This document shows, one piece after another, positions 1-64,000 of a stretch of 64,000 nucleotides of DNA (positions are counted from its first letter, which is position 1; each line of letters starts with the position of its first letter). The position numbers and the translations under genes are program-made. Origin of the DNA: a virus. A model generated the notes under the pieces. The model searched no databases and was not told the origin of the DNA. It saw only the letters and a list, made by a program, of their open reading frames with translations. The stretch lies in IMG/VR virus record IMGVR_UViG_3300027518_000004; one strand, 5' to 3'.

Positions 1-2
1 AT

Positions 3-3000
3 AACGTAACTGGAGCGCCTTATATTGGCCTCGGGACAGATGGTTATGTTAGTTTAATTGATGCTAGAATTGGAATTGATTCAAGTGTTTCTGTTGGAAC
101 AACTATTGGCGTAGCCAGAGTTTATGACTTTATTCCAGAGTCCAACTATACAAACAAAACAAGTATTTTAGATTTAAGATTATTTGATATACAGACATTT
201 ACCAAAATAAATCTTACGGCTGACATTACACAATCGCGGCCTGCGCATATAAAAGGACGCAGAAGTAATGCATCTGGATTTTTATATTCCAATGTCTCAA
301 ATAGCAAAGAATTAATTTTATATCAACTTTCTGGTCAGTTCTTAGAAAATGAGCCCATTACTATCAATGGAATAAATGATGGAAGACTAATAGACAGTAT
401 TACTGATTACAATATTTCTGATGTAAAATCAATTTATTCAAAAGTTGGGTTAACCACTTTTAACGCAGATTTAATTTTAGATAATAAAAATTTTATTGCG
501 CCTTCCGGTACTCAATTTAATATTACAGCAAGTTCTGGTGTTAGTACTATTTCGGCTGGCCTTGATATAAACTTTTCCAACATAATTAAGCCAGGTGATA
601 TTGTTAGCTATTCTTTACCCGAAGTTAATAGGGTAATCTACAATAAAGTTGCGGCGGTTTCTGCTGGTGGCACATCATTTTCAGTCACAGGTGTCACTAC
701 AGTTACTGGAGTTTGTGATGGTAGGTTGCCTGCTTCGGCTGTAACTGTAACTAATGTCTTAAAGTTAGGTGGATCAATATATTCAAAAGACTCTTCTTTA
801 ACAACAAAATTAAAAAATTCAAATATATCTTCTATCAGTTTAGATAGTAGTGAGATAAAACAAAGAAGAGTTTTTAATAACCAAACAGTAGCTGCTGGAG
901 CTATATCATTAACAATAACTGATGATGATGTATTTTTTGATTCGTTTGATGAAGATAAGTATTGTATAATTTATTCTAACGGCATCATTGAGCCTCTTAG
1001 AAGAGATAAGTTTTCTTTTGTTGGTTCATCTGGAAAACAAATTAGTTTTATAAATTTAAGTCAACCAAACGGCACAACAGCAAAAGTAATAACAACAGTA
1101 AAGAACATTAAACCTAATTCAAAAAATAAAAAATTAAATAAAGTCAGTACTGTTGTTGTCTCGGGCTCAAAATATTCGTCATCTGGCATAGGAACAACAA
1201 CTTTTAACGACGGGCTTACATTTAACACGGTATATGGAACACGGGTTCAAGATGATGAAATAAGTTTAAACGTCCCTGATGTGCTTAGAGTTTTGGCAGT
1301 TTATGAGTCAAGTGATACTTCTAATCCAAAATTACCCACACTACAAATAACTTCTTTTAGTGGTCCGAGTAATGGAACGCAAGATTTATTTATTGGAGAG
1401 CAAATTACCGGAAAATCTTCAGGAGCCGTAGCCTTAGTAGTAAGTAAAATTGATTCTGTTGAGATTGAATATGTTTATTTAAATTCTTTTACGTTTAGTG
1501 AAGGAGAAGTAGTTGAAACTAAAGATTCTAAAATACAAGCCGTTATTTTAGTCAAAACTTTAGGTGATAGAAATATTACCCAAAATTTTATATTCGATAA
1601 TGGTCAGCGAGAGAGCATTTTAGATTATTCCAGAATAATAAGAAAGCGTAATGTAAGCGAGCCAAAAAATAAATTAAAGATTGTATTTCAAAATTATACA
1701 ATTGATTCCAGTGATTCTGGAGAATTTGTAACTGTCAATAGTTATCAATCTGAAGATTTTAAACACGATATTCCATATTTTAATAACGAACGTGTTTCAG
1801 ACTTTATTGATATTAGACCAAGAGTTGCTTCATATACACCTAACTCAAGATCACCATTTGAATTTGATTCAAGAAATTTCTCTGGAGATGGTCAATATTC
1901 TAATTATGTTTTAGCACCAGATGAAAATCTTATTCTGACTTATTCTTATTATGTTCCAAGAATAGATGTTGTATTTTTAAACCCTGATGGAACATTTGAA
2001 GTAGTCCAAGGAAAGCCAGGACAAAGACCTCAGTTACCGGAATTTAAAACAAATGCTTTTGATGTGGCTGTTGTAAACATACCTCCTTATGTTTATGATG
2101 TAAAAAATATTAATGTGAATATGTCAGTTCATAAAAGATATACTATGGACGATATATCATTACTTGAAGATAGAATTAGTAGAGTCGAAGAATTTACTGT
2201 TCTTTCTGCTCTTGAAAATAAAACAGAAAATTTTGTAATTAAGGATGCGGAGACCGGATTAGATCGATTTAAATGTGGTTTCTTTGTCGATGATTTTAAG
2301 AGTCATGCTTATCATGATTTACAAAACCCTGGCTTTAAAGCAGCCATTGATAAGCAAAGAAAGATGTTAAGGCCGTTGCATTATACTACTTCATTAGATT
2401 TGCAACTAGGCTCAAATGCTATCGCTGATTTTACTGAGAATTATGATGCAAATATTGATCAAAGTTTTGTTGAAGATTTAGGCTCACCTGGGATTAAAAA
2501 AACTGGTGATTTAATTACTCTAAATTATACCGAAGTTGAATATGATAAACAGCTTCTAGCAACAAAAACAATAAGCGTAACTGAATTTTTAGTTAGGTAT
2601 TGGAATGGATTACTTCAGTTAAATCCATCAATAGACACTTGGGTAGATCCTAGGGCAATAAAAACCACCAGTTTTAATGAAATAAAAACTACTAAAAAGC
2701 GGCTTCCAGATTTAAATATAACGGTGGTAAACGATGAAGTAGAAAATAAAGTTGTAAACCGGCGAGATCCTAGTCCCCAGAGTGGAATTGACCCATTTGA
2801 TTGGCTAGATAATGCTAGAAAGAGAATTTCTAGAGGTGGAATATTTGGAGCAGTTGGCAATAAAGATAGAAAAGCCTTAGTTATAGGGAAAAATACAAAA
2901 AATCAAGTAAGAACTTTAGAAATAGTTAAAGACAACACTATCAGAATCGATGGCCTCCACTGGAAAGATACTGATTTAGAACTTCTTTCAAAATATGTTC

Positions 3001-6000
3001 CGACAGATGTTGCCGAACAGTTTATAACAAGAATGAACGAAGACGGAGTAAGTAAGGGTGGATTTTTAGAATTCACCCCAGGCGGTTCAGTAAAAGATAG
3101 AAATACAAGTACGACAACTAAATCTGAAACTAGTATAAAAACTTTAATTACCCCAGAAAAAATATCAGAAAAAGAATCTGTTTCTACTTCAGTTTCAGAG
3201 TATACACAACCTATTAGGTTTTTACGTAGCCGAAATATTGAGTTTGATGCAAGGGGCTTAAAACCAAGAACTGTATTTTATCCTTTTTTTCAGGGAGTTA
3301 AAATTAGTTCTTACATTACTCCTAAGTTACTTGAAATTGAAATGATTTCAGGGTCTTTTGATATCGGAGAAACCATAAATACTGATCCAACTTTTATTGA
3401 AAATAGAATATCATTTAGACTATGTGCTCCAAATCATAAATCTGGACCTTCTCGTAATCCTTCTGAAACCTTTGAATTTAATCCGTATAATCAACAACCA
3501 TTTGAAGAAAGATATACAAGAAGTTCAGATATTCTAAATGTTGATACTCGCTCCCTTCAGCTTGATTCTGAAAGTAAATTTTATGGCCAAGTAGTACCAA
3601 ATATGGTATTGGTTGGAAAGACTTCTGGTGCAAGGGCTCTTGTAAAAAGAGTAAGATTAGTTTCAGATAACAGTGGAACCCTTATTGGCTCATTTTATGT
3701 TCCTGATCCAAATATAAGAGGTAATCCTACTTGGATTAACGGAGAAAATACTTTTACCCTTATTGATACTCAATCCTTAGATGAGTTAAAATTAGTAGAA
3801 GTTATACCTAATTCTCAGATCAATGAAAGTAGCGCAGAGGCAACATTCTCATCTTCTGGTACTCAAGATATTAAGGAAACAAATATTCAAACGACCAGAA
3901 ATATTGTAATAAGACCTTCTAGGAATATTAATAAAACAACTATCAATAATGCTCCAGATACAGTAAGAATATCTCAACCATACGATCCGGTAGCTCAATC
4001 TTTTTATGTTAGAGAAGAGTCTGGTGTATTTTTAACTTCGGTTGATGTGTTCTTTGAAACTAAGGACGAAGATAATATTCCTGTTACGCTGCAGATAAGG
4101 CCCCTAATTGGTGGCGTTCCTAGTAATGTGGTAATTCCTTTCTCTGAGGTGACACTCACGCCAAATAAAATAAATATTTCTACTAAAGGGACAGTTGCAA
4201 CTAGATTTACCTTCCCATCTCCAGTTTATCTCCAAGGTCCTACTCAAAAAACCGTAAGACAATCACCAATAGCAAGTGAAACACAGGCTGAGTACGCGAT
4301 TGTAATATTATCAAATAGTCCCAATTACAGAGTTTTTGTAACTGAACTTAATCAAGAGGATTTAATTTCAGGAATCAAAGTTTCCAATCAAAACCAAACT
4401 ACTCTCGGAAGTCTATTTAAGTCTCAGAATGGAACTGTTTGGACACCTTCCCAATTGGAGGATTTAAAATATGTAATAAATCGTGCAGATTTTGTGAATG
4501 AAGGTCTAGTCAGATTCTTTAACCCCGAACTTGGTTTTGGTAATAAGCAGCTTACTATAACTGGCTCAAATCAAATAGAATTTTTATCTAAGAAAATTTC
4601 AGTTGGTTTAGGTTCCACTGGTTATTCATCCGAAGTTCAACCGGGCGTGACTATAAAACAAGGTTCTTCTTCCGGGACCCTAATAGGAATTGGCGGCAGT
4701 ATAACAACTGGGGCAGGCGTTGGAATTATTACAACCAATGCTGGGTTTGGTTATACAAATGGAACATTCTCCAGTGTTCAATTAGTTACTGAAACTGGTT
4801 TTGGTAACGGCGCAGTAGCAACAATTGAAATTACTAACAATGTCATAAACTCAGTCAATATCACTTCTGGAGGAAATGGTTACTCGGTTGGAGATTCTCT
4901 TATCGTGCCACCGTTAGGACAAGGTGTTGGCTTTGGTGGAAAATTAACTGTTTCCCAAATAAAATCAGCTAATACTTTTATCTTAGATGAAGTTCAGGGT
5001 AACTTTACGGTAGGATTAACAACAGTATATTATGTCAATTCTTCTGGGGTTGATACTATTGCTGGAGCCGGAGTCACAGTAAAATCAATAACTGAAGACC
5101 AATATTACGATGGCCTTCATATGAAAGTATATCAAGAAAACCACTGTATGCATTCATTTGAAAACGTTGTTCAAATAAGCGAATTTAGGCCATCAAATAA
5201 TGGCACTAATACTAAATTATCAGCTGATCTTGATAGAACAGAAAATGCAACGATTCCAGTAGTTTCAACTAGTGGGTTTGAGACATTTGAGGGTCTCAGT
5301 GTTAGTGCTCTAAACCCAGGTTATGTGATAATCGGGGAAGAAGTTATACAATACACTGGCATCTCTGGCAATACGTTAACTGGTGTGACCAGAGCAATAG
5401 ACTCTACTGATAGAAATACATATAAAAACAATACTCGCGTTTACAAATATGAATACAATGGGATTTCGTTAAGAAGAATTAATAAAATTCATAATTTTGC
5501 TGAAGTAGACCCCAATAGTACGGGTAAATTTAAAATAGACCTAAACAGCTATTTTATAAAAATCGATACCTCCGACACAGACTTTTTAAATAATACAATT
5601 GGTGTAAATAGAGAAAATAATTTATACTTTAAAAAGAATATTCAAGGTGGTTCTTCTGGTATTGTTATATCTAACAATATACAATATGAATCAATATCTC
5701 CAGATATTTCTTATCTCATCCCCCCTAAAACTGATATTTCATCTAGAATAAGAACCTTTACTGGCACTAGCGTAGGTGGAAATGAGAAATCTTTTGTTGA
5801 TAGGGGGTTTGAGGACATTGTTTTAGATGAGCAAATTTATTTTGATGAGCCAAAGATTATTTGTTCAGAAGTTAATGCTGAAAAATTTATCACTGAGGCT
5901 CCTGGGAATAGATCTCTTACTTTTGAAATGTTATTCACAACTAGAGATTCTAAAGTATCTCCTGTTGTAGATATGGTTAATTCTGCTGTTACATTATCAT

Positions 6001-6503
6001 CTAACCTAATTAATAATCCTAATGGAATAGGAGAAGAAGCAAATTATGCTGCTGATACAAACGTAAGAAGCATTACAAAAGATGAGCACTCGACTATATA
6101 CATTTCAAAACCAGTAAGTCTCAAAATTCCTGCTAATTCTATTAAAGTTATTATCAGTGCAAGTAGAAATGATCTAAATGATGTTAGAGTTCTCTATCAA
6201 ATCTTCAGAGAAGATGAGCAAAACGAAACACCCAGATTCAATTTATTCCCTGGGTATTCTAATTATCAAGTGGATGGGTTTGAAATAAAGAGAATCACCG
6301 ACAAGTCTTTAAACGATGGTTCAGCTGACTCTAACGTAAAAGAAACATCTGATCGTTCTTTTAAAGACTATGAATACTCTATTGATGACCTACCAGATTT
6401 TACTGCCTTTGCTATTAAAATAGTTATGGCAAGTAGTAATCAGGCAACTCCTCCACTGATTAAAGACCTAAGGGCAATCGCCACCGCTAAACCGAAATTA
6501 TAA
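3..6503 (+). CDS. Large virion structural protein, DUF4815-type (baseplate/tail associated), 5'-partial
   Basis: The frame is open from nt 3 (NVTGAPYIGLG...) through the TTG at 726 used by the ORF track, so the true start lies upstream of the window. It contains the LEDRISRVEEFTVLSALE...GLDRFKCGFFVDDF block typical of these cyanophage proteins and lies directly before gp13. Confidence 0.8.
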   Translation, partial: NVTGAPYIGLGTDGYVSLIDARIGIDSSVSVGTTIGVARVYDFIPESNYTNKTSILDLRLFDIQTFTKINLTADITQSRPAHIKGRRSNASGFLYSNVSNSKELILYQLSGQFLENEPITINGINDGRLIDSITDYNISDVKSIYSKVGLTTFNADLILDNKNFIAPSGTQFNITASSGVSTISAGLDINFSNIIKPGDIVSYSLPEVNRVIYNKVAAVSAGGTSFSVTGVTTVTGVCDGRLPASAVTVTNVLKLGGSIYSKDSSLTTKLKNSNISSISLDSSEIKQRRVFNNQTVAAGAISLTITDDDVFFDSFDEDKYCIIYSNGIIEPLRRDKFSFVGSSGKQISFINLSQPNGTTAKVITTVKNIKPNSKNKKLNKVSTVVVSGSKYSSSGIGTTTFNDGLTFNTVYGTRVQDDEISLNVPDVLRVLAVYESSDTSNPKLPTLQITSFSGPSNGTQDLFIGEQITGKSSGAVALVVSKIDSVEIEYVYLNSFTFSEGEVVETKDSKIQAVILVKTLGDRNITQNFIFDNGQRESILDYSRIIRKRNVSEPKNKLKIVFQNYTIDSSDSGEFVTVNSYQSEDFKHDIPYFNNERVSDFIDIRPRVASYTPNSRSPFEFDSRNFSGDGQYSNYVLAPDENLILTYSYYVPRIDVVFLNPDGTFEVVQGKPGQRPQLPEFKTNAFDVAVVNIPPYVYDVKNINVNMSVHKRYTMDDISLLEDRISRVEEFTVLSALENKTENFVIKDAETGLDRFKCGFFVDDFKSHAYHDLQNPGFKAAIDKQRKMLRPLHYTTSLDLQLGSNAIADFTENYDANIDQSFVEDLGSPGIKKTGDLITLNYTEVEYDKQLLATKTISVTEFLVRYWNGLLQLNPSIDTWVDPRAIKTTSFNEIKTTKKRLPDLNITVVNDEVENKVVNRRDPSPQSGIDPFDWLDNARKRISRGGIFGAVGNKDRKALVIGKNTKNQVRTLEIVKDNTIRIDGLHWKDTDLELLSKYVPTDVAEQFITRMNEDGVSKGGFLEFTPGGSVKDRNTSTTTKSETSIKTLITPEKISEKESVSTSVSEYTQPIRFLRSRNIEFDARGLKPRTVFYPFFQGVKISSYITPKLLEIEMISGSFDIGETINTDPTFIENRISFRLCAPNHKSGPSRNPSETFEFNPYNQQPFEERYTRSSDILNVDTRSLQLDSESKFYGQVVPNMVLVGKTSGARALVKRVRLVSDNSGTLIGSFYVPDPNIRGNPTWINGENTFTLIDTQSLDELKLVEVIPNSQINESSAEATFSSSGTQDIKETNIQTTRNIVIRPSRNINKTTINNAPDTVRISQPYDPVAQSFYVREESGVFLTSVDVFFETKDEDNIPVTLQIRPLIGGVPSNVVIPFSEVTLTPNKINISTKGTVATRFTFPSPVYLQGPTQKTVRQSPIASETQAEYAIVILSNSPNYRVFVTELNQEDLISGIKVSNQNQTTLGSLFKSQNGTVWTPSQLEDLKYVINRADFVNEGLVRFFNPELGFGNKQLTITGSNQIEFLSKKISVGLGSTGYSSEVQPGVTIKQGSSSGTLIGIGGSITTGAGVGIITTNAGFGYTNGTFSSVQLVTETGFGNGAVATIEITNNVINSVNITSGGNGYSVGDSLIVPPLGQGVGFGGKLTVSQIKSANTFILDEVQGNFTVGLTTVYYVNSSGVDTIAGAGVTVKSITEDQYYDGLHMKVYQENHCMHSFENVVQISEFRPSNNGTNTKLSADLDRTENATIPVVSTSGFETFEGLSVSALNPGYVIIGEEVIQYTGISGNTLTGVTRAIDSTDRNTYKNNTRVYKYEYNGISLRRINKIHNFAEVDPNSTGKFKIDLNSYFIKIDTSDTDFLNNTIGVNRENNLYFKKNIQGGSSGIVISNNIQYESISPDISYLIPPKTDISSRIRTFTGTSVGGNEKSFVDRGFEDIVLDEQIYFDEPKIICSEVNAEKFITEAPGNRSLTFEMLFTTRDSKVSPVVDMVNSAVTLSSNLINNPNGIGEEANYAADTNVRSITKDEHSTIYISKPVSLKIPANSIKVIISASRNDLNDVRVLYQIFREDEQNETPRFNLFPGYSNYQVDGFEIKRITDKSLNDGSADSNVKETSDRSFKDYEYSIDDLPDFTAFAIKIVMASSNQATPPLIKDLRAIATAKPKL

Positions 6504-6505
6504 TT

Positions 6506-6727
6506 ATGACTTATTTAAAAGTAAAAGATAAAGATTATCTTCTTCGAGATGTTAATTCAAATGGGATAGTAAATAACGATGAAGTTGGCTATAAAAATTA
6601 TGTAAATAATTACATTAAACAAATAAGTTCTAAAAATAAAATGGAAGAACTTGAAAAGCAGGTAGATTGTATAAAAAATGATGTAAAAGAAATAAAAGAT
6701 CTTATTTTAAAATTATTAAATAGTTAA
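6506..6727 (+). CDS. Conserved small protein upstream of gp13 (C-terminal coiled coil)
   Basis: 73 aa, MTYLKVKDKDYLLRD...; tightly packed between the DUF4815 gene and gp13. Confidence 0.75.
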   Translation: MTYLKVKDKDYLLRDVNSNGIVNNDEVGYKNYVNNYIKQISSKNKMEELEKQVDCIKNDVKEIKDLILKLLNS

Positions 6728-6732
6728 AAAAA

Positions 6733-7551
6733 ATGGCAAAACCATCCTCCAGACAAGAACTAGTTGATTACTGTAAAAGAAAGCTCGGGGCGCCAGTCTT
6801 GGAAATTAATGTGGCTGAAGAACAGATCGATGATTTAGTTGATGATGCTATTCAATTTTTCCAAGAGAGGCATTTCGATGGAGTTGCTCAAACTATATTA
6901 AAATATGAAATAACCCAAGAAGATATTGATAGGGCAAGAGGAAAAACTGGTGAAGGAGTTACCTCTAAAGTTGGAATCGCAAAGACTTATACCTATAGAG
7001 AAAATTCTAATTATATTGAAATACCAGATCATATAATTGGTATCAATAAAATTTTTAAACTATTTGGCGGGAATAGTCTTGGTTATGGTATGTTTAATTT
7101 TAAATATCAGTTACTGTTAAATGATCTTTACTATTGGGGATCTACTGATATATTAACATACTTTATGGTCAAAAGATATCTTGAAGACCTTGATTGGATT
7201 TTAAGTCCAGATATCATGGTAAGATTTAATAAAAGAGATACTAAACTTTATATTGATATTGATTGGGCAACCGTTTCTCCTGGTAATATTTTACTTATTG
7301 ATTGTTATAGAGTTCTTGATCCAACAGACTCAACAAAAGTTTGGAATGATAGTTTTCTTAAGCAATATCTAACTTCCCTAATAAAAAGACAATGGGGCCA
7401 AAACTTAATTAAATTTAGAGGAGTAAAACTCCCAGGTGGAGTTGAATTAAATGGTCGAGAAATGTATGATGATGCCCAAAAAGAAATTGATGTATTAATG
7501 GAACGCATGAGTTCTACATATGAAGAACCCCCATATGACCTTATCGGATAA
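6733..7551 (+). CDS. gp13: Neck protein / head-tail adaptor gp13
   Basis: MAKPSSRQELVDYCKRKLGAPVLEINV... and IKRQWGQNLIKFRGVKLPGGVELNG motifs; synteny. Confidence 0.93.
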   Translation: MAKPSSRQELVDYCKRKLGAPVLEINVAEEQIDDLVDDAIQFFQERHFDGVAQTILKYEITQEDIDRARGKTGEGVTSKVGIAKTYTYRENSNYIEIPDHIIGINKIFKLFGGNSLGYGMFNFKYQLLLNDLYYWGSTDILTYFMVKRYLEDLDWILSPDIMVRFNKRDTKLYIDIDWATVSPGNILLIDCYRVLDPTDSTKVWNDSFLKQYLTSLIKRQWGQNLIKFRGVKLPGGVELNGREMYDDAQKEIDVLMERMSSTYEEPPYDLIG

Positions 7552-7554
7552 CCT

Positions 7555-8961
7555 ATGTTAAATCCATTTTTTCTTCAAGGATCTAAAACTGAACAAGGTC
7601 TTGTCCAAGATCTGATAAATGAGGCCATACAAATTCATGGAGTGGATGTTTATTATCTTCCTAGAGAATATGTGACAAAAAAGACTGTAATTAGAGAAGT
7701 AATAGAATCAAAATTTAGCAATACTTTTCCACTGGAAGCATATATTGATACCTATGAAGGATATGAAGGAGCCGGGGTACTTTTAAGTAAGTTTGGCATT
7801 CAACCAAATAATGATATTACGCTTATTATATCAAAGGAAAGATATGAAACTTATATTACTCCTCTAATTAAAAATATACCAAATATAAAATTACCAGACA
7901 GACCAAAAGAAGGTGACTTAATTTGGTTTCCTCTTGGTGATAGATTATTTGAGATAAAATTTGTTGAGCATGAAATACCATTCTACCAACTACAAAAAAC
8001 ATATGTTTATAATTTAAAGTGTGAACTCTTTAGATATCAAAATGAAACAATTGCCACTGGCATTGAGTTCATTGATGATAATACAAAAGAAGAAGGGTAC
8101 ATTGAGATTTATAATATGTTAGGTGTTGGAGCAACTGCATCTGCAACTGCTACAATAGTCAATGGTGGTGTCAGATTTGTTACTGTTACTAATAGAGGGG
8201 ATGGTTATAAAACCGCCCCTCAGGTTGCATTTTCTGATGCCCCGCCTGGTGGGGGAACTGCCACGGGTATCGCTTCTATGATTTCAGGTATTGTAGATCT
8301 ATGTGAACCTGATGAAACTCTTTTTAGGGTTCAGTCTGTTCAATTAACAAATACTGGTTTTGGTTATACTGTTGCTCCATCAGTATCATTTATAGGAGGA
8401 GGAGGTGGTGGCGCTCAGGCATTTGCAACCATAGGTGATGGTATTGTTGGAATTGTAAGTGTTACTAACGGTGGTTCTGGATTCTTGACCCCACCAAGTA
8501 TAACTTTTGTTGGAGCCGCAACAAGTTCAGCAATTGCTGTAGCAATATTAAATAATGGTTCTGTATCCGCAATTAATATGGTAGATGCTGGATTAGGATA
8601 TACAACTGCTCCAACAATAGTAATTCAATCTCCATATAGTGCAGGCGTTGGCACATATATCTTCAACGAACAAGTTGTTGGTAGTGCATCGAGTATGACT
8701 GCTAGAGTAAAAGATTGGAATGCACAAACATTAAAATTACAACTATCTAACTTATCTGGCCCATTTACCCCAGGAGAGTTAATTGTTGGCCAAGAATCTG
8801 GCGCTAGTTATCAAATTATAACTGGAAATCAATTATTAACATTAGACGAAAAATTTAATGATAGCATAGCAACAGATGGTTATACGCAAAATGATGATAT
8901 ACAAATAGCAGCAAACGAGATACTTGATTTTAGTGAGAGAAATCCATTCGGAGTGCCATAA
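7555..8961 (+). CDS. gp14: Neck protein / head closure gp14, with Gly-rich beta-repeat extension
   Basis: MLNPFFLQGS..EQGLVQDLINE, RPKEGDLIWFPL and C-terminal DFSERNPFG motifs. Confidence 0.92.
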   Translation: MLNPFFLQGSKTEQGLVQDLINEAIQIHGVDVYYLPREYVTKKTVIREVIESKFSNTFPLEAYIDTYEGYEGAGVLLSKFGIQPNNDITLIISKERYETYITPLIKNIPNIKLPDRPKEGDLIWFPLGDRLFEIKFVEHEIPFYQLQKTYVYNLKCELFRYQNETIATGIEFIDDNTKEEGYIEIYNMLGVGATASATATIVNGGVRFVTVTNRGDGYKTAPQVAFSDAPPGGGTATGIASMISGIVDLCEPDETLFRVQSVQLTNTGFGYTVAPSVSFIGGGGGGAQAFATIGDGIVGIVSVTNGGSGFLTPPSITFVGAATSSAIAVAILNNGSVSAINMVDAGLGYTTAPTIVIQSPYSAGVGTYIFNEQVVGSASSMTARVKDWNAQTLKLQLSNLSGPFTPGELIVGQESGASYQIITGNQLLTLDEKFNDSIATDGYTQNDDIQIAANEILDFSERNPFGVP

Positions 8962-10202
8962 TGTTTGAACATTTTTATTACGAAGCAATAAGAAAAACAG
9001 TAATCGCTTTTGGCACACTGTTTAATAACATTTACATCAAGCACAAGAATGATGCTGGGGATATTGTCTCAACTCAAAAAGTTTCTTTCGCATATGGTCC
9101 AACTCAAAAGTTTTTAGCCAGACTAGAGCAATCTCCAGATTTGAATAAACCAATTCAAATTACAACTCCTAGGATGTCTATGGAGATAGTAGGTTTGTCT
9201 TATGACTCCGCAAGAAAAGGTGGGACAATGCGGGCATTTACTTCTACTGATGATAATAATAAAACAAGAAAATCTTATCTACCAGTTCCGTATAATATTA
9301 ATTTTGAATTAAGTATTTTTACTAAACTAGAAGATGATATGTTCCAAATCGTGGAGCAGATTCTTCCTTATTTTCAACCACACTATACGATAACAATAAC
9401 TTTAATTGAAGAGATCAATGAAAAAAGAGATATAAAATTTACATTAGATAACATATCTCTTAGTGATAATTATGAGGGTAATTTTGAGCAAAGAAGAGCT
9501 TTAATCTGGACATTAAAGTTTACGGCAAAAACTTATATGTTCTTGCCTCTTTCTTCATCGATAGTAAAAGATCAATTAATACAAACGTTAAATGGCACAT
9601 TAAATTCTTCTACTCCTAATTTTGTTGGGGTTAGTACAGCTAATCTTCTCCCTGGTCTAATAATAAAGGGTAATTTAATAAAACCAAATACAGCAATAAC
9701 TTCTATAGGACAAACTGGAGTATTAATAAATGAGAGCCATCAAAAAACAAACGGAATAGAGTCTACTTCAATATCTTTTTATGATAGAACAATTTCTAAT
9801 TCTGTAGAATCTAGTATAATTAATAAAGTTACTATTGGGTTTGCTGCGGGCCAAAACTCAAATACCATAAACAATGATATTGATATCGTTGTAACTCCAA
9901 AAGCAATAAAAAATTATACCGGAACTGTTGTGACAACAGTTAAAAAAGATACTTCATCTGAAGAAACTTTAATATATGTTAATGATGTTTCTAATTTAAC
10001 CGCTAAATCACTAATTCAAATTAACAATGAGACTTTATACATTGAAAATGTCAACGACGATTCAATTAAAGTAATAAGAGGTCTTTACGAAACTAAGCCA
10101 CAATTACATGTGTTAGGTTCTGATGTATTAAATATAACTACAGTAGATAATAATCTAATCCCTCCAAATGATTTGTTGGGATTTGTAAGTAATTTTGTTT
10201 AA
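8961..10202 (+). CDS. gp15: Tail sheath stabiliser / tail terminator gp15
   Basis: MFEHFYYEAIRKTVIAFGTLFNNI, YGPTQKFLARL and PRMSMEI motifs. Confidence 0.92.
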   Translation: MFEHFYYEAIRKTVIAFGTLFNNIYIKHKNDAGDIVSTQKVSFAYGPTQKFLARLEQSPDLNKPIQITTPRMSMEIVGLSYDSARKGGTMRAFTSTDDNNKTRKSYLPVPYNINFELSIFTKLEDDMFQIVEQILPYFQPHYTITITLIEEINEKRDIKFTLDNISLSDNYEGNFEQRRALIWTLKFTAKTYMFLPLSSSIVKDQLIQTLNGTLNSSTPNFVGVSTANLLPGLIIKGNLIKPNTAITSIGQTGVLINESHQKTNGIESTSISFYDRTISNSVESSIINKVTIGFAAGQNSNTINNDIDIVVTPKAIKNYTGTVVTTVKKDTSSEETLIYVNDVSNLTAKSLIQINNETLYIENVNDDSIKVIRGLYETKPQLHVLGSDVLNITTVDNNLIPPNDLLGFVSNFV

Positions 10203-10653
10203 GGTTATGACTAAAAAATTTAAAGAATTGAATGATGCGTTTGACATTGAAGTTAAAAGTGAAGTTATCTCTTCGGCTATAGAACCAAAAAAAGAGGAAC
10301 TGGCCGAAAAATCCGACATCAAAAAAGACTACGAATATTCAAGAGCAACTTTAACTTCTTTGGTTGATAAAGGACAAGAGGCTATTAATGATATTCTTGA
10401 ATTAGCCAGGGAAACAGATTCTCCTAGAGCATACGAAGTAGTCGGCCAGTTAATTAAGACTGTGACTGATTCTGCTGAGAAGTTAATGGACGTTCAAAAG
10501 AAATTAAAAGATCTTGAACAAGAAAAAACTACAAACAACGTCACCAATAATGCGCTGTTTGTTGGAACTACTAATGAAGTTTTGAATATGCTAAAAAATG
10601 AATTAAAATTAAAGCCCAATAAAACCATAAATAATAAGAACAAACAAGAATAA
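10195..10653 (+). CDS. gp16: Terminase small subunit gp16
   Basis: DYEYSRATL...ELARETDSPRAYEV...NNALFVGTT motifs. Confidence 0.93.
   Translation: MFKVMTKKFKELNDAFDIEVKSEVISSAIEPKKEELAEKSDIKKDYEYSRATLTSLVDKGQEAINDILELARETDSPRAYEVVGQLIKTVTDSAEKLMDVQKKLKDLEQEKTTNNVTNNALFVGTTNEVLNMLKNELKLKPNKTINNKNKQE
10627..10633 (+). promoter_or_regulatory. T4-type late promoter ATAAATA
   Basis: 22 nt before the ATG at 10656. Confidence 0.65.
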
Positions 10654-10655
10654 AA

Positions 10656-13076
10656 ATGAAAAGACTTTCAGAGGATCATAAAGAAATCCAATCAGGTAAA
10701 AAACTAGATGATGAGGGGTATATGGCTCAAATTGAACTAGATAAAATTCTACAATCTGTTAATAAATTAAAAAAAGTTATTAAAACTTCTGATCATCAAA
10801 TCCCAGCATGGGTTCAATCAAAAATTACAAAGGCTTCTGATTATCTAGATATTGCTGCTGATTATCTTTCTTCTGATGTTGAGATGGATGAAAATACCTC
10901 GTTCACTATTAATCCTGAGTCTCATAAAACAACTGCTAGAAAACAAAGATTGGTTAAAAAAATTGAAAACGCGCCAACTTCGTCGCAAGAACAACTACCT
11001 AATGTAAAAAAACTTGGGCCAAGACTCCCAAAGTTTGAAGAGACTTCTCTTGTTGATAAAATCCTGGCTGAAATGATGGGTGATAAGCCAGGATGTGATA
11101 CAAAAAAGCCAAAAAAGCTAAATGCAATTGCAAAAAAACATAAAGTCTCCATTGAATCACTTGAAAAGCAATTGCAAAAGGGTATAAAGGTTGAAATGGA
11201 GCATACAAAAAATAAAGATCTAGCAGTAACTATTGCACTACATCATCTAGATGAAATTCCTGATTATTATTCTAGGCTTAATAAGATGGAAAAAGGTGTG
11301 CAGATGAATGAAGAAAATAAATCTGGAGATTCTAATCTAAGAGATTGGTTTAAAAAATCTAGTGGGAAAGATCCTAAAACGGGTAAAAAAGTTCCTGGGT
11401 GGGTTCAGATTGGCGGTCCTTATGCTGGGGCTCCTTGTGCTCGCCAACCTGAACAAAAATCTACCCCAAAATGCGGTAGTTCTAAGATGGCAGCAAACTT
11501 ATCAGATGAGGAAGAAAAAAAAGCATTTAACAGAAAAAATAGAAAGGATCCAAATCAACCAGAAAAGACTGGTTCAGCAAAACCAACTTATGTAAAAACC
11601 GAACTTGAAGAAAAAGAAGGAAAAAAAGATGCCTGCTATCATAAAGTAAAATCTAGATATCGAGTATGGCCAAGTGCCTACGCTTGCGTCCCAGAAAAAA
11701 CATCTAAGGCGTTATGTAAAGATGGGTGGAAAACAGTAAATGAATTAAAAGTTGGTGATAAAATACTAACATATAATATGGAAAAAGATATATTAGAATT
11801 TAAGCCAGTATTAAATATTCATCGCTATCAAGATGTAAAAACAAAAGTATTACGAAGTGGCAATACCGGATTTGTATTTGAGTCAACTGATAATCATAAA
11901 TGGGTGGTAAAATTACCAGAATCAAAATCAACTAGAATAAGCAAATATAATAAAGTAAATAATATGACTTTAATTGAGACTAGTGATCTATTAAAAAATA
12001 AAAATAACAAACATTTAGTTGTTGCAGCAGAATATAACTTAGGACAACCTACTAAAAAAAATATATTTTACAAATATGGAGATAACTGGATAGAATATAT
12101 TTTAAACATTAGCCCAGAACAACGTCAAACGTGGTTGTTTAGCGCCATAGTATATGATGGTAATCAAAAACGAGTGGAAAGATTAACTGAACAACAAGAG
12201 GGAGTTAGCGATCTAGATTATATCTATACAAGTCCAAACGGAAACCAATCGTTCGGATTTAAGCAAAAAGATACAGAACATCGTGATGCATTTTTATTAG
12301 CAGCATTTTTAAATGGCGGTACGGTAACATGGAAAGAACATGCAACTAATCCAATATATTGTTGTCATTATGTTAGTAATAAACGGTATAAAAATACTAG
12401 TAATTTACGTTTAGTTGAGGAAAATATTGCTGATGTGTGGTGCCCAGAAACAGAAAACAGCACCTGGGTGATGATGCAGGAAACCAATAGTAATGGAATT
12501 ATTACAATAACTGGTAATAGTGGTGCATTGGTTAAATGCCGTAAAGTTGGAGCAGATAACTGGGGTAAAACAGTAGATGAGGCAACAACTCGTCTTCCAA
12601 TGCAAACTGGTCAATTACTCAGAGTTCTTGTCAATTGGAGGGGGAAATACATGTCTGCCCAAATGTTTTTCCCTCAATTAGGAACTCCTAAGAGAGATGA
12701 AATCATTTATGCTGTAAATAAAATTTATCCTGATGCAAGATTGATTAGTTATGTCCCATGTGAAATGGATGCAAATACTCCTATTGTTCAAGTAAAAGAA
12801 GAATCTGAACTTAGTGAAGATTGGCAAAAAGTTAATAAAAAAGATAGAGTCGATGGAATGAGTCAAAAAGCCGTTAATACTTATCGTAGAGAAAATCCTG
12901 GCTCAAAATTGCAAACAGCCGTAACAGAAAAAAATCCTACTGGAAAAAGAAAGAAAAGAAGAAAAAATTATTGTGATAGATCAAAAGGTCAACAAGAAAT
13001 GCATAATATTGATTGCTCTAAAACCCCAGATAAACCAATTTGTAAAGCAAGGCGTCGTTGGAAGTGTAAAAATTAA
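10656..13076 (+). CDS. 806-aa modular protein (DUF5661-, DUF5872- and DUF6321-like modules) containing an intein
   Basis: Recognisable modules: KGIKVEMEHT...HLDEIPDYYSRL; DACYHKVKSRYRVWPSAYA/SGALVKCRKVG; and DWQKVNKKD...KARRRWKC. An intein interrupts the second module. Confidence 0.85.
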   Translation: MKRLSEDHKEIQSGKKLDDEGYMAQIELDKILQSVNKLKKVIKTSDHQIPAWVQSKITKASDYLDIAADYLSSDVEMDENTSFTINPESHKTTARKQRLVKKIENAPTSSQEQLPNVKKLGPRLPKFEETSLVDKILAEMMGDKPGCDTKKPKKLNAIAKKHKVSIESLEKQLQKGIKVEMEHTKNKDLAVTIALHHLDEIPDYYSRLNKMEKGVQMNEENKSGDSNLRDWFKKSSGKDPKTGKKVPGWVQIGGPYAGAPCARQPEQKSTPKCGSSKMAANLSDEEEKKAFNRKNRKDPNQPEKTGSAKPTYVKTELEEKEGKKDACYHKVKSRYRVWPSAYACVPEKTSKALCKDGWKTVNELKVGDKILTYNMEKDILEFKPVLNIHRYQDVKTKVLRSGNTGFVFESTDNHKWVVKLPESKSTRISKYNKVNNMTLIETSDLLKNKNNKHLVVAAEYNLGQPTKKNIFYKYGDNWIEYILNISPEQRQTWLFSAIVYDGNQKRVERLTEQQEGVSDLDYIYTSPNGNQSFGFKQKDTEHRDAFLLAAFLNGGTVTWKEHATNPIYCCHYVSNKRYKNTSNLRLVEENIADVWCPETENSTWVMMQETNSNGIITITGNSGALVKCRKVGADNWGKTVDEATTRLPMQTGQLLRVLVNWRGKYMSAQMFFPQLGTPKRDEIIYAVNKIYPDARLISYVPCEMDANTPIVQVKEESELSEDWQKVNKKDRVDGMSQKAVNTYRRENPGSKLQTAVTEKNPTGKRKKRRKNYCDRSKGQQEMHNIDCSKTPDKPICKARRRWKCKN
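11685..12518 (+). mobile_element. Intein (278 aa, residues 344-621) with a partial LAGLIDADG-like domain
   Basis: Starts CVPEKTSKALCKDGWKTVNELKVGD (block A). Block B is ESTDNHKW, block F is DVWCPETENSTW, and it ends ITGN followed by Ser+1. Removal restores WPSAYA|SGALVKC. The central region has SPEQRQTWLFSAIVYDG. Confidence 0.9.
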
Positions 13077-13085
13077 TTAATTATT

Positions 13086-15185
13086 ATGTCTGAAACTCGA
13101 TACATGGGAAATCCGCTCCTAAAAAGAGCGAATGTTACCAATGAATTTACTCAAGAACAATTAATAGAATTAGCTAGATGCGCTGCTGATCCTGTTTATT
13201 TTGCTAGAAATTATATTAAAATTGTTAACGTTGATGATGGCCTTGTTCCATTTAATATGTGGCCATTTCAAGAAAAGATGCTTAGAACTTTTCATGAAAA
13301 TAGGTTTAGTATTTGTAAACTCCCTCGTCAGCCGCTAAAAGACAACACTCCAATCCCGACTCCTAATGGTTTTACAAAAATTAGGGATTTAAAAATTGGT
13401 GATTGTGTTTATGATTTATATGGAAAGCAAACAAAAGTTATAAACAAAATAGGCTATAAAAATACCGAAAAATGTTATAAACTTTTATTTAAAGGAAATC
13501 AATTTGAAGAAGAAATTATTTGCGATAAAGATCACTTCTGGAGAGTATATTTTGATGATACTTCTGTAGTACTGACAGCAGAACAAATTTATTATCTAAA
13601 AAAAGAAATTTTTCTAAAAAGACAATCGTTTAATACATTAGTTGATAATTGGAATGAAGTAATACAATTAATATCAATAGAAGAAGTTAAACCAACTAGT
13701 GTTTCATGTATTGAAGTAGAAAATAAAGATCATTCTTTTTTATGTGGTAAGAATTTTATACCTACAATTAATTCGGGAAAGTCAACAACGACAGTTTCTT
13801 TCCTTTTACATTATGCTATTTTCAACGAAAAAGCATCAATAGCAATTCTTGCGAATAAACAATCGTCAGCAAAGGATATTATTTCAAGACTTCAAGTATC
13901 TTTTGAGAACTTACCAGACTGGATGCAGCCCGGTGTAAAATCTTGGAATAAAACTTCGGTAGAGTTAGATAATGGATCTAAAATTATTACCGCATCAACA
14001 TCCGCTTCTTCCGTTCGGGGTGGTTCATATAATGTTATTTTTCTAGACGAATTTGCATTCGTACCTAATAATATTGCACTGAATTTTATGAATTCAGTAT
14101 ATCCCACAATTTCTTCTGGTAGAGAAACAAAGGTTATAATCTGTTCGACGCCGCAAGGCATGAATTATTTCTATAAAATGTGGGATGAATCTATAAAAAG
14201 ACTGAATGATTACATTCCATTAGAAATTAACTGGAATGATGTTCCAGGAAGAGACGAAGAATGGAAACAAAAAACTATTAATAACCTAGGTGGAGGGCAA
14301 ACTGGTCAAAGAGCCTTTGACCAAGAATTCTCTTGCTCCTTCCTCGGATCATCAGACACCTTAATTTCTGGCGTAAAACTTCAAACATTAACTCATACTA
14401 AACCAATAAAAACTAAAAACTCTTTGGATACTTATGAAGAACCAATTGATGAACATCAATACATGATAACTGTTGATGTTGCGAGAGGAGTTGATCTTGA
14501 TTATTCAGCATTTACTGTTATTGACATAACAAAAATGCCTTACAAAATGGTTGCCAAATATAGAGATAATAATATAAAACCAATTATGTTCCCATATATC
14601 GTAAAAGATGTTGGACTTCACTATAATAAAGCATTTGTTTTATGTGAGACAAATGATGTTGGAGATCAAGTTGCTAATGCGCTCCAATATGATTTAGAAT
14701 ATCCTAATCTTTTAACTTGCTTTATTAAAGGAAGACAGGGGCAAATTCTGGGGCAAGGTTTTGGGGGAGCCAGGGTAGAATATGGTGTTAAGATGTCTAA
14801 AAATGTTAAAAAATTAGGCTCAATTAATTTAAAAATGTTAATTGAAGAAGACAAACTTTTTATTAACGATTATGATACAATTAACGAATTATCAACATTT
14901 ATTCAAAAATCTAATTCATTTATGGCCGAAGAGGGTAAAAATGATGATCTCGTTTCTTGTTTAGTTCTTTTTGCATGGGCCTCGACAAATGAATACTTTA
15001 AAGAAATTACTGATGACGATATAAGAAAAAGATTATTTCAAGAAAAGCAAGAAAATGATGAGAATGATATGCTTCCTATTGGGTTTTTAGAGAATGGCTT
15101 ACAAGAAGAAACTTTTATAGAAAACGATAAAGTTTGGCAAATTGTCCCTAATGAGGAATTAATGGCTCTCTGGAATTACTATTAA
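13086..15185 (+). CDS. gp17: Terminase large subunit gp17 containing a mini-intein
   Basis: Walker A PRQ|SGKST (split by the intein), Walker B IFLDEFAF, nuclease motifs TVDVARG and NDDLV. Confidence 0.96.
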   Translation: MSETRYMGNPLLKRANVTNEFTQEQLIELARCAADPVYFARNYIKIVNVDDGLVPFNMWPFQEKMLRTFHENRFSICKLPRQPLKDNTPIPTPNGFTKIRDLKIGDCVYDLYGKQTKVINKIGYKNTEKCYKLLFKGNQFEEEIICDKDHFWRVYFDDTSVVLTAEQIYYLKKEIFLKRQSFNTLVDNWNEVIQLISIEEVKPTSVSCIEVENKDHSFLCGKNFIPTINSGKSTTTVSFLLHYAIFNEKASIAILANKQSSAKDIISRLQVSFENLPDWMQPGVKSWNKTSVELDNGSKIITASTSASSVRGGSYNVIFLDEFAFVPNNIALNFMNSVYPTISSGRETKVIICSTPQGMNYFYKMWDESIKRLNDYIPLEINWNDVPGRDEEWKQKTINNLGGGQTGQRAFDQEFSCSFLGSSDTLISGVKLQTLTHTKPIKTKNSLDTYEEPIDEHQYMITVDVARGVDLDYSAFTVIDITKMPYKMVAKYRDNNIKPIMFPYIVKDVGLHYNKAFVLCETNDVGDQVANALQYDLEYPNLLTCFIKGRQGQILGQGFGGARVEYGVKMSKNVKKLGSINLKMLIEEDKLFINDYDTINELSTFIQKSNSFMAEEGKNDDLVSCLVLFAWASTNEYFKEITDDDIRKRLFQEKQENDENDMLPIGFLENGLQEETFIENDKVWQIVPNEELMALWNYY
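13332..13772 (+). mobile_element. Class 3 mini-intein (147 aa, residues 83-229), no endonuclease
   Basis: Starts with Pro (PLKDNTPIPTPNG). WCT triad present: DHFW, VSCIEV, PTIN. Ser+1; inserted in the P-loop. Confidence 0.9.
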
Positions 15186-15198
15186 GAACTTATTTTTT

Positions 15199-15205
15199 CT
15201 AAATA
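15199..15205 (+). promoter_or_regulatory. Late promoter CTAAATA (gp18)
   Basis: Intergenic, before the gp18 RBS and ATG. Confidence 0.65.
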
Positions 15206-15234
15206 ATTAATAGCAAATATATAAGGGAGTACAA

Positions 15235-17406
15235 ATGGCTACACCTCAATTATCTCCTGGGGTTCTAATTAGAGAAGTTGATCTTACAGTTGGTCGTGTC
15301 GATAACGTAATTGATAATATTGGCGCGATTGCAGGTCCCTTTCCAACTGGTCCAGTAGAAGAAGCAATTGATATTACAACAGAACAAGATTTAATCAATG
15401 TTTTTGGTAAGCCTCAATCTACTGATTCTCAGTATGAGTATTGGATGAGTGCTTCCTCATTCCTTACTTATGGTGGCGTTTTAAAAGTAGTAAGAACTAG
15501 CGGCTCAAATCTTAGAAACGCAACCGCAGTAAGAAATGCTTCTGGTGTTTCAACTGCCGGTATTGGCGTTACCATCAAAAACTTTGATGACTATGAACTG
15601 AATCATGATTCTGATTCTAAAGATTATGTATTCGCCGCAAAAACTCCTGGCACTTGGGCGAATAATCTAAAAGTTAGTGTTATTGACGACAAAGCGGATC
15701 AAATTCTTCAAGTAACCACCTCTGTTGCTACTTCTTCAGTTGTTGGTCAAGGAGTTACTGCTGCGATCACTAACCAAACTATTCCTGGTATCGGCGTTAC
15801 TACTGTCTTTAATGGCTATCTAAAAGGTATTATCACTGGTGTTGGTACTTCAACTCTTGATGTAAAAATTGTATCTTTAGTCGCTGCTGGAACAACCGTA
15901 GATATTCCAGTAAATTATCAACAAAGAAATCAAGCAGGTTCTTTCCTTGCGGGTAATACTGTAAATGTAACTAACTCTTCTGGTGCGGCGGTTACTTCTC
16001 ATACCCTAACTGAAGTAAGTGACTGGTATGACAATCAATATATTGAATTAACCAATTCAAGGATTCTTTGGAGTTCAATTGCTCCTAAACCAGTTTCAAC
16101 TCAATATGCTTTAGATCGTAACGCTAAAAATGATTCTATTCATGTTGCGATTACTGATGATACAGGTAGCGTTACTGGTATTGCTGGTAATATTCTTGAG
16201 AAGCATCTGTTCCTATCAAAAGCCGAAGATTCAATTTCTGCGGTTAACCCTGCCCAAAGAAATTGGTGGAAGACTTACATTGCTCAGTTTTCTGAATATG
16301 TTTATGTCGGGGACGATCCTTCAGATAATTCAAATGCTAACGAGAAAGTCTATCAAACCGGTTTTAGTTCTGGTTTCGTGGGCCTAACAACTGCTCAAGG
16401 TCAATGGAATAACCCAGCCCAAGGCAAAACTTTCAGTGCAATCGGTAATGTAACTTATAATCTTTCTGGTGGTAAGAACTACACTCTCACTGATGGTTAT
16501 ACTACAACTCTTGGTGATCTAGTAACCGCCTATAGACTATTTTCAAACCGTAATGAGATTGCTGTAGACTTCTTAATTATGGGTCCAAGTCTTGGTAATA
16601 AATTTGAATCTCAGGCTAAGGCTCAAGAGTTAATTTCAATCGCTAATCAGAGAAAAGATTGTATTGCGGTTATTTCACCTCATAGAGGCGATATAGTTGA
16701 TATTACAAACTCTGATACGCAAACAGATAACATAATTGAATTTTTCTCTCCGTTAACCTCTTCATCTTATGCTGTTTTTGATGATAATTATAAGTATACT
16801 TATGATCGATTCAATAACAAGTTCCGTTATATCGCATGTAATGCTGACACTGCGGGCCTAATGGTAAGAACGAATCTCGTTGCTTTCCCTTGGTTCTCCC
16901 CTGCTGGTCAACAAAGAGGTGTTCTCAATAATGCTATTAAACTTGCATACAACGCAAGTAAAGCTCAGAGAGATCAACTTTATCCTTTACGTGTTAACTC
17001 TTATATTAATCAGCCTGGTATTGGCGTTCTTCTCTTTGGTGATAAGACTGCTCTTGGTTATGCTTCTGCTTTTGATCGTATTAATGTTCGTAGACTATTC
17101 CTGACTATTGAACAGGCTATCGAAAGCAGCGCCCAGGCTCAACTATTTGAACTTAATGATGATATCACTAGATCATCCTTTATTAATACCGTAGAGCCTT
17201 ATCTGCGCGATGTTCAAGCCAAGCGAGGAATTATCGACTTCAGGATTATTTGTGATGAGACCAATAACACTCCAGATGTTATTGATAATACTGAATTTAG
17301 GGCTGATATCTTTATTAAACCAGCTAAGGCTATTAATTATGTTACTCTTACCTTTGTCGCTACCAGAACTAGTGCAAGTTTTGAAGAAGTTACCGGTAGA
17401 GTTTAA
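15235..17406 (+). CDS. gp18: Tail sheath protein gp18
   Basis: LSPGVLIREVDLT, PWFSPAG..RG, GDKT...SAFDRINVRRLF motifs. Confidence 0.97.
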   Translation: MATPQLSPGVLIREVDLTVGRVDNVIDNIGAIAGPFPTGPVEEAIDITTEQDLINVFGKPQSTDSQYEYWMSASSFLTYGGVLKVVRTSGSNLRNATAVRNASGVSTAGIGVTIKNFDDYELNHDSDSKDYVFAAKTPGTWANNLKVSVIDDKADQILQVTTSVATSSVVGQGVTAAITNQTIPGIGVTTVFNGYLKGIITGVGTSTLDVKIVSLVAAGTTVDIPVNYQQRNQAGSFLAGNTVNVTNSSGAAVTSHTLTEVSDWYDNQYIELTNSRILWSSIAPKPVSTQYALDRNAKNDSIHVAITDDTGSVTGIAGNILEKHLFLSKAEDSISAVNPAQRNWWKTYIAQFSEYVYVGDDPSDNSNANEKVYQTGFSSGFVGLTTAQGQWNNPAQGKTFSAIGNVTYNLSGGKNYTLTDGYTTTLGDLVTAYRLFSNRNEIAVDFLIMGPSLGNKFESQAKAQELISIANQRKDCIAVISPHRGDIVDITNSDTQTDNIIEFFSPLTSSSYAVFDDNYKYTYDRFNNKFRYIACNADTAGLMVRTNLVAFPWFSPAGQQRGVLNNAIKLAYNASKAQRDQLYPLRVNSYINQPGIGVLLFGDKTALGYASAFDRINVRRLFLTIEQAIESSAQAQLFELNDDITRSSFINTVEPYLRDVQAKRGIIDFRIICDETNNTPDVIDNTEFRADIFIKPAKAINYVTLTFVATRTSASFEEVTGRV

Positions 17407-17439
17407 TTATTATCAAAGTAAACTAAGGAGGACTTAAAA

Positions 17440-18051
17440 ATGACACTTCGCACTATTTCAGAATTTAAAAGCCAGTTAAAAGGTGGCGGCGCACGCCCTA
17501 ATTTATTTGAAGTAACAATTCCACAATTTCCATCTGCTGTGGGTGGAAATTATTGGAATCAAGAAGCTCAAAAAGATTTTAGTTTTTTCTGTGAGGCTAC
17601 TTCAATGCCAGCCTCAACTGTAAACCCGATTGATATTCCATTCAGAGGGCGGGTTCTCAAGGTTGCTGGAGATCGTACTATTGACCTCTGGTCTGTTACG
17701 GTTATTAATGATGAAAATTTTAGAGTTAGAACTGCATTTGAAGCCTGGGCCAATGCTATTAGTAAACTAAATGATGCAACTGGTGTAACTAATCCATCAT
17801 CGTATATGGCTAATACAGCTGAAGTTAAGCAATTAGGTAGGGGCTCTACATTAGAAGCTGATAAAAATACTGGTGGAAAACAGGTTGTATTGAGAACTTA
17901 TAAAGTGTATGATATTTGGCCTTCTTCTGTTGGTCCAATTGACCTTTCTTATTCAGATAATAACAATATCGAACGTTTTACTGTTGATTTCCAGATGCAA
18001 TATTTTGAAATCGGTGCTTCAGGGGACGCCAATAAAGATATTATTAAATAA
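17440..18051 (+). CDS. gp19: Tail tube protein gp19
   Basis: GGGARPNLFEV, IPFRGRVLKVAGDRT motifs. Confidence 0.96.
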   Translation: MTLRTISEFKSQLKGGGARPNLFEVTIPQFPSAVGGNYWNQEAQKDFSFFCEATSMPASTVNPIDIPFRGRVLKVAGDRTIDLWSVTVINDENFRVRTAFEAWANAISKLNDATGVTNPSSYMANTAEVKQLGRGSTLEADKNTGGKQVVLRTYKVYDIWPSSVGPIDLSYSDNNNIERFTVDFQMQYFEIGASGDANKDIIK

Positions 18052-18055
18052 GACA

Positions 18056-18062
18056 CTAAATA
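18056..18062 (+). promoter_or_regulatory. Late promoter CTAAATA (gp20)
   Basis: Intergenic, 21 nt before the ATG. Confidence 0.6.
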
Positions 18063-18083
18063 GAGTATCGTTAAATTTTAATT

Positions 18084-19772
18084 ATGGCAAAGTTATTTGG
18101 ATTCTCTATTAATGATACAACAAAACTAAGCCAAACAGCAGTCTCCCCCATTCCTCAAAATAATGAGGATGGGGTTGACTATTATTTGACTTCTGGTTTT
18201 TTTGGATCCTATGTTGATATTGAGGGAGTTTACAGAACAGAATATGATCTAATTCGCCGGTATCGTGAAATGTCACTTCACCCTGAAGTTGATTCTGCTA
18301 TTGAAGATATTGTAAATGAAGCTATCGTATCTGACTCTAATGACAGCCCAGTACAGATAGAATTATCTAATCTAAATGCTAGTGACGGAATCAAACAAAA
18401 GATAAGAGAAGAATTTAAATATGTTCTTCAGCTTTTAGATTTTGATAAAAAGTGTCATGAAATTTATAGAAACTGGTATGTTGATGGTAGACTTTACTAT
18501 CATAAAGTAATTGACTTTAAAAAACCAGAGCAGGGGATTCAAGAATTAAGATATATTGATAGCCTTAAAATGAGGTATGTAAGGCAAGCAAAGAAAAATA
18601 GCAAAGACAATCTAAAAGTTTTAAATCGAATGGGCGAAGCTGACCCCATGAATCAGTCTTTCCCTGATATCGAAGAGTATTTTGTTTATAATTCAAAACC
18701 TGCTTATCCATTAACAAACACTTCTGTTAGTGCAACCTCTTCTGAGAATGGTAGGAATGATGGCGCCATTAAGTTTGCTAAGGATAGTATTGTTTATTGC
18801 ACATCTGGTTTAGTAGATAGAAATAAAAATACTACTCTTTCTTATCTTAATAAAGCAATCAAATCTCTTAATCAACTAAGAATGATTGAGGATAGCATTG
18901 TAATTTACCGTATGGTAAGGGGAACTGAAAGGAGAATTTTTTATATTGATGTGGGCAATATGCCTAAAGTTAAGGCCGAACAATATCTCAAAGAAACTAT
19001 GATGAGATATAGAAATAAACTTAATTATAATATCGAAACTGGTGAGGTCCAAAATGATAGAAGATTCCAGAGCCTTATGGATGATTACTGGCTACCTCGT
19101 AGAGAAGGTGGCAGAGGAACTGAGGTAACGACTCTTCCTGGTTCCAATAATTTAGGGGAGTTAACTGATCTTAATTATTTCCAAAGAAAATTATATAAAT
19201 CTTTAAATGTTCCATCATCTAGAATAGATGGCGAAAGTGGATTTAACTTGGGCAGATCTTCAGAAATTTTAAGAGACGAAGTTAAATTTTCAAAATTTGT
19301 AGGGAGACTAAGAAAAAGATTTTCAAAATTATTTGTTGATCTTCTTAGAACACAATTAATCCTTAAAAATATTATAACTCCAGAAGATTGGGAATCCATG
19401 TCTGAACATATTCAGTTTGATTTCCTGTATGATAATCATTTTGCCGAACTAAAAGAATCCGAATTATTAACAGAAAGGCTGAATATGGTCTCAATGGCTG
19501 AGCCTTATGTTGGCAGATATTTTTCACAGGATTACTTACGAAGAAAAGTTCTAAGGCAAACTGATGAAGAAATCGTTGAGCAAGATATACTAATTCAAAA
19601 AGAAATTGAAAATGGGGTTATTCCTGATCCATCAATGCAAATAGATCCACAAACAGGTCAACCACTTGCTGAACCTCAAGGGGATAATATTCAAGGGGAT
19701 ATGGGTAAAGTCCCAACCGAACCTGGGGTTGATGCGGGTCCAGTAGAAATGCCGAAAGGCGGCGAGATATAA
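18084..19772 (+). CDS. gp20: Portal protein gp20
   Basis: HPEVDSAIEDIVNE, RRIFYIDVGNMPKVKAEQYL, DYWLPRREGGRGTE motifs. Confidence 0.97.
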   Translation: MAKLFGFSINDTTKLSQTAVSPIPQNNEDGVDYYLTSGFFGSYVDIEGVYRTEYDLIRRYREMSLHPEVDSAIEDIVNEAIVSDSNDSPVQIELSNLNASDGIKQKIREEFKYVLQLLDFDKKCHEIYRNWYVDGRLYYHKVIDFKKPEQGIQELRYIDSLKMRYVRQAKKNSKDNLKVLNRMGEADPMNQSFPDIEEYFVYNSKPAYPLTNTSVSATSSENGRNDGAIKFAKDSIVYCTSGLVDRNKNTTLSYLNKAIKSLNQLRMIEDSIVIYRMVRGTERRIFYIDVGNMPKVKAEQYLKETMMRYRNKLNYNIETGEVQNDRRFQSLMDDYWLPRREGGRGTEVTTLPGSNNLGELTDLNYFQRKLYKSLNVPSSRIDGESGFNLGRSSEILRDEVKFSKFVGRLRKRFSKLFVDLLRTQLILKNIITPEDWESMSEHIQFDFLYDNHFAELKESELLTERLNMVSMAEPYVGRYFSQDYLRRKVLRQTDEEIVEQDILIQKEIENGVIPDPSMQIDPQTGQPLAEPQGDNIQGDMGKVPTEPGVDAGPVEMPKGGEI

Positions 19773-19775
19773 ATA
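19768..19775 (+). promoter_or_regulatory. Late promoter TATAAATA
   Basis: Perfect T4 consensus, overlapping the gp20 stop codon. Confidence 0.7.
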
Positions 19776-19798
19776 CTAAAAGTTCATAATAAAACAAT

Positions 19799-19951
19799 AT
19801 GGAAGAACTAATTAATGCTATTATTGCTGATGAATCTCCTTCACAAATTAGTGACGAGATCAAGAATATTCTATCTATGAAAGCTGTTGACAGGATTGAT
19901 GAATATCGTCCTCAAGTAGCAATGAGTATGTTTAATAATTCAGATGGGTGA
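19799..19951 (+). CDS. Small conserved post-portal protein (50 aa, gp67-like position), not in the ORF track
   Basis: Translated by hand: MEELINAIIADESPSQISDEIKNILSMKAVDRIDEYRPQVAMSMFNNSDG. It follows a late promoter and overlaps the next start. Confidence 0.75.
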   Translation: MEELINAIIADESPSQISDEIKNILSMKAVDRIDEYRPQVAMSMFNNSDG

Positions 19952-20615
19952 TCTTTCTGATTTTTTTGAATTAATATCAGAAGAAAAGAAAAAAGCAAAA
20001 AAAGAGTTGGATGATTTAATTTCTAACTCTTTTGAGGAAACTTTTGTCAGACCATTAACTGAAGAAGTTACCCCCAAACCAAAAATAAAAAGAAATGCTC
20101 CCCGAAAAAAAAAGTCTTTCGGTGAACCAACTCTTATTCAAAAATCTCTTGGTCTACTCGCAGAGCCAATACAAACTAGTAATTCTGATCCATTAACTCC
20201 ACTAAATCAGAAGTTTACTACATTTGATGATTTACAAAAACATTACAAAATTTTTATTGATCGGATTCAACAACAGCTTTCTACTTTAGGTGGAGGTGGT
20301 GAGACTAATTTAACATTTATGGATGTTCCAGTAACGTCCGTAACATCAAATTCTTATTCTATAAAGCCACAAGACTATTATATTGGCGTCAATTATGCCG
20401 GGGCCGTAACAATAACCTTGCCAAAGGCTGAAAGAGAAGGAAAAATTTTTATTGTAAAAGACGAATTAGGTGAGGCCTCAAAAGGAACAAATCGTTATAT
20501 TACAATTTTTCCATTTGGTTCTGATTTAATTGATGGTAGAGACCGAGCTATTCTTGCTTATGACTATGGTAGTTTAACATTTATTTGGAAAGGTAATTCC
20601 TGGAGAGTAGTTTAA
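19944..20615 (+). CDS. Hypothetical, probably virion protein
   Basis: 223 aa; IQQQLSTLGGGGE motif followed by a beta-rich C-terminal domain; within the head operon. Confidence 0.75.
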   Translation: MGDLSDFFELISEEKKKAKKELDDLISNSFEETFVRPLTEEVTPKPKIKRNAPRKKKSFGEPTLIQKSLGLLAEPIQTSNSDPLTPLNQKFTTFDDLQKHYKIFIDRIQQQLSTLGGGGETNLTFMDVPVTSVTSNSYSIKPQDYYIGVNYAGAVTITLPKAEREGKIFIVKDELGEASKGTNRYITIFPFGSDLIDGRDRAILAYDYGSLTFIWKGNSWRVV

Positions 20616-21865
20616 TGTCACACTTATATGAACCGTTTAAACCTGAAGATGATGCATTTGGTAGGTTAAGAACTTCAGAGCCATATACTCTAGGAGATTA
20701 CAAACACATTTATTCTATTGATCCTGACTTTATTGATGTTAAGGTTGGGACTGGCGCCACTATTGTTTTTGACCAAAATCAAGCAGCGGCTATTTTGAAT
20801 TCTGGGATTAGTACCAATGGGCTTTGTATACACCAGTCAAAGAGATATCATCACTACATGCCAGGTAAATCTCAACTAATTTTTAGTTCTTTTGCTTTTG
20901 GGGCTGCTCAACAAAATGTATTTAAAAGAACCGGATATTTTGATGATAGAAATGGTATTTTCTTTGAGCAAGAACCTAACGGAACCTTAAATTTTGTAGT
21001 AAGATCTTACACTTCTGGAATTGCATCAGATAGAAAAGTAACTCAATCTGAATGGAATAAAGATAAACTAGATGGGTCTGGTCCTTCTGGATTTACATTA
21101 GATATTACTAAAACTCAGTTATTTTTTACTGATTTTGAATGGCTTGGAGTTGGTAGAATTCGTTGTGGTTTTAGTCTCGATGGTAAAAATATTATTGCTC
21201 ATGAGTTTTATAATTCAAATAATCTCCCGACAGTTTATATGTCTAATCCTAATCTACCTGTAAGGTGTGAGATTAGAAATTCAGGAACTCAAGTTGGCGC
21301 TGGTGGGTCATTTTTGCAAATATGCGCAACTGTGATGAGTGAGGGTGGTTATACCGAGGCTGGCAGGGAATTTTCTCATGCTACTACCCTTAGAACTGTT
21401 GGAATTGGATCGACTGTACCTATTCTTGCAATTCGCCTTAAAAATTCATTTAAAAATTATCTTAATAGAGCAACAGTAAAATTAGAAGATATTTCGGTTA
21501 TTAGTGTTGGCGCAAATGTGCGCTATGAAGTAATAAAAATTAGAAGTAGTTCTGGATTTTCAACTGACGGGACTTGGGTATCAGAAAATTCTGAATCGGT
21601 TGTAGAATATAATCAAAGTGCAACTGGAATTTCCACTACGGGATTTGAAGACTTTATGGGTGGATATGCTTCGGGAGACAGTCAAAATATAAATAAACCC
21701 GCATCTAGTGGTTCTCATCCTCAACTCGGCCCAACCTCAAAGAAAAATTTCTTATCTCAGAATTATGATTCAACAGATTCTGAAATTTTTTCTGTTCAAG
21801 TAACAAACATTGGAGCCGACTCTACTAATGTTGGGGTCGCTTTAAGGTGGAGAGAGATATATTAA
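20615..21865 (+). CDS. Hypothetical, probably virion structural protein (beta-sandwich-like)
   Basis: 416 aa, DAFGRLRTSEPYTLGDYKH...; TAATG overlap with the previous gene. Confidence 0.75.
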   Translation: MSHLYEPFKPEDDAFGRLRTSEPYTLGDYKHIYSIDPDFIDVKVGTGATIVFDQNQAAAILNSGISTNGLCIHQSKRYHHYMPGKSQLIFSSFAFGAAQQNVFKRTGYFDDRNGIFFEQEPNGTLNFVVRSYTSGIASDRKVTQSEWNKDKLDGSGPSGFTLDITKTQLFFTDFEWLGVGRIRCGFSLDGKNIIAHEFYNSNNLPTVYMSNPNLPVRCEIRNSGTQVGAGGSFLQICATVMSEGGYTEAGREFSHATTLRTVGIGSTVPILAIRLKNSFKNYLNRATVKLEDISVISVGANVRYEVIKIRSSSGFSTDGTWVSENSESVVEYNQSATGISTTGFEDFMGGYASGDSQNINKPASSGSHPQLGPTSKKNFLSQNYDSTDSEIFSVQVTNIGADSTNVGVALRWREIY

Positions 21866-21871
21866 TAAATA
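21865..21871 (+). promoter_or_regulatory. Late promoter ATAAATA
   Basis: Immediately after the stop codon, 23 nt before the ATG at 21895. Confidence 0.6.
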
Positions 21872-21894
21872 ACTAATAATGTAATATTAAAATA

Positions 21895-22443
21895 ATGGCA
21901 CATAAACCTGTCGGAAGTGGCTCATCTGTAACTATTGCATCCGGTGCTGCCTCTACCTCTTCTTCCTTCCCTGTATATTCTGATACTATAAGAGTAGTTG
22001 CAGTTACTGCTGGAGTTTTTGTAAAAATTGATTCAGAACCAGTAGCAACTTCATCTGATTATTATGTACCAGCCAATTCATCTGCTACTCTTGCATTATC
22101 CCCCGCATCGCAAAGAGTAGTAGGCATTACTACAGGTGCAACAACTATTATCGATTTCCCAAGCGGAACTGGTACTCCATTTGAGCAAGGTGATTATGTT
22201 AGCCTAACTTGCCCCAATCAAAGTTTTTATAATTTTACCCATAAACAAGTTTTATCGGTAAATAATACAGCTGATGTGAGTGGTTATTTTTCAACAAGAA
22301 TAACAGTAAACAACAATTCTTCAGGGGTTGTAACTGCCTTTAATGATTATGGTGATATGAGAAAGTCACTAAAAGTTGGAACTTTTGGTACTGGTGCAGG
22401 AACACTTTATTATCAACAAGTTCAAATTTCAGGAGACGCCTAA
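21895..22443 (+). CDS. Conserved cyanophage-type virion protein preceding gp21
   Basis: MAHKPVGSG..., C-terminal LYYQQVQISGDA; synteny. Confidence 0.75.
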   Translation: MAHKPVGSGSSVTIASGAASTSSSFPVYSDTIRVVAVTAGVFVKIDSEPVATSSDYYVPANSSATLALSPASQRVVGITTGATTIIDFPSGTGTPFEQGDYVSLTCPNQSFYNFTHKQVLSVNNTADVSGYFSTRITVNNNSSGVVTAFNDYGDMRKSLKVGTFGTGAGTLYYQQVQISGDA

Positions 22444-23093
22444 TGAAACTAATCGTTGAAGAAGCCGAATCAGTAAAATATATTACTGAAGAAGTAAATG
22501 GCAAAAAAGCCCTTTTTATTGAGGGAAACTTTCTTATGGGTGATAACCCTAATAGAAATAACAGGGTTTATCCGATGGAAATCCTAAGAGAAGCCGTTAA
22601 AACTTATACCACAAATTTTATTAATTCAAAACGATCTCTTGGTGAATTAAATCACAATTCTGTCCCAGGAGTAGATTTAACAAAAGTATCACATATGATT
22701 ACCACTCTTAAAGAGAATGGTAATTATTTTTATGGTAAGGCCCGAATTTTAAATACTCCAATGGGTAAAATTGCTCAGGGTCTTATTTCTGAGGGGGTTG
22801 TTCTTGGAGTCAGTTCAAGGGCTCTTGGGAGTGTAAAGCCAACTAATGAAGGATATTCTGTAGTTGGTCCCGATCTTGTTATTAATTGTGTTGATATTGT
22901 TCATGATCCTTCGGTAGGTGCCGCTGCCTTTGTTAATGGCATTTATGAAGGAAAAGAGTGGATTTTTGATTCCGCAAAACAAGAATATGTCGCAATGAAC
23001 ATTAAAAATAGAATTGAACGCGATATTGTCAGCAAGAAATTATCTGAAGAAAGAATGATTATGCATTTTGAGAATTATCTCAACATGCTTTAA
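22443..23093 (+). CDS. gp21: Prohead core scaffolding protease gp21
   Basis: NRNNRVYP, LGELNH, GVSSRALGS, DIVHDPS motifs. Confidence 0.95.
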   Translation: MKLIVEEAESVKYITEEVNGKKALFIEGNFLMGDNPNRNNRVYPMEILREAVKTYTTNFINSKRSLGELNHNSVPGVDLTKVSHMITTLKENGNYFYGKARILNTPMGKIAQGLISEGVVLGVSSRALGSVKPTNEGYSVVGPDLVINCVDIVHDPSVGAAAFVNGIYEGKEWIFDSAKQEYVAMNIKNRIERDIVSKKLSEERMIMHFENYLNML

Positions 23094-23123
23094 ATCTAAA
23101 TACTATTATAAAGTTTTTACTTT

Positions 23124-23131
23124 TATAAATA
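23124..23131 (+). promoter_or_regulatory. Late promoter TATAAATA (gp22-gp23)
   Basis: Perfect T4 consensus, intergenic. Confidence 0.75.
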
Positions 23132-23170
23132 ACAATAGAGTAATATTCAACTGTTAAGGAGACTTTTTAC

Positions 23171-24313
23171 ATGGCTCGCAAGCAACAATTAGATGAAATG
23201 GAAGCTAAGAACCCACAGTCTAGAACTAAGGTCAATGCAAGTGCCCAACCTGGCGATCCTATGCCAAAGTTAACCACCGGTATTCCTGATGGTCAAACTG
23301 GCAATTGGGAAGATCTTGGTGGCCCAACTCCAGAAAACGCAAAGCCTGATGATGATAGCGCAAAGCTAAAAGATCCGGCTGCCAATATTCAACGAGTAGC
23401 CGAAATCATCCGTGGCCGTAAAGGTTCACAAGAGGGTGATCAGGCTATGCAAAAAATGCATCTCCCTGAAGAGGAAGAGCATGATGAAGATGAAGTTGTA
23501 ACCGAAGATGCTTCTGAAGACGAAGAAGAGTTTGAAGAAGTAGAAGACGAAGCAGAAGAATTTGAAGATGACGAAGAAGAAGAGTTTGACATCCAAGAAG
23601 ATGTTGATGCTCTTGTTGGTGGCGAAGATCTTTCCGAAGAGTTCAAAGAAAAAGCCAAGACTATCTTTGAGGCTGCCCTTCGTTCCAAAGTCTCCGAAAT
23701 TAAAGAATCTCTTGAAGAACAGTATAACGTTGCTCTTCAAGAAGAAGTTCAGGCTATTGCAGAAGAACTTCAAGAACGTGCTGATTCCTACCTTGAATAT
23801 GTTGCAGAAGAGTGGATGCATGAGAATCAGCTCGCTATCACTCGCGGTATTAAGGAAGAACTCACTGAGAGCTTCCTTGTAAATCTCAAAGGACTTTTTG
23901 AGCAACATTATGTATCCATGCCAGATGAAAAATATGATGTCCTTGAGAACATGGTGAAAAAACTAGATGAAATGGAAAATAAACTCAACGAGCAAATTGA
24001 TAAAAACATTCAACTAAACAAGCGTCTCTGTGAGGCGGTTGCTGATGGAATCTTTGGTGATGTAGCTGATGGTCTAGCCGCCACTCAGAAGGAAAAGCTC
24101 GCTTCACTTGCCGAAAGTGTTGAGTTTGAAAGTGAAACTTCATATCGTGAAAAACTAGAGACCTTAAAGGAATCTTATTTCCCTGTAAATTATGTCTCTT
24201 CAATCGCTCGCCCTGAAGTGCTTACTGAAGATACTGAATACGTTGCAAATGAGTCATACTCAAATTCAATGAATCAATATCTCAAAGCTGCTTCACTGTT
24301 AGCCAATAATTGA
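23171..24313 (+). CDS. gp22: Prohead core scaffold protein gp22
   Basis: LSEEFKEKAKTIFEAA, YLEYVAEEWM motifs; acidic coiled coil; located before gp23. Confidence 0.93.
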   Translation: MARKQQLDEMEAKNPQSRTKVNASAQPGDPMPKLTTGIPDGQTGNWEDLGGPTPENAKPDDDSAKLKDPAANIQRVAEIIRGRKGSQEGDQAMQKMHLPEEEEHDEDEVVTEDASEDEEEFEEVEDEAEEFEDDEEEEFDIQEDVDALVGGEDLSEEFKEKAKTIFEAALRSKVSEIKESLEEQYNVALQEEVQAIAEELQERADSYLEYVAEEWMHENQLAITRGIKEELTESFLVNLKGLFEQHYVSMPDEKYDVLENMVKKLDEMENKLNEQIDKNIQLNKRLCEAVADGIFGDVADGLAATQKEKLASLAESVEFESETSYREKLETLKESYFPVNYVSSIARPEVLTEDTEYVANESYSNSMNQYLKAASLLANN

Positions 24314-24363
24314 TTTCAATATTAAATCAAACCCAAACTTTTAAACTCTAATAGGTAACGCAA

Positions 24364-25770
24364 ATGTCCGAAATTAACGAACAACATCTGCAGGAAAAGT
24401 GGGCTCCCCTTCTAAACTTTGACGGCCTTGACCCCATCAAGGATTCTCATCGTAAAAAGGTAACCGCTATTCTGCTAGAGAACCAAGAAAAAGAACTCCG
24501 TGAGACCAATGCATTCAACAATGGTCTTCTGATGGAAACCACTGTCGGTAACGCCGCAGGCGCTTCTGGTGGTTTCAGTGGCTCTGCTGCAGCTGGTGGC
24601 CCAGTAGCTGGTTTCGATCCTATCCTAATCAGCCTGATTCGCCGCGCAATGCCTAATCTGGTTGCTTATGATCTCGCTGGTGTACAGCCTCTGTCTGGTC
24701 CTACCGGTCTTATCTTCGCTATGCGTTCTCGCTATAATGGCCAGACTGGCGATGAGGCTTTCTACAATGAAGTTGATACTTCATTCTCAGGTCAAAACAG
24801 TGGCCGTAGCCTAACTGCTGGTATTACTTCTGCCATCTCTGGTATGGGTACTACTGCTGGTCAGGACGGTACTAACCCCGGTCTACTCAACCCAACTGGT
24901 TCTGCTATTCAGGCTGACTACAACGTTGGTCAGGGTATGGTAACTGGTGACGCTGAAAACCTCGGTAACGGCGATAACAACCAGTTCAACGAAATGAGCT
25001 TCTCTATCGAGAAAGTTCTTGTTGAAGCTAAGACCCGTGCGCTGCGTGCTGAGTACACCATTGAGCTTGCTCAGGACCTCAAGGCTATTCATGGTCTTTC
25101 TGCTGAAGCTGAGCTGGCTAACATTCTGTCTACCGAAATTCTTGCCGAAATTAACCGCGAGGTTATTCGTACCATTTATAAGGTAGCGGAACAAGGCGCA
25201 GCTGTAAACACTGCAACTCCTGGTGTATTTGACCTTGATATCGACTCCAACGGTCGTTGGTCCGTTGAGAAGTTTAAGGGTCTTCTCTTCCAAATCGAGC
25301 GCGATGCTAACGCTATCGCCCAGCGTACTCGTAGAGGGAAGGGTAACGTAATCATGTGCTCTGCTGACGTAGCTTCTGCGCTAACCATGGCTGGTGTACT
25401 TGATTATACTCCTGCTCTTAATGCTAACCTTAATGTAGATGATACTGGCAATACCTTTGCTGGTGTTCTCATGGGTAAGTATCGCGTGTATATCGATCCT
25501 TATTCTGCCAACGTTAACGCTACTCAGTATTACGTTGTTGGTTATAAGGGTTCTAGTCCTTATGATAATGGAATCTTCTATGCTCCATACGTGCCTCTCC
25601 AGATGGTCCGTGCGGTAGATCCTAAGACCTATCAGCCTTCCATCGGATTTAAGACTCGTTATGGCATGGTTGCAAACCCATTCGCTGAGGGTCCTGATAA
25701 GGGTCTAGGTGCTCTTAAGATTAATAGCAACAGATATTATCGTAGAGTTTCCATAAAGAATTTATCTTAA
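24364..25770 (+). CDS. gp23: Major capsid protein gp23
   Basis: EKWAPLL, GPVAGFDPILISLIRRAMPNL, GFKTRYGMVANPF motifs. Confidence 0.98.
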   Translation: MSEINEQHLQEKWAPLLNFDGLDPIKDSHRKKVTAILLENQEKELRETNAFNNGLLMETTVGNAAGASGGFSGSAAAGGPVAGFDPILISLIRRAMPNLVAYDLAGVQPLSGPTGLIFAMRSRYNGQTGDEAFYNEVDTSFSGQNSGRSLTAGITSAISGMGTTAGQDGTNPGLLNPTGSAIQADYNVGQGMVTGDAENLGNGDNNQFNEMSFSIEKVLVEAKTRALRAEYTIELAQDLKAIHGLSAEAELANILSTEILAEINREVIRTIYKVAEQGAAVNTATPGVFDLDIDSNGRWSVEKFKGLLFQIERDANAIAQRTRRGKGNVIMCSADVASALTMAGVLDYTPALNANLNVDDTGNTFAGVLMGKYRVYIDPYSANVNATQYYVVGYKGSSPYDNGIFYAPYVPLQMVRAVDPKTYQPSIGFKTRYGMVANPFAEGPDKGLGALKINSNRYYRRVSIKNLS

Positions 25771-25804
25771 TATCTAAAACCTTAGCTAAAACTAACCTAT
25801 ATAA

Positions 25805-25830
25805 AGAGGTGGGAAACCGCCTCTTTTTTT
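25805..25830 (+). terminator. Rho-independent terminator after gp23
   Basis: AGAGGTGG-GAAA-CCGCCTCT followed by a T run. Confidence 0.85.
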
Positions 25831-25845
25831 ATTTGAAGCAAAATT

Positions 25846-26607
25846 ATGACCAAAGTTATGAGTACAGAAGAAAGGTTTTATGTTTATCATATCATAAATC
25901 CTATAACCGGAAGACTTTTCTATGTTGGAAAAGGAACTGGATGTAGATGCAAACAACATCTAACAGATAAAAAGGAGTACGCATTTAATAAACGCCTCAA
26001 CGGATACATAAGAAATCTAATTGAGTCTAATAATAATCCAATCATTCAAAAGATAGCCGAAAATTTAACTGAAGAAGACGCTTATCTGTTAGAAGAATCC
26101 GAAATCAAAAAATATGGTAGAGTAGGCTTTGAAAAGGATGGAGTTCTTCTAAACATCCTAGATTCTGGAAGACCTCCAAAGTTTGAAGGAGAAAATCACC
26201 CTTGGTGGGGCCGTAGTCATACTCCTGAAACTAAGGCCAAAATTAGTAAAACTAAAAAGGAAAATTTTGCGAAAGGAATTAATAAGCCTAGAAGCGGGTT
26301 TACCCAAACACCTGAAACAAAAGAAAAAATTGGCGCTAAAAATCGAGGAAGAAAAAGAACACCAGAAGCAATTGAAAAAACTCGTCAAGCAAACCTGGGC
26401 AGACCTCAAAGTGATCATCAGAAGAAAAGAGCAGAAGAAGCAAACAGTAAACGCTGGCTTGTTATTGCTCCTGATGGAACAGAGGAGATTGTTGTAAATC
26501 TTTCAAAATATTGTAGAGAAAGAAGATTAAATAATAGTTCTATGAGATTGGTTGCTTATGGTAAACAAGATGATTATAAAGGATATAAAGTAAAAAAACT
26601 GGACTAA
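25846..26607 (+). CDS. Free-standing GIY-YIG homing endonuclease with NUMOD3 repeats (seg-like)
   Basis: FYVYHIINP...FYVGKG..R..QH catalytic motif; NHPWWGRSHTPETKAKIS and TPETKEKIG repeats. Confidence 0.88.
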   Translation: MTKVMSTEERFYVYHIINPITGRLFYVGKGTGCRCKQHLTDKKEYAFNKRLNGYIRNLIESNNNPIIQKIAENLTEEDAYLLEESEIKKYGRVGFEKDGVLLNILDSGRPPKFEGENHPWWGRSHTPETKAKISKTKKENFAKGINKPRSGFTQTPETKEKIGAKNRGRKRTPEAIEKTRQANLGRPQSDHQKKRAEEANSKRWLVIAPDGTEEIVVNLSKYCRERRLNNSSMRLVAYGKQDDYKGYKVKKLD

Positions 26608-26608
26608 T

Positions 26609-26791
26609 TTATAGGGCTGAAAGGCCCTTTTTCATTCCCAGCCCATAAGTAAGACTCCCACAGTCCCAAATTTTTTCATAACCCATTTCTCTTGCTTTCT
26701 CATATTCAGTGCAATCATAAGCTCCTATAAATTTCTTCTGGAATCTCATGCGATTATAGTGACGGGGTTTTCCATGAATCCTGTAACAACT
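26609..26791 (-). pseudogene. C-terminal remnant of a Hef-like homing endonuclease
   Basis: Hand translation of the minus strand: SCYRIHGKPRHYNRMRFQKKFIGAYDCTEYEKAREMGYEKIWDCGSLTY..., preceded by an in-frame TAA. It resembles the NR..F.K...TE.E...GY..IWDCG tail of that family (recognised from memory). Confidence 0.55.
26613..26632 (+). terminator. Rho-independent terminator after the GIY-YIG gene
   Basis: AGGGCT-GAAA-GGCCCT-TTTT. Confidence 0.75.
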
Positions 26792-26805
26792 TTATAAAAT
26801 CATCC

Positions 26806-26812
26806 ATAAATA
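26806..26812 (+). promoter_or_regulatory. Late promoter ATAAATA (gp3)
   Basis: 18 nt before the ATG. Confidence 0.65.
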
Positions 26813-26830
26813 GTAAAAACGCTTTGTGAA

Positions 26831-27373
26831 ATGCCAAATTTTCCTTATTTAAGTCCAGGTAGAAATCAAGTAGAGAATAGAAATTTTTTACAGCCGACTC
26901 AATTTTTATTCACAATAAACAAGGCACCTAAAGTTTCATTTTATTCCAATAGAGCTAATATCCCAGGAATTACATTAGGCCTTGCTGATTATCCAACTCC
27001 ATATAAAGATTTATACGAGCCAGGAGATAAAATAACATTTGATGATTTTAGCCTTAAATTTTTAGTTGATGAAAATCTTGAAAATTATTTAGAAATTTAT
27101 AAATGGATTAAAGGACTTGGTTATCCAGAAAACTTAGAGCAAATTTATAAGCTACAAACAAGTAAGGGTGGTATATATTCTGATGGAACACTTCAAGTAT
27201 TAAACAGCAGTCAACGTCCAAATTTTTCAGTTAAATATTATGATTTATTTCCTTATGATCTAACAACTCTTCTTTTTGATTCTACCTTAACAGATTCAGA
27301 TCCATTTACAGCAGAAGTAAAATTTAAATACACTTATTTTGAAATTGTTGATCCTAGTGGGAACCCTCTATGA
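26831..27373 (+). CDS. gp3: Tail completion / sheath stabiliser gp3
   Basis: NRNFLQPTQFLFTINKAPKV, LVDENLENYLEIYKW motifs; synteny with uvsY. Confidence 0.88.
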   Translation: MPNFPYLSPGRNQVENRNFLQPTQFLFTINKAPKVSFYSNRANIPGITLGLADYPTPYKDLYEPGDKITFDDFSLKFLVDENLENYLEIYKWIKGLGYPENLEQIYKLQTSKGGIYSDGTLQVLNSSQRPNFSVKYYDLFPYDLTTLLFDSTLTDSDPFTAEVKFKYTYFEIVDPSGNPL

Positions 27374-27795
27374 ATTTAAATGAAATTGAGACTATGTGGA
27401 AAGAGGATTCAGTAATGGATCCTGATAATCTCCATGAAGAAGCACTTAGAATACCAATACTACACAGTAAATATCATGAAATACAAAATAAAATTTATCA
27501 ACTTAAAAAAGTAAAAGAAGCAGAATATAATTCACTATACGCAGAAAAAACTCTTTATTACGCTGGAAAAGCGGATCCTAAAGTGTATGAAGAAAAACCG
27601 TTTCCTCATAAAGTATTAAAGAATGACATTCCGCTTTATTTAAATTCAGATGAAGAACTGGTCAAAATAAAAACAAGAGTTGATTATTGCAGCTATGTTA
27701 TGGCCTATCTTTCAGATATCCTGAAAATGATCCACAATAGATCTTTTCAAATCCGAGACAGTATTGAATGGAGTCGTTTCATAGCAGGTCAGTGA
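27370..27795 (+). CDS. uvsY: Recombination mediator UvsY
   Basis: WKEDSVMDPDNLHEE..IPILHSKY; IHNRSFQIRDSIEW. Confidence 0.92.
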   Translation: MNLNEIETMWKEDSVMDPDNLHEEALRIPILHSKYHEIQNKIYQLKKVKEAEYNSLYAEKTLYYAGKADPKVYEEKPFPHKVLKNDIPLYLNSDEELVKIKTRVDYCSYVMAYLSDILKMIHNRSFQIRDSIEWSRFIAGQ

Positions 27796-29261
27796 TGTCT
27801 GATATAATTATTGAAAAAAAGAATGAAGTATTTGTTAGATTGATTTGCGAGCCACACGTTCTTTATGAATTGGCTCCTTATTTTACCTTCGATGTACCTG
27901 GGGCCAAATTTGCCCCAGCATATAAACGTGGAGGGTGGAATGGTCAAATTAGTCTATTATCAAAAACCACTGGAGAAATATATGGTGGGTTGTTAGATAA
28001 GGTGATAGCCAAAATAAAGGCTTATGGCTACTCATATGAGTTCAAAAACAGTAAATTTTATGGTTGCCCTTTTGAAGTTAACGAAGAAATAAGTAATGAA
28101 GGTATTTCTGGATTTGTTAAGGCTATTGGACAAAGAGCCGGACTTGATCCATATGACTATCAGATTAATACAGTTTATGAATGTCTAAGATATAATCGCA
28201 AAACTGTTTTATCTGCAACTTCATCCGGTAAATCCTTCATGATTTATTGTATTTCAAGATATTACTTGATGAAAGGATTAAGAGTTCTTTGTGTATTTCC
28301 AACTACTTCTTTAATCCATCAAATGCATAAGGATTGGCAAGATTATGGATATGATTCAGACAATAATATTCACATGATTTACTCTGGTCAAAGTCATAAA
28401 ACCGACATGCCGGTAACATATTCGACCTGGCAAAGTATACATGAAAATCCTAAGTCTTTTTATGATAACTATGATGTAATTATTGTCGATGAGTGTCATG
28501 GGGTAAAATCTAAAAGTTTAGTTAATATTATGAAAAATGCTCATAATATTAAATATCGGTTTGGTTTTACTGGGACCCTGACAAACAATGATGACGGTAA
28601 GGCCGTAAATGAATTAACTATTACTGGTTTATTTGGCCCATCTTACAAAGCAATTAACACAAAAGAACTAATTGAAAAAGGTAGAGCCGCAAAATTAGAT
28701 ATAAAGTGTTTGGTCTTAAAGCATAAAGAACAAAAATTCTTTACTTATGAAGATGAGGTTCAATACTTAATAGGTAACGAAGAAAGAAATAATTATTTGA
28801 GAAATCTTTCTTTAAGTCTAAAAGGTAACACTCTTTTAATCTTTTCAAGAGTAGAAACTCATGGTCAAGTTCTTTATGATTTAATTAAGGAAAAAGCCGG
28901 CAATGACAGAAAAATTTTCTTTGTTCATGGTGGCGTAGAAGCAAAAGAAAGAGAAGACGTAAGAGAAATTGTTGAAAGAGAAAACAATGCGATTATTGTC
29001 GCTTCGTATGGAGTTTTTAGCACGGGAATTTCCATTAAGAACTTAAACAATATTATATTTGGGTTTCCAAGTAAAGGAAAGATTAGGGTTCTTCAAACCA
29101 TTGGTAGAGGACTTAGAAAGTCAAAAACAAAAGATCGGGCTGTTCTTTATGATATAGCAGATGATTGTGGAAGAAATTACACACTAAATCACTTTATAGA
29201 AAGAGTAAAACTGTATAATGAAGAAGAGTTTGAATATGAAATTTATAACATTAATTTATAA
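27795..29261 (+). CDS. uvsW: RNA-DNA / DNA helicase UvsW
   Basis: SATSSGKS, IVDECHG, GFTGT, QTIGRGLR motifs. Likely start is the ATG at 27795 (TGATG overlap). Confidence 0.95.
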   Translation: MSDIIIEKKNEVFVRLICEPHVLYELAPYFTFDVPGAKFAPAYKRGGWNGQISLLSKTTGEIYGGLLDKVIAKIKAYGYSYEFKNSKFYGCPFEVNEEISNEGISGFVKAIGQRAGLDPYDYQINTVYECLRYNRKTVLSATSSGKSFMIYCISRYYLMKGLRVLCVFPTTSLIHQMHKDWQDYGYDSDNNIHMIYSGQSHKTDMPVTYSTWQSIHENPKSFYDNYDVIIVDECHGVKSKSLVNIMKNAHNIKYRFGFTGTLTNNDDGKAVNELTITGLFGPSYKAINTKELIEKGRAAKLDIKCLVLKHKEQKFFTYEDEVQYLIGNEERNNYLRNLSLSLKGNTLLIFSRVETHGQVLYDLIKEKAGNDRKIFFVHGGVEAKEREDVREIVERENNAIIVASYGVFSTGISIKNLNNIIFGFPSKGKIRVLQTIGRGLRKSKTKDRAVLYDIADDCGRNYTLNHFIERVKLYNEEEFEYEIYNINL

Positions 29262-29408
29262 TCGTTGAGATTCTAATCCAGTAACTTCTACTCCCCTATT
29301 GATCATTTTCCTCATGGCAGCCTGGGCTATCTTTAATGAAAAGTGTACTGAGTACATTTGCTTATTCATATATTTGTAGCCTATTTTGTAAAACTCAAGA
29401 TGTTCCAC
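29256..29408 (-). CDS. Small hypothetical protein (50 aa, GTG start), not in the ORF track
   Basis: Hand translation: VEHLEFYKIGYKYMNKQMYSVHFSLKIAQAAMRKMINRGVEVTGLESQRL; overlaps the upstream minus-strand gene. Confidence 0.5.
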   Translation of the reverse strand: MEHLEFYKIGYKYMNKQMYSVHFSLKIAQAAMRKMINRGVEVTGLESQRL

Positions 29409-29685
29409 TGTTTATATTTTTTAGTAGTTTAATACTTTCATTTATTGACTCAATGATACAAAAGATAGAATTTCCTATAAAATTAGTATCCCCTGGAAAC
29501 ATTTCTAAATCGTTATAGAAATCTTCTTTTATATTTTCATATTGACTTATTAAAGTATTTACATAAGACTCTGGATCTTTACAGCTTAAAGAAATTTCAT
29601 AGTACTTTCCCCCATGAAATTCTGGAATTACTATGTTATAGGTAGTTCCGTCTTGTTTATGCACTGTTATCGTCCTCATGTTCAT
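29395..29685 (-). CDS. Small hypothetical protein (96 aa)
   Basis: MNMRTITVHKQDGTTYNIV...; the ATG at 29685 is preferred over the TTG at 29724 because of an ATGA overlap with an upstream ORF. Confidence 0.6.
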   Translation of the reverse strand: MNMRTITVHKQDGTTYNIVIPEFHGGKYYEISLSCKDPESYVNTLISQYENIKEDFYNDLEMFPGDTNFIGNSIFCIIESINESIKLLKNINSGTS

Positions 29686-29783
29686 GATGGGATAATATTC
29701 ATCATTGTAGCAACTGCCCAACACATGAGAATAGAATGAAAAGCGTTTAGATAATTAAGAGTATTTTGCATGTTTTTTACCAT
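29682..29783 (-). CDS. Tiny hydrophobic ORF (33 aa)
   Basis: MVKNMQNTLNYLNAFHSILMCWAVATMMNIIPS; starts about 7 nt after a predicted sigma70 start site. Confidence 0.4.
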   Translation of the reverse strand: MVKNMQNTLNYLNAFHSILMCWAVATMMNIIPS

Positions 29784-29795
29784 CTTGGCTCAAGG

Positions 29796-29824
29796 ATAAT
29801 ACTATATTGTCTTACTTAAGTCAA
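29796..29824 (-). promoter_or_regulatory. Sigma70-like promoter (leftward)
   Basis: TTGACT-17 nt-TATTAT on the minus strand. Confidence 0.7.
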
Positions 29825-29829
29825 CTAAC

Positions 29830-29857
29830 TATGTGCCAATTTATAGATTGGCATATA
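29830..29857. promoter_or_regulatory. Operator-like inverted repeat between divergent promoters
   Basis: TATGTGCCAAT-TTATAG-ATTGGCATATA, exactly 5 nt from each flanking -35 box. Confidence 0.65.
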
Positions 29858-29862
29858 CTAGC

Positions 29863-29891
29863 TTGACTTTTTTATTGTTTGCGGCTAGGAT
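29863..29891 (+). promoter_or_regulatory. Sigma70-like promoter (rightward, no gene downstream)
   Basis: TTGACT-17 nt-TAGGAT. Confidence 0.6.
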
Positions 29892-29984
29892 CGGTTTGTC
29901 GGGTTTGAAGGATTTCAGTATCTAATAATTTATTAATAAATAAAGAAACTTTAAATATCTAGATTTATCAAATATTTTTAGTAA

Positions 29985-30059
29985 CTGCTTCGCAGATGGT
30001 TACTTCGTAACCATAATCACATTATATTATCCCGAAGGGATGTTCTCCGTAGGAGAACA
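29985..30059. other. Cluster of four triloop hairpins (candidate origin element)
   Basis: CTGC-TTC-GCAG (29985-29995), ATGGTTAC-TTC-GTAACCAT (29996-30014), ATCCC-GAA-GGGAT (30029-30041), TGTTCTCC-GTA-GGAGAACA (30041-30059). Confidence 0.8.
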
Positions 30060-30060
30060 A

Positions 30061-30441
30061 TTAGTTATTATTTAATAATTTTTCTAATTTACTTTTCATC
30101 TCTTCAACATTAGAAATATATCCTTGTTTTTTACCTAGCTTTTCTTCATAAGGATCAACATATCCATTGATATTCTTTTGAGCTATAAACTTTAAATGAT
30201 AGTTTATAATATCTTTGTCCTTACACTCACTTAAAGTTATAACATTATTTCTATTAATAATATAGAGATCATCATCTGCTGTTTTTAACCAAGGTTCAAT
30301 TTTAAAGCCATAGTCACCACTTAAAGTTTTTATTTCACTGATAATAACTGGTTCATAAAGTAGTAAGAAATCTTTTTCAGTAGAGACAATAGCGAAGATC
30401 TCTTCCCCGGTTGTTAGCTTGATTGTAGCCGGAAACTCCAT
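30061..30441 (-). CDS. Conserved cyanophage-type protein, Sm-like fold predicted
   Basis: MEFPATIKLTTGEEIFA...FKIEPWLK motif; the usual inverted gene before gp55; ATG at 30441. Confidence 0.8.
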   Translation of the reverse strand: MEFPATIKLTTGEEIFAIVSTEKDFLLLYEPVIISEIKTLSGDYGFKIEPWLKTADDDLYIINRNNVITLSECKDKDIINYHLKFIAQKNINGYVDPYEEKLGKKQGYISNVEEMKSKLEKLLNNN

Positions 30442-30464
30442 TGGTGTCAAGTCGTGTTCTGTTG

Positions 30465-30471
30465 TATTTAG
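30465..30471 (-). promoter_or_regulatory. Late promoter CTAAATA (minus strand)
   Basis: 23 nt before the ATG at 30441. Confidence 0.55.
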
Positions 30472-30474
30472 GGG

Positions 30475-30503
30475 TTGACAAGATCAGTCTAATGTGCTAA
30501 TAT
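30475..30503 (+). promoter_or_regulatory. Sigma70-like promoter for gp55-gp47-gp46
   Basis: TTGACA-17 nt-TAATAT with a TGn extended -10. Confidence 0.8.
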
Positions 30504-30528
30504 TACTAAATACCATTCAAGGAAATAA

Positions 30529-31020
30529 ATGACTATAACACAAATGCCAAAAAAGAGGAGACCATCTCATTATGTCAATAATAAACAATTTTTAGATGCA
30601 TTAGTACAATATAAATTAGACTGTAAAAAAGCCAAAGAAAATGATGAGAAGAGACCACAAATTCCCAAATATATTGGAGAATGTTTTCTTGATATCGCAA
30701 CAAGATTTGGCTATCAAGGAAATTATGCAAATTATTCCTTCAAAGAAGATTTGATTTCAGATGCAGTTGAAAATATGTCTAGGTACATATTAAATTTTGA
30801 TCCAGAAAAATCAACCAATCCTTTTGCGTATTTTACACAAATCACTTATTATGCATATTTAAGAAGAATTAAGATTGAGAAAAAGGAAACCGAAAAAAAA
30901 GCAATGATTATTGAAAGGTTAAATTTTAGTGAGGTCATGTCAGATGATGGAGAGCATATTGATAATTATTCTGATTATTCTTCTATTCGTGATAATGTTT
31001 ATTTGAGGAATCGTTTTTGA
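30529..31020 (+). CDS. gp55: Late-transcription sigma factor gp55
   Basis: HYVNNKQFL, EKSTNPFAYFTQITYYAYLRRI motifs. Confidence 0.96.
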   Translation: MTITQMPKKRRPSHYVNNKQFLDALVQYKLDCKKAKENDEKRPQIPKYIGECFLDIATRFGYQGNYANYSFKEDLISDAVENMSRYILNFDPEKSTNPFAYFTQITYYAYLRRIKIEKKETEKKAMIIERLNFSEVMSDDGEHIDNYSDYSSIRDNVYLRNRF

Positions 31021-31172
31021 TGGAGCTGCAAAGTAAAGAAAAACAAATTAAAATAAGAGAAGACAAAAGAAAAGTAATGATAGAAAAATTATTTACTAAG
31101 TTAAAATCTTCTGAAGACAGAGCACTATTATTACTACTGATCCAGTCTTATAAGGACGAGATTGATGGCTAA
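31020..31172 (+). CDS. Small hypothetical protein (50 aa), not in the ORF track
   Basis: MELQSKEKQIKIREDKRKVMIEKLFTKLKSSEDRALLLLLIQSYKDEIDG; overlaps both neighbours. Confidence 0.55.
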   Translation: MELQSKEKQIKIREDKRKVMIEKLFTKLKSSEDRALLLLLIQSYKDEIDG

Positions 31173-32196
31173 GTTAGCAATAATCACAGACACCCATTAC
31201 TGCGCTAGGAAGTCTTCTAAACTCTTCCGGGACTATTTTGAACTATTTTATAAAAATATCTTCTTTCCTACATTAGAAAAAGAAGGAATCAAAACGGTTC
31301 TTCATTTGGGTGATGCCTTTGATAATAGAAGATCCATTGATTTTGATGGTCTAGAATGGACCCAGAGAGTTGTCCTAGAACCTCTTAAGAAATATGAGGT
31401 TCATATGATTACAGGTAACCACGATATTTTTTTGCGCAACTCTAACAAGCTGAATTCTCCTTCACTCCTTCTGCAGCAATATAAAAACATCCACGTTTAT
31501 CAAGATCCAATCGAGGTTAATATAGAAGGCCTAGATATTCTCTTTATTCCCTGGATAAACACCGAGAACGAGGAAGAAGTCTATAAGGCCGTTGAAACCT
31601 CCTCTGCGCGGCTTGCAGTGGCCCATCTGGAGTTGAATGGATTCGTGGCTCATAGGGGTCATGTTATGGAAGATTCTAGAGATCCTGATCCATTTTTAAA
31701 GTTTGAAAAGGTGTTTTCTGGTCATTATCATACACGATCTGATAATGGAAAGATTTTTTATCTGGGTAATCCTTATGAGATCTACTTTAATGATGTCGAT
31801 GATACAAGAGGATTTACTATCTTTGATACTGAGACCTTAGAGCACGAACATGTAAATAATCCTTACAAGTTGCATTATCAGATTGTTTATGATGAAGATA
31901 GAATTTTTATTCCCAAAGATTTAGAAGGAAAACTCGTAAGAGTTGTTGTACGTAATAAAAAATCAGTCAGGAAGTTTGAAAAGTTTATTGAAAAAATAAA
32001 TGATCAAGGTCCATATGAAATGAAAATAGTTGAGAATTTAGAATTTTCTAATATTAGTACTATGGAAAATATCGAAAGTGAAGATACTATGAGTATTTTA
32101 CATTCCTACATTGATGAGACAGATGTTACCCTGGATAAAACCAAGGTCAAAAATATCATCAACGACATTTATAAGTCCGCATTGGATATGGTCTGA
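31165..32196 (+). CDS. gp47: Recombination endonuclease subunit gp47 (Mre11/SbcD-like)
   Basis: ITDTHY, HLGDAFDNR, GNHD, SGHYH phosphoesterase motifs. Confidence 0.95.
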   Translation: MAKLAIITDTHYCARKSSKLFRDYFELFYKNIFFPTLEKEGIKTVLHLGDAFDNRRSIDFDGLEWTQRVVLEPLKKYEVHMITGNHDIFLRNSNKLNSPSLLLQQYKNIHVYQDPIEVNIEGLDILFIPWINTENEEEVYKAVETSSARLAVAHLELNGFVAHRGHVMEDSRDPDPFLKFEKVFSGHYHTRSDNGKIFYLGNPYEIYFNDVDDTRGFTIFDTETLEHEHVNNPYKLHYQIVYDEDRIFIPKDLEGKLVRVVVRNKKSVRKFEKFIEKINDQGPYEMKIVENLEFSNISTMENIESEDTMSILHSYIDETDVTLDKTKVKNIINDIYKSALDMV

Positions 32197-32468
32197 TGTT
32201 TGTTATAACGTTAGCAAGTGAAAATGAAAAAGGAGCCTTTTCTGTTATTAATGAATTGGGAGAAAAGGTTATTCTGTTTTTTGAAGAACAGGATGATGCA
32301 GAAAGATATGTTTTAATGCTTAATGAAATGGGTATTGATGATTTGAACGTTATTGAGCACGATGAAGAGATGTTAATAAAAACCTGTAAATTAGTAGGGT
32401 TTAAATATACTAAAATTAGTAGTTATGATTTTGTAATTCCACCAGGTTATCCCGATGATCGTCTTTAA
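32196..32468 (+). CDS. DUF3110-like protein
   Basis: LFFEEQDDAERYVLML motif; conserved position between gp47 and gp46. Confidence 0.7.
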   Translation: MFVITLASENEKGAFSVINELGEKVILFFEEQDDAERYVLMLNEMGIDDLNVIEHDEEMLIKTCKLVGFKYTKISSYDFVIPPGYPDDRL

Positions 32469-34170
32469 AAAAGCCAGAGCCAAAAATTTCCTTTCGATTG
32501 GTAATAATTTTCTTGAATATGATTTGAATGTTGATAATATGACCCTCATAAGGGGTGCTAATGGCTCATCGAAATCTACTATAGCAGATATATTAACTTT
32601 TTGTTTGTTTAAAAAGGCCTATAGACAAGTAAATCTCCCGCAACTAGTTAATAATATAAACAAAAAAGATTGTGTTGCAGAACTAGAATTTCAGATTAAC
32701 AAAACTGAATGGAAAGTAAAAAGAGGTCTTGCTCCTGCTTTATTTGAAATTTATCGTAATGGTGAATTACTAGATCAGCATTCTTCCGTGATTGAACAAC
32801 AAAAATGGTTTGAGCAAAATGTTTTGAAGATGAACTTTAAGACATTTACACAGATCATTGTCCTTGGGACATCTAATTTTATTCCTTTCATGCAACTTTC
32901 ATCTGGAGACAGAAGAGAGGTGATAGAAGAACTTCTTGATATCAAGGTATTTTCTTCAATGAATTTGTTGGTTAAAGACAACATAAAGGCTATTAAAGAT
33001 AACATCAAGCTACATAGGGTCAAGGAAGTTGGTTTTGAAGAAAAAATTGAACTTCAAAAAGAATTTATTGAACAAATCAAACAAAAAGATTCTGCAAATC
33101 TCCAAGATAAACAAGAAAAGATAAAAAAATATCAATTTTTTATCACTGAGTTATTCAATCAAAATAAACAATATGAACAAGATATTGATGCTCTTAATGC
33201 TGAATTAAAACAATTCTTAAAGGCTTCTACCCAGCTAAAAAAACTAGGGTCATTAAAAGGCAAGTTATCTCAAAAGATAGAATCTTTAAAAGAAACTCAT
33301 TCATTTTTTGAACATAATGATGTTTGTCCGACATGTTCTCAAAATATTTCACTTGAAGTTAAAGAGCAAAAATTAAAAGAATCTGAAAATGATATTCAAG
33401 AAGTATCTAATGGATATTCACAATTATTACAAACAATAAAAGCCGAGGAAAAAAAAGAAAAAAAATTTTTAGAATTATCCAAACAAATTTCTGCATTGAA
33501 TCAAAAAATGTCAGAGAATCAGACAACCATGAATCAATATACTCGCTTAGTAGTAGAGCTTCAGGGTGAAATTAAATCAATGGATAATGTCAATGATTTA
33601 CAAGTAGAAAATGCTAAACTTGAATATTTTTATGAAGAGCTTCATCAAATAAAAAACGAAATCATATCAAATATAGATCAGTCACAGTACTATGAATTTG
33701 TTACTAATTTATTAAAAGATGGTGGCGTAAAAACTGTTATTATTAATAAATATCTTCCTTTAATTAATCAAAAAATTAATGATTATTTAAGGATGATGGA
33801 TTTATATGTGAACTTTACACTGGATAATGAATTTAATGAAACGATTTTAACTCCTACTTTCGAGAATTTTTCTTATGGTAATTTTTCTGAAGGACAAAAG
33901 CAACGGATTAATTTAGCCCTAACTTTTGGTTTAATGTCTGTTGCGGCAATGAAAAATTCAGTTAATACTAATTTATTAATTCTTGATGAGATTCTCGATG
34001 GATCTATGGATGCTGAAGGAATTTCTTTATTCTTAAATATCATCAGACAAGAGATGAAGGATAAGAATATCTTTATGATTTCGCATCGTGATAATTTGGA
34101 CAGTAAGTTCGATAAAATCGTGAAATTTGAGAAAAGGGGTCATTTTACGTTTAAAGAACAAATTTCATAA
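32455..34170 (+). CDS. gp46: Recombination ATPase gp46 (Rad50/SbcC-like)
   Basis: GANGSSKST Walker A, CPTC zinc hook, FSEGQ signature, LILDE, SH motifs. Confidence 0.96.
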   Translation: MIVFKKARAKNFLSIGNNFLEYDLNVDNMTLIRGANGSSKSTIADILTFCLFKKAYRQVNLPQLVNNINKKDCVAELEFQINKTEWKVKRGLAPALFEIYRNGELLDQHSSVIEQQKWFEQNVLKMNFKTFTQIIVLGTSNFIPFMQLSSGDRREVIEELLDIKVFSSMNLLVKDNIKAIKDNIKLHRVKEVGFEEKIELQKEFIEQIKQKDSANLQDKQEKIKKYQFFITELFNQNKQYEQDIDALNAELKQFLKASTQLKKLGSLKGKLSQKIESLKETHSFFEHNDVCPTCSQNISLEVKEQKLKESENDIQEVSNGYSQLLQTIKAEEKKEKKFLELSKQISALNQKMSENQTTMNQYTRLVVELQGEIKSMDNVNDLQVENAKLEYFYEELHQIKNEIISNIDQSQYYEFVTNLLKDGGVKTVIINKYLPLINQKINDYLRMMDLYVNFTLDNEFNETILTPTFENFSYGNFSEGQKQRINLALTFGLMSVAAMKNSVNTNLLILDEILDGSMDAEGISLFLNIIRQEMKDKNIFMISHRDNLDSKFDKIVKFEKRGHFTFKEQIS

Positions 34171-34173
34171 ATA
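34167..34173 (+). promoter_or_regulatory. Late promoter ATAAATA
   Basis: Includes the gp46 stop codon; drives the gene at 34198. Confidence 0.65.
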
Positions 34174-34197
34174 GTTTATAGTTTAATTAATGTACAA

Positions 34198-35058
34198 ATG
34201 AATTTCACGCTACTTTCACAGATAAACGAAGCATATCGCCATGGTGTTTATGCCGAAGAAACCCTTTCTGAAGAAGAACTAGTCAGTATTGAAGAATGGG
34301 TCGAGGCTCTTATTGAAGAGGGTTATGACCTTGATCAATACAGTGATGAAGAACTTTATGAGGCTTATTTGGTAGAAATGAATCAGCCGATTGTTCGTAC
34401 TGGAACAAGTGTTAATGCAGCGGGAGAAAAGATTGACTGGAAGCATAAACACAATCCTAATACTGGTAGATCAACTGTTACTGATAAGTTTGGTACTCGT
34501 GACGCAACTGTGAGGGGCAATAAAGACTCTGATATGAGGAATAAAAGCAAAATGAGAGAAGAACTAGACCTCTACGACATCGTTTCCGAATATCTTGTAT
34601 CAGAAGGCTTCTGTGATTCTTATGAGGACGCTGACGTAATTATGGCCAACATGTCTGAAGAGTGGAGGGAAAGCATTATGGAAGAGGTTCTTGATGAAGC
34701 AGTTAGAGGATCACAACGATCTATTGCAGATATAATTACTGGAAGTGATATCCGTAGAGTAACTAGAGGAAATAAAGATTTGTATAAAAAACCAGAATGG
34801 AAAGATAAAATAGATAATATAACAAGCCGTAAATATAGGCCATTAAGACAAGGACCTGAAAAAATTATTAATAATAGAACAGAAAGTGAAAGGCAGAAAG
34901 CTAATGCTAAATCTATTAATAGATTAAATGCTAAACCTAATCTTGCAAATGCTTCAGAGGATGATATGAATCATATTCAGCCTGAAGATAAAACAAGTTA
35001 TTATCTAGAAATTCCAACAGATTATCGAGCCCGTAGACGTAGAGCATCTGGTAGATGA
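34198..35058 (+). CDS. Acidic-module / basic-segment family protein (paralog A)
   Basis: Modules EWVEALIEEGYDL..YSDEELYEAY and DLYDIVSEYLVSEGFCDSYEDADVIMANMSEEW alternate with K/R-rich segments. Confidence 0.8.
   Translation: MNFTLLSQINEAYRHGVYAEETLSEEELVSIEEWVEALIEEGYDLDQYSDEELYEAYLVEMNQPIVRTGTSVNAAGEKIDWKHKHNPNTGRSTVTDKFGTRDATVRGNKDSDMRNKSKMREELDLYDIVSEYLVSEGFCDSYEDADVIMANMSEEWRESIMEEVLDEAVRGSQRSIADIITGSDIRRVTRGNKDLYKKPEWKDKIDNITSRKYRPLRQGPEKIINNRTESERQKANAKSINRLNAKPNLANASEDDMNHIQPEDKTSYYLEIPTDYRARRRRASGR
34219..34277 (+). repeat. Direct repeat block A, copy 1 (copy 2 at 37817-37875)
   Basis: 58 of 59 nt identical by manual alignment. Confidence 0.9.
34555..34665 (+). repeat. Direct repeat block B, copy 1 (copy 2 at 38192-38302)
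   Basis: 105 of 111 nt identical by manual alignment. Confidence 0.9.
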
Positions 35059-35417
35059 TTGAAGAAATAAACTTCCTCCTAGAAAACAACTACGCAGATT
35101 CAGAAAAAGCGGCCTCTAAAATTCTAGAGGCCGCTTCTGATGAGTTCATAGAATTCATCCAAGAAATGACTCAACAAGAGTATGATAGATTACAAGCTCA
35201 ATTAACCAGAGCATCTACACCAGAAGAAAAACAAAGAATACGAGATAGAATAGATCAAAAAATTGAACAACAAAGAAAAAAAATTCTTAGACCAAAAGTA
35301 AAACCGGTTATAAGACCATTCTTGGCAAAAACTGCAAGGCAGGCAATTAAAACAAAACCAGCAAGGGCCATAGGACGTTTCCTTAAGTACACGACTTTAG
35401 GTGCTCTTGTTCCTTAA
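35055..35417 (+). CDS. Acidic-module / basic-segment family protein (short)
   Basis: MIEEINFLLENNYADSEKAASKILEAASDEFIEFIQE followed by a basic tail. Confidence 0.75.
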   Translation: MIEEINFLLENNYADSEKAASKILEAASDEFIEFIQEMTQQEYDRLQAQLTRASTPEEKQRIRDRIDQKIEQQRKKILRPKVKPVIRPFLAKTARQAIKTKPARAIGRFLKYTTLGALVP

Positions 35418-35420
35418 GTC

Positions 35421-35449
35421 TTGACAAAATTCAAAAACCGTGCTAAGAT
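35421..35449 (+). promoter_or_regulatory. Sigma70-like promoter for the clamp / clamp-loader operon
   Basis: TTGACA-17 nt-TAAGAT with TGn. Confidence 0.8.
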
Positions 35450-35450
35450 T

Positions 35451-35481
35451 CTGGTTCTCTTCCAGCGAGAGCCAGTTTTTT
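35451..35481 (+). terminator. Rho-independent terminator overlapping the start site of that promoter
   Basis: CTGGTTCTC-7 nt-GAGAGCCAG-TTTTTT. Confidence 0.75.
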
Positions 35482-35497
35482 AATAACTAATAAAATT

Positions 35498-35800
35498 ATG
35501 GAATCAAATCATTTTTGGAAATTTAATGAAGGTGAAATTTTAAAGGAAGTAGAAGATTACCTTATTTCAACCTATCGAGGTCACTATGCGTCAAATGATA
35601 GTAAAGTACAGACGATTGATCTCATTGATGCAATAGGAGATTCAGAATCCTTTTGTAGAAGTAATGCTATCAAATATCTTTCACGTTTTCGTAAAAAAGA
35701 ACAAACAACGCCAAAAGCAGATTTGCTAAAGGCTATTCATTATTGTATTCTTCTATATCATTTTTCTGGTTCTGATTTTAAGAACACCTATACTTTTTGA
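35498..35800 (+). CDS. DUF3310 / SaV-like protein
   Basis: TYRGHY...FCRSNAIKYLSR..KK....DLLKAIHY motif. Confidence 0.75.
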   Translation: MESNHFWKFNEGEILKEVEDYLISTYRGHYASNDSKVQTIDLIDAIGDSESFCRSNAIKYLSRFRKKEQTTPKADLLKAIHYCILLYHFSGSDFKNTYTF

Positions 35801-35805
35801 TCAAA

Positions 35806-36480
35806 ATGGAACTCTCTGCTGATACTCTGTCTATTCTAAAAAACTTTTCTACTATTAATCAATCCATTTATGTGAAGCCAGGTAATTCTCTTAGAACAAT
35901 CAAAGTCTCTAGGAATGTATTAGCCGAGGCTACTATTACAGAAAAGTTTGAATCCGAATTTGCTATTTATAATCTGAATCAATTTCTTAATAGTGTTAAT
36001 CTTTTAGGAAGTCCTGATCTAGATTTTTCACATGAAAAATATATGATCTTGACAGAAGGAAAACGAAAAATTAAGTATTTTTACGCTGACTCATCAATTA
36101 TTGTATCTCCTCCAGATAAAAAGATGAATCTACCATCTCAGGATGTTTGTTTTATTTTGGATCAAACCTCTTTAGATAAAATTATTAAGGCCAAACAAAT
36201 ATTTGGTTTAGATGATCTATCTGTTGTTGGAAATGGAGAAATTATTGAACTTATCGTTCAGGATAAAAAGAATGATACCTCAAATGAGTATTCAATTGAG
36301 GTGGGCACCACAACTGAAAAGTTTTGTATGAATTTTAAAATTGAAAATCTTCAATTTTTTCCTGGCGGCTATGAAGTTGTTCTTTCTAGAAAGAATATTG
36401 CTAAATTTTCACATCAAAAAATGTCTCTTGTGTATTGGGTAGCAATGGAGCCAGATTCTAAATTTGAAACCAATGAATGA
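35806..36480 (+). CDS. gp45: Sliding clamp gp45
   Basis: MELSADTLSILKNFSTINQSI, FAIYNLNQFL motifs; ATG at 35806. Confidence 0.95.
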   Translation: MELSADTLSILKNFSTINQSIYVKPGNSLRTIKVSRNVLAEATITEKFESEFAIYNLNQFLNSVNLLGSPDLDFSHEKYMILTEGKRKIKYFYADSSIIVSPPDKKMNLPSQDVCFILDQTSLDKIIKAKQIFGLDDLSVVGNGEIIELIVQDKKNDTSNEYSIEVGTTTEKFCMNFKIENLQFFPGGYEVVLSRKNIAKFSHQKMSLVYWVAMEPDSKFETNE

Positions 36481-37405
36481 TTTTCTTTTTGTTGAACGGT
36501 ACGCATCAAAAAATGTATCCGAATGTATTCTTCCAAAAGAGATAAAAAAAGTTTTTCTTGAGATTGAAGCATCAGGTAACGTACCAAATATGATTCTTGC
36601 TGGTCCTCCGGGAGTAGGTAAGACAAATCTAGTCAAGGCTCTGGCAAATAGTCTAGATCGAGACTTTATGATTATCAATGGTTCAGATGAAAGATCTATT
36701 GACGTTATTCGTAATAAAGTAAAAAATTACGCCTCAACTGTATCGCTCTCTTCAACTGGGAAAAAAATTCTGCTTATTGATGAAGGTGATAATTTAACTA
36801 ATGATTCACAGCTTGCATTAAGAGCAGCTATTGAGGAATTACAACATAATTGTTCTTTTATTTTTACTTGTAACTACAAAAATAGGATAGATCCGGCATT
36901 ACAATCAAGATGCCCAGTTATCGATTTCACAATACCATCTAAAGAAAGACCATCATTAGCGAAACAATTTAATGATAGAATTCTACATATTTTAGAACAA
37001 GAAAAAATCGAATGTGAAGACCAAAAAATTCTTACTAAATTACTAATTAAATATTTCCCTGATTTTAGAAGAATACTTAATGTTTTACAAAAATATTCAA
37101 ATTCAGGTGTAATTGATTCTTCAATCTTAGCACAGACTTCTGATGTTAAGATTTCTACTCTTTATGATCACTTAAAACAGAAGAATTTTACAGAGGTAAG
37201 AAAATGGGTTATTAATAATTTAGACAATGATCCAAATGTTATTTTGAGAAAGTTTTATGATGGACTTGAAGAAGTCATGGTAAAACATTCTATTCCTCAG
37301 GCTATTTTAATTATTCATGATCACATGAGTAAAAATGTTGTAGATAATGAAATTAATTTGATTGCCTGTTTTATTAAGATTATGGTTGAGTGCGAGTGGA
37401 ATTAA
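36473..37405 (+). CDS. gp44: Clamp loader large subunit gp44
   Basis: GPPGVGKT Walker A, LIDEGD, ALQSRC, FPDFRR motifs; ATG at 36473. Confidence 0.95.
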   Translation: MNDFLFVERYASKNVSECILPKEIKKVFLEIEASGNVPNMILAGPPGVGKTNLVKALANSLDRDFMIINGSDERSIDVIRNKVKNYASTVSLSSTGKKILLIDEGDNLTNDSQLALRAAIEELQHNCSFIFTCNYKNRIDPALQSRCPVIDFTIPSKERPSLAKQFNDRILHILEQEKIECEDQKILTKLLIKYFPDFRRILNVLQKYSNSGVIDSSILAQTSDVKISTLYDHLKQKNFTEVRKWVINNLDNDPNVILRKFYDGLEEVMVKHSIPQAILIIHDHMSKNVVDNEINLIACFIKIMVECEWN

Positions 37406-37770
37406 AAGATTGGTTAGAATCAATTTACTTTTCTAAAAAAGATGTTTTAAAGGATATTGATAATCCAAATCAATATCCAGCATTTGTTATTAATAGGATA
37501 CTTTCTGGTAATATTGATACTGTTCTTTTTGCTAGTGAATTAAACGAAAGATTTACTATGGATAAAGATATGCAGTATAAATTTCTTCTTTATGGGGTTC
37601 CAAAGAGAAAAAGATTTTCTAATTATTTGAAGAAAAATACTTTAGATGATCTTGATATTGTTAAGCAGTACTATGGTTATAGTACCGAAAAAGCATTAGA
37701 AGCACTAAAGTTATTATCTAAAGAGCAAATTAATTATATTAAAGAGAAGTTAAAACTTGGTGGAATCTAA
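37396..37770 (+). CDS. gp62: Clamp loader small subunit gp62
   Basis: ELKDWLESI, YPAFVINR, VKQYYGYSTEKA motifs; GTG at 37396. Confidence 0.92.
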   Translation: MELKDWLESIYFSKKDVLKDIDNPNQYPAFVINRILSGNIDTVLFASELNERFTMDKDMQYKFLLYGVPKRKRFSNYLKKNTLDDLDIVKQYYGYSTEKALEALKLLSKEQINYIKEKLKLGGI

Positions 37771-37773
37771 ATA
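37767..37773 (+). promoter_or_regulatory. Late promoter CTAAATA
   Basis: Includes the gp62 stop codon; drives the gene at 37796. Confidence 0.65.
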
Positions 37774-37795
37774 GTTAATAATTTACTATTTAAAA

Positions 37796-38607
37796 ATGGA
37801 TTCTAACATTTTAATGCAGATAAACGAAGCATATCGCCATGGTGTTTATGCCGAAAAAACCCTTTCTGAAGAAGAGTATCTAGATATTCAAGAATGGGTT
37901 GAGGCCCTGATTGAAGAAGGATATAATTTGGACGATTATAGTGACGAAGAGCTTTATGAGGCTTATTTATGTGAACTTAATAAAGCAGAGCAAAAGCTAG
38001 GAATGTCTTCATGGCAAGCAGAAATTGGAAGAAATAAAAGATATAAAAATGATCATCTTAGGCAATCCGAAAGAAAACCAGATTCTTATTTTTATGATAA
38101 AAGAAATTTGACTCCTGACCCATCTAGTGGAGAGACGATTTCTTGGCATGATAGTATGTCTACAGCAAGAAGATTACGTAGAAAACTTAACAGAGAAGAA
38201 CTAGACCTCTACGACATCGTTTCCGAGTATCTTGTATCAGAAGGTTTCTGTGATTCTTATAAGGACGCTGATGTTATTATGGCCAATATGTCTGAAGAGT
38301 GGCGAGGTGGAATCTTAGATGAAGTAACTGGTAGGGGTATATAGAACCCGTTACTGGTAGACATACTAGGTTTCATCCTGCTATCAGAACACAAAAACCA
38401 GGTTCTCTTGCAATGGGATTGATGGGTAGAAATCCTTATGATAAAAATAGAACGAAGGCTAAATATGTTCAATCATTGCCATCTACACCGGAAAATCAGA
38501 GAAGACTCAGAAACCTTAATACGGGTGGACGAGTTATGATGGATAGATATAGAACCACTCAGAATGCCGCACATGATGCTCGCCATAAAGAAAAATATGG
38601 TCAATAA
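37796..38607 (+). CDS. Acidic-module / basic-segment family protein (paralog B), interrupted by a -1 frame change at about 38335-38341
   Basis: Frame 1 (37796-38344) ends EVTGRGI-stop. The -1 frame is open from 38335 to 38607 (GYIEPVTGRHTRF...KYGQ). Confidence 0.7.
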
Positions 38608-38619
38608 AAACATCAAATA

Positions 38620-38626
38620 CTAAATA
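38620..38626 (+). promoter_or_regulatory. Late promoter CTAAATA (regA)
   Basis: Intergenic, 29 nt before the ATG. Confidence 0.55.
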
Positions 38627-38655
38627 CTTTATAATTCATTATCTTTGAGGAATTT

Positions 38656-39105
38656 ATGGCTAATTATGAAATGGATGGTCAATATGTAAAGTGGACCCCA
38701 GAACTAATGGTAGAAGTTGAGCTGGAAACTCCAGACTCTTTTTTACTTGCAAAAGAGACCCTTACAAGAATTGGGGTAGCATCACGATATAAAAAAGAAT
38801 TGTATCAAACTGCCCATGTCCTTTACAAAGGAGGAAAGTATTATATTATTCATTATAAGTTTGGGTTTTGTCTTGATTCTCGTAATGCAACAATTACACC
38901 AAATGATCTAGAAAGGCTTCATACTATTGCACATCTTTTAGAGCAGTGGGGTTTAGTTAAGATTAAAAATCCAGAGCAAGTAGAAGATAGGGCTCCTTTG
39001 AATCAGATAAAAATTATTGCCTTTAAGGATAAGACTGAATGGAATCTTGTAGAAAAATATTCACTAGGCAATAAGAAGAAAGAGCCCTCTACGGAAGTTC
39101 GGTAA
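38656..39105 (+). CDS. regA: Translational repressor RegA (divergent)
   Basis: PDSFLLAKETLTRIGVASR, LLEQWGLV motifs; position after gp62. Confidence 0.9.
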   Translation: MANYEMDGQYVKWTPELMVEVELETPDSFLLAKETLTRIGVASRYKKELYQTAHVLYKGGKYYIIHYKFGFCLDSRNATITPNDLERLHTIAHLLEQWGLVKIKNPEQVEDRAPLNQIKIIAFKDKTEWNLVEKYSLGNKKKEPSTEVR

Positions 39106-39143
39106 TCCCTATCGTATAGGCTTTATTTTTTACCGGCTTCATG

Positions 39144-39150
39144 CTAAATA
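39144..39150 (+). promoter_or_regulatory. Late promoter CTAAATA (hsp20)
   Basis: Directly before the structured hsp20 leader. Confidence 0.55.
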
Positions 39151-39152
39151 TG

Positions 39153-39209
39153 ACTGAGGAAATCGCCTTAATGGGATTTCTTCAGTAAACCTCTCGCTTT
39201 TTAAGGAGA
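39153..39209 (+). promoter_or_regulatory. Two-hairpin 5' leader of hsp20 that sequesters the Shine-Dalgarno
   Basis: ACTGAGGAAATC...GATTTCTTCAGT (39153-39186), then TCTC-G-CTT-TTT-AAG-GAGA (39192-39209), which pairs AAGGAG. Confidence 0.6.
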
Positions 39210-39216
39210 CATTAAA

Positions 39217-39642
39217 ATGACACTAGCAAAGTACAATACAACTACTCTTTCAAAATTTTTTGATGATCTAGATAAATCTAGTATCGGACTTTATGATTGG
39301 CTCGATAGGGTTGCCTATATGGATACCCAGTCAAATTATCCTCCATATAATCTTCTAAAATTATCAGATATTTCCTACAAATTAGAACTCGCAGTTGCTG
39401 GCTTTAAACGTTCAGAACTATCTGTTTATACCGAAAATAATCAGTTGGTTATTGAAGCAACTCGGGTCGAAAAAGAAAATCATAATTATATACACAGATC
39501 TCTTTCTCAAAGAAATTTTAAGAGAGTCTGGTCCCTTTCTGACGACGTTAGGGTTAACAATGTAGATCTTGTTGACGGCATCTTAACCGTTCATCTTGAT
39601 CGATTCGTTCCTGAACATCAAAAGAAAAAAGTATTTTTCTAA
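39217..39642 (+). CDS. hsp20: Small heat shock protein Hsp20
   Basis: SNYPPYN, ELAVAGF, V.LVDGIL.V.L..FVPE motifs. Confidence 0.93.
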   Translation: MTLAKYNTTTLSKFFDDLDKSSIGLYDWLDRVAYMDTQSNYPPYNLLKLSDISYKLELAVAGFKRSELSVYTENNQLVIEATRVEKENHNYIHRSLSQRNFKRVWSLSDDVRVNNVDLVDGILTVHLDRFVPEHQKKKVFF

Positions 39643-39685
39643 ATACTTTTGGCTACCCACCCAAATAAAGTCGGCGCAAACCCCC

Positions 39686-39715
39686 TTGACAAAAAGACCA
39701 AGAGGGTGCTAAAAT
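39686..39715 (+). promoter_or_regulatory. Sigma70-like promoter for the polymerase operon
   Basis: TTGACA-18 nt-TAAAAT with TGn. Confidence 0.75.
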
Positions 39716-39719
39716 CAAA

Positions 39720-39743
39720 GGGTCCTTAAAAGACCCCTTTTTT
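39720..39743 (+). terminator. Terminator-like hairpin at the start site of that promoter
   Basis: GGGTC-7 nt-GACCC-C-TTTTTT. Confidence 0.55.
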
Positions 39744-39744
39744 C

Positions 39745-39996
39745 ATGGAAATAAAAATTATACTATTCCCAAATAATCTTACTCTTATTGCACAAATTCA
39801 AGAGATTGTCCCGGAAGATATTGGGCAACCAGATTGTAAAATTATAGAACCATTTATTATCAATGGCGATTTTCTATCGGCCTGGTTGATTGATGTGTCT
39901 TCTCAAAACGCTTTTATGATGCATTCTGACAAATTTCTTACAATTGCTGAACCTAATATTAATCTTCTTGCAAAATATAAAGAATTAATTAAATAA
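39745..39996 (+). CDS. Conserved small protein preceding gp43 (Sm-like fold predicted)
   Basis: IGQPDCKIIEPF...MMHSDKFLTI motif; synteny. Confidence 0.75.
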   Translation: MEIKIILFPNNLTLIAQIQEIVPEDIGQPDCKIIEPFIINGDFLSAWLIDVSSQNAFMMHSDKFLTIAEPNINLLAKYKELIK

Positions 39997-41282
39997 TGTT
40001 TTACACTTCAGTTAAACAAATCGGAAACGCAATTTATGAAAGGGGGTATGATGACTCTGGTGTTCCATTTCAAGTCAGAGTAGATTATAACCCAACTTTT
40101 TATATTACTTCAAGCAGACCATCAGAGTGGAAAACTTTAGATAATAAAAATGTTTCTCCTATAAAACCAGGATCAATCAAAGAGTGTAAAGAATGGTTAA
40201 CACAATATAAAGATGTTGATAATATTTCGATTTATGGGCACGAAACAGCAATTTACCAATACCTTGCTGAACAATATCCAGAAGAAATTGAAGATTTTAA
40301 CATTAATAAAATCAGGCTGTATACCTTAGATATTGAGACAGCAGCGGAATTAGGTGGGTTTCCTGAACCAGACATTGCCCAAGAAGAAATTCTCCTGATT
40401 ACTATTCAGGATTATTCAACCAAAAAAATCTATACCTGGGGAAGTAGACCTTTTTCTGAGGTAATGGATAATTATGTTTATCAAGAATGCGCCAATGAGG
40501 TCGATCTTCTTAATAAGTTTTTGACCTTCTGGGAGGCCAATTATCCTGATGTTGTGACATCTTGGAATGGAAATTCGTTTGATATCCCATACATAATCAA
40601 CCGAATTAAAAGAGTTCTTGGAACTGCCGACGCAAAAAGGCTTTCTCCTTGGAAATTCATCCGTGATCGTCAGATCCAAAAGAACAATAAAGTAGAAACC
40701 CAATATGAAATTTATGGGGTAAGTCTTCTTGACTACATGGAGCTTTATAAAAAGTATTCATTCAAAAACCCAGAAAACTATCGACTAGATACGATTGCCT
40801 ATAATGAACTAGGCCAGAATAAACTAGATCACTCTCAGTATGAGACGTTTAAGGACTTTTATACTTATGGATGGGATACCTACGTCAAATATAACAAGAT
40901 TGACGTAGAACTTGTTGATCGCCTAGAAGAAAAACTCCAACTAATTAACATGGCGATTGATCTTGCCTATCAATCAAAGTCTAATTATGAGGACGTTTTT
41001 TATCAGGTGCGAATGTGGGACAACATTATTTTTAATTACCTTAATAAAAAGAAGATTGTTATTCCACTTAAAAAAGAATCAAACAAGTCAGAAAAGTTTG
41101 CGGGTGCCTACGTAAAAGAGCCAATTCCTGGTCTTTATGGATGGACAGTGACTCTTGACCTTACGTCACTCTACCCGCATATTATGATGCAGCACACAAT
41201 CTCACCAGATTCGCTTATAGAGAATTCTCAAATAAACTCTAGAATTTTAGAGTTAGAAAAGGAGTTGAAGACTAGGAGCTAA
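39996..41282 (+). CDS. gp43A: DNA polymerase gp43, N-terminal piece (3'-5' exonuclease plus motif A)
   Basis: LDIET, SWNGNSFDIPY, YNKIDV, TLDLTSLYP motifs; ends ISPDSLIENSQINSRILELEKELKTRS-stop. Confidence 0.95.
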   Translation: MFYTSVKQIGNAIYERGYDDSGVPFQVRVDYNPTFYITSSRPSEWKTLDNKNVSPIKPGSIKECKEWLTQYKDVDNISIYGHETAIYQYLAEQYPEEIEDFNINKIRLYTLDIETAAELGGFPEPDIAQEEILLITIQDYSTKKIYTWGSRPFSEVMDNYVYQECANEVDLLNKFLTFWEANYPDVVTSWNGNSFDIPYIINRIKRVLGTADAKRLSPWKFIRDRQIQKNNKVETQYEIYGVSLLDYMELYKKYSFKNPENYRLDTIAYNELGQNKLDHSQYETFKDFYTYGWDTYVKYNKIDVELVDRLEEKLQLINMAIDLAYQSKSNYEDVFYQVRMWDNIIFNYLNKKKIVIPLKKESNKSEKFAGAYVKEPIPGLYGWTVTLDLTSLYPHIMMQHTISPDSLIENSQINSRILELEKELKTRS

Positions 41283-41285
41283 ATA
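41279..41285 (+). promoter_or_regulatory. Late promoter CTAAATA for the HNH gene inside gp43
   Basis: Includes the gp43A stop codon. Confidence 0.6.
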
Positions 41286-41308
41286 ACTTTTTATTTACAA
41301 GTACGTCG

Positions 41309-41872
41309 ATGCCGAAAGAAATTTATATTTCAAGAGAAGAATTATATGATGTTTACATTGGGCAGAATATGACTAGAGCCCAATGCGCCACCTATTTTGG
41401 CTGCTCCGATCCATGTATAAAAATAAAAATACGAAAGTATGGTTTACAAAAACCGAAAAAATTAGAAATTGAGAATAAAAAAAGAAAAAGGGGAATAGTT
41501 TATTGTAAGACTTGTGGTAAGCCATTTGAAGTAGAGCCTTTTCGGGCTCGCAATAGTAAATATATACCAAAAAATTGCTCGCGTGAGTGTGCTACATTAT
41601 CACTGACTCTCGGGGAGGAGCATAAAGCATTGACTAGAGCCGTTTTGGCGGCTAAAAGGCGGGCAAGAATGAAAGAAGCCTATGATCCCACCGCTGACAA
41701 AGAAGCAATAAGAGAAATTTATGCCACTGCAAGAAGAATGACTAAAGAAACTGGAATTCAATATCACGTTGATCATATTATACCAATATGTAAGGGTGGT
41801 AAGCATCATCAAGACAATCTTCAGATACTCACTAGAACTGAAAATTTTAAAAAAGGTTCAAAAATTTTATGA
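41309..41872 (+). mobile_element. HNH homing endonuclease gene inserted between the gp43 pieces
   Basis: N-terminal HTH-like region, CKTC...CSREC zinc motif, YHVDHIIPICKGGKHHQDNLQILTRTEN. Confidence 0.9.
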
Positions 41873-43227
41873 CAGATATGTGGAAAAATGTTAATGTGAT
41901 GTCTACTTTTGAAATTGAAGAGGAATTGAATGCATTAAAAAAAATTCAAAAAATAACAACTGAAATAACTATTGATAAAGTATTGTCCCGCAATACTGAT
42001 ACAGATTGTTTAAAAAAATATCCAATAACAATTACTCCAAATGGAGTCTTATACAACAAGAGTAAAATGGGATTTTTACCCGAACTCCTTGAAATTATGT
42101 TTGAAAAAAGAAAATTTTATAAGGATAAAATGAAAGAGCTTGAACGAGAGTATGAAGAGACTCATGATGGCGATGTTAAAACAAAAATTTCAACTTATAG
42201 TATAAAGGAAAAATCCATTAAAGTTTGTTTAAATTCTTGTTATGGTGCGACTGGAAATCCTTATTTTAGATTTTATGATTTGAGAAATGCCGAGGCTGTG
42301 ACGTATACTGGTCAGTTAGCAATTCGTTGGATTGAACGAAAATTTAATGAATATTTTAATAAAATTTTAAAAACAAATGATATAAATTATGTAATTTATT
42401 GCGATACTGATTCCGCTTTTTTGAACTTAACTCCACTTATAGAAAAAATTTATAGTAATAAAATGCCACCCACATCAGACATCGTGAATTTTTTAGACAA
42501 GATTTTTTCTACTGAGATTCAGATGTATGTAAATGATTCCTATGAGGAGTTGGCCAATTATCTTCATGCTTATAAAAATAAGCTCCATATGAAGAGAGAA
42601 AAAATTGCCGACAAGTTTCTTATTACGGGCAAAAAGCACTACATCATTAACGTATGGGATAATGAAGGAGTAAGATATTCTGAACCAAAGATTTCTGTTA
42701 CTGGAATTGAGGCGGTTAAATCATCTACTCCTGCTTTTTGTAGAGATAAACTTAATGTGGCTTTTGAAGTATTAATGAACTATACTGAAGAAGACATGAT
42801 TAAATTTGTTGAAGAAACAAAAAAAGAATTTTTTAAACTTGCCCCAGAAGATGCAGCATTTCCAAAAGGAGTATCAGATGTAACTAAATTTTTGGCCACG
42901 ACTGCCCTATATAAAAAGGGAACACCTATCCATGTACGAGGTTCCATTCTATACAATAATAACCTTAAAAAGCATGGCTTGGAGAACAAATACAATTTTA
43001 TAACCAATGGCGAAAAGATAAAATATTGCTATTTAAACATGCCTAATCCAATCATGGAAAATGTGATTGGGTTCATACAGACTTTACCAAAAGAATTCGG
43101 TCTACATGCTTACGTAGATTATGAGACCCAGTTCGATAAAACTTTCGTGCAACCTTTAAAAGCAATATTAGATATCATTGGTTGGAAAACAGAACAAACA
43201 ATTACACTCGATCAATTTTTCATATAA
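41869..43227 (+). CDS. gp43B: DNA polymerase gp43, C-terminal piece (fingers, palm motifs B and C, thumb)
   Basis: GFLPELL, KVCLNSCYGATG (motif B), YCDTDS (motif C), C-terminal PCNA/gp45-binding TLDQFF. Confidence 0.95.
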   Translation: MTDMWKNVNVMSTFEIEEELNALKKIQKITTEITIDKVLSRNTDTDCLKKYPITITPNGVLYNKSKMGFLPELLEIMFEKRKFYKDKMKELEREYEETHDGDVKTKISTYSIKEKSIKVCLNSCYGATGNPYFRFYDLRNAEAVTYTGQLAIRWIERKFNEYFNKILKTNDINYVIYCDTDSAFLNLTPLIEKIYSNKMPPTSDIVNFLDKIFSTEIQMYVNDSYEELANYLHAYKNKLHMKREKIADKFLITGKKHYIINVWDNEGVRYSEPKISVTGIEAVKSSTPAFCRDKLNVAFEVLMNYTEEDMIKFVEETKKEFFKLAPEDAAFPKGVSDVTKFLATTALYKKGTPIHVRGSILYNNNLKKHGLENKYNFITNGEKIKYCYLNMPNPIMENVIGFIQTLPKEFGLHAYVDYETQFDKTFVQPLKAILDIIGWKTEQTITLDQFFI

Positions 43228-43233
43228 AAACTT

Positions 43234-44277
43234 ATGGACTTTTTAAAGGATATTATTAAAGAAGTTGGCAGTGAATATGCTCAGCTTGCACAAGAAATAA
43301 ATGAAGATGAAATTTTTGTAGATACTGGATCATATTTGTTTAATGCATTAATTAGTGGAACTTTATTTGGAGGAGTATCTTCTAATAAAATTACTACATT
43401 TTCTGGATTGCAGGGTTCAGGGAAAACATTTTTTTCTCTTGCAGTCGTAAAGAATTTTCTAGAAATGAATCCTGAAGGTTATTGCTTGTATTTTGATACA
43501 GAGGCTGCTGTAACCAAAAAGATGTTGTCTGAAAAAGGAATTGACCTGTCAAGAGTAGTCGTTCTTAGTGTTGTTACAATTGAAGAATTCAGGACTAAGG
43601 CACTGAAAGCCGTTGATGTTTACATGAAAAAATCAGAAGAAGAGAGAAAGCCGTGTATTTTTGTTTTAGATTCTCTTGGGATGCTTTCTACCAATAAAGA
43701 AATTAATGATACTCTTGCAGGTGAAGAAAAGCGAGATATGACAAGGGCTCAGCTTACAAAAGCCGCATTTAGAATGCTTACTCTTAAGTTAGGTAAGGCC
43801 AACATCCCGATGATTGTAACAAATCACATTTATGCTAATGTTGGTGGTTATGGTCCGGCTTTTGTTCAAAGTTCTGGATCAGGTATGCAATATTCTGCCT
43901 CAACGATTGTGGAGCTAACTAAGTCAAAAGAAAAGGACGGGAATGAAATTGTTGGTAATATTATTAAGGCAAAAACATTTAAATCTCGTCTTAGTAAAGA
44001 AAATCAAGAAGTTATAGTACGTTTGTATTATGATCATCGCGGGCTTGACAAATTCTACGGGCTTGTAGAATTAGGAGAAGAATCTGGTATAATTCCTAGG
44101 GTCGGCAACCGTTATGAGATCAACGGTAAAAAAATTGGTAAAAATGTCATTTATGCCAACCCCGAAGAATATTTCACCCCAGAACTTCTTGAAAAACTAG
44201 ATGAATACGCCCAGAAGAAATTTAAATATGGTTCTTCATTTGACGAAGAACCTGTAGTCACAGAGGATGATGCTTGA
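43234..44277 (+). CDS. uvsX: RecA-like recombinase UvsX
   Basis: GLQGSGKT, YFDTEAA, VLDSLGML, DMTRA motifs. Confidence 0.95.
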   Translation: MDFLKDIIKEVGSEYAQLAQEINEDEIFVDTGSYLFNALISGTLFGGVSSNKITTFSGLQGSGKTFFSLAVVKNFLEMNPEGYCLYFDTEAAVTKKMLSEKGIDLSRVVVLSVVTIEEFRTKALKAVDVYMKKSEEERKPCIFVLDSLGMLSTNKEINDTLAGEEKRDMTRAQLTKAAFRMLTLKLGKANIPMIVTNHIYANVGGYGPAFVQSSGSGMQYSASTIVELTKSKEKDGNEIVGNIIKAKTFKSRLSKENQEVIVRLYYDHRGLDKFYGLVELGEESGIIPRVGNRYEINGKKIGKNVIYANPEEYFTPELLEKLDEYAQKKFKYGSSFDEEPVVTEDDA

Positions 44278-44333
44278 CTTTTTGAGTCACAGTACCATCA
44301 TAAATGAATGACCTACCTTTACCATTAATGTGT

Positions 44334-44340
44334 CTAAATA
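44334..44340 (+). promoter_or_regulatory. Late promoter CTAAATA
   Basis: Start of a 19-nt element shared with 47502-47520. Confidence 0.55.
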
Positions 44341-44371
44341 ATAGTGCCTGGGTTGTTGGCGCTTTTCAGGT

Positions 44372-44396
44372 GGGGAGAGATTTATTCTCTCCCTTT
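44372..44396 (+). terminator. Hairpin / terminator after uvsX
   Basis: GGGAGAGA-TTTAT-TCTCTCCC-TTT. Confidence 0.7.
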
Positions 44397-44410
44397 AAAA
44401 ACAAATTTTG

Positions 44411-44417
44411 ATAAATA
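44411..44417 (+). promoter_or_regulatory. Late promoter ATAAATA for the HNH gene
   Basis: 28 nt before the ATG at 44446. Confidence 0.6.
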
Positions 44418-44445
44418 CTTAAGCCAATAACCTAAGAGCAGCAAA

Positions 44446-45069
44446 ATGTGTAAATCAGACGAACGCGCTCATAAGCATCATATTATCCCAAAATATATGG
44501 GTGGAAGTGATGAACCTGAAAATCTTGTTGAGGTCACTGTAACTCAACACGCCATGTTTCACTTCTGTAATTATCAATTATGGGGTAATTGGGAAGACAG
44601 ACTAGCCTGGAGAGGTCTATCTGGGCAAATAACTCCAGATGAAATTGCCTTAGAAGCAATGGTTTTAGGTAGTAGAAAAGGTGGAAACAAAATTAAAGAA
44701 AACAAAATAGGAATTTTTAGCCTTTCATCACAAGAACTAAGCGAGGCAGGTAAAAAAGGTGGAAAAATATCCGGAGGCGGAAAAATAGCATCTTCTCAAA
44801 AATGGAAATGCACCGAAACAGGATATGTTTCAACTGCAGGAGGACTTACTTTTTATCAAAAGAAAAGAGCAATTGATACGTCTAATAGAATAAAAATCGA
44901 TGGACCTAGAAGTTGGCAAATTACTTTTGAAAATGGTATAGTTGTTGCTACTACTAAAACTCTAAAAGACTGGGCCAAGGAAAATGAATATAGTTATGAT
45001 TGTCTTCGTAAGGTAAGAGAAGGTGAAATTAAAAACCATAAAGGAATTATAAAAATAATTTGTTTATAA
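44446..45069 (+). mobile_element. Free-standing HNH homing endonuclease gene
   Basis: HKHHIIPKYMGGSDEPENLVEVTVTQHAMFH; GKKGGK low-complexity linker; C-terminal DNA-binding-type module. Confidence 0.85.
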
Positions 45070-45205
45070 TTATTAAATAAAATAAAACCAAATACTTGTA
45101 TTTAAATTTAAAATAGATTACTATAATAATGAAAAAGTTGAACTACTGTTTCTAAAAAACAAATATATAATGAAAAATTACTTCACACCTTAAATTTAAA
45201 TAATA

Positions 45206-45721
45206 ATGATTGAACTAAGTGATCTAATTCAGGTTTATGATAATGCCTTGGATTCTAATGTTTGTGAATTTTTAATCAATGTTCTTGAGTCTAGTCAGCA
45301 ATTACAATTAAATTTAACTGATGCTAGTAGAAACTCTGAAGAAATAAACAAAGTTCATAATCACATTATTTCAAAAGTTTTTGAGTATAAAAAGCAATAT
45401 TATGAGTTTATTGATGATCGGTGTTTTCCTGAACATCATAACTTTGAAAAATTTCAGATTCAAAAATTTAGAATCAATGAAGATTATGTTCCACCTCATG
45501 TTGAGGTCAAGGATCACGAATCAGCAAGAAGATTCCTCGCCTTTAAGTTCTTCCTTAACACGGTAGAACAAGGCGGGGAAACCTCCTTCTCTGATTTTAG
45601 GGTTTTATCTAAACAAGGATCCCTTTTAGTTTTTCCTCCTTTATGGCCTTTTCCATATAAAGAAGAAATACCTGTCAGTAATGACAAATATGTTTTGAAT
45701 TGTTATCTACATTATAAGTGA
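45206..45721 (+). CDS. 2OG-Fe(II) oxygenase superfamily protein (prolyl-hydroxylase-like) with degenerate metal ligands
   Basis: R.LAF.FFLNTVEQGGETSF...GSLLVFPP.W.FP...KY fold motifs; HxD appears as HVE and the distal His appears as Tyr. Confidence 0.8.
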   Translation: MIELSDLIQVYDNALDSNVCEFLINVLESSQQLQLNLTDASRNSEEINKVHNHIISKVFEYKKQYYEFIDDRCFPEHHNFEKFQIQKFRINEDYVPPHVEVKDHESARRFLAFKFFLNTVEQGGETSFSDFRVLSKQGSLLVFPPLWPFPYKEEIPVSNDKYVLNCYLHYK

Positions 45722-47089
45722 ATGGATAAAGTAGAGCTTCTGATTTTAAAAAACCTAATATACAATGACGAATACATAAGAAAAATACTTCCGTATTTAA
45801 AATCTGATTATTTCCAGGATTATTCTCAGAAGATCGTTTTTGAAGAGATTCAGGATTTCTTTTCTTCTTACAATAAACTACCAACCAAAGAAGCCCTAGA
45901 AATTGAAATTGAAAATAGAAGCGATCTAACTGAAAATTCTTTTAAAGAATGTTTATCTGTAATTTCTTGTCTTGATTATGAACCGGTTGATTTTCAATGG
46001 CTATCTCAGGTAACCGAGAAGTGGTGTAAGGACCGGGCCATTTATTTGGCTCTCATGGAATCTATTCAGATCGCTGATGGTGGCGATACCAAAAAGACAA
46101 GGGACGCGATTCCATCGATCCTAGAAGAGGCCTTGTCAATATCTTTTGACACTCATATTGGCCACGATTATATTGAGGATGCTGAAGAGCGTTATGAATA
46201 CTACCATAAGAAAGAATCTAAAATAGCATTCGATATTGATTACTTAAACCGGATTACTGATGGTGGTTTATCGGCCAAGACGCTGAACCTTTTTGTTGCA
46301 CCGCCTGGCGTTGGTAAAAGTCTTTTCCTTTGTCACTTTTCGGCCTCGACTTTACTTCAAGGAAAGAATGTTTTATACATTACTCTTGAAATGGCCGAGG
46401 AAAAAATTGCAGAACGAATTGATGCTAATCTTCTTGACGTTCAGGTTCAGGAGATTAAGAAACTTTCTAAAGATCAGTTTTTTAATAAGACTTATCAACT
46501 GAGTAAAAAGACAAGAGGTAAACTTATTATTAAAGAATACCCACCTGGAACATCGAGTTCAAATCATTTTAAGGTTCTTTTAAAAGAACTTGAAATGAAG
46601 AAAAACTTTAAACCTGATGTGATTGTTATTGATTATTTGAACCTTTGTGCTTCTTCTAGATATAAGGCAAGTACGTCTAATTCTTATACTTATGTTAAGT
46701 CTATTTCGGAAGAAATACGTGGTTTAGGTGTTGAAAATAATATACCGACCCTCTCAGCAGTACAATTCAATAGAAATGGCAGCTCCACAACCGAATCATC
46801 TCTAGAAGACGTTTCGGATTCTTATGGCATCGCCTTTACCGCTGATTTACTTTTGGCCCTTATTTCGACAGAGGAACTAGAGCAGATGAATCAGATTATT
46901 ATAAAACAACTAAAGAATCGTTATGGACCTTTGGATCGTTATAGAAAATTCTCAGTGGGAGTTGACAAATCCAAGATGAGAGTGTATAATGTTGAGCAGG
47001 CGGCCCAAGAAGACTTGATTGGAGCCACTAGCGATCCAGCAGAAATTATTGATTTAAAATCTAAATTTAAAACTATTAACTTTAATTGA
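45722..47089 (+). CDS. gp41: Replicative DNA helicase gp41
   Basis: APPGVGKS, YITLEMAE, VIDYLN, QLKNRY motifs. Confidence 0.96.
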   Translation: MDKVELLILKNLIYNDEYIRKILPYLKSDYFQDYSQKIVFEEIQDFFSSYNKLPTKEALEIEIENRSDLTENSFKECLSVISCLDYEPVDFQWLSQVTEKWCKDRAIYLALMESIQIADGGDTKKTRDAIPSILEEALSISFDTHIGHDYIEDAEERYEYYHKKESKIAFDIDYLNRITDGGLSAKTLNLFVAPPGVGKSLFLCHFSASTLLQGKNVLYITLEMAEEKIAERIDANLLDVQVQEIKKLSKDQFFNKTYQLSKKTRGKLIIKEYPPGTSSSNHFKVLLKELEMKKNFKPDVIVIDYLNLCASSRYKASTSNSYTYVKSISEEIRGLGVENNIPTLSAVQFNRNGSSTTESSLEDVSDSYGIAFTADLLLALISTEELEQMNQIIIKQLKNRYGPLDRYRKFSVGVDKSKMRVYNVEQAAQEDLIGATSDPAEIIDLKSKFKTINFN

Positions 47090-47508
47090 TTATTATGACT
47101 AACCAAAAAATTAACAGCACTGAATATATTGAGTTTGTAAAGCAGACAACAAGCCCGGCTAGTTCGGATGTTGATGTTCTTATTAATCGGATTCGTGAAC
47201 TTGATGGCGAGGGGGTTAAGCTGACTCATCTACTTACGTTTGCTTTGGGGATGATTGGCGAGCTTGGAGAAACAGTGGATCTTATTAAAAAGGTTCTTTT
47301 TCAAAATAAGCCGTACTCAAATGAGGTAAAAAGTAGGATTATTGGTGAGTGTTATGATCAGTGCTGGTATTTGGCTCAATTTTGTATTGCAATGGATCTA
47401 GATTTTGAGGATCTTATGCAGGGTAATTTTGAGAAACTTTCCGCAAGATATCCAGAAGGACACTTTTCCGTCGAACGTTCTGAAAACCGTCGCCCAGGAG
47501 ATGTCTAA
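47086..47508 (+). CDS. mazG: MazG-family NTP pyrophosphohydrolase
   Basis: LGMIGELGETVDLIKK...GECYDQCWY...NFEKLSARYP. Confidence 0.88.
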   Translation: MIIMTNQKINSTEYIEFVKQTTSPASSDVDVLINRIRELDGEGVKLTHLLTFALGMIGELGETVDLIKKVLFQNKPYSNEVKSRIIGECYDQCWYLAQFCIAMDLDFEDLMQGNFEKLSARYPEGHFSVERSENRRPGDV

Positions 47509-47511
47509 ATA
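47505..47511 (+). promoter_or_regulatory. Late promoter CTAAATA
   Basis: Includes the mazG stop codon. Confidence 0.55.
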
Positions 47512-47529
47512 GTAGTGCCTATTTGGTGA

Positions 47530-47865
47530 CGGGGCCAGTGTGCCTTTTCTGATAAAGAGAATCAATTATTTGAGTGGGGTTATTATATAAAAGATAGATG
47601 GGTTCTTTATGACCTGGTTGTTTTTGAGCCTGGATTTAGAGGAAATAAAGACCATATAATCGAGATTTTAGAATATAATGGCCCGTTTCATTATACCGAA
47701 CAGGATGTTATCGAAAGAGGTGACCAAAAAGCCACACCATGGAAAAAGAGTAAACTAACAATAAAAGAAAGTTACCAAATAGACAAATTAAAAGAAAAGT
47801 TTGCAAGAACCCTGACCGATAAGTTTACGGTGATCTGGCCTAAACGATATCACTCCAATGAATAA
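47530..47865 (+). pseudogene. Start-less 111-codon frame, Vsr/DUF559-like (PD-(D/E)xK) endonuclease remnant
   Basis: Hand translation: RGQCAFSDKENQLFEWGYYIKDRWVLYDLVVF...EILEYNGPFHY...IDKLKEKFARTLTDKFTVIW. The upstream GTG at 47515 is separated by an in-frame TGA at 47527. Confidence 0.6.
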
Positions 47866-47869
47866 AACC

Positions 47870-47893
47870 AAAGCGCCTTTTAGGCGCTTTTTT
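47870..47893 (+). terminator. Rho-independent terminator
   Basis: AAAGCGCCT-TTT-AGGCGCTTT-TTT. Confidence 0.85.
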
Positions 47894-47897
47894 ATTA

Positions 47898-47904
47898 CTA
47901 AATA
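47898..47904 (+). promoter_or_regulatory. Late promoter CTAAATA
   Basis: Directly after the terminator, 20 nt before the ATG at 47925. Confidence 0.65.
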
Positions 47905-47924
47905 ACTAAAATAAATTTAGTAAA

Positions 47925-48506
47925 ATGCGCAAGTTAGTCAATTTTCTTGTTGAAGAAAAATATTGTAATACACAATCTGAGGCCATAAAAATCCTAGAAA
48001 GCGTTAGTGATGAGTTTTATAATTATTTAATTGAAGCTGAAATTTCTGCAACAGATTTAATAAATACATCTAATAGACAACTGAGACAGGAATTATCTAA
48101 ACGATCTCCGAATCCAAAACTCATTCTTCATCTTACAAAAAAAATAAAAGGTCTTAGAGGTCCTGCATCTGCAGAATCAGCACAGCGACCAAAAACAAGT
48201 AAAGGATTATCACCAACTCCAACTGGACGGGGTGGCAGAAGAGTTCAAAAACCTGGAGATCAAATTTCTACTATTGGAACAACAGCAGGAATACAAAGAA
48301 CAGATACTGGAAAATATTCTAGAGCGGCTACTATTTTAACCGGAACCTCTCCAGAATCAAGAGGCAGACAAAGTGTAGATAGCGGAAGAACTCGAACATC
48401 TGAACTAGTTGGAGATAGATTTACTGATAAAGCTGTTTTTGGGGCGGGGGGAACAAATCAGGCAAGATCTGGTGGAACAAGAGGAGTAAGAACCCGTAAC
48501 GGGTAA
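47925..48506 (+). CDS. Acidic-module / basic-segment family protein
   Basis: MRKLVNFLVEEKYCNTQSEAIKILESVSDEFYNYLIE|AEIS followed by an R/G/T-rich tail. Confidence 0.78.
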   Translation: MRKLVNFLVEEKYCNTQSEAIKILESVSDEFYNYLIEAEISATDLINTSNRQLRQELSKRSPNPKLILHLTKKIKGLRGPASAESAQRPKTSKGLSPTPTGRGGRRVQKPGDQISTIGTTAGIQRTDTGKYSRAATILTGTSPESRGRQSVDSGRTRTSELVGDRFTDKAVFGAGGTNQARSGGTRGVRTRNG

Positions 48507-48516
48507 TATAATAAAA

Positions 48517-49725
48517 ATGAAAAAATACCTTGAATTTATATTAGAAGCCAGAGCATCTAGAGCCAGCCAAAAAGCATCTCAGCTTAACCTCAAAAGCGAT
48601 GGACATGGATACTGGGTTGACTCTGCAAATAGAGTTGTTGCAAAAACAGTAAAGGGTGATTTGGTATTTGTAAAAAAGAAATCGCCATCAGCCGAAAAGT
48701 CTCAAGTTGCTCCTCCAGCAGCAAGACCTTCTCTGAGACAAGATGAGCCCCTACAAAAGAGAGTTGCACCGCAAAGGCAAGCACCGCAGCCAGAGGAACA
48801 ACCTGCCGCACCAGAACCGGAAGTTCTTAATGTCCTCACGGCTGTATTTGGTAGATTTAATCCACCAACAATTGGACATGAAAAGTTATTAAGAAAAGCC
48901 AAACAAATAGCCCAAGGGGGGGATTTAAAAATATATCCATCTAGAATGACTGGAGATCTTGCTAATCCGTTAGATCCCAAAACAAAAATTTTTTATATGA
49001 GAAAATCATATCCTCAATTTGATGAAAATATTATTAACAATGATGATATGAAAACTATTTTTGATGTCCTAAAAAGAGCAGATCTTGATGGTTATGATGC
49101 AGTTAATTTAGTCACTGGTTCAAAACGAAAAGCCGAATTTGAGCGTCTATCAAAACAATATAATGGAGAAATTTATGATTTACAAGATATTAAAATAATT
49201 CCACTTGATAGTGAAGATCCTGATTTAGAAAATAGCCCGAATCCAACATCATCAGCAGCCTTGAGAAAAGCCGCCTCTGAAGATGATTTTTTCTCTTTCC
49301 AGAGAGGCATTTCAAAAAAGTTAGATCCTAAACAACAAAAAAATCTCTTCTTTGCTGTACAAAAAGCTCTAAGTGGAGAAAAAGAAGAGTCCTGGAAGAT
49401 ATCACCAGAAGAAAATTATGAGATTCTTAAAGAAGCGTATTACCAAGAAAAAATTTATAGGACGGGTGATATTATTGAAAACTTTAATACTGGTCTGAGT
49501 GGCAAAATCATAAGAAGAGGGCCAAATTATGTTATTTGCGTAAATGAAAACTTAAATGTAATGTTTAAATCTTGGATTACCGACATTAGAGAATGGACTG
49601 ATGTTTCTGGAGTTCCACCAGAACAAAGAGAAGTAGGAACAGATGCTTATCTAAATTATGTAATGAAGATGACGGGAACAAAGGTAATCCAAAACTTTTT
49701 AGAGAAGAGAAAAAAAACTAAATAA
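48517..49725 (+). CDS. HIGH-motif nucleotidyltransferase ('cytidyltransferase'-like of T4-like cyanophages)
   Basis: FGRFNPPTIGH, SSAALR and C-terminal GKIIRRGPNYVI motifs. Confidence 0.88.
   Translation: MKKYLEFILEARASRASQKASQLNLKSDGHGYWVDSANRVVAKTVKGDLVFVKKKSPSAEKSQVAPPAARPSLRQDEPLQKRVAPQRQAPQPEEQPAAPEPEVLNVLTAVFGRFNPPTIGHEKLLRKAKQIAQGGDLKIYPSRMTGDLANPLDPKTKIFYMRKSYPQFDENIINNDDMKTIFDVLKRADLDGYDAVNLVTGSKRKAEFERLSKQYNGEIYDLQDIKIIPLDSEDPDLENSPNPTSSAALRKAASEDDFFSFQRGISKKLDPKQQKNLFFAVQKALSGEKEESWKISPEENYEILKEAYYQEKIYRTGDIIENFNTGLSGKIIRRGPNYVICVNENLNVMFKSWITDIREWTDVSGVPPEQREVGTDAYLNYVMKMTGTKVIQNFLEKRKKTK
49718..49724 (+). promoter_or_regulatory. Late promoter CTAAATA
   Basis: At the end of the upstream gene, 21 nt before the ATG at 49746. 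Confidence 0.6.
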
Positions 49726-49745
49726 TAGTAAAAAGTAATAGAATT

Positions 49746-51158
49746 ATGTCAGAAAAAATTGTCAATGCCCTTGCTGAAATGAAAAGGGTATATATCGAGG
49801 AAGTTTCTCACAATAACCTTCTTCAGCAAAGGATTGATGAAGAATTTGTTCAGATTCAAGAGTATAAAAAACCAAGATTAGATCCTGTAGGACAAGAGGA
49901 TGATGACATTGATAATGATGGGGATTCAGATGAAACTGATTCATATTTATCAAACAGAAGAAAAGTAAGATTCAAAGCAATTAACAAAGAAGACGAAGAA
50001 GAGGAAGACGAAGAAGAGGAAGACGAAGAAGAGGAAGACGAAGAGGAAGAAGAAGAAAACTCTACTAAGAAAAAGAAAAAATCAGTAAAGGAAAGTCGGT
50101 ATTATAGCTGGCGAGATACTATTGACGAAAATACTCTTTGGGAAATTGTTGATTCCGAAGAGCAGAAACAAATTAAAGAAAAAAATGTTAACAATTACAA
50201 TGGTAAAAATCCGGTTGTAACAATTAATCCAGAAGTTAAAACCGAATCATTTTTACTTGACGTTGAAGAATTAGATGAGGACTTTATTCAAGAGTCTATT
50301 AATATTGTTTCTGATTATCTTTGTGAGGAGGGGCTGACACTTGATGAAATTCAAAATCTCATTGATGAAATTGGTGTTGAAGAATTTTCTGAGTGGGTCT
50401 TAGAGTTTGGTTATAATACCATCTGTGAAGAAGCCGTACAAGGAGAACTTCTTACAAGTAAAGGAAAAGCGAGAAAATCTCCAAAAATAACAAGTCAAAC
50501 CGGATCTGCTTCTGTCATTAAACACACTCCATCTAAATCATCTTCAGATAGTGAAACAGAACGTTCTCCATCTCCTGGCCAGTTATCTATAAATTTTTCA
50601 AATAAAAAAACAAATCTTCCCCCAGGTCAACAAAGAATTATTGATAATTTAAAATCAGCAGAAAAAAGAAAAGAAGTAGCAGGTAGACTTAAAGATACTG
50701 TTGCTAGGGGGGTCCTCTCCGCCCTTAAAGGGCATAGTAAAGCAATGGATATTAAAAAATCTGGTGGGACTATTGCTCAACAATTAGGCGGGGGCGCGGG
50801 CGCTGCTCTGGGTAGTTTTTTTTCTCGCGGAAATTCTCAATTCAGGGAATGGGTAGAAGATCTCCTTCAAGAAGGGTATGATCTTTCTGAATATACATGG
50901 GATGAGCTTTATGAAGAATATGAAGAACTTTATGAGAAGGCTGTTTCTGAGCAACAACAAAAACTTTTTGGCCTGGCTCTTTCAGTAAAGCGCGGTGAAA
51001 CCTCAAGAAATAAAGTTAGCAAAGAGGTTTTAAAAATTGTTGATACGATGTCAGAAAAACAAATTCGTAAGTATGCTAAAACTTCTCATGAAGGCATCCC
51101 AGAGAAAAAAGAAGAATTGGCCGAAAAGGTAATTGAATTTATCAGAGAAAATTATTAA
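49746..51158 (+). CDS. Modular acidic protein of the same family (470 aa)
   Basis: Contains EWVEDLLQEGYDLSEYTWDELYEEY and VSDYLCEEG modules, a poly-acidic tract, and a C-terminal KAVSEQQQKLFG...YAKTSHEGIPEK module. Confidence 0.8.
   Translation: MSEKIVNALAEMKRVYIEEVSHNNLLQQRIDEEFVQIQEYKKPRLDPVGQEDDDIDNDGDSDETDSYLSNRRKVRFKAINKEDEEEEDEEEEDEEEEDEEEEEENSTKKKKKSVKESRYYSWRDTIDENTLWEIVDSEEQKQIKEKNVNNYNGKNPVVTINPEVKTESFLLDVEELDEDFIQESINIVSDYLCEEGLTLDEIQNLIDEIGVEEFSEWVLEFGYNTICEEAVQGELLTSKGKARKSPKITSQTGSASVIKHTPSKSSSDSETERSPSPGQLSINFSNKKTNLPPGQQRIIDNLKSAEKRKEVAGRLKDTVARGVLSALKGHSKAMDIKKSGGTIAQQLGGGAGAALGSFFSRGNSQFREWVEDLLQEGYDLSEYTWDELYEEYEELYEKAVSEQQQKLFGLALSVKRGETSRNKVSKEVLKIVDTMSEKQIRKYAKTSHEGIPEKKEELAEKVIEFIRENY
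49989..50045 (+). repeat. Tandem 15-nt repeat GAAGACGAAGAAGAG (EDEEE), about 3.8 copies
   Basis: Read directly from the sequence. Confidence 0.9.
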
Positions 51159-51160
51159 TC

Positions 51161-51167
51161 CTAAATA
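51161..51167 (+). promoter_or_regulatory. Late promoter CTAAATA
   Basis: Before the AAAGGGAG RBS and the ATG at 51201. Confidence 0.6.
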
Positions 51168-51200
51168 ACTATACCCACTACTAAAAAGGGAGATTCAAAA

Positions 51201-51371
51201 ATGAAATTCAATCTAGTTCTCATTTTCGCTCAAAAAGTAGTTGATTATTTCTGGCAATCCAGAGAAGTAAAAGAATTTGTTGTTCATCTTTTAGATCGTT
51301 ATGCCAAGTCTACCGATACTGATGTCGATAACATGGTCGTTGATCTTGTTCGCAAAAAACTCTTAGGTTGA
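51201..51371 (+). CDS. Conserved small protein (56 aa, STDxxxD motif), not in the ORF track
   Basis: MKFNLVLIFAQKVVDYFWQSREVKEFVVHLLDRYAKSTDTDVDNMVVDLVRKKLLG; good RBS; followed by a terminator. Confidence 0.8.
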   Translation: MKFNLVLIFAQKVVDYFWQSREVKEFVVHLLDRYAKSTDTDVDNMVVDLVRKKLLG

Positions 51372-51373
51372 TG

Positions 51374-51399
51374 AAAAAGGGGGGAATTTCCCCCCTTTT
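51374..51399 (+). terminator. Terminator (potentially bidirectional)
   Basis: AAAAAGGGGG-GAATTT-CCCCCTTTTT. Confidence 0.8.
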
Positions 51400-51413
51400 A
51401 ATTTATAATTCTA

Positions 51414-51420
51414 CTAAATA
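51414..51420 (+). promoter_or_regulatory. Late promoter CTAAATA
   Basis: Intergenic, before the ATG at 51451. Confidence 0.6.
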
Positions 51421-51450
51421 ATTTTATAACTTTAAAATAGGAAAATAGCT

Positions 51451-51966
51451 ATGTCTCTCTGGGGATTAAAAGACAATATTGGTTCTAACGGAACAGTATC
51501 TCTCAATTATTCTACTTTAGTTGTTACCGGCGCAGGTACTTCTTTTGGTCAAACCGGAGCTGCTAGTACTGGTGATGTAATTCGGTTTGGCGATAGAGCG
51601 GGTGTTTATTTCGGTGATGCTGTAATTGTTGGTATCGCAAGCACTACTCAACTCTCTATTGCAAGCACTACTAATCTAAGTGGATCCGCGATTGCATCTA
51701 CCGCGTTTTCAATTAGTCAACTTCCAAAGTATACTACATTAGATCCATATTACGGTGAACGTAATACTAATTACGACGCATATGTTTATGGTGTTGCTGG
51801 AGGTGGAGCCGCCGCATCAAAAACTACTAGATATGAGATTACACACCAAGGCTGGGTAGGTGTTACAACTTATATGTGTGATGGTCAACTTAGAGTTAAG
51901 GCTGAAACTCTAGTCGCAATGTCTGGAATAGAAACTGGAAATACACCTGTTTATCCTCCTGCTTGA
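51451..51966 (+). CDS. Virion structural protein (MSLWG-type, fibre/decoration-like)
   Basis: MSLWG N-terminus, HQGWVGVTTY...LRVKAETLVAMS C-terminus. Confidence 0.75.
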   Translation: MSLWGLKDNIGSNGTVSLNYSTLVVTGAGTSFGQTGAASTGDVIRFGDRAGVYFGDAVIVGIASTTQLSIASTTNLSGSAIASTAFSISQLPKYTTLDPYYGERNTNYDAYVYGVAGGGAAASKTTRYEITHQGWVGVTTYMCDGQLRVKAETLVAMSGIETGNTPVYPPA

Positions 51967-51975
51967 TAATTAATA

Positions 51976-52356
51976 ATGTTCTTTAATGAATTGAATGAAG
52001 AAAACTTTCTTCTTTTTGCAATAAAAAATTATAATAATCCACAAGGGTTAACCGAAGAAGATTTTTATAAAGATTTAAATCATTTTAAATATATTAAAAG
52101 ACATTTAACAAAGTATAGCACTACTGGCATTTTAAAAATGCAGCTAATACTTAAACATTTTATTATACTTTATAATATTTTTGGAGATGCAGCAACTCCA
52201 ATGCTGTTTTTTAAGGTTCCAAAAGAACTTTGGAACACTATTAAGACTTTTGTTGTATTTCTCAACAGATTACCCGATTATCCTAAGTGTTTTATACATG
52301 ATATTGAAATAGATATATTTTGTATGGAAAAATTACAAGAGCTGACTAATAACTGA
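51976..52356 (+). CDS. Conserved T4-like hypothetical protein
   Basis: ELNEENFLLFAIKNYNNP...FKYIKR...HFIILYNIFG. Confidence 0.8.
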   Translation: MFFNELNEENFLLFAIKNYNNPQGLTEEDFYKDLNHFKYIKRHLTKYSTTGILKMQLILKHFIILYNIFGDAATPMLFFKVPKELWNTIKTFVVFLNRLPDYPKCFIHDIEIDIFCMEKLQELTNN

Positions 52357-52427
52357 GTGATCGTTAGAAAATCAATAGAGTTTGTAAAATTTTATTGTTT
52401 TTTATTACTATATTTAACATAACTTTA

Positions 52428-52434
52428 CTAAATA
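52428..52434 (+). promoter_or_regulatory. Late promoter CTAAATA
   Basis: 29 nt before the ATG at 52464. Confidence 0.55.
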
Positions 52435-52463
52435 GACTGAGTTATATAATTTTAAAACTTTCT

Positions 52464-52709
52464 ATGGATTTTAATAATTATAAGATCGAAGAAATTATAA
52501 AACTAGTAAGAGAGGAAATGACTGTGGCAAACGCGCCGGGTCAATCTGGGGGATTTGGTGAGCTTTCCCCTAAAGAAGGTCCTACTGCGGGCTATACTCA
52601 ACCAATGTTTGGGCTTCCTGTAAGAAGAAATGGAAGGCTCGATGTTCGTAATCCATTCGTTAAAAAATATAGAATGTTACTTACCTCTCTTGGGTTAATT
52701 ACTAAATAA
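52464..52709 (+). CDS. Small late protein (81 aa) with a gp23 N-arm-like segment
   Basis: The ATG at 52464 is preferred over the TTG at 52395; contains REE|MTVANAPGQSGGF...GPTAGY. Confidence 0.75.
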   Translation: MDFNNYKIEEIIKLVREEMTVANAPGQSGGFGELSPKEGPTAGYTQPMFGLPVRRNGRLDVRNPFVKKYRMLLTSLGLITK

Positions 52710-52734
52710 TTAATATAATTGATGCTAAAAGTGA

Positions 52735-52741
52735 ATAAATA
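52735..52741 (+). promoter_or_regulatory. Late promoter ATAAATA
   Basis: 20 nt before the ATG at 52762. Confidence 0.55.
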
Positions 52742-52761
52742 ATCTCTCACTTTAAGCAACC

Positions 52762-53241
52762 ATGTCAGAAGATTTAATAAGAGTCGCTGTTTTAGAGCAA
52801 AGAGTAGCAGACCTAAAGGAAATAGTTTTAAAAGTTGATGATGCAATAGAAAAAATTAGTCAAGTCAATATTAACTTGACTAAAATGATTGCTGTGCATG
52901 AAGAAAAATTTGAAGTTAGAGAAAAATCAGAAAGAAGTATAAATGGTAAAATAGATGATATTTATGAAAAAATGGAGAAAGATCATAAAAATGTTCTAAA
53001 TGAAATTCATAAAGTTAATACTACACTAGAAAAGGTAGAGCAAAACGTAGATAAAAGGCTAACTAAAGTAGAAGATGGCCAAACAAACATTAACTTAAAG
53101 TTGGCTGCTGTTGCGGCTTGTGCGCTATTTATTGGATTTATTATACAAAATTCTGGATTTTTTGTTAAAATTCTTTCTGATGAGGAAAAGGCCTTGACAA
53201 ATCCAACTCCCCCTGCTATGGTGGATCTGAAAGCTCGATAA
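52762..53241 (+). CDS. Coiled-coil protein with a C-terminal hydrophobic segment
   Basis: RVAVLEQR...MIAVHEEK heptads; LAAVAACALFIGFII membrane-like segment; conserved position before primase. Confidence 0.78.
   Translation: MSEDLIRVAVLEQRVADLKEIVLKVDDAIEKISQVNINLTKMIAVHEEKFEVREKSERSINGKIDDIYEKMEKDHKNVLNEIHKVNTTLEKVEQNVDKRLTKVEDGQTNINLKLAAVAACALFIGFIIQNSGFFVKILSDEEKALTNPTPPAMVDLKAR
53194..53222 (+). promoter_or_regulatory. Sigma70-like promoter for primase-nrdAB
   Basis: TTGACA-17 nt-TATGGT with TGn. Confidence 0.75.
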
Positions 53242-53255
53242 AAAGTTTTTATATT

Positions 53256-54218
53256 GTGGATTTTATTGATGAGAGTTTTATTGAACGAGTTTCTTCAAGG
53301 CTACAAAATTATAAAAAAGTAAAACCAAAACTTTATAATTTTAGATGTCCTTTTTGTGGAGATTCTTCCAGGTCTAAGAGAAAAGCCAGAGGATATTTAT
53401 ATCCTGTAAACAATAACACAAATTATAAATGCCACAATTGTGGCATAAGTATTTCTTTTAATAATTTCTTAAAAGAGATTGACCCGATTCTTTATAAGGA
53501 GTTTTCAATTGAAAAATATAGAGCAGGATTTACTGGTAAAAACTTTGTTGTTGAATCACCAAAGTTTGATATAAAAACTCCGGTATTTAGAGAGAAAATT
53601 TCTTTGCCAAAAGCATCTTCTGATACTCAAGCAAAAGAATACTTGGAGAAGAGGAAGTTAGATCCTAATTTATATTATTATGCGGATGATTTCAGTAAAT
53701 GGGTTAACTCAATTACTGAAGAACCCAACTTAAAATCTGAGCCTAGAATAGTAATACCTTTGTACTATAATAAGGCTTTAATCGGAGTTCAGGGCAGATC
53801 CATAGGTCCTTCTCCGATTAAATATATAACAATTATGTTTAATAAAGATGCCCCAAAAATTTATAACTATGATTCAATAGATAAGGAAAATCTTGTTTAT
53901 GTTTTAGAGGGTCCTTTTGATTCATATTTTATAAAAAATTCAATAGCAATGTGTGGGGCCGATATAGATTTAAAAAATCTAAATATCTATTACCCGGTCT
54001 ATGTTTATGATAACGAACCCCGCAATAAAGAAATCCATGACAGAATGTCAAAGGCAATTCAACGAGGGTATTCGATCGTAATATGGCCAGAAACAATAAA
54101 AGAAAAGGACGTTAATGATGCTGTTTTAGCTGGTATTGATGTTCAAGACGTTTTGTCTAAAAATGTTTATAGAGACTTAGAAGCACAACTCAAATTTAAC
54201 TTTTGGAAGAAAAAATGA
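53256..54218 (+). CDS. gp61: DNA primase gp61
   Basis: CPFCGD...CHNCG zinc finger, QGRS, EGPFD and YDNE TOPRIM motifs. Confidence 0.95.
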   Translation: MDFIDESFIERVSSRLQNYKKVKPKLYNFRCPFCGDSSRSKRKARGYLYPVNNNTNYKCHNCGISISFNNFLKEIDPILYKEFSIEKYRAGFTGKNFVVESPKFDIKTPVFREKISLPKASSDTQAKEYLEKRKLDPNLYYYADDFSKWVNSITEEPNLKSEPRIVIPLYYNKALIGVQGRSIGPSPIKYITIMFNKDAPKIYNYDSIDKENLVYVLEGPFDSYFIKNSIAMCGADIDLKNLNIYYPVYVYDNEPRNKEIHDRMSKAIQRGYSIVIWPETIKEKDVNDAVLAGIDVQDVLSKNVYRDLEAQLKFNFWKKK

Positions 54219-56485
54219 ACGAGGAAATTAATGTAAAAAAACGCAATGGCGGTATTGAGCCATTGCTGCTATCAAAACTTCATGAGATGGTTCAATGCTC
54301 TTGTGATGGACTCTCTGGGGTTTCTGTATCTCAAGTAGAAATGGCTTCTGGGATTCAGTTTTATGATGGGATTACTACTAATGAGATTCAAGAAATTCTT
54401 ATTAAATCCGCATCTGATTTAATTTCTTTGGATCATCCAAACTATCAGTATGTTGCGGCTAGACTTCTTCTTTTTTCAATCAGGAAGAAAATTTATGGTG
54501 GTAGAATTGATCTACCCCATCTCAGCGAGCATATTAAAAAATGTGTAGAACTTGGTGTTTATGATTCGGCCATTTATGATAATTATACCGAGGAAGAACT
54601 AGACGAGGCTAATTCTTTTATTGATCATGATCGGGATTTGCTGTTTACTTATGCAGGTCTTCGACAAGTAGTTGATAAGTATCTTGTGCAAAATCGTTTA
54701 ACAAAAAATGTACATGAAACTCCACAGTTTATGTATATTATGGTGGCTCTTACTGGGTTTTCTAATTATCCCAAAGACAAAAGGATGTCTTATGTAAAGC
54801 GTTATTATGACGCAATCAGTACCCATAAAATTAATATTCCTACACCAATTCTTGCTGGGGTGAGAACTCCATTACGTCAATTCGCATCTTGTACTCTTAT
54901 TACTTGTGGTGATTCTCTTGAGTCTATTATTGCAACAGATTCTGCTCTTATGCGGTATGTAGCAAATCGTGCTGGTATTGGTCTTGGAATTGGGAGAGTT
55001 AGGGGTATTGGAAGTTCTATTAGAAATGGTGAAGTAATCTCAACAGGACAAGTTCCTTTTATTCGTAAGTTTCAATCTTCTTTAGAATCTTGTCACCAAG
55101 GGGGTCTAAGGAAAGGTAGTGCCACGGTACATTCGGTTATTTGGCATCAAGAGATTGAAGATATTATTGTTCTAAAAAATAATAAAGGAAATGAAGAAAA
55201 TAGGGCTAGAAATATGGATTACTCTATTGCTATTTCTAAAATATTTTATGAAAGATTTATTAGGAACGAAAATATAACTTTATTTTCACCCCACAATGTT
55301 CCAGGACTTTATGATGTATTTGGCACACCAAAATTTGATGATCTTTATGTAAAGTATGAAAATGATCCTAATATTCCTAAAAAAGTTGTTTCGGCTCAAG
55401 AATTAATTATCGCTTTATTAAACGAGAGAAGTGAAACTGGAAGAATTTATATTCTTAATATCGATCATGCTAATGAACATAGCCCTTTCAAGGATACTCT
55501 AGAGATTAGCAATTTGTGCCAAGAGGTGATTTTGCCGGTTAAGCCTCTAGAGCACATCGATGATACAAATGGAGAAATAGCACTTTGTATTTTATCAGCC
55601 CTAAACGTTGGTAAAATCAAAACTGAAAGGGAGATGGAAGAGTGTTGTGATCTTTCTGTTAGGTTTTTGGATGAGTTAATTGATTTTCAGAATTATCCTG
55701 TGAAGGCGGCAGAAATTTCTACAAAAAATCGTAGATCTTTGGGAGTAGGAATTATTGGGTTGGCTCATTATCTTGCTAAATTGGGAGTTTCTTATGAAGA
55801 ACAAGGTGCATGGGATGCTTGTCATAGATTAGCAGAAACTATTCAATATTATCTTCTAAAAGCCTCTTGTCAATTAGCCCAGGAGAAGGGACCTTGTGAA
55901 TATTTTAGTCGATTAAAATATTCTGATGGAATTCTTCCTATTGATACTTATAAAAAAGATGTTGATGAAATTTCTTCTGTTCCTTATCAACATGATTGGG
56001 AAGAACTTAGAAAAAATATTGTTAAAAATGGTCTCCGTAATTCTACATTGACTTGTGGAATGCCAAGTGAGGCATCAAGTGTCTGCTCTAATGCTACTAA
56101 TGGGTTTGAGCCACCGAGGGAATTTATGTCTATTAAACGTAGATTAAAACAAATTGTCCCTCAGTATTCTACATTGAAAAATAATTATACTCTTCTTTGG
56201 GAAATGAAATCAAATAAGGGATATTTGAACGTGATTGCGGTTGTACAAAAATTCTTTGACCAAGCAATTAGTGTAAATTGGAGTTATAACCCAGAGAATT
56301 ATCCAGATAAAATGGTTCCAATGTCTGAAATTGTAAGTGATTTTCTCTATTCATACAAAACAGGCGCAAAAACAGCATATTATCTTAATACTTATGATGG
56401 AACCAAGGACAATAAAATAGTTGAAGATTTAATTAACGATATTTTAAATGAAGAGGAGGAATCATGTGATGGATGCACAATCTAA
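54215..56485 (+). CDS. nrdA: Class Ia ribonucleotide reductase alpha subunit with ATP cone
   Basis: VKKRNG ATP cone, PTPILAG, ASCTLI, SNLCQE, MPSEASS, C-terminal CDGC; ATGA overlap with primase. Confidence 0.96.
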   Translation: MNEEINVKKRNGGIEPLLLSKLHEMVQCSCDGLSGVSVSQVEMASGIQFYDGITTNEIQEILIKSASDLISLDHPNYQYVAARLLLFSIRKKIYGGRIDLPHLSEHIKKCVELGVYDSAIYDNYTEEELDEANSFIDHDRDLLFTYAGLRQVVDKYLVQNRLTKNVHETPQFMYIMVALTGFSNYPKDKRMSYVKRYYDAISTHKINIPTPILAGVRTPLRQFASCTLITCGDSLESIIATDSALMRYVANRAGIGLGIGRVRGIGSSIRNGEVISTGQVPFIRKFQSSLESCHQGGLRKGSATVHSVIWHQEIEDIIVLKNNKGNEENRARNMDYSIAISKIFYERFIRNENITLFSPHNVPGLYDVFGTPKFDDLYVKYENDPNIPKKVVSAQELIIALLNERSETGRIYILNIDHANEHSPFKDTLEISNLCQEVILPVKPLEHIDDTNGEIALCILSALNVGKIKTEREMEECCDLSVRFLDELIDFQNYPVKAAEISTKNRRSLGVGIIGLAHYLAKLGVSYEEQGAWDACHRLAETIQYYLLKASCQLAQEKGPCEYFSRLKYSDGILPIDTYKKDVDEISSVPYQHDWEELRKNIVKNGLRNSTLTCGMPSEASSVCSNATNGFEPPREFMSIKRRLKQIVPQYSTLKNNYTLLWEMKSNKGYLNVIAVVQKFFDQAISVNWSYNPENYPDKMVPMSEIVSDFLYSYKTGAKTAYYLNTYDGTKDNKIVEDLINDILNEEEESCDGCTI

Positions 56486-57632
56486 GGTAAAAGGTATGAC
56501 TGTTTTTAATTCAGATTCATCTATAGACTCAACAAGGTCACCCATGTTTTTTGGGCCGCCTTTGGGCCTTCAAAGATATGATGTCAATAAATATCCTGTA
56601 TTTTATAAATTGACCCAGGAACAATTAGGAGCATTTTGGAGACCAGAAGAATTTCCTCTTCAAAAAGACCGAGCGGATTACCAAAAACTCCGACCTGAGC
56701 AAAAGCATATTTTTACTTCTAATTTAAAATATCAAATTATGCTTGACTCCGTTCAGGGTAGAGGACCAGGCCTAGTTTTTATTCCTTATTGCTCTCTTCC
56801 AGAGCTTGAATCGGCTATGATTTGTTGGGAATTTATGGAAATGGTTCATAGCTATTCTTATACTTACATTATTAAAAACGTTTATTCTAATCCGTCTGAA
56901 GTATTCAACTCTATTATTATAGATGAAAATATTCTAGAAAGAGCAAAAAGTGTAACCGAATCTTATGATGATTTTATACAGAATGCCCAGCAGTATTCTT
57001 CGTCTAATCTTTGGAAATTTAATAATGAGGGTGTTGATTTGGGTAAGGGTGAACTCTATGAACTAAAAAGAAAACTTTATAGGGCGGTAATGAATGTTAA
57101 TATTCTAGAGGGTATTCGTTTTTATGTTTCTTTTGCGTGTTCTTTTGCCTTTGGTGAGCTTCAATTGATGGAAGGGTCCGCCAAAATTATTAAAAAAATT
57201 GCGGCTGATGAGCACCTTCATTTATTCCTTACTCAAAATATTTTAGCAAAGTGGAAGAAAGGTGATGACCCCGACATGAAGAAAATTTCAGAAGAAGAGA
57301 CTGAATGGACTTATAAAATGTTTGAGAAAACGGTGAATGAGGAAAAACGGTGGGGTAATTATCTATTTAAAAATGGTAGTATAATTGGTCTAAACGATAA
57401 ACTCCTTTCGGATTATATTGAGTGGATTTGTAATAGGCGCATGAAGGCTATTGGTCTTAAACCGCTTTATTCTATTGCTAGTAATGCGGATCCTCTTCCT
57501 TGGGTTTCTGAAAAATGGCTGAATACTAAATCCGAACAAGTTCCACCTCAAGAGGAAAATTTAGTTTCTTATATCGTTGGTGGTCTTAATCAAGATATGG
57601 ATCCAAACGCTTTTAGTAATTTCAAACTCTAA
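56469..57632 (+). CDS. nrdB: Class Ia ribonucleotide reductase beta subunit
   Basis: FWRPEE, LDSVQGRG, EMVHSYSY, EGIRFY, DEHLH motifs; GAGGAGG RBS before the ATG at 56469. Confidence 0.96.
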   Translation: MDAQSKVKGMTVFNSDSSIDSTRSPMFFGPPLGLQRYDVNKYPVFYKLTQEQLGAFWRPEEFPLQKDRADYQKLRPEQKHIFTSNLKYQIMLDSVQGRGPGLVFIPYCSLPELESAMICWEFMEMVHSYSYTYIIKNVYSNPSEVFNSIIIDENILERAKSVTESYDDFIQNAQQYSSSNLWKFNNEGVDLGKGELYELKRKLYRAVMNVNILEGIRFYVSFACSFAFGELQLMEGSAKIIKKIAADEHLHLFLTQNILAKWKKGDDPDMKKISEEETEWTYKMFEKTVNEEKRWGNYLFKNGSIIGLNDKLLSDYIEWICNRRMKAIGLKPLYSIASNADPLPWVSEKWLNTKSEQVPPQEENLVSYIVGGLNQDMDPNAFSNFKL

Positions 57633-57638
57633 ACTCCC

Positions 57639-57658
57639 AGCCCCTTTAAGGGGCTTTT
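57639..57658 (+). terminator. Rho-independent terminator after nrdB
   Basis: AGCCCCT-TTA-AGGGGCT-TTT. Confidence 0.8.
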
Positions 57659-57661
57659 CTA

Positions 57662-57668
57662 CTAAATA
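57662..57668 (+). promoter_or_regulatory. Late promoter CTAAATA
   Basis: Directly after the terminator, before the ATG at 57696. Confidence 0.65.
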
Positions 57669-57695
57669 ATAAAAGAACTTAACCATTCGACAAAT

Positions 57696-59189
57696 ATGTA
57701 TAAATACACCCTGACTGAAGCCTATTCTGAAATTTATGACCATCGCAAAATCGAAGAGTCTTTTGATAATCTTCGATTTGTCGATCACATGCTTCCCGAG
57801 CACATTGAAGAAGTAATCGAAGAACTCGTCTGGGAATTCCGCGATTATGGCCATACTCTAGAAGAATCTTTTGAGATGATCGATTATGCCTTAGAGGATG
57901 AAGTAATCTGTGAGTCTTATGATCAACTTATTGCCGATGTTCTTTATGAGGCAACTATTACTTATGGTAAAGGCGATATTGCCGGTAATCAACGAAGAAT
58001 GGCCGCTAGTATTGCTGCAAAGAAACAGGCTGCGGAAGCAGAACAACAAGCCAAACAAAGAAGAGATGCACGTAGAGAGAGAATTCGCAGCACCGCTAGA
58101 ACTGTTAGAAATAAACTTACTGGCCCTATTTCTTCAGTCAAGCAGGCTGTAGCAGGATCGGCTGGCGGTCTAGCAAAATCCGCAAAGGCTCTTGGTGGTA
58201 AAGTTGTTGAAAGAGGTCAGGCTCTTCTCAAAGGTCTTCTCCGTAGAGGCGGAAAATCCCTGGCCAAGACAGGTAAAAGAATGATGGCTAGTGGCACAAA
58301 AGCCGCTGCGGCTCCCGCAACTACTAGAACTGCTAGAGTTGCTGGTAGGCAAGTTACGGTTACCACAGAGCCGACAGCAGAAACCGGTAGCAAAAGAAGG
58401 GCAGTAGGTAAGGCTATTCGTAATGTCGGTAGATCTTTAAAAAGAATGGGTAAAATTAAAAAGGCACCAACTGTTACTACTTCTAACTCAGAACCAACAC
58501 CTGAACCTACTCCTGCAACACCTGAGCCTAATGCATTAAAGATACGATATAAAATAACTCCTAGGTTAAAGCCTAGAAAGGGTTCTCTTAAGACCTCATC
58601 TGGTGATGTTATTGATATTGATGGTCGAAAAGGAGCAAAGATAAACCCTCAAATACAAGGTTCTGATCCAAGAGTTCCTAGTGGACCTTCAAGATTCAAA
58701 TCTCCTAGACGAGCTGGTATAATGTCTCGTCCAGAAACCGCAACTCGTCGGGCAATTGTTCAGCGTAAACCAGACGTTGCCACCAAAGGTACTACTGGTT
58801 CCGATGTAAAAACTCCGGCTTCAAGGAAGGCTCTACCAGCTTCTACTTCGGGTCAACCTGCTGTACAAAGACAACAAATTTCAGCCAGGAAGGCAGCAGC
58901 AGCGAAAAGACTAGCAGATGCTGCTAAGGGTAGAAAATCAAGAGGTGTAAGATTTGCGGCTCCTGGAGCAGTTCTTTCCTCACAAAGGGCAGGAACTGGT
59001 GTTCGTGAACGTGCCGCCAAGTTTGCGAGTCAACTAGAAGAGTCTGATTATTATAATTTAATTGATTTTATCCTTGAAGATATTATGAATATTGGTTATG
59101 CCCAAGATGAATTCGAGGCCCTGGATATCCTTGAATCCTTAACCGAAGATAGCGTAGTTGACATCGCTCTTGAATACTTAAACGACTAA
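57696..59189 (+). CDS. Acidic-module / basic-segment family protein (497 aa)
   Basis: Acidic N-terminus (LTEAYSEIY...VLYE|ATI), about 370-aa R/K/A/G/T-rich middle, acidic C-terminal module (ILEDIMNIGYAQDEFEALDILESL). Confidence 0.8.
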   Translation: MYKYTLTEAYSEIYDHRKIEESFDNLRFVDHMLPEHIEEVIEELVWEFRDYGHTLEESFEMIDYALEDEVICESYDQLIADVLYEATITYGKGDIAGNQRRMAASIAAKKQAAEAEQQAKQRRDARRERIRSTARTVRNKLTGPISSVKQAVAGSAGGLAKSAKALGGKVVERGQALLKGLLRRGGKSLAKTGKRMMASGTKAAAAPATTRTARVAGRQVTVTTEPTAETGSKRRAVGKAIRNVGRSLKRMGKIKKAPTVTTSNSEPTPEPTPATPEPNALKIRYKITPRLKPRKGSLKTSSGDVIDIDGRKGAKINPQIQGSDPRVPSGPSRFKSPRRAGIMSRPETATRRAIVQRKPDVATKGTTGSDVKTPASRKALPASTSGQPAVQRQQISARKAAAAKRLADAAKGRKSRGVRFAAPGAVLSSQRAGTGVRERAAKFASQLEESDYYNLIDFILEDIMNIGYAQDEFEALDILESLTEDSVVDIALEYLND

Positions 59190-59341
59190 TGATCCACATA
59201 ACTGACATTTATACTTTAAAAGCTAAACTGAATAACCTAAAAACTAGGCTCTATAATGAGCCTAGATCTCAACAAGAAAAGAATCTCGCTAATAAGTATC
59301 TTAATGAGGTTCTTTTTCTTGTGGATCAGCTGACTCTATAA
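59189..59341 (+). CDS. Small hypothetical protein (50 aa), not in the ORF track
   Basis: MIHITDIYTLKAKLNNLKTRLYNEPRSQQEKNLANKYLNEVLFLVDQLTL; TAATG overlap with the previous gene. Confidence 0.7.
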   Translation: MIHITDIYTLKAKLNNLKTRLYNEPRSQQEKNLANKYLNEVLFLVDQLTL

Positions 59342-59738
59342 CTAAACCGTAAATCCTCTCTACCTCACTAGTATAAAATTTTCCTTCAATATTAGTATTA
59401 TAATAACTTTCATCCATTAAAACATTTCTTTTAAATTGCTCGCATGTCTCATAATAAGACATGCTTTTTTTGTGTGGACATAAATACAAGATTTCTCTTT
59501 TAAATTTATCTTCCCCTAGATTTTTAACATCTTCTTTTAATTGATCGCAACTTCCAAAATATTTTCTCCAATCACTTTCTTTTGTTTGGCGTCTTCCAGT
59601 TTTTGGATTCTTTCTCCTTTCCCAAAAATGTTTCTTGCCGATATATTTCATCCCATTTTCAAGATTTGTTATTAAATAAACAAATCCTTCATATTTCTTA
59701 TCAACCTCATTAAATTCTTGACCGTTAAAAAACCACAA
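59301..59738 (-). CDS. GIY-YIG family endonuclease (conserved T4-like type)
   Basis: GFVYLITN...KYIGKK...ESDWRKYFGS...YYNTNI. Confidence 0.85.
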   Translation of the reverse strand: MWFFNGQEFNEVDKKYEGFVYLITNLENGMKYIGKKHFWERRKNPKTGRRQTKESDWRKYFGSCDQLKEDVKNLGEDKFKREILYLCPHKKSMSYYETCEQFKRNVLMDESYYNTNIEGKFYTSEVERIYGLVIESADPQEKEPH

Positions 59739-59744
59739 GGGAAA

Positions 59745-59751
59745 CTAAATA
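59745..59751 (+). promoter_or_regulatory. Late promoter CTAAATA (lysis genes)
   Basis: 18 nt before the ATG at 59770. Confidence 0.65.
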
Positions 59752-59764
59752 CTTATGTAACAGT

Positions 59765-59771
59765 TATTTAT
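59765..59771 (-). promoter_or_regulatory. Late promoter ATAAATA (minus strand, GIY-YIG gene)
   Basis: Reverse complement of TATTTAT; overlaps the lysin start codon. Confidence 0.5.
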
Positions 59772-60492
59772 GGCCATGAAAATAGAACTTCAGAATTTCT
59801 TTAGATATTATAACCATAATTTACCAAAGCACCGGGCCGCCGTTGATGATTTGGTAAGGGTTTTAGAGCAAAAGGCCCCTGAACTTCTTGAAGATAATGC
59901 AAATTGGGTAAGAATTTATAGGAAACCAGAAGAGACACCTAAACCATCTGGTATTTTATTAGATGTCCCTTGGTTCCCGCAAACGGATAATTATGCCTTG
60001 CCCGATTCCACATGCAATTCTTCTGCATGTGCAATGTGCCTAGAGTTTCTAAAACCTGGATCTCTTCCACCTGGACCTAAAGGAGATGATGCTTATCTAA
60101 GAAAAGTATTGGCCATTGGTAAATCTGTTGATCATGGTGTTCAGACCAGAGTTTTGAGAAGTTATGGGGTTGAGTCGGTTTTTAGATATGACATGACATT
60201 TGCTGATCTTGATAAAGAACTAGAGGCCGGAAGACCTGTTGTGATTGGGTTTTTACACAGAGGTCCTGAAAGTGCTCCGACTGGTGGGGGTCATATGATT
60301 GTGGTCCGGGGTAAAACTGATAAGGGAGACTACCTGGCGAATGATCCTTACGGGGACCTTGCGGATGGGTACACTGGAGCCGTATCTAAAGGGAGAGGTG
60401 TTGTTTATTCGAGAAGAACACTAGAAAAAAGGTGGACTGTAAAACATCCGGTTGATGGGTGGGGCAGGATTTTTGATCCTGTAAAAAAGTAG
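59770..60492 (+). CDS. C39-like cysteine peptidase (putative endolysin endopeptidase) with an N-terminal helical domain
   Basis: QTDNY...TCNSSACAM (Gln/Cys), GGHMIVVRG (His), NDPYG (Asp) papain-like signature. Confidence 0.85.
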
Positions 60493-60520
60493 TAGAGGTA
60501 TCAGATAATACTGGTGCCTT
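60483..60520 (+). promoter_or_regulatory. -1 programmed ribosomal frameshift cassette (A_AAA_AAG, TAG, hairpin)
   Basis: GTA AAA AAG TAG in phase; 10-bp stem GAGGTATCAG/CTGGTGCCTT 5 nt downstream; the -1 frame is the GH19 frame. Confidence 0.8.
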
Positions 60521-61043
60521 GATTACAAAAAACCAACTCTCTCGCGTCTGGGATGTTTCTGAAATTAGTATTAGTGATAGGGTTATTAATGATTTAAACA
60601 GGTGTTTAAATCAATTTAATATTAATAAGCCTAATAGAATACGTCACTTTATTTCCCAGATCTCTCATGAATCTGGTGGAGGAAAATGGTTGAAAGAACT
60701 TGCTTCTGGTGATGCTTATGAATGGAGGACTGATCTAGGAAATACCCAACCAGGCGATGGTAGAAAATTCAAAGGCGCGGGATTCATCCAGATGACAGGT
60801 CGATACAATTACCAAAAGTTTGCGGATTTTATTAAGGACCCAAAAGTAATGGAAGGTGTTGATTATGTTTCCCTGAATTATCCTGCAACTAGTTCTGGTT
60901 TTTGGTGGCACACTAATAAAATGAATGAATTATGTGACACTAATCCAACCGTTGAGCAAGTAACCAGAAGAGTCAATGGTGGCACTAGGGGTCTTGCTGA
61001 TAGACAAATGTATTACAATAGATGTCTTGAGGTGTTCCGATGA
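60519..61043 (+). CDS. Glycoside hydrolase family 19 (chitinase-like phage endolysin); probably also or mainly the C-terminal half of a frameshift fusion
   Basis: [45 protein letters not shown] motifs; frame open from 60477. Confidence 0.92.
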
Positions 61044-61603
61044 AAGTCCCAGTAGAAATAGTTAATTATGCAATTTTTAAGGGGACTGATTTTGAAGAAG
61101 ATTTTCAACTTACCAACCAAAATGGAAATGTTATTAACTTGACTGGTTCTAGTATCCTGGCAAAAATTCAAAAGTATCCTGGATCTAAATTATTTAACAC
61201 ATTTAGTGTTGCTTATATTAATAGACCACAAGGAATCATAAAACTTCTGATGAGCAAAAATTCTACCTTGTTTTTAGAGGCCGGAAGAAATTACTTTGAT
61301 ATGTTTGTTGTTTACCCCAATAATAAAATAGAAATAGTGGCCCGTGGAACTATTCTTGTTCATGAAACAACAACTGCTATTACAAATGATGGTGGAAGAA
61401 TTGGAGATTTAGGAAGAGTGGATACTTCTGATATTCAAGATGGTGAAGTATTGATGTTTAATCAAGAAGATCAAAAACTTGAATTTGTAAATCCAGACGA
61501 GGTTCTGGAAAAAGCCGCCGAAGACGGCCTACCAGAAGAATTTGTTGATAGTGTCAATGATGACATAAGTAACAAATTTAATATTGATCTAGGAGAATAT
61601 TAA
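61040..61603 (+). CDS. Baseplate/fibre-associated protein (BppU-N-like beta domain plus fibre-repeat tail)
   Basis: [10 protein letters not shown]...[12 protein letters not shown]...GRNYFDM; [21 protein letters not shown]; ends IDLGEY. Confidence 0.65.
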
Positions 61604-61908
61604 TGAGACCATTTAAAATCAGAACAATATCGGATGAAATAAAAAAAGTCAAAATATCTGGTCGTTCTGATATAACTCCTGAAGTCGAAGTAAGGTCTGA
61701 AAGGTATATTGATTTTACTGATTTTCAAGAAGACTATGTAATGACATATGATGCTGATTTAAATAGATATCATTTTGTAAATTCAGATGAAATATTAAAA
61801 GATACATATAAACAAGAAAATCCCCCAGAAACATTCTCTCAAGAAATTTATGATGAATTATTTGATGAATTTGTTGATGAATTTGATATTGATATGGGAG
61901 AGTATTGA
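61603..61908 (+). CDS. Small fibre-associated protein, paralogous tail to the previous gene
   Basis: YVMTYDADLNRYHFVN.DEIL matches [20 protein letters not shown]; ends IDMGEY. Confidence 0.65.
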   Translation: MRPFKIRTISDEIKKVKISGRSDITPEVEVRSERYIDFTDFQEDYVMTYDADLNRYHFVNSDEILKDTYKQENPPETFSQEIYDELFDEFVDEFDIDMGEY

Positions 61909-61913
61909 AATTA

Positions 61914-61921
61914 TATAAATA
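61914..61921 (+). promoter_or_regulatory. Late promoter TATAAATA
   Basis: Perfect consensus before the fibre-like gene. Confidence 0.75.
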
Positions 61922-61966
61922 ACTAATAACCAGTATATACTGGGGTTTACGGTACATACCAAATAA

Positions 61967-64000
61967 ATGAACACACTTCCCTCTGTAAAGTACCCCAGGT
62001 CTCTTGTTCCTGGAAAAGTTCCTACTCCAGATCAACTTCCTTTTGGTTGGATAGCGATTAATCATTTTGATGGTGATCTTTTTGTCAAAAGATCTAGAAC
62101 TGGAATTGGAACGGATGTTGTAAAAGTTGGATCTGGTGCTACCACAACAAATTTAATTTGGGTAACCAAAGATGGTAAGGATACCAACAGCGGTAAAAAA
62201 CAAGGAGACGCAAAGGCAACCATAAAAGCCGCAGTTGTCGATGCAAAAGAAGGCACTGTTATTCGGGTTACTGCCGGGGTTTATGAAGAAGATAATCCAA
62301 TTAAACTGCCTCCACAAGTCAGCATAGTTGGAGATAGTCTTAGAGAAGTAACCGTTACACCTTTAAATGATGATGATCTTTTTTATGTTGGTAACGGTAA
62401 TTATATAACTGGTTTATCATATATAAAAGCCGGAAATACTCATCCACTTGCCATTGTGGCATTTGATCCGTCTGATAAGCAATATATTAACCAGTCTACT
62501 TATGTTCAGAATTGTACCAACTTCATCCCTAATAGTATAGGAATGAAGATCGATGGAAATCATGCTTTAGGACCATTAAAGTCAATGGTTCTAGACAGTT
62601 TTACGCAATATAATCCAAATGGAATCGGTATTTCAATTACAAATGAGGGATATGCTCAGTTAGTATCTCTTTTCACTATTTGTTCTGATACTTCGGTTTA
62701 TTGTGGAACTGGTGGGGCATGTGATTTAACCAATAGTAACTCTTCTTTTGGTAATAAGGCCCTGGTCGCAGACATGGTTGGCCCTCTGAAATATACTGGA
62801 TCTCTTGCAACTAAGATTGAACCTAGTAATTTTATTGTTGAAATTGACGTAAATACTCCTGTCTTTTCTGTTGTAAAGGCAGACTACAATAATCAGACCG
62901 GCGTTACTCAAATTTATACGGACAAGCCACACGGGTTTAAACGTGGAATGAGTGTTGAGCTTCAAGATCTGGCCTTTACTTGTGAAGATCCGGATACATT
63001 CTTGGCGCCTGGGAGATTCGTTGATGCCGGAAATTTAATTATAAAAAATAAGCAAGAAATTGTAGACAAGTCCTTGGCCGCCATAGCCCTCGACTACCCA
63101 GATTTTTATTTTCCGAATGACCCCCAGACTAATGAGTTTTCTCGGTATAAAGATTCTTATCGTTTAATTCAAAAAAATAAACAAGAAATTGTAGATTCTT
63201 CATGGGCAAGTATAACGTCCCAGTACCCTACTCTTTCTACAACTGAAACTAAGTGTAAAAGAGATCTAGGATATTTTATTGATGCTATTTCAACTGATAT
63301 TTTTATTGGTGCTAATAAGTATTCTAGGGACTTTACCAGACATTATTTTGATACAAGTGGTAATCCTATTAGTAATGGAATTAACGATGTTGAAGAAATT
63401 AATGGAGCCCTAGTAGGATTTTCTACTGCCAGAGAGTTGATGAAAGCGGCCATAACGAATCAACTCGGGTTTAAAGATTTGACTATTACGGCAGACCCGA
63501 CTCCACTTTCAGGAATATCTAGTAATACCAATCCGGCCTCTTGTTCAAATGTTCAGACTACCATTAATAATCTAGTCGGAATAGTTACAACTGTAATAGG
63601 AACCAGTAATATTGGATTTTTAAATACTTTTTCTGAAGTATCTGGGACCTTTATTCCTGTTGGAGAAAATAAGTGTCGTAGGGATATTGGTTTTATCGTT
63701 GATGCTATTGCTAACGATCTAAAATTTAATACTAATTTTAACATAATTAATGCGGCCAATTATTATTTTGATGATTCGGACAATCCTATTTCTAATGGTC
63801 TTGTTGGAGAAGAGATCGAGTCTATTGCGGCGTTCCAGGCCGTAAGAGAATATGCAAAACTTGCAATAAATAACCAACTTAATATAAAAGACTTTACTAT
63901 TATTGCTGATCCAGCAACTAGCTCAAATAATAATGTTAATTCTTGTGCCAATGTAAAAACGACTATTGATAATTTGGTCGGAATACTTACAACTTCAATT
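61967..64000 (+). CDS. Large fibre / virion structural protein with a beta-helix-like region and internal repeats, 3'-partial (missing from the ORF track because it has no stop)
   Basis: Hand translation: MNTLPSVKYPRSLVPGKVP...GVYEEDNPIKLPPQVSIVGDSLREV...; repeated KNKQEIVD, KCxRDxGxxxDAI and SCxNVxTTIxNLVGIxTT motifs; the last codons are in frame (TIDNLVGILTTSI). Confidence 0.85.
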   Translation, partial: MNTLPSVKYPRSLVPGKVPTPDQLPFGWIAINHFDGDLFVKRSRTGIGTDVVKVGSGATTTNLIWVTKDGKDTNSGKKQGDAKATIKAAVVDAKEGTVIRVTAGVYEEDNPIKLPPQVSIVGDSLREVTVTPLNDDDLFYVGNGNYITGLSYIKAGNTHPLAIVAFDPSDKQYINQSTYVQNCTNFIPNSIGMKIDGNHALGPLKSMVLDSFTQYNPNGIGISITNEGYAQLVSLFTICSDTSVYCGTGGACDLTNSNSSFGNKALVADMVGPLKYTGSLATKIEPSNFIVEIDVNTPVFSVVKADYNNQTGVTQIYTDKPHGFKRGMSVELQDLAFTCEDPDTFLAPGRFVDAGNLIIKNKQEIVDKSLAAIALDYPDFYFPNDPQTNEFSRYKDSYRLIQKNKQEIVDSSWASITSQYPTLSTTETKCKRDLGYFIDAISTDIFIGANKYSRDFTRHYFDTSGNPISNGINDVEEINGALVGFSTARELMKAAITNQLGFKDLTITADPTPLSGISSNTNPASCSNVQTTINNLVGIVTTVIGTSNIGFLNTFSEVSGTFIPVGENKCRRDIGFIVDAIANDLKFNTNFNIINAANYYFDDSDNPISNGLVGEEIESIAAFQAVREYAKLAINNQLNIKDFTIIADPATSSNNNVNSCANVKTTIDNLVGILTTSI

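Follow-up and report, generated by a model that had tools for sequence, protein, structure and literature searches.

The window, by which we mean the whole 64-kb stretch of DNA analyzed, comes from a T4-like cyanomyovirus. Its gene order from left to right is gp23 (encoding the major capsid protein), a tail-tube gene, uvsY (27370–27795), uvsW (27768–29261), three small open reading frames (ORFs) on the minus strand (29783–29256) and then the interval considered here. To the right of the interval lie a minus-strand gene (30061–30441) and the plus-strand genes gp55, gp47, gp46 and gp45. The minus-strand gene, termed T4-GC139, belongs to phrog_471, and its 3ʹ end faces a rightward promoter within the interval. 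The family is annotated in cyanophage records as "methylamine utilization" or Sm-like, as well as T4-GC139; the match of the product to Pfam Sm_like is weak (22.7 bits, under the curated cut-off of 29.4). A late-promoter-like CTAAATA is located on the minus strand at 30465–30471, approximately 24 nt upstream of the T4-GC139 start codon, and a sigma70-like site (30450–30422) overlaps that codon and so cannot serve the gene. The closest cultured relatives of the window phage are the freshwater Synechococcus/Cyanobium phages B3 and B23 (PMC7171214). No near-identical DNA was found in cultured phages, among which the block is common only to B3 and B23, where it was recovered only by sensitive search. 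Neither tRNA nor tmRNA genes were found when sought in the interval, and an Rfam search of it returned no relevant family at E values up to 10.

Two sigma70-like promoters diverge at the left of the interval. The leftward promoter (29796–29824, minus strand; TTGACT, 17 nt, TATTAT) serves the small minus-strand ORFs at 29783–29256 and is kept in relatives, though the genes that it drives differ. Comparison of window positions 29256–29783 with L001, L002 and L005 likewise indicates different leftward-promoter genes among otherwise close relatives, and the segment between uvsW and the element is a small hyperplastic spot. Between both −35 boxes is the palindrome TGCCAAT-N6-ATTGGCA (29834–29853), variants of which (TGACAAT-N6-ATTGTCA) are retained in the long-form clades described below; the palindrome is probably a regulator binding site. 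The palindrome/−35 region was also matched at four places in the siphovirus Microcystis phage Mic1 (MN013189.1; blastn E 0.4), probably by chance.

The rightward promoter, P_block (29863–29891, plus strand), consists of a −35 hexamer TTGACT (29863–29868), a 17-nt spacer and a −10 hexamer TAGGAT (29886–29891), which would place the transcription start near 29898. The preliminary description of this DNA had proposed a sigma70-like promoter here, and conservation upholds it: both hexamers are invariant in relatives, while the spacer is free in sequence and varies in length by 1 nt. The same description had called the promoter an orphan, without a gene to drive. No plus-strand ORF lies downstream before the convergent gene at 30061–30441, as it stated, but the promoter is the homologue of an antisense promoter of T4-GC139 and not a local feature. 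A small ORF of 30 codons that spans the promoter (29833–29925) was ruled out by a 1-nt indel in relatives.

The best-conserved noncoding bases of the region are the 22 nt located 3ʹ of the −10 hexamer (29892–29913, plus strand), which are invariant in close relatives. This box comprises a core TTTGT, followed by GGTT and then GAAGG; it spans the predicted start and begins partly upstream of it, is G-rich and C-poor on the non-template strand, and in the window lineage is made up of two tandem repeats of 8–9 nt each. A single copy is present in the 64-kb window. The other sigma70-like (TTGAC) promoters of the window lack the box, ruling it out as a general early-promoter feature. When the collection was scanned for the box without demanding a −35, 16 true instances were recovered, all 16 with TTGAC at the correct distance, along with five chance matches inside ORFs. 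Complete genomes of approximately 250 kb contain one to four promoter-box copies. Profile searches found four in the complete relative G002 and, in the complete relative G003, a tandem pair plus a third copy, of which at least one was recovered at profile E ≤ 1 and further diverged copies only with an earlier profile.

Diverged copies head ordinary genes in other phages, including a phrog_16 helicase (G002, L014 and L043), a 2OG-Fe(II) oxygenase whose ATG lies 14 nt past the predicted start (L020) and a GIY-YIG endonuclease (L034/L045). Because these copies head helicase, oxygenase and homing endonuclease genes, the box is a promoter feature rather than an antisense-specific one. GIY-YIG homing-endonuclease-like genes also abut the box at L015:5618–6334 and L045:2050–2280, in opposite orientations and in two phage groups, and the conserved box may be a homing target of these genes. 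In a test for a 5ʹ RNA hairpin, the antisense strand folded better in 51 of 57 marine versions of the box; the left arm of the marine hairpin, however, follows the −10 and precedes the likely start, and the window version does not fold.

The promoter and its box are not confined to the window lineage. Eighty diverse metagenomic cyanomyovirus loci were gathered by means of the T4-GC139 protein, and in all 77 for which the ORF could be delimited, an antisense promoter (TTGACN, a 16–18-nt spacer and TAnnnT) lies within 160 nt of the T4-GC139 stop codon. Of these loci, 59 have a 17-nt spacer, and 60 have TAGAAT, TACAAT or TATAAT as the −10. The distance from the end of the −10 to the stop codon has a median of 27 nt and is mostly 25–29 nt. 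The antisense promoter is also found in S-PM2, P-SSM4, Syn10, S-SSM7 and SynMITS9220M01; it is absent from S-CRM01, which has a 24-nt spacer. In an alignment of 62 sequences, the window box falls in register with the boxes of marine cyanomyoviruses, with TGT invariant and seven columns nearly so. In G002, T4-GC139 has its usual orientation, on the same strand as uvsW and gp55, and a diverged promoter-box copy in the spacer before gp55 is aimed back into T4-GC139; the marine single-cell viruses L012 and L013 and SynMITS9220M01 have the same backward-aimed copy. The promoter-plus-box is an old, nearly universal companion of T4-GC139 in T4-like cyanophages. In several phages of the common arrangement (Syn10, P-SSM4, L012 and G002), the −35 regions of the antisense and gp55 promoters overlap back to back, and because of this overlap the two promoters would be mutually exclusive competitors. 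The overlapping −35 sequences (TTGACAA..TTGTCAA) can be seen in L165, L164, L012 and G002:95860–95880.

The window has a different arrangement, in which T4-GC139 and the convergent promoter module have been inverted as a block, and which it shares with B3/B23, G003, L038 and L084. The promoter is convergent on T4-GC139 in every arrangement examined. In the short form, the promoter abuts the stop codon, with neither AT-rich tract nor hairpins. In the long form of the window lineage, an AT-rich leader of approximately 70 nt and four hairpins intervene between promoter and gene. Among the inverted, Sm-like-adjacent members examined, hairpins are present in all but B3/B23, which have an AT-rich tract and no hairpins, and the second unit of G003; in both of these exceptions, the promoter unit abuts T4-GC139 directly. 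The first unit of G003 ends in a three-way junction followed by five T residues, a canonical terminator, ahead of the second, gene-abutting promoter copy. In the L035 clade, the promoter is followed by an AT-rich tract, the two promoter-side hairpins and a separate promoter, with no convergent gene. The ORFs beside the element in this clade gave no PHROG match, and a link to an Sm-like gene was rejected there. Downstream of the two hairpins (L035:1268–1414, also in L030 and L026), an extended −10 (TGGTATAAT) is followed by four direct repeats, spaced by approximately 20 nt, and by a related 21-mer present in two inverted copies. This array, which could be an operator array or a set of iterons, is situated just upstream of a 73-aa ORF without a family match.

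The AT-rich tract of the window (29912–29984) is 12.5% GC and contains a 14-nt palindrome at 29928–29941. The preliminary description reported about 60 nt of AT-rich DNA with this palindrome; both are present, and the tract is the easiest melting site in the window. The GC content of 29912–29983 is within the lowest 0.1% of the window's 72-nt windows, and nearest-neighbor energies place the weakest 60-bp duplex of the whole window here. AT-rich tracts of 24–79 nt are present in all long-form clades, and tracts of 43–79 nt in every examined inverted member adjacent to the Sm-like gene, including B3/B23, with neither sequence nor length conserved. An iteron-like TTAGATA occurs in five of eight tracts, four times in that of L084, and was discarded since it shows no excess over shuffled sequences.

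Between the AT-rich tract and T4-GC139 lie four perfect hairpins with triloops closed by C:G pairs. The promoter-proximal pair (29985–30014, plus strand) is formed by hairpin 1 (29985–29995, 4 bp) and hairpin 2 (29996–30014, 8 bp), both with the loop TTC on the plus strand and GAA on the minus strand. The gene-proximal pair (30029–30059, minus strand) is formed by hairpin 3 (30029–30041, 5 bp), with the plus-strand loop GAA, which reads UUC in T4-GC139 mRNA, and hairpin 4 (30041–30059, 8 bp), with the plus-strand loop GTA, which reads UAC in that mRNA. Positions and loop orientations are those first reported, and the hairpins are recovered on either strand by RNA or DNA folding, with z-scores of −3.6 to −6.3 and no shuffle as good. 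Hairpin 4 was additionally called as a plus-strand terminator-like site. CCGAAGG is contained in hairpin 3, and the minus strand of hairpin 1 contains GCGAAGC. The window has no further C-GNA-G or C-TNC-G triloop hairpin of 5 bp or more, and outside ORFs such hairpins are restricted to the element, in the window as well as in G003, a complete genome of 250 kb. The ordinary intergenic terminators of the phage have A/T penta- to heptaloops followed by T runs, which rules out the triloop hairpins as its general terminator style.

Seven IMG/VR contigs whose T4-GC139 protein is approximately 81% identical to that of the window phage retain the whole interval. In these relatives, 97% of the cells at the 24 base pairs are paired and six pairs are changed on both sides, a covariation equaled by none of 500 shuffles and approached by no slid register. 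One substitution in hairpin 2 (column pair 26–30) leaves C.A on the plus strand and T.G on the minus strand. An alternative pairing of GTAAC (29981–29985) with GTTAC (29999–30003), suggested at the outset, is not conserved, as the GTGAC and GTTTC of relatives cannot pair. The wider expectation of covarying stems around constant loops holds, and the loss of GNA loops in relatives that would have told against the preliminary description is not seen: in five clades, the stems covary and the loops stay GNA, or complementary to GNA, with an order specific to each strand. In the L038/L044 and L084 clades, the stems are unrelated in sequence, and the layout is the same, namely, two TTC hairpins, a spacer and GAA hairpins. 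G003 has two hairpins, as does the L026/L030/L035 clade, and one homologous hairpin (GTTTTCC..GGAAAAC) has a GAA loop in one clade and TAC in another. Across the clades, the loop sequence in RNA transcribed from the nearer unit would be UNC for 23 of 24 triloops, a count that measures conservation and not independent events, as the long-form clades are few and their hairpins may share ancestry. The conservation and geometry of the promoter, the box and the hairpins thus form a real signal, stronger than first described.

We favor, with a rough probability of 0.45, the reading that a conserved convergent promoter yields a short untranslated RNA and that each of the converging transcripts ends in its own C-UNC-G hairpin pair. 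Under this reading, two convergent transcription units would meet in the interval. A promoter of host sigma70 type would fire rightward, toward the 3ʹ end of T4-GC139 (in the common arrangement, transcription would run straight back into that gene), to give an untranslated RNA of roughly 115–170 nt. The hairpins would end or stabilize both RNAs and block run-in between the units. The unit could regulate expression of T4-GC139 and, elsewhere, also affect the neighboring gp55 promoter, whether by antisense pairing, by transcriptional interference or by competition between promoters. The production of RNA, the position of its 3ʹ ends and its regulatory targets are predictions from the DNA. By the loop rule, which 23 of the 24 triloops follow, the first two hairpins met by each unit have loops UUC or UAC in that unit's own RNA. 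Two back-to-back pairs of RNA 3ʹ-end hairpins are the most economical reading because of this rule, the hairpins of the L035 clade and the terminator of G003. Overlap of the transcript with T4-GC139 mRNA is unavoidable in the short form and, in the window, would be set by the RNA ends within the hairpin cluster.

Antisense RNAs are established in cyanomyoviruses, an example being CfrI of S-PM2 (PMC2984593). Like CfrI, which belongs to the same phage family, the unit would start from a promoter on the strand opposite a conserved phage gene, and it lacks an ORF. CfrI, however, covers psbA and a homing endonuclease gene, whereas the unit described here adjoins the 3ʹ end of T4-GC139. It is further marked by a conserved box at its start site and by a fixed spacing from the stop codon and, in the window clade, is separated from the gene by hairpins. 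The PR'-6S RNA-tR' region of phage lambda combines a constitutive promoter, a regulatory element in the start region, a short untranslated RNA and a close terminator, and the unit would follow the same plan. However, no Q-like antiterminator or pause signal was identified here, and read-through would run antisense into a gene.

Several observations nonetheless sit poorly with the convergent reading. The hairpins of the window have no clear U tracts, unlike the ordinary terminators of the phage. The C.A/T.G substitution in hairpin 2 does not fit the assignment of that hairpin to its "own" plus-strand RNA, and promoter copies drive genes in other phages. If the hairpins terminate transcription, the RNA no longer overlaps the coding region and the ancestral antisense role would have been lost, yet the promoter is conserved. 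In addition, we know of no RNA biology that explains a requirement for C:G-closed UNC/GNA triloops. Such a constraint on GNA triloops is a hallmark of DNA mini-hairpins (PMC13037366).

The main competing explanation is a transcription-primed origin of the T4 oriF/oriG type, a role that we regard as unlikely. The promoter RNA would form an R-loop in the AT-rich tract and prime rightward leading-strand synthesis, and the GNA mini-hairpins, formed on the minus strand by the left pair and on the plus strand by the right pair, would exclude SSB protein and mark priming or helicase-loading sites for two forks, as do ssiA and ssiB of RSF1010. The minimal T4 oriF/oriG is an approximately 100-bp combination of a promoter and a sequence-nonspecific AT-rich unwinding element, in which a persistent R-loop primes synthesis (PMC3016281). 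The anatomy of the element matches this minimum: the promoter is followed by the AT-rich tract within approximately 100–130 bp, as at ori(uvsY)/oriF and ori(34)/oriG; no duplex in the 64 kb is less stable than the tract; and the box is G-rich and C-poor on its non-template strand. The neighborhood of recombination and replication genes is also similar, as the element adjoins uvsW and uvsY, and T4 origin promoters can serve genes too. However, the T4 promoters are MotA-dependent middle promoters, in contrast to the plain sigma70 type with a start-site box seen here, and the T4 origins have no hairpin cluster, whereas the element has four hairpins. As DNA, C:G-closed GNA triloops are exceptionally stable; as RNA, they are far less stable. 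They occur in N4 promoters and at single-strand initiation sites, among them RSF1010 ssiA with its CCGAAGG, and CCGAAGG and GCGAAGC form the cores of the mini-hairpins in ssiA and in phage priming sites (PMC13037366). Both cores are found here or in relatives. As in ssiA/ssiB, the G4 complementary-strand origin and N4 vRNAP promoters, C:G-closed stems carry GAA, GTA or GGA, and as in the ssi-type signals they lie on opposite strands flanking a spacer, beside an AT-rich region; the window clade, L038 and L084 all retain this opposite-strand order. GNA or complementary loops have been retained on wholly changed stems in five clades and in dyad-symmetric order, and intrinsic terminators are not known to need loop identity to be kept over replaced stems. 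Moreover, the hairpin 2 substitution is tolerated as T.G on the minus strand and C.A on the plus strand, the triloop hairpins are found nowhere else outside genes in the window or G003, and the element has a single copy in the window and one to four copies in each complete genome. Against this, most homologues of the promoter have neither AT-rich tract nor hairpins and fire straight into a coding region, so that neither an unwinding element nor DNA hairpins can be required for the primary role of the promoter. B3/B23 share the inversion and the AT-rich tract without hairpins, the place relative to uvsW/uvsY is not kept in G002, L014 and L020, and the GTTTTCC..GGAAAAC hairpin has exchanged GAA and TAC loops between clades. 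The GC-skew check proposed for an origin gave no support: the cumulative curves of the window, G002 and G003 stay monotonic across the element, which is weak evidence given that T4-like phages may show no skew. Gene orientation is uniform around the element in all three, and almost all genes of the two complete genomes are on one strand; a switch in transcription direction or in skew, such as coincides with some T4 origins, is therefore absent here. The ssi, G4 and N4 signals depend on dedicated enzymes, namely, the RepB' primase, DnaG acting on a single-stranded DNA phage and the N4 vRNAP; hairpin-recognizing enzymes of this kind are not expected in a T4-like phage, and no iteron-binding initiator is evident. 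Of the origin originally proposed, the promoter, the meltable tract and the covarying GNA hairpins stood, while the alternative pairing and the GC skew gave it no support, and the homologues without tract or hairpins and the gene-driving copies weakened it. A narrower version confines origin function to the long form, supposing that a clade of large freshwater cyanomyoviruses recruited the ancient antisense promoter to make the primer and added an AT-rich unwinding tract and two facing pairs of strand-specific GNA mini-hairpins for priming or helicase loading; this too strikes us as unlikely. A regulatory convergent promoter unit bounded by hairpins is better supported than the origin.

Two further possibilities were considered. 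The interval might encode a free-standing, trans-acting sRNA with the box as its 5ʹ seed, the AU-rich tract as a chaperone-binding region and the hairpins as its terminator, the chaperone perhaps being the Sm-like protein encoded next door; we hold this to be distinctly unlikely. A promoter without an ORF, with coding excluded by the 1-nt indel, is what such a gene would look like; the unit is discrete and has a good terminator in G003, the L035 clade repeats the promoter, AT-rich tract and hairpins without the Sm-like gene beside them, and in the window the neighboring gene has a weak Sm-like match. However, the canonical terminator is confined to G003, the U tails being weak in the window, where only the last hairpin was called. 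The same box starts mRNAs in other phages (the L020 ATG being 14 nt past the start), part of the box lies upstream of the predicted start, and the AU-rich part is unconserved in sequence and length. The Sm-like assignment of the neighboring gene falls under the Pfam threshold, and there is no Rfam family match at E up to 10. Very unlikely, in our judgment, is a mobile cassette of the PeSL type, in which the DNA would mainly allow co-infecting phages to recombine at a shared sequence and would insulate the genes that are shuffled, its transcript being functionless. A PeSL consists of a sigma70 promoter and terminator stem-loops (PMC2839356), and the element similarly joins a strong sigma70-like promoter to stable stem-loops beside variable genes in a T4-type phage, as in RB49 and phi1. 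The same cassette precedes unrelated genes in different phages, the genes to its left differ among close relatives, and in L015 and L034/L045 its direct neighbors are homing endonuclease genes. PeSLs, however, are many, highly repeated and located in hyperplastic regions, whereas the element has too few copies (one in 64 kb and one to four per 250-kb genome), one of them at a fixed locus. A mobile cassette would also leave unexplained both the fixed position against T4-GC139 (77 of 77 loci) and the constraint on the triloops.

A strong host-type promoter kept on the strand opposite a core gene, approximately 27 nt from the stop codon, clearly qualifies as a candidate control point, and it adjoins the gene for the late sigma factor gp55. 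To our knowledge, T4-like cyanophages lack the MotA/AsiA middle-transcription system. Loop identity and strand order that outlast replacement of the stems point to either an unrecognized rule for RNA 3ʹ ends or single-stranded DNA origin signals. We know of no T4-like cyanophage in which a replication origin has been defined; if the element were an origin, it would be the first defined by sequence in such a phage, and its hairpins the first of ssi type in a T4-type replicon. The Syn9 genome paper, as cited in PMC2984593, predicted a single origin.

Two minor observations concern related genomes. At least 15 intergenic hairpins of G002 (L057–L069) have 7-nt loops reading ATTCGAA, AATTGAA, ATTTGAA, AATCGAA or ACTTGAA and are possibly a repeated, PeSL-like stem-loop family. 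In phage B23, the gp55 ORF (L010:881–2395) is 1515 nt long and matches the window gp55 in two separate pieces, which suggests an insertion, an intein or similar, in the late sigma factor gene.

Follow-up and report, generated by a model that had tools for sequence, protein, structure and literature searches.

Introns and inteins are thought to be the main hiding places in which homing endonuclease genes (HEGs) survive inside essential genes, and the few cases of "genes in pieces" are treated as lucky accidents at domain boundaries. In the present locus, a replicative DNA polymerase is broken within its palm fold, and a conserved pair of peptides is inherited alongside the nuclease gene. The locus lies in a 64,000-nt stretch of IMGVR_UViG_3300027518_000004, called here the window, in which an earlier sequence-only reading had seen gp43 in two pieces around an HNH gene, with helical tags at the break and no intron.

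Organization of the locus

The ORF check found gp43A, the HNH gene, and gp43B at the predicted positions, all on the plus strand. The gene gp43A (39,996–41,282; 428 aa) encodes the N-terminal domain, the 3′–5′ exonuclease, and the palm from its beginning up to and including motif A (DLTSLYPH), followed by a tail (41,220–41,279; residues 409–428), ENSQINSRILELEKELKTRS. Between gp43A and the free-standing HNH HEG (41,309–41,872; 187 aa) there is an intercistronic spacer of 26 nt (41,283–41,308), which contains a weak AT-only inverted repeat and has a fold energy of −2.3 kcal/mol, in keeping with an AT-rich, weakly folding region. Marine relatives have a stronger hairpin in the spacer, with TATAAATA inside or adjoining it, and this late-promoter-like hairpin is missing upstream of the HEG of the window. 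The gene gp43B (41,869–43,227; 452 aa), a separate cistron in a different frame from gp43A, begins with a head (41,869–41,961; residues 1–31), MTDMWKNVNVMSTFEIEEELNALKKIQKITT, and continues with the remaining palm, the fingers (KxxLNSxYG), motif C (YCDTDS), the thumb, and a clamp-binding-like C-terminal end. Its start codon (ATG, 41,869–41,871) overlaps the stop codon of the HEG (TGA, 41,870–41,872) as ATGA; both this overlap and the 26-nt gap were correctly described before. A second in-frame ATG at 41,878 (MWK) is the start in most relatives and, judging from these, the head of the window may be 28 aa long, not 31. A sigma-70-like promoter candidate, recognized by consensus match only (TTGACA-18-TAAAAT, 11 of 12 matches, with TG), is located on the plus strand at 39,686–39,715, upstream of a DUF6561 gene and gp43A, and no terminator-like site was found on that strand between it and uvsX.

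The intact 830-aa gp43 of Synechococcus phage B3 was used as the reference for the size of the tags. Residues 1–408 of gp43A align with residues 1–406 of this protein (69% identity), and residues 32–452 of gp43B with residues 412–830 (60% identity), so that only 5 residues of B3 gp43 are covered by neither half. By this measure, the tail and head are real additions of 20 and 31 aa, against the ~19 and ~30 aa noted earlier. In Pfam, gp43A comprises the exonuclease (DNA_pol_B_exo1) and the start of DNA_pol_B, and gp43B the remaining DNA_pol_B. Gene callers will label such a locus as two "DNA polymerases." The catalytic motifs are complete across the halves, with motif A in gp43A and KxxLNSxYG and YCDTDS in gp43B. 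The break is just after motif A, in the palm, at about residue 407 of B3 gp43 (about residue 431 of RB69 gp43), and the host gene is uninterrupted in relatives: B3 gp43 is intact, and the nearest record, G001, is unsplit at the same site. According to pN/pS, both halves are under purifying selection, from which it follows that both are in use. The locus is an HEG-fractured replicative DNA polymerase gene of a T4-like cyanophage, and the two-piece arrangement around a 187-aa free-standing HNH gene was borne out by the ORFs, Pfam, and the B3 alignment.

The nuclease gene and its turnover

An HNH domain (PF01844) was detected in residues 152–180 of the HEG product (41,762–41,848, plus strand), with an E value of 9.8e-6 and 26.1 bits versus a Pfam cut-off of 21.4. 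The segment, HVDHIIP...GGKHHQDNLQILTRTEN, follows the pattern HVDH...N...N, in which the His and Asn of the beta-beta-alpha-metal fold are present. Matches to the PHROG HNH and endonuclease VII families were also obtained, and a sequence search found no homologue of solved structure. The product is a putative HNH-type homing endonuclease.

Homologues of the HEG, 45–70% identical, occupy the same site in L008, L009, L015, L018, and others, and in further relatives the same gap is filled by a GIY-YIG HEG of an unrelated type. The N terminus of the HNH HEG (residues 7–53 in the window; 41,327–41,467, plus strand) and the C terminus of the GIY-YIG HEG have a helix–turn–helix module in common (36–38% identity; E values of 3e-9 and 1e-8), which gives weak HTH, Sigma70_r4, and HTH_28 matches; both HEG types match phrog_8446. 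The 22 metagenome loci with the head include 14 with an HNH gene, seven with a GIY-YIG gene, and one, L106, with an HNH remnant of 160 nt. Most of the HEG is deleted in L106, where these last 160 nt, with a degenerate HNH copy reading HEVYH, the ATGA overlap, and both tags are kept, and the polymerase is still split. In addition, beginning 28 nt upstream of gp43B and continuing downstream, L119 (GIY-YIG) is 99.9% identical to L120 (HNH), and the two HEG types have the same 3′ end of about 20 nt.

Stop–start overlap or adjacency at the junction of the HEG and gp43B is the rule among relatives. Given this overlap, and a ~20-nt 3′ end that both HEG types share, translation of gp43B may require the last part of the ORF upstream of it. 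The sequence-only reading had gone further, proposing that this coupling makes the nuclease gene hard to lose. That proposal is weak: the overlap is usual, and L106 preserves the ATGA, but the HEG is swapped between L119 and L120 and is absent from unsplit, tag-bearing forms of the polymerase.

Conservation of the tail and head

One account of the two extra peptides is that they are neutral by-products, the tail produced by read-through into the inserted DNA and the head by an upstream-extended call of the gp43B ORF. This is the usual outcome at intron and HEG insertions, and the window taken alone would accommodate it. Comparison with relatives argues otherwise. Summed over 13 pairs, the tail had a pN/pS of 0.37 and the head one of 0.36, with 0.24 and 0.29 for the adjoining native codons, and synonymous change was saturated in the tag comparisons. 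The tail is homologous to the ...LNxRIxELExxL of relatives, in which the R and L are invariant, and nine residues of the head (M4, W5, K6, M11, E15, I16, E19, L20, and L23) are invariant in 24 relatives; such residues are kept across three lineages, among relatives of only 40–45% overall identity. The tail ends 45 of the best 120 A-length matches, and the head, with its MWK start, begins 108 of the best 120 B-length matches. We therefore regard the by-product explanation as quite improbable; the tags are real, selected peptides that evolve as protein.

The inspected split loci, 38 with the tail or the head and 27 with both ends, fall into three polymerase lineages of aquatic T4-like phages; in the third, which is T4-like but more distant, the tail, HNH HEG, and head recur. 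As far as the contigs extended, every one of these loci possessed the tail, the HEG or its remnant, and the head. No split locus lacking either tag was found among those inspected, and tagless alleles were never split at this site.

Evidence against RNA and protein splicing

A group I (or II) intron containing the HNH ORF would be spliced out to leave one mRNA and a full-length polymerase. The break adjoins motif A, and HNH-bearing group I introns are known in phage DNA polymerase genes, for example that of Pf-WMP3 (PMC3428280). However, even at the permissive threshold of E ≤ 10, no intron RNA family in Rfam matched positions 40,900–42,300, in a region whose AT-richness and weak folding also speak against an intron, and the ORF-free parts (41,220–41,308 and 41,873–41,961), which would be the ends of the intron, are conserved as amino acids, not as structure. 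Moreover, the stop, the start, and both tags remain in L106, which lost most of the ORF, and GIY-YIG and HNH genes interchange without a shared flanking RNA core. With no Rfam match and its would-be ends under protein-level selection, a group I intron was rejected, and splicing at the RNA level is very improbable. The earlier claim of no intron thus held: Rfam was empty, and the tags are under purifying selection, with residues invariant at about 45% identity.

In a further alternative, the tags would together make up a very small split intein, by which the polymerase is ligated through protein trans-splicing; split inteins with a free-standing HEG are known in cyanophage-like genes and in the gp43 of Aeromonas phages (PMC2677866, PMC11923092). 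The tags of 20 and 31 aa amount to 51 residues, far under the 130–150 aa of an intein fold (PMC11923092), and both are predicted to be helical, whereas inteins are beta-rich. No Hint domain was found by Pfam across the proteins of the locus, and the conserved junction residues are absent, the tail not opening with Cys/Ser and the head not closing with Asn followed by Cys/Ser/Thr. A split intein was rejected on these grounds, and its probability is negligible. With split-intein features absent, the halves cannot be ligated and have only association open to them.

Proposed association of the polymerase halves

The tail and head also occur in one chain in fused natural variants, namely P0025 (from a metagenome), P0081, and the isolate S-CAM7, where the two are joined by a turn of 3–5 residues. 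In P0025 and P0081 the insert reads LNNRIVELES-NGKND-EELDALKQVRELS. AlphaFold2 predicted the insert of P0025 as a helix at 409–422 (the tail homologue), a turn, and a helix at 426–441 (the head homologue), with pLDDT of 82–88, and, in the gp43B of the window, a head helix at residues 13–32 (pLDDT 76–79). Because such a fused natural form folds as a confident two-helix hairpin in this model, pairing of the tail and head in trans is plausible, indirectly supported by homology to the fused forms and by conservation. The hairpin may predate the split in unsplit polymerases, the HEG having landed in its loop.

The 3–4 spacing of hydrophobic residues noted earlier is literally present in both tags. 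When compared with shuffled sequences, however, it was marginal in the tail, where one a/d register takes in 4 of the 5 hydrophobics (p about 0.07), and at chance level in the head (3 of 6 in register, p about 0.85). The tails of most relatives gave p values of 0.002–0.05, that of the third clade 0.60, and the hydrophobic moment of the tags was not above that of shuffled sequences. A classical heptad coiled coil is doubtful, because the pattern is marginal in the tail and absent in the head. Of the coiled-coil proposal, the helices, both predicted, and their hairpin in a modelled fused form stand, and canonical heptad statistics do not favor it.

We consider it fairly probable that the locus encodes a polymerase split by an HEG, in which the halves are made separately, the tags travel with a mobile unit, and their helices pack to aid assembly. 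Under this model, gp43A, the HEG, and gp43B would be co-transcribed and the two halves translated separately. Recombination stimulated by the HEG would move or exchange the unit when phages co-infect, and the tags would go with it. After translation, the tail and head helices would pack antiparallel, as in the two-helix hairpin of the fused forms, supplementing the native palm interface and holding the halves as an active polymerase. The tags, conserved and inherited with the nuclease gene, probably help to keep the halves together. The native interface of the palm at the split might suffice for assembly without tags.

In the main alternative, the split and the mobile HEG are real, and the tags are a pre-existing helical surface insertion instead of a zipper, having a different function or no function, and the HEG happened to land in the loop of this insertion, the native palm interface assembling the halves. 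Unsplit polymerases such as that of S-CAM7 carry the same insert contiguously, the split site is a variable-length loop in T4-like polymerases where other helix-like inserts occur (e.g., EPEDYTQEMRDVISQG), and the lack of a significant heptad pattern in the head also fits this explanation. On the other hand, the head is longer in split than in fused forms, the invariant MWKD..M..EI extending it only in the former, the fused tail segment of S-CAM7 is degenerate and has lost the invariant Arg, and tags and split coincide in all the inspected split loci. We judge this alternative unlikely, although far from negligible, and retain the packing of the tags as the preferred explanation.

Recombination signature and distribution

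The nearest relative, G001, shares 44% of the 31-mers of the window, and its gp43 reads GPETLINQSFPSISVDK, lacking both tags and the HEG. The only difference between it and the window is a 1.3-kb tract centered on the tail, HEG, and head: nucleotide identity over aligned codons is 90–100% on both sides and 40–60% within the tract, from about codon 395 of gp43A to about residue 222 of gp43B. This co-conversion-like tract (41,189–42,540) comprises the tail, HEG, head, and about 215 codons of gp43B, and its downstream 600 nt are 98–100% identical to L011, the flanks of which are 80–90% identical. Judged by these identity profiles, the tract around the insert is a homing or recombination signature. 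The hallmarks of mobility, putatively by cleavage and homing, that were seen are presence/absence polymorphism, co-converted flanks, and the HEG swap between L119 and L120.

On the gene tree, the split state requires at least 4 changes on well-supported branches. HEG divergence roughly follows polymerase divergence, so the data fit long vertical co-inheritance with repeated loss no less well than horizontal spread between lineages. The arrangement looks like one that appears in thousands of environmental phage sequences. A bolder proposal, which we hold tentatively and think somewhat less likely to be right than wrong, is that tail, HEG, and head together make up a single self-contained mobile cassette, equipped with a two-helix zipper of its own, which has spread among at least three aquatic T4-like lineages, its niche contested by two nuclease families reusing one DNA-binding module. 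If true, HEGs would have, in such a zipper cassette, a third means of living in an essential gene without destroying it, in addition to self-splicing introns and inteins.

The gene gp43 is a standard phylogenetic marker for cyanomyoviruses, and trees built from it will be distorted by mosaic tracts around the split site and around an intein site in the exonuclease domain.

Should the tags indeed keep the halves together, the tolerance of such insertions would be explained, and the engineering of split polymerases would gain a split site and a zipper that occur naturally and have been tested by evolution. The locus would also be a tractable cyanophage system for measuring homing and co-conversion, since the cassette is present in some close relatives and absent from others, and a single site is contested by two nuclease families.

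Comparison with known systems

Among gene-interrupting elements resolved by splicing, an HNH-bearing group I intron, that of I-HmuI, interrupts the DNA polymerase gene of SPO1/SP82. I-PfoP3I of Pf-WMP3 is encoded in a group I intron with an HNH ORF in a phage DNA polymerase gene (PMC3428280), and homing of the SPO1/SP82 group I intron by a nicking endonuclease appears, with the polymerase gene unnamed, as reference 90 of PMC2988022. As in these systems, an HNH nuclease gene here is inserted in a conserved catalytic region of a phage DNA polymerase gene; unlike them, there is no detectable intron RNA, the flanks are coding, and the interruption would be resolved at the protein level. The fractured genes described by Dassa et al. 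(2009, PMC2677866), in which a free-standing HEG separates the parts of a split intein, and the Aes123 PolB1 split intein of Aeromonas T4-like phages (PMC11923092), have the same order of an N-half with a C-terminal piece, an HEG, and an N-terminal piece with a C-half, in cyanophage-like replication genes. The fractured genes also have a hairpin upstream of the HEG, found here in relatives. The pieces added to gp43 differ in their total of only 51 aa, their predicted helicity, and the lack of every intein motif.

Closer in kind is nrdA of Aeromonas phage Aeh1, a ribonucleotide reductase of the "genes-in-pieces" type split by mobE, whose polypeptides reassemble into an active enzyme (Friedrich et al. 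2007, as cited in PMC2988022). Both cases have a free-standing HNH-family HEG in an essential gene and two polypeptides, with neither RNA nor protein splicing. The host gene is different, and a single phage is concerned there, in contrast to the large three-lineage family with HEG turnover here. To our knowledge, no conserved complementary extension peptides have been described for Aeh1 nrdA.

The closest precedent, also invoked by the sequence-only reading, is gene 43 of Aeromonas salmonicida phages 44RR and 25, which is split (43A/43B) and has an intercistronic untranslated sequence (Petrov, Ratnayaka & Karam 2010, as described in PMC2988022 and PMC2677866). According to the same descriptions, the gap of phage 25 holds a free-standing GIY-YIG seg-like HEG, and the split gp43 of 44RR is reported to assemble (PMC2988022). 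From what these secondary accounts relate, the likeness extends to a T4-family PolB gp43 in two cistrons, an HEG in the gap that is optional among relatives, and halves believed to assemble non-covalently. The precedent exists, but its site differs: the break in the Aeromonas phages is at the tip of the fingers, at about residue 480 of B3 gp43 (A, 498 aa; B, 391 aa), and that of the window is in the palm. The nuclease here is of the HNH type, and its GIY-YIG alternative differs from the seg-like HEG at the fingers-tip site of L124. What appears to be new, relative to the known nuclease-split gp43 at the fingers tip, is the split site in the palm together with a conserved tail and head pair co-inherited with the insert.

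Organization of the split polymerase gene

The gene for the replicative DNA polymerase gp43 is carried in two pieces. The first, gp43A (39996-41282, + strand), encodes 428 aa and is followed, after a spacer of 26 nt, by a middle ORF of 187 aa, the HNH gene (41309-41872), and then by gp43B (41869-43227, 452 aa), whose ATG shares bases with the TGA that ends the middle ORF. Each of the three is in a separate reading frame, and the ORF list and the sequence agreed base for base with the arrangement described in the sequence-only reading. In the Pfam search, gp43A contained the PolB exonuclease domain and the initial 90 positions of DNA_pol_B, and gp43B the remainder of DNA_pol_B. The middle protein matched HNH at residues 152-180, with a score exceeding the curated cut-off. 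Among solved structures, no sequence match was found for this HNH protein.

The neighboring genes encode RegA, Hsp20, DUF6561, and UvsX, and because its best DNA matches are Kyanoviridae, the window was assigned to a T4-like cyanomyovirus. The isolate with the closest polymerase is Synechococcus phage B3, whose intact gp43 has 830 aa. Residues 1-408 of gp43A are 69% identical to residues 1-406 of the B3 protein, and residues 32-452 of gp43B are 60% identical to residues 412-830; five B3 residues are exchanged for 20 at the end of gp43A (409-428, the tail) and 31 at the start of gp43B (1-31, the head). In RB69 gp43, the break corresponds to about residue 431, 20 residues past the motif A aspartate D411. 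By the published domain limits of RB69, this position lies within the first segment of the palm rather than at the edge of a domain.

A second, free-standing HNH-like ORF (44446-45069, + strand, 207 aa) is located downstream of uvsX; its Pfam HNH match is barely above the cut-off (21.5 bits), and its PHROG annotation is "homing endonuclease". In G001, the nearest relative, a sequence related to this ORF sits at a different position, and a 264-aa homing-endonuclease gene (HEG) bearing NUMOD3 is present between gp43 and uvsX.

Intron search and constraint on the tags

A permissive Rfam scan of 40900-42300 detected no intron family, only chance-level matches (snoRNA, E 0.39; RT-2, E 3.6; DLEU2_4, E 6), and the Hint domain was absent in the Pfam search. 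In 13 locus pairs from three lineages, with synonymous sites near saturation, the tail had a pN/pS of 0.37 and the head one of 0.36, against 0.24 and 0.29 in the adjoining native codons. Head residues M4, W5, K6, M11, E15, I16, E19, L20, and L23 are invariant among 24 gp43B relatives that are just 40-45% identical to the window across the first 140 residues, and one Arg and one Leu are invariant among the tails. To judge from these patterns, the tags are translated, constrained peptides and not the ends of an intron or the product of accidental read-through; the earlier claim that no intron is involved is thus upheld by both the Rfam scan and the protein-level constraint.

Exchange of the cassette

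G001, which has 44% of the window 31-mers in common and is the nearest record, has a gp43 that is unsplit at this site and tagless, reading ...GPETLINQSFPSISVDK... there. When aligned by codons, the two have a nucleotide identity that is 90-100% across most of the gene, falls to 40-60% from about codon 395 of gp43A to about residue 222 of gp43B, and then rises to 98-100%. Positions 41896-42495 of the window are 98-100% identical to a metagenome locus (L011) whose flanks are just 80-90% identical. These tracts against G001 and L011 show that tail, nuclease gene, and head are inherited as a single block. Homing with co-conversion of the flanks leaves such a pattern, as does any recombination in which the cassette is exchanged. 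Because the HEG (window 41309-41872, L011 2696-3256) is 91-97% identical and the head with the first 200 gp43B codons 98-100%, the nuclease gene seems to evolve faster than the polymerase tract that travels with it.

The G001 gp43 (L013, G001:C1:42000-54000, reverse strand) also contains a 343-aa LAGLIDADG-type intein in its exonuclease domain, with junctions GWN/C...VHN/CNAFDIPY; this intein is missing from the window. Its site corresponds to about codon 192 of window gp43A (about 40566-40572), and around it, at codons 166-210, the identity between the window and G001 drops to 81-86%, suggesting a second co-conversion tract in this gene.

Distribution among relatives

In a length-limited protein search, the split A-forms were 415-428 aa long, ending in ...SPETLVxxxxLNxRIAELExML, and the split B-forms were 448-452 aa long, opening with MWKDVRKMSREEIxEELEALKxVRELS. 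The tail was present in 45 of the 120 best A matches and the head in 108 of the 120 best B matches, and contigs of up to 255 kb with a cyanomyovirus context had the order gp43A, nuclease gene, gp43B. The same layout occurs in a third, more remote T4-like lineage (L017, L018, and L047), with the tail ERKRKLLDELKLRNTK, the head MFRDVKEMTTEEIEKELQAIELFQ, and a 177-aa HNH gene 45-47% identical to that of the window.

When a tree was built from the sequence downstream of the head, a single clade of split alleles was rejected: they clustered with the unsplit alleles of their own polymerase lineage, and the split state required no fewer than four changes on well-supported branches. Because the split alleles follow their own lineage, long-range transfer of the whole tract was rejected, and what the lineages have in common can be at most the tags, the HEG, and a short flank. 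From this grouping and number of changes, the cassette of tail, HEG, and head is either old and repeatedly lost, or has moved between lineages with little beyond the tags.

Nuclease genes in the gap

In many relatives, the middle gene encodes a 175-aa protein that is not HNH, with a weak GIY-YIG match in its N-terminal part and a helix-turn-helix in its C-terminal part. The latter is 36-38% identical (E 3e-9 and 1e-8) to an N-terminal stretch of the window HNH protein, residues 7-53. By tblastn, no 175-aa GIY-YIG ORF was found in isolated phages, and the form was seen here in metagenomes only. The head peptide led to 22 metagenome loci, of which 14 have the HNH gene and seven the GIY-YIG gene. 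In the remaining one, L106, the HNH gene is reduced to its final 160 nt and its catalytic HxDH is mutated, but the split, both tags, and the ATGA overlap are retained. L119 (GIY-YIG) and L120 (HNH) are 99.9% identical across 2.7 kb from 28 nt upstream of gp43B, and unrelated further upstream. In L003, L100, and L103, the final ~20 bases are common to both nuclease genes (AAAATTATGGAGAATTGA) and hold a GGAG nine bases ahead of the gp43B start.

Because of the remnant, the swap, and the common 3' ends, the nuclease gene is replaceable and degradable, as a selfish element would be, whereas the region from which gp43B translation starts has been preserved. The proposal that coupling to gp43B makes the nuclease gene hard to lose would therefore apply at most to its 3' end, as the gene itself has been swapped and degraded.

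In marine relatives (e.g., L015 2893-2936, L103 1886-1933, and L002 3426-3472), the spacer between gp43A and the HEG has a conserved hairpin of -8 to -14 kcal/mol, present ahead of either HEG type. The sequence TATAAATA, which is similar to a T4 late promoter, is within the hairpin loop in the HNH type or immediately before the hairpin in the GIY-YIG type, a layout reminiscent of the control of T4 HEGs by a late promoter and a hairpin. The 26-nt spacer of the window has a weak AT stem only. Further cargo can be present between the HEG and gp43B: a Dam-family DNA adenine methyltransferase (L113 173-607, Pfam E 1e-29) and small ORFs encoding 54-100 aa, some of which contain CxxC pairs (L111 2332-2496, L112 2314-2496, L017 3206-3508, and L018 2645-2842).

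Pairing of the tags

Two polymerases that are unsplit at the site, P0025 and P0081, have both tags in one chain (LNNRIVELES-NGKND-EELDALKQVRELS), and fused tags that are more degenerate occur in the isolate S-CAM7. The AlphaFold2 model of the P0025 insert showed a helix at 409-422, a three-residue turn, and a helix at 426-441 (pLDDT 82-88); because the joining turn is so short, the fused helices must be antiparallel, side by side. In the window gp43B model, the head forms a helix at residues 13-32 (pLDDT 76-79). Most simply, then, the split forms would build the same hairpin from two chains.

The tags had been proposed to form a heterodimerizing coiled coil. Speaking against a classical coiled coil, a heptad register was found in the tail only, where it was marginal in the window (p about 0.07); the head had none (p about 0.85), and on the Eisenberg scale the hydrophobic moment of the tags was not above that of shuffles. 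The prediction of a tag-only complex (tail 399-428, head 1-45, 27 rows each) scored 0.25 against a mark of 0.32, and speaks neither for nor against binding. Split heads have an extra invariant N-terminal segment, MWKD..M..EI, missing from the fused forms, which suggests a possible adaptation to the split state. The fused-form junction in L124 was examined for HEG-derived bases, as a scar of HEG loss, and the alignment was ambiguous. Overall, the earlier interpretation is supported in part. There is good support for the split, for the lack of an intron, and for the tags being functionally important, and heterodimerization of the tags is plausible on indirect evidence.

Comparison with known split genes

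Fractured genes accompanied by a free-standing nuclease gene are established. They include nrdA with mobE in phage Aeh1, gene 43 in the Aeromonas phages 25 and 44RR, and split-intein loci in cyanophage-like genes (PMC2988022, PMC2677866, PMC11923092). Searches of the open literature, incomplete in coverage, turned up no cyanophage gp43 broken after motif A, which is weak evidence of novelty.

Cyanophage-like gp43 genes are also split at the fingers tip (L122 3501-6070, L124 699-3577, and L114 943-1269), with A' forms of 487-516 aa that end in ...LEQIEEEMKSRGLL, similar to the tail of Aeromonas phage 44RR (...ILASRGVKLDH). L122 has no HEG at this site, an ATGA overlap, and a B' form opening with MMDLKNLSDKELLELQKK; in L124, the gap is occupied by a seg-like GIY-YIG gene; and the L114 polymerase is apparently in three pieces, broken at both sites. 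In the sequences of 44RR and phage 25 themselves, gp43A (498 aa) and gp43B (391 aa) are separated at the tip of the fingers, at about B3 residue 480, a site different from that at which the window polymerase is split.

Follow-up and report, generated by a model that had tools for sequence, protein, structure and literature searches.

The locus described here raises the question of why a T4-like cyanophage should carry, in the neighbourhood of its replication genes, a small open reading frame that reproduces the mature N-terminus of the major capsid protein, and what such a protein would do. The ORF lies in a 64,000-nucleotide stretch of viral DNA (the window) at positions 52464-52709 of the plus strand, stop codon included, and encodes 81 aa (P0001; MDFNNYKIEEIIKLVREEMTVANAPGQSGGFGELSPKEGPTAGYTQPMFGLPVRRNGRLDVRNPFVKKYRMLLTSLGLITK). 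All of its parts are read from the plus strand. It opens with a leader (residues 1-17, MDFNNYKIEEIIKLVRE, 52464..52514), continues with a gp23-like module supported by BLASTP, hhalign and shuffling (residues 18-55, 52515..52628), and ends in a basic tail (residues 45-81, 52596..52706) that starts where the core of the module, defined by its gp23 match, stops (residues 18-44, EMTVANAPGQSGGFGELSPKEGPTAGY, 52515-52595). The remainder of the protein had been predicted to be basic, and the tail has a net charge of +7 over 37 aa. It contains a conserved PMFGLP-RRNGKLD-RNPFIKKY motif. The AF2 model predicts a helix at residues 3-21, disorder across residues 22-60, which hold the gp23-like part, and a short helix in the tail at residues 64-75 (52653-52688). 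The gp23-like module modelled alone was likewise disordered.

The upstream neighbour on the same strand is a DUF7207 gene (T4-GC198; 51976..52356; Pfam PF23837, E 5e-49). Downstream lie a DUF7201 coiled-coil gene (T4-GC201; 52762..53241, plus strand; Pfam PF23831, E 1.6e-22) and, 3' of it, the gp61 DNA primase gene (53256..54218, plus strand; phrog_47 DNA primase, E 1e-75). The small protein itself matched no Pfam or PHROG profile, the latter even at E<=1, and a PDB sequence search with the short-form profile returned chance matches only. Fifteen metagenomic homologues of 60-78 aa were found at 61-85% identity, and relatives occur in the named Synechococcus phages B3 and B23 (78% identity) and in Prochlorococcus phage P-TIM68 (49%). 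Among the orthologues dN/dS is ~0.1, with synonymous sites near saturation and the protein ~80% identical. The ORF is a real gene under purifying selection.

According to the original prediction, residues 18-44 of the small protein align without gaps to residues 58-84 of gp23 with 14 of 27 positions identical. This match was borne out in its extent, its identity count and its coordinates. The gp23 major capsid protein gene (P0002) occupies 24364..25770 on the plus strand (Pfam PF07068, E 2.5e-147), and the ungapped partner segment, ETTVGNAAGASGGFSGSAAAGGPVAGF, is encoded on that strand at 24535-24615. BLASTP with compositional adjustment lengthened the match to 17 identities in 38 positions, stopping at a common RR (E=1e-6). 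Similarity arising from Gly/Ala composition was tested by shuffling restricted to the matched segment, which preserves its Gly/Ala content, and in 200,000 shuffles neither the alignment score nor the count of 14 identities was reached. gp23 was also the sole outlier when the segment was compared with the 175 window ORFs of at least 60 aa (score 71, next best 37), and a composition artefact is ruled out. Comparison of the short-form family with a gp23 alignment by hhalign gave a probability of 95.4% and E 1.8e-8.

Alignment of the window gp23 to T4 gp23 (chain 6uzc_a) defines the template of the copy as gp23 residues 58-94 (24535-24645, plus strand). Residue E58 corresponds to T4 E65, the maturation cleavage residue, residues 59-84 to the T4 N-fist (66-91), and residues 58-94 to T4 65-101. 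The copy therefore runs from the P1 Glu through the N-fist into the N-arm, of which it takes in the first ten residues. Judged by these alignments, the small protein carries a true paralogue-like copy of the mature gp23 N-terminus, ~27-37 residues long. The copied segment is what it shares with the N-fist and N-arm of T4-type capsid proteins (PF07068; PDB 5VF3, 7VS5, 6UZC); unlike them, it is free-standing and has no HK97-fold body, and therefore cannot be a capsid subunit. It has no PF07068 match, and its likeness to gp23 is confined to residues 18-55, N-terminal to the Pfam domain, which begins at gp23 residue 81.

The window encodes gp20, gp21, gp22 and gp23. The portal protein gp20 is at 18084-19772. 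The gp21 prohead core protease, the presumed processing enzyme, is at 22443..23093 (plus strand; Peptidase_S77, Pfam PF03420, E 1.3e-32), and the gp22 scaffold, which contains a long Asp/Glu-rich stretch, is at 23171..24313 (plus strand; Pfam PF25623, E 4e-79). In the unexpanded T4 head, residues 66-105 of mature gp23 (gp23*) are disordered and point inward, probably lying on the scaffold core, and on expansion they shift to the outer surface to form the N-arm and N-fist (PMC9546572, PMC9958956). Each T4 N-fist contacts four gp23 subunits (PMC9958956). The N-fists of the five portal-facing gp23 subunits stay disordered (PMC7136217), which indicates that the T4 lattice is irregular at the portal.

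The gene belongs to a family of gp23 N-fist copies in cyanomyoviruses. In each of the Kyanoviridae genomes examined, a single ORF of 61-240 aa fills the slot between DUF7207 (T4-GC198) and DUF7201 (T4-GC201)/gp61, and the window gene occupies this T4-GC426 locus, between T4-GC198 and T4-GC201 and upstream of gp61. When the N-terminus of the window gp23 was used as the query, the syntenic small gene was the only second match in 15 of 23 cyanophage genomes. Family members share the N-terminal motif G-G-F-x-G-x5-G-P-x-A-G-(F/Y)-D-P-(V/I)-(L/M), and the 30 aa that follow the copy carry a net charge of +3 to +8 in all of them, at least +5 except in one metagenomic form. The long form (about 170-240 aa) is phrog_696, or T4-GC426, with S-SM1 SSM1_197, Syn33_189 and PSSM4_163 as examples. 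An hhalign comparison of the short-form and long-form alignments gave a probability of 96.1%, over the N-terminal 31 columns only. Several short forms match phrog_696 directly (P-TIM68, 5.4e-6; S-PRM1, 2.4e-8; S-N03, 7e-7), the window protein itself giving no match, and the S-PRM1 short form matches phrog_3286 as well as phrog_696, which links the family to its most divergent forms. On these profile and locus comparisons, the 81-aa protein is probably the short form of the T4-GC426/phrog_696 family.

Long and short forms have in common the locus and an N-terminal gp23-like module followed by a basic stretch. They differ beyond it: the long forms carry a small predicted beta-beta-alpha-alpha-beta domain and a helix of ~70 residues (about residues 64-180 in the model), both absent from the 81-aa protein, whose short-form model has a single 12-residue C-terminal helix. 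Many long forms are also leaderless or begin with MNEE only, in contrast to the 17-residue leader of the window protein. A Foldseek search of the PDB with the long-form model gave no significant match. Two existing annotations were set aside. The 'major head protein' label on the long form in several RefSeq cyanophage records is a mislabel, and the 'structural protein' label on the 75-aa S-N03 orthologue derives from similarity, not from mass spectrometry. In the non-cyanophage genomes phiM12 and DLP_6, which have DUF7207, no second match was returned by the window gp23 N-terminus, a query other than their own gp23, which makes this a weak negative. The phiM12 neighbour of DUF7207 does not resemble a fist copy.

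The original prediction would have failed if homologues did not follow the gp23 of their own genome. For 25 phages, the syntenic ORF was matched to the gp23 encoded alongside it, and all-vs-all scoring was performed on 19 non-redundant lineages. Own pairs had a mean score of 82.3 compared with 58.6 ± 3.0 for permuted pairings (p<=1e-5), and the own gp23 ranked 1-3 in 12 of the 19 lineages. The individual cases are distinctive. In S-T4 the small protein reads GGGAMYRGSGREDSGSPTAGYDP and its gp23 GGGAYYRGSGQTDSGAPTGGFDP (own score 108, next best 60), in MED4-213 the string TNVGPINTPTT occurs in both the small protein and its own gp23 (own score 111, next best 52), and in ACG-2014d the small protein is identical to its own gp23 at 26 of 32 positions spanning the cleavage site. 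The idiosyncratic sequences of S-T4 and MED4-213 are common to both proteins only within one genome. An uncoupled old duplication gives no reason for higher own-pair scores, and the two segments are therefore coupled. The window pair comes no higher than third of 19; the tracking is thus coarse and does not operate residue by residue within the window's clade. Pairs are mismatched in four lineages (ACG-2014b, Syn33, S-RIM2 and S-SM1), and detectable gp23 similarity is lost in three forms (S-WAM2, S-CAM3 and ACG-2014f).

T4-like phages recombine actively, and Gly, Ala and Ser abound in the segment. The resemblance might on these grounds be chance low complexity, or a decaying partial gp23 duplication homogenised by gene conversion. 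Comparison of the two copies within each genome gave a pooled pS of 0.68, which is saturated, and a pN of 0.26. Identical codons at identical residues numbered 108, where 116.5 were expected from codon usage. Recent gene conversion was rejected as the cause of tracking by the saturated synonymous sites and by identical codons at or below expectation, and since synonymous sites are saturated between the copies, their likeness is held by protein-level selection. The shuffles, the low dN/dS and the codon comparison effectively refute a chance resemblance or a conversion relic, and conservation at one locus across Kyanoviridae also speaks against it; the probability left to either is negligible. 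Behind the coupling may lie genuine co-evolution, or infrequent ancient copying events after which purifying selection acted on each of the two copies.

T4 contains a gene of the same design. Its gene order is 61.2-61.1-61, placing 61.1 directly upstream of the primase gene 61. The 54-aa product gp61.1 (NP_049649, phrog_1823, 'hypothetical protein') reads MKTFKEFIKE-DMVAGDSGGNPENISIGTTSGAVVNKGP-EQIPKKKKEESKEKEE. Searched against the whole T4 genome, it matches itself and gene 23 only (E 1.4e-5). It aligns ungapped to T4 gp23 57-93 with E10 on the cleavage residue Glu65, a score of 82 that was equalled in 0 of 20,000 shuffles. gp61.1 has a CTS leader (MKTFKEFIKE) closing on I-K-E, a copy of its own gp23 downstream of the cut and a Lys-rich tail; with the window protein it shares a leader, the hydrophobic-x-Glu, the own-gp23 copy, the basic tail and a locus upstream of primase. 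They differ in that the DUF7201 gene intervenes before gene 61 in cyanophages, whereas T4 61.1 lies directly upstream of 61, and in that the window protein is longer, with the conserved PMFGLP...KLD.RNPFIKKY tail and a C-terminal helix. The window protein matched neither phrog_1823 nor the long-form phrog_2086, and hhalign of the cyanophage short-form alignment against gp61.1 gave a probability of 2.4%, with no significant direct similarity. Such a result would be expected of copies that each follow the gp23 of their own phage. The design and position are therefore common to the T4 superfamily, and in arrangement and location the 81-aa protein is the counterpart of T4 gp61.1. In the literature searched, no function for T4 gene 61.1 was found, and 'gp61.1' appeared only in papers that are, by title, genome characterisations. 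Since the same design recurs across cyanophages and in T4, the protein is probably an overlooked minor head protein.

The junction between leader and copy bears on how such a protein might mature. T4 gp21 cleaves after Glu in L/I-x-E (PMC9026906). In the window, as the original prediction had noted, both matches begin at a Glu after a hydrophobic residue, L-M-E in gp23 and V-R-E-E (52506..52517, plus strand) in the small protein, and the two sites are aligned. A hydrophobic-x-Glu stands directly before the copy in every leader-bearing relative, level with or one residue off the gp23 P1 Glu. The motif is V-R-E in the window clade; V-N-E, V-E-E, F-R-E, L-D-E, L-R-E, L-K-E or I-N-E in other lineages; and M-N-E where the leader has four residues. 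Leaderless forms start at, or a few residues from, the N-terminus of gp23*, as in S-RIM8, where MTIATAGTGGF compares with E|TLATAGTGGF in its own gp23. The leader motifs and the leaderless start points together suggest that a free N-terminus in approximately the gp23* register is conserved. Cleavage of the small protein by gp21 at this three-residue motif is a candidate step, and the trimmed window protein would begin at E18 or M19, (E)MTVANAPGQSGGF....

The leader loosely resembles a capsid-targeting sequence (CTS). The T4 CTS is MKTYQEFIAE (PMC9026906). The window leader, MDFNNYKIEEIIKLVRE, and the homologue consensus, MEKIDEIIKLVRE, show the same K-hydrophobic-x-E-hydrophobic-I pattern over 13-17 residues, compared with 10 in T4. 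The resemblance of this predicted amphipathic helix to a CTS is a lead only: the window leader exceeds the 10-aa T4 CTS in length and matches it only loosely. With the T4 internal proteins IPI, IPII and IPIII and with Alt, which bear a CTS and are processed by gp21, the window protein shares small size, basic character and an N-terminal amphipathic leader closing on hydrophobic-x-Glu. It differs from IPI, IPII and IPIII in its copy of the capsid protein's mature N-terminus. Near-canonical CTSs occur on neighbouring window genes (MKKYLEFILE, 48517; MRKLVNFLVE, 47925), and it is the window cytidylyltransferase T4-GC190 that opens with MKKYLEFILE, near T4 MKTYQEFIAE.

The small gene had also been assigned a late promoter. 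A late-promoter-like variant, CTAAATA, is present on the plus strand at 52428..52434, 36 nt upstream of the ATG, and further CTAAATA boxes precede the ATGs at 47925, 49746 and 51451 by 27-37 nt. No copy of the canonical T4 late promoter TATAAATA lies in the vicinity of the gene. Of the 24 CTAAATA copies, 21 are on the coding strand, but their total count is not above chance. The late-promoter assignment is thus weakly supported, and late expression is plausible.

Virion proteomics provides experimental evidence on the family. T4-GC426 is listed as 'Structural protein' with 17 peptide counts in CsCl-purified S-SM1 virions in Table S8 of Sullivan et al. 2010; it is annotated but undetected in Syn9 virions, and the cluster is absent from S-PM2 (PMC3037559). 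The S-SM1 protein, SSM1_197, is encoded at the same locus, begins MTMMSAGTGGFSSSADATGPNAGYDPVL and carries the gp23-like motif. This detection supports virion association of the family, and it covers the S-SM1 long form only, not the 81-aa short form. The cytidylyltransferase T4-GC190, from among the upstream neighbours, was also detected in S-SM1 virions.

The lack of detection in Syn9 virions, together with the replication-gene neighbourhood in T4 and cyanophages, would fit a non-structural regulator that is subsequently degraded or lost. Such a protein might act as a gp21 decoy or competing substrate, or cap sockets to time assembly or expansion. Conservation of both the protease motif and the gp23-like segment is compatible with this role, as is the predicted intrinsic disorder of the copied module alone. 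The 17 counts for the long form in purified S-SM1 virions argue against it, the leaderless forms offer no cleavage site with which to act as a decoy, and the conserved basic tail and long-form C-terminal domain are left unexplained. A regulator of this kind is considered quite unlikely.

The observations are best accommodated, at moderate confidence, by a minor head protein that is trimmed by the protease and substitutes for the N-terminus of gp23. The small protein would be made alongside the head proteins and enter the prohead, where gp21 would trim the leader to leave an N-terminus in the mature-gp23 register. The copied segment would then take contacts normally made by gp23's own N-terminal segment. 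Because that segment of gp23* moves from the core side to the outer surface, two modes are possible for a free copy: before expansion it would contact the scaffold core inside the prohead, and after expansion it might contact the N-fist sockets of the shell. The basic tail would attach to the very acidic scaffold, with gp22 as a possible partner, or to DNA. The leader, protease motif and basic tail suit an inside-core handle, whereas the conserved N-terminal register and low spectral counts suit occupation of an N-fist socket. The choice between these two modes is nearly even, with a slight lean towards the inside-core handle.

The original prediction had gone further, suggesting that the cleaved protein could occupy gp23 N-arm binding grooves with no capsomer neighbour, at the portal or vertex junction, or tether DNA to the inner shell. 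Made specific, the N-fist copy would plug N-fist/N-arm sockets that lack a neighbouring capsomer, around the portal or at gp24-less vertices, with the basic tail reaching DNA or the portal at a low copy number of ~5-60 per head. This joint reading is possible but doubtful. The N-terminal register equals that of gp23*, whether reached by cleavage or by a direct start, and the small protein tracks, at the protein level, a hypervariable segment with a single known structured role in T4, namely contact of the N-fist with four gp23 subunits (PMC9958956). The T4 lattice is irregular where the portal-facing N-fists are disordered (PMC7136217), the kind of site at which a plug would act. The S-SM1 count of 17 gives a weak further hint, being near that of similar-sized proteins present in 6-12 copies such as gp3 (18) and not near that of gp19 (73). 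Topology poses a difficulty for any socket occupant. N-fists are outside after expansion, whereas a gp21 substrate must be inside, as should a protein with a DNA-type basic tail, and the chain would therefore need to cross the shell. The mismatched pairs in four lineages also show that the small protein need not fit its cognate shell exactly.

A broader form of the same idea is that T4-like phages generally, through gp61.1 in T4 and T4-GC426 and the short forms in cyanophages, encode a trans-acting 'spare N-fist' that fills sockets where the lattice is broken, at the symmetry-mismatched portal vertex or gp24-less vertices. The protein would be protease-trimmed to the mature gp23 N-terminus, its chain would thread the shell and its tail would hold DNA or the portal. 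We regard this combination as rather unlikely; if true, the 'spare N-fist' would establish a new class of capsid 'patch' proteins co-evolving with the shell.

Abortive-infection systems that sense capsid peptides are known, Gol/Lit of E. coli being an example. A copy that follows a phage-specific capsid epitope could accordingly serve as an anti-defence decoy, titrating a host sensor of the capsid N-terminal region, and this logic is all that recommends the explanation. The copy ends just short of the Gol-equivalent region, a family member is associated with virions, a decoy would have no need of a conserved protease motif and register, and no defence gene context was seen. An anti-defence role is very unlikely.

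The observation on which the original prediction was built is confirmed, and its interpretation is partly supported: the results bear out the mimicry of the gp23 N-terminus, the tracking of the cognate capsid protein, the presence of the cleavage motif and, for the family, an association with virions. The trimmed minor head protein favoured here has no description in the literature searched and would be a variant of the small T4-type head proteins that are processed by the protease. What is new is the cyanophage family, its mass-spectrometry anchor, tracking across 19 lineages and the exclusion of recent gene conversion. This family has so far been an anonymous 'structural protein' or has been mislabelled 'major head protein', and its description corrects an annotation error that is spreading in RefSeq cyanophage records. 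T4 head assembly is among the best-studied assembly pathways. A copy of a capsid segment that is kept by selection, and whose long form is virion-borne, points to an unrecognised component or step in the assembly of T4-type heads, and bears on prohead targeting, on the pre-expansion partner of the gp23 N-terminal segment and on completion of the lattice at the portal.

Fists of two types, TAGTGGFSG and QTTGYTG, occur as "alleles" among the related cyanophages. Mixed types, in which the small protein carries one allele and gp23 the other, were found in four phages: S-SM1 (loci L082, 306-854, and L083, 1501-2877), ACG-2014b, Syn33 and S-RIM2. These mismatched sequence pairs suggest that either the small-protein gene or the gp23 gene has been exchanged between phages. 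Directly downstream of gp23, the window has a GIY-YIG-like homing-endonuclease ORF of 253 aa (25846-26607; ...YVYHIINPITGRLFYVGKGTG...). In S-B43, the DUF7201 and primase genes are separated by an inserted homing endonuclease gene (locus L030, 2309-2818).

The gp23-like module of the small protein contains a second hydrophobic-x-Glu motif in the window clade, F-G-E at residues 31-33 (window 52554-52562; GGFGE/LSPKEG). This motif has no counterpart in gp23 and could be a second protease site in the small protein. The ~180-aa T4-GC426 proteins, the long cyanomyovirus form, are labeled "major head protein" in the RefSeq records of ACG-2014b, S-RIM12, S-SSM5, P-RSM4, S-CAM8, S-CAM22 and WH25-B (T4-GC426 genes in RefSeq cyanophage loci: L021, 2318-2872; L022, 2318-2872; L056, 304-816), and the phrog_696 description reads likewise. 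The capsid fold is absent from these ~180-aa proteins, and the label is therefore a mislabel that is propagating.

Genes for head contents appear to be clustered in the 48-53 kb stretch of the window, because two neighbouring genes start with a near-canonical T4 capsid-targeting sequence (CTS) and the family of one was detected in virions. The N-termini are MRKLVNFLVE in a 193-aa protein (gene start, 47925-47954) and MKKYLEFILE in a cytidylyltransferase (gene start, 48517-48546); mass spectrometry of S-SM1 virions detected the family of this enzyme, T4-GC190. The gene for a 171-aa phrog_3086 protein (51451-51966) is the counterpart of the T4-GC934/425 genes of other cyanophages, which are labeled "virion structural protein", "head protein" or "S-layer domain protein"; in S-SM1 virions, T4-GC425 was detected with 17 counts. 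Between the cytidylyltransferase and phrog_3086 genes lies the gene for a 470-aa protein (49746-51158) that contains an extreme Glu/Asp run, EEEEDEEEEDEEEEDEEEEEE, and carries DUF3008 at its C-terminus; the gene is followed by a strong hairpin terminator (51375-51399).

T4 gp61.1 (locus L079, NC_000866, 2967-3131, minus strand) has the T4 CTS as its leader. Positions 4, 7, 8 and 10 of the CTS are known to be important. The leader, KTFKEFIKE, aligns with QAFGSFLTE, the sequence that ends the gp23 propeptide, and these four positions correspond to gp23 F59, F62, L63 and E65. This coincidence indicates that the gp23 propeptide end may be the source of the CTS itself, or the model that the CTS imitates.

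Follow-up and report, generated by a model that had tools for sequence, protein, structure and literature searches.

In the lysin locus of a T4-like cyanomyovirus (Kyanoviridae), whose nearest public records are Synechococcus phages, a conserved -1 programmed ribosomal frameshift very likely joins a peptidase and a glycosidase into one recoded lysin gene, as judged from comparison of its sequence with those of its relatives. The stretch of viral DNA that we analysed is 64,000 nt long (hereafter the window), and no tRNA genes were found in it. The initial annotation of this DNA had proposed a -1 shift at an A_AAA_AAG heptamer that yields a 240-aa peptidase and a 424-aa fusion protein, and our comparative tests support that core reading. 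The features on which it was built (the ORF end, the in-phase heptamer, the AGGA, the stem and the length of 424 aa) were all confirmed on the sequence, and the elements of the junction are as follows.

59770-60492, + strand: peptidase zero-frame ORF, 240 aa, Peptidase_C39_2 (papain-like); short product and N-terminal part of the predicted fusion
60466-60469, + strand: SD-like AGGA, 13 nt 5' of the heptamer; possible 5' stimulator, without support
60483-60489, + strand: slippery heptamer A_AAA_AAG, in phase with the peptidase frame; identical in 23/23 distinct heptamer-bearing junctions
60489-61043, + strand: -1 frame after the slip, 184 aa; a 10-residue linker, then a GH19-like domain from about 60519
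60490-60495, + strand: two zero-frame stops in tandem, TAG TAG, immediately 3' of the heptamer, the second at 60493-60495
60495-60520, + strand: hairpin, putative stimulator; 10-bp stem and 6-nt loop, 5 nt after the heptamer, three G.U pairs
60519-60521, + strand: TTG codon, the first canonical start in the -1 frame and the only codon from which a separate GH19 protein might begin

The 3' end of the peptidase ORF reads GAT CCT GTA AAA AAG TAG, and the ORF coordinates place the heptamer in the X_XXY_YYZ phase, with (60483-59770) mod 3 = 2. The two arms of the stem at 60495-60520 are GAGGTATCAG / CTGGTGCCTT. The -1 frame ends at a stop at 61041-61043, giving a predicted fusion of 240 + 184 = 424 aa.

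Most ribosomes would read 59770-60489 and terminate at TAG 60490, releasing the 240-aa peptidase. A fraction of them, with tRNA-Lys on AAA and AAG, would slip back by one base at 60483-60489, stimulated by the 60495-60520 hairpin at the mRNA entry channel and possibly aided by the abutting stop codon, and would then read the -1 frame via the 10-residue linker into the GH19-like domain to produce the 424-aa fusion. The glycosidase would have no dedicated start and would be made only as an extension of the peptidase. A_AAA_AAG is known to be slippery with tRNA-Lys of the E. coli type; we infer slipping on the ribosomes of the host, its efficiency and an action of both products on the cell wall, and the fixed ratio of the two products may, as originally suggested, tune the chemistry of lysis.

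The identity of the peptidase is well defined by profile searches, with a match to Pfam Peptidase_C39_2 (PF13529) at 42.3 bits (cut-off 24), in which residues 64-194 span the full profile, and a match to PHROG 10051 'endolysin' at 3e-83. Residues C82/C87, H175 and D192 are invariant among 50 homologues. A sequence search returned no solved structural relative of the peptidase, and it is the 'endolysin' labels in PHROG that suggest peptidoglycan as its presumed target. The downstream domain scores 15.5 bits (E 0.015) against the Pfam GH19 profile (Glyco_hydro_19, PF00182), which is under the cut-off of 25.5 bits, and the label 'GH19-like' therefore rests on homology in PHROG (181 'endolysin', 8e-39; 14712 'chitinase', 7e-28) and to solved phage endolysin chains in the PDB (9ms7, 7e-26; 9hqw, 2e-23; 4ok7, 7e-15). 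This domain is complete within the 184-aa -1 ORF and contains a 10-residue motif that we take to be the catalytic Glu region. It shares 70% identity with the C-terminal domain of Synechococcus phage B3 gp326, a protein that we considered as a natural C39-GH19 fusion and rejected, its N-terminal domain being YkuD.

The heptamer taken by itself says little about recoding. The window contains 57 copies of AAAAAAG against 59.5 expected, and we rejected heptamer frequency as standalone evidence, as it is at chance level in this AT-rich genome; with the heptamer no rarer than chance, the case for frameshifting rests on comparison with relatives. A search of IMG/VR with the window peptidase gave 71 loci at 58-100% identity, to which cultured cyanomyoviruses were added; once identical junctions had been merged, 48 remained. 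Frameshift-type junctions account for 23 of the 48, drawn from about 30 contigs and phages, and in these an in-phase [GTA/GCA] AAA AAG stands either 0 nt (17/23) or 3 nt (6/23) before the peptidase stop. In all 23, and also in phage S-CAM7, the glycosidase domain starts no more than 36 nt past the stop and always in the -1 frame. The glycosidase is a GH24 phage lysozyme in 20 of the 23 and GH19-like in three, namely the window (identical to locus L005), L012 and L025. Among the remaining 25 junctions, 15 have, no further than 1.5 kb away, a glycosidase gene with an ATG of its own. This ATG often overlaps the peptidase stop as ATGA, and the gene product usually begins with an additional module of ~45 aa. 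Six junctions have no glycosidase inside that distance, three (L013, L075 and L049) are in-frame fusions, two of which keep the heptamer, and one, S-CAM7, has a different slippery site. Heptamer, stop and hairpin, for which a search of homologous loci had been proposed, are conserved across peptidases just 58-63% identical. The arrangement is thus not peculiar to this phage: it extends across the lysin locus of the Kyanoviridae, mostly with GH24.

Codon usage offers a measure of how far this conservation departs from what the encoded residues would impose. In these peptidase genes Lys is encoded by AAA in 71% and AAG in 29% of cases, 32% of Val/Ala codons end in A, and only one of 11 Lys-Lys pairs elsewhere in the same genes is spelled AAA AAG. 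The heptamer would be expected from codon usage alone at ~0.066 per locus, against the 23/23 observed, a count inflated by shared ancestry; at 58-63% peptidase identity, synonymous sites should have been randomised. The AGGA fares differently. It sits in codons of an invariant W-G-R motif that frameshift-free relatives also possess, and the Arg codon of this motif is CGT in the heptamer-bearing L025, L024 and L039, for which reasons we rejected it as independent evidence for a 5' stimulator. Of the dnaX/IS3-like architecture claimed in the initial annotation, the heptamer and the 3' hairpin stand, and the 5' internal SD is left with no independent support.

The same junction could be read as two separate genes under translational coupling, in which termination at TAG 60490 would melt the hairpin and free a GAGGT together with TTG 60519, giving a 174-aa GH19 protein, and the heptamer would be no more than Val-Lys-Lys codons. 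A complete GH19-like domain can be read from the TTG, and homology sets in directly behind this codon; the GAGGT lies upstream with both elements inside the stem, and the ATGA-type overlaps are evidence that coupled separate genes exist at this locus. However, the 19-nt spacing between GAGGT and TTG is poor for an SD and its start, and relatives do not keep the TTG as an initiation codon. L025, the peptidase of which is 63% identical, has TTA at this position and no canonical start for 40 codons, and TTA (Leu) also occupies it in the GH19 domains of L081-L084, which are 91-94% identical to that of the window and are always C-terminal parts of longer YkuD-containing proteins. Given TTA at this codon in both sets, the TTG of the window most likely serves as a Leu codon inside the fusion, and initiation of GH19 at TTG 60519, named beforehand as an observation that would count against frameshifting, finds no backing in the relatives.

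The GH24 junctions, which share the same design, also speak against coupled initiation, since in 10 of these 20 distinct cases no ATG, GTG or TTG in the -1 frame precedes the Glu of the EFEG motif that is taken as catalytic. In phage S-PM2 the first start in the -1 frame is at residue 28 and the first ATG at residue 92, and the -1 ORF covers positions 1-125 of Pfam Phage_lysozyme from residue 21; an intact enzyme cannot be made without the shift. The first start in the -1 frame comes at aa 93 in L034, at aa 68 in L040 and at 50-53 in L068, L041 and L044. Several heptamer-bearing junctions do have an incidental in-frame TTG, GTG or ATG ahead of the catalytic motif. Coupling also leaves unexplained why AAA AAG is conserved against codon usage. 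Some coupled initiation at TTG 60519 is possible as a minor route in the window phage and does not explain the family; as an account of the junction we regard separate coupled genes as unlikely.

Frameshifting at such heptamers is typically assisted by a structure about 5-9 nt further 3', conserved as a structure, in systems of the dnaX/IS3 type, and such a structure was found here. Folding of 60490-60530 with ViennaRNA gave -14.4 kcal/mol for the window hairpin, with a z of -4.38 and 0 of 200 dinucleotide shuffles equally stable; four outer pairs can lengthen the stem to 60490-60525. There is no T-run after the hairpin, and hence it is not a terminator. For comparison among junctions we folded the 55 nt past the heptamer in all 23 frameshift-type cases and took z < -2 as significant. 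The mean was -15.0 kcal/mol with a mean z of -3.06, and 19 of the 23 fell below -2, the first paired base lying 0-8 nt after the heptamer in every one of these 19. Internal control windows of the same genes had a mean z of +0.22 with 0/23 below -2, and junctions outside the frameshift type had a mean z of -0.58, two of the four low values among them belonging to S-CAM7 and to a terminator-like hairpin (Mann-Whitney p 3e-5 and 1e-6 for the two control comparisons). The four junctions with no significant hairpin are L002/S-SRM01, L031, L032 and L052, and the first three of these have an ATG or TTG two codons past the slip site. Start-bearing junctions are thus the ones that lack a hairpin, the opposite of what a hairpin serving translational coupling would predict.

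The stems vary widely in sequence among junctions, for example GTTCTACTC/GAGTAGAAC, GGCTCTGCAC/GTGTAGAGCT and GAGGCATCAC/GTGGTGTCTC. The 3' arm of the GH24 stems overlaps codons for G-V-E-L, and when the sequences are anchored there up to four Watson-Crick pair types occur per position; these pair types were taken from the predicted fold of each individual sequence and are supporting evidence, not a formal covariation test. A double change converts an A-U to a G-C pair in the stem between L035 and L038. The window-type hairpin is kept in L012 and L025, with L025 having C for the window U opposite G, and the 3' arm is identical in all three GH19-type junctions, so that covariation in the window stem consists of 5'-arm changes only.

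These features of the junction also bear on transcriptional slippage, in which RNA polymerase would add one A within the A6 run so that a fraction of the mRNAs encode an in-frame fusion. One added A would indeed put GH19 in frame, and the T8 run of S-CAM7 is near the lengths at which bacterial polymerases slip. Such slippage usually needs a run longer than six As, and the six of the window are below that length. The strict phase of the heptamer and its terminal G would be irrelevant to a polymerase, yet both are invariant, and a covarying hairpin 0-8 nt downstream is a hallmark of a ribosomal stimulator but would be untranscribed while the polymerase is on the run. We therefore consider polymerase slippage very improbable.

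A more trivial explanation would be that the true gene is an in-frame fusion, displaced in the record by a homopolymer assembly error, or that it has suffered a recent inactivating frameshift mutation. Natural in-frame fusions do exist, and the site is a homopolymer. In a comparison of assembled metagenome contigs, X3 and X4, which come from other freshwater studies, keep A6G and the TAG, and over 601 nt their sole difference from the window is T60499C, which strengthens the stem by turning a U.G into C-G, as also seen in L025. The six As are likewise kept in L012 and in both S-PM2 records, the Sanger original and the 2015 re-sequencing. In a further, low-depth contig, X5, three As are missing from the heptamer run and one A from the next A6 run, length differences in line with this explanation; they are probably homopolymer errors themselves and could be a real variant that lacks the signal, but the changes of -3 and -1 nt restore no in-frame fusion. 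An extra A had been named at the outset as the sign of such an error, and the independent assemblies together with the two S-PM2 sequencings speak against it. With A6G and the stop present in the independent X3, X4, L012 and L025 and in 23 distinct junctions including S-PM2, and with stop, spacing and hairpin conserved, unlike what decay would leave, we give artefact or decay hardly any credence.

Variants of the design are also found within the family, and they support the same reading of the locus, a -1 frameshift that joins the two enzymes. S-CAM7 lacks A6G and instead reads GTT TTT TTT CCA CAG TAG, which is an in-phase U_UUU_UUU, with a stem 5 nt past the slippery run (z -7.1) and GH24 in the -1 frame; two S-CAM7 isolates, sequenced independently, are identical at the site. 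A look for natural in-frame C39-GH19 fusions, also suggested from the window sequence, yielded the 422-aa endolysin of Synechococcus phage MA01 (WVQ00239.1), an in-frame C39 plus GH19-like protein, and C39-GH24 counterparts occur in ACG-2014f, where gp211 (YP_009134422.1) has 405 aa, and in L013, L075 and L049. Because such fusions exist in nature, the union of peptidase and glycosidase is a viable lysin architecture. The in-frame ACG-2014f, L013 and L075 keep the heptamer and the hairpin and have a -1 stop one codon past the slip. As one possible rationale for fusion, each lysin polypeptide may need one small N-terminal module, which a start-less glycosidase would gain only by being joined to the peptidase. 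BLASTP gave no match between the first 55 aa of the peptidase and the 45-aa N-terminal module of the separate glycosidases; the same comparison by hhalign gave E 0.0027 at a probability of 11%, which is suggestive only.

The distribution of junction types within the family bears on how these arrangements arose. In the peptidase tree the types are interspersed, and the GH24 frameshift type needs at least four changes forced by well-supported branches. The body of the window peptidase is 90-92% identical to those of L006 and L007, neither of which has a frameshift signal; from its last seven codons onward, hairpin and GH19 included, the match is to L012 and L025. By the interspersed types and this L012/L025-like end, signal and start-less glycosidase act together as a single unit of exchange, joined just past the invariant W-G-R codons. 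We tentatively suggest a mobile recoding cassette that would carry a start-less GH24 or GH19 onto peptidase ends by recombination, in a family that may also toggle its default frame between short and long. In the window, S-PM2 and S-CAM7 the zero frame may give the short product and the -1 frame the long one, and in ACG-2014f, L013 and L075 the zero frame may give the long product and the -1 frame the short one.

The predicted signal resembles that of E. coli dnaX (tau/gamma), where the same A_AAA_AAG is followed a few nucleotides on by a 3' stem-loop and two products that share their N-terminal part are made at a set ratio. The dnaX signal also has a G-rich SD-like element upstream, and the window has one too, although conservation does not support it. 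The outcome differs, in that the slip gives the short product in dnaX and would give the long product, with a second catalytic domain, in the window; the in-frame relatives ACG-2014f, L013 and L075, with their heptamer, hairpin and -1 stop, would be closer to dnaX. In the orfA-orfAB pairs of the IS3 family (IS911, IS150), A_AAA_AAG likewise lies near the upstream stop, and slipping, which a downstream structure promotes, appends to the first ORF a domain that has no efficient start of its own. Their products are a transposase and a regulator, whereas those of the window are predicted cell-wall enzymes, and here, unlike IS3, a unit of signal plus domain is exchanged among phage peptidase genes, with two unrelated glycosidase folds. 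Among phages, conserved -1 frameshifts in the tail assembly chaperones G/GT and in capsid genes likewise yield two proteins from overlapping frames, one short and one with a C-terminal extension, but these are structural or assembly proteins, unlike the window lysin.

Closer to the window in content are the MA01 endolysin and ACG-2014f gp211, which have the same domain order and a similar length to the predicted 424 aa; both are encoded in one frame, whereas in the window the fusion depends on a -1 shift and the peptidase can be made by itself as well. In B3 gp326 and IMG/VR loci L081-L084, which are organised as YkuD, a small module and GH19, the GH19 domain is 70-94% identical to that of the window and always C-terminal, and in B3 gp326 it is syntenic, lying between a GIY-YIG gene and a tail-fibre assembly gene. 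The N-terminal partner in these proteins is instead an L,D-transpeptidase-fold domain, joined in frame and without a frameshift signal.

Full-text literature searches, with the S-PM2 genome paper outside their coverage, returned no published frameshift that joins two lytic enzyme domains. The nearest case that they gave is a genome note on Alteromonas phage H4/4 (PMC5658483), which places a proposed slip between the genes for an endolysin and for an internal virion protein. No joined CDS is annotated in either S-PM2 record (2005 and 2015) or in the two S-CAM7 records, which leave 236-290 nt after the peptidase unannotated and call only a 72-90-aa 'lysin' from an internal ATG, without the catalytic Glu. 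The -1 frameshift is a mechanism of a known kind; as far as we have checked, the novelty lies in joining two lytic enzymes by means of a cassette that is exchangeable and occurs with two glycosidase folds.

If the frameshift is real, it would correct the annotation of a group of cyanophage genomes, including that of the model phage S-PM2, and would bring programmed frameshifting, in phages a feature of tail-chaperone and capsid genes, to the enzymes of lysis as well, with a ratio built into one mRNA. The family, with its separate genes, its frameshift-joined genes on two slippery sites and its in-frame fusions, is a natural comparison set that can test why, against the thick wall of picocyanobacteria, the stoichiometry or physical coupling of two activities that degrade it should matter, and since S-PM2 and its host Synechococcus WH7803 are both cultured, this is directly testable. 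Should the reading of a mobile cassette and a toggled default frame also be true, recoding would be an evolvable dial of the peptidase-to-glycosidase ratio in cyanophage lysis, by which the same two proteins are made in opposite proportions.

Up to the W-G-R codons near the 3' end of its gene, the window peptidase is 90-92% identical to those of two relatives that lack the frameshift signal, L006 and L007, and past these codons the window has an FDPVKK tail, a hairpin and a GH19 domain in common with L012 and L025, relatives with a GH19-type heptamer junction. The switch after the W-G-R codons, at 60450-60492 in the window against 3190-3214 in L006 and L007, places a recombination joint where the peptidase gene has its 3' end.

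The genes flanking the window lysin locus are as follows.

59301-59738, minus strand: segE-like GIY-YIG homing endonuclease gene (Pfam, 6e-39)
61040-61603: gene after GH19, match to L-shaped tail fibre assembly protein (PHROG, 1.5e-14)

The endonuclease gene lies directly upstream of the peptidase gene. On the other side, the start of the assembly gene overlaps the GH19 stop in an ATGA at 61040-61043; beyond that gene, a long tail-fibre-like ORF begins at 61967. With tail-fibre-type genes 3' of GH19, the window locus therefore adjoins tail-fibre genes, whereas that of phage S-PM2 adjoins nrdAB.

In phage B3 the place syntenic to this locus is occupied by gp326, which joins the GH19 module to YkuD, an L,D-transpeptidase fold; the GH19 module thus has at least two unrelated peptidase-type partners. 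Loci L081-L085 go with gp326 here; in L081-L084 the GH19 domain likewise has a YkuD partner.

L003 1634-2896: B3 gp326 lysin, 420 aa, in the order YkuD, small module, GH19
L003 2216-2386: small module of gp326, ~45 aa
N-termini of separately encoded glycosidases in L026, L029, L033, L064, L066, L071, L006, L021 and L030: the same ~45-aa module

The module, with the pattern I-K-F-x-D-A-x-K...Y-R, resembles the first ~55 aa of the peptidase (window 59770-59940). BLASTP gave no match between the module and the peptidase N-terminus, and hhalign aligned the two with an E value of 0.0027 and a probability of 11%.

In X5, a low-depth aquatic metagenome contig, the A run of the heptamer (window 60483) is short by 3 nt and the next A6 run (60527-60532) by 1 nt. 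These gaps are due to homopolymer error, or else the contig is a variant whose signal and GH19 frame are both broken.

S-CAM7 carries an alternative slippery site, and its public record, like that of S-PM2, leaves a gap after the peptidase gene.

L004 2988-3035 (S-CAM7, NC_031927) and L093 1588-1640 (MT586120): GTT TTT TTT (U_UUU_UUU) slippery site
L001 3083-3355 (S-PM2, NC_006820) and L004 3005-3242, also in L092 and L093: unannotated gap after the peptidase gene

The S-CAM7 site is a run of eight T, identical in both isolates, with a strong stem 5 nt 3' of it (z -7.1) and GH24 in the -1 frame; on such a run, polymerase slippage could be an additional route. In all four records, 236-290 nt 3' of the peptidase gene are without annotation and a "putative lysin" of 72-90 aa is called from an internal ATG. 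The complete Phage_lysozyme domain begins within this supposedly empty stretch and is read in the -1 frame relative to the peptidase.

Three loci have C39 and GH24 fused in frame and nevertheless retain the in-phase A_AAA_AAG.

L077 about 2200-2260 (ACG-2014f gp211): in-frame C39+GH24 fusion with heptamer and hairpin
L013 and L075, about 3200-3290: in-frame C39+GH24 fusions with heptamer and hairpin

The hairpin 3' of the heptamer has a z of -2.5 to -2.8, and the -1 frame contains a stop one codon past the slip site. From this arrangement, a -1 slip would give a short peptidase-only protein, much as E. coli dnaX gamma is the short product of a -1 slip. Compared with the frameshift type, these fusions would be predicted to make the same two products with an inverted default.
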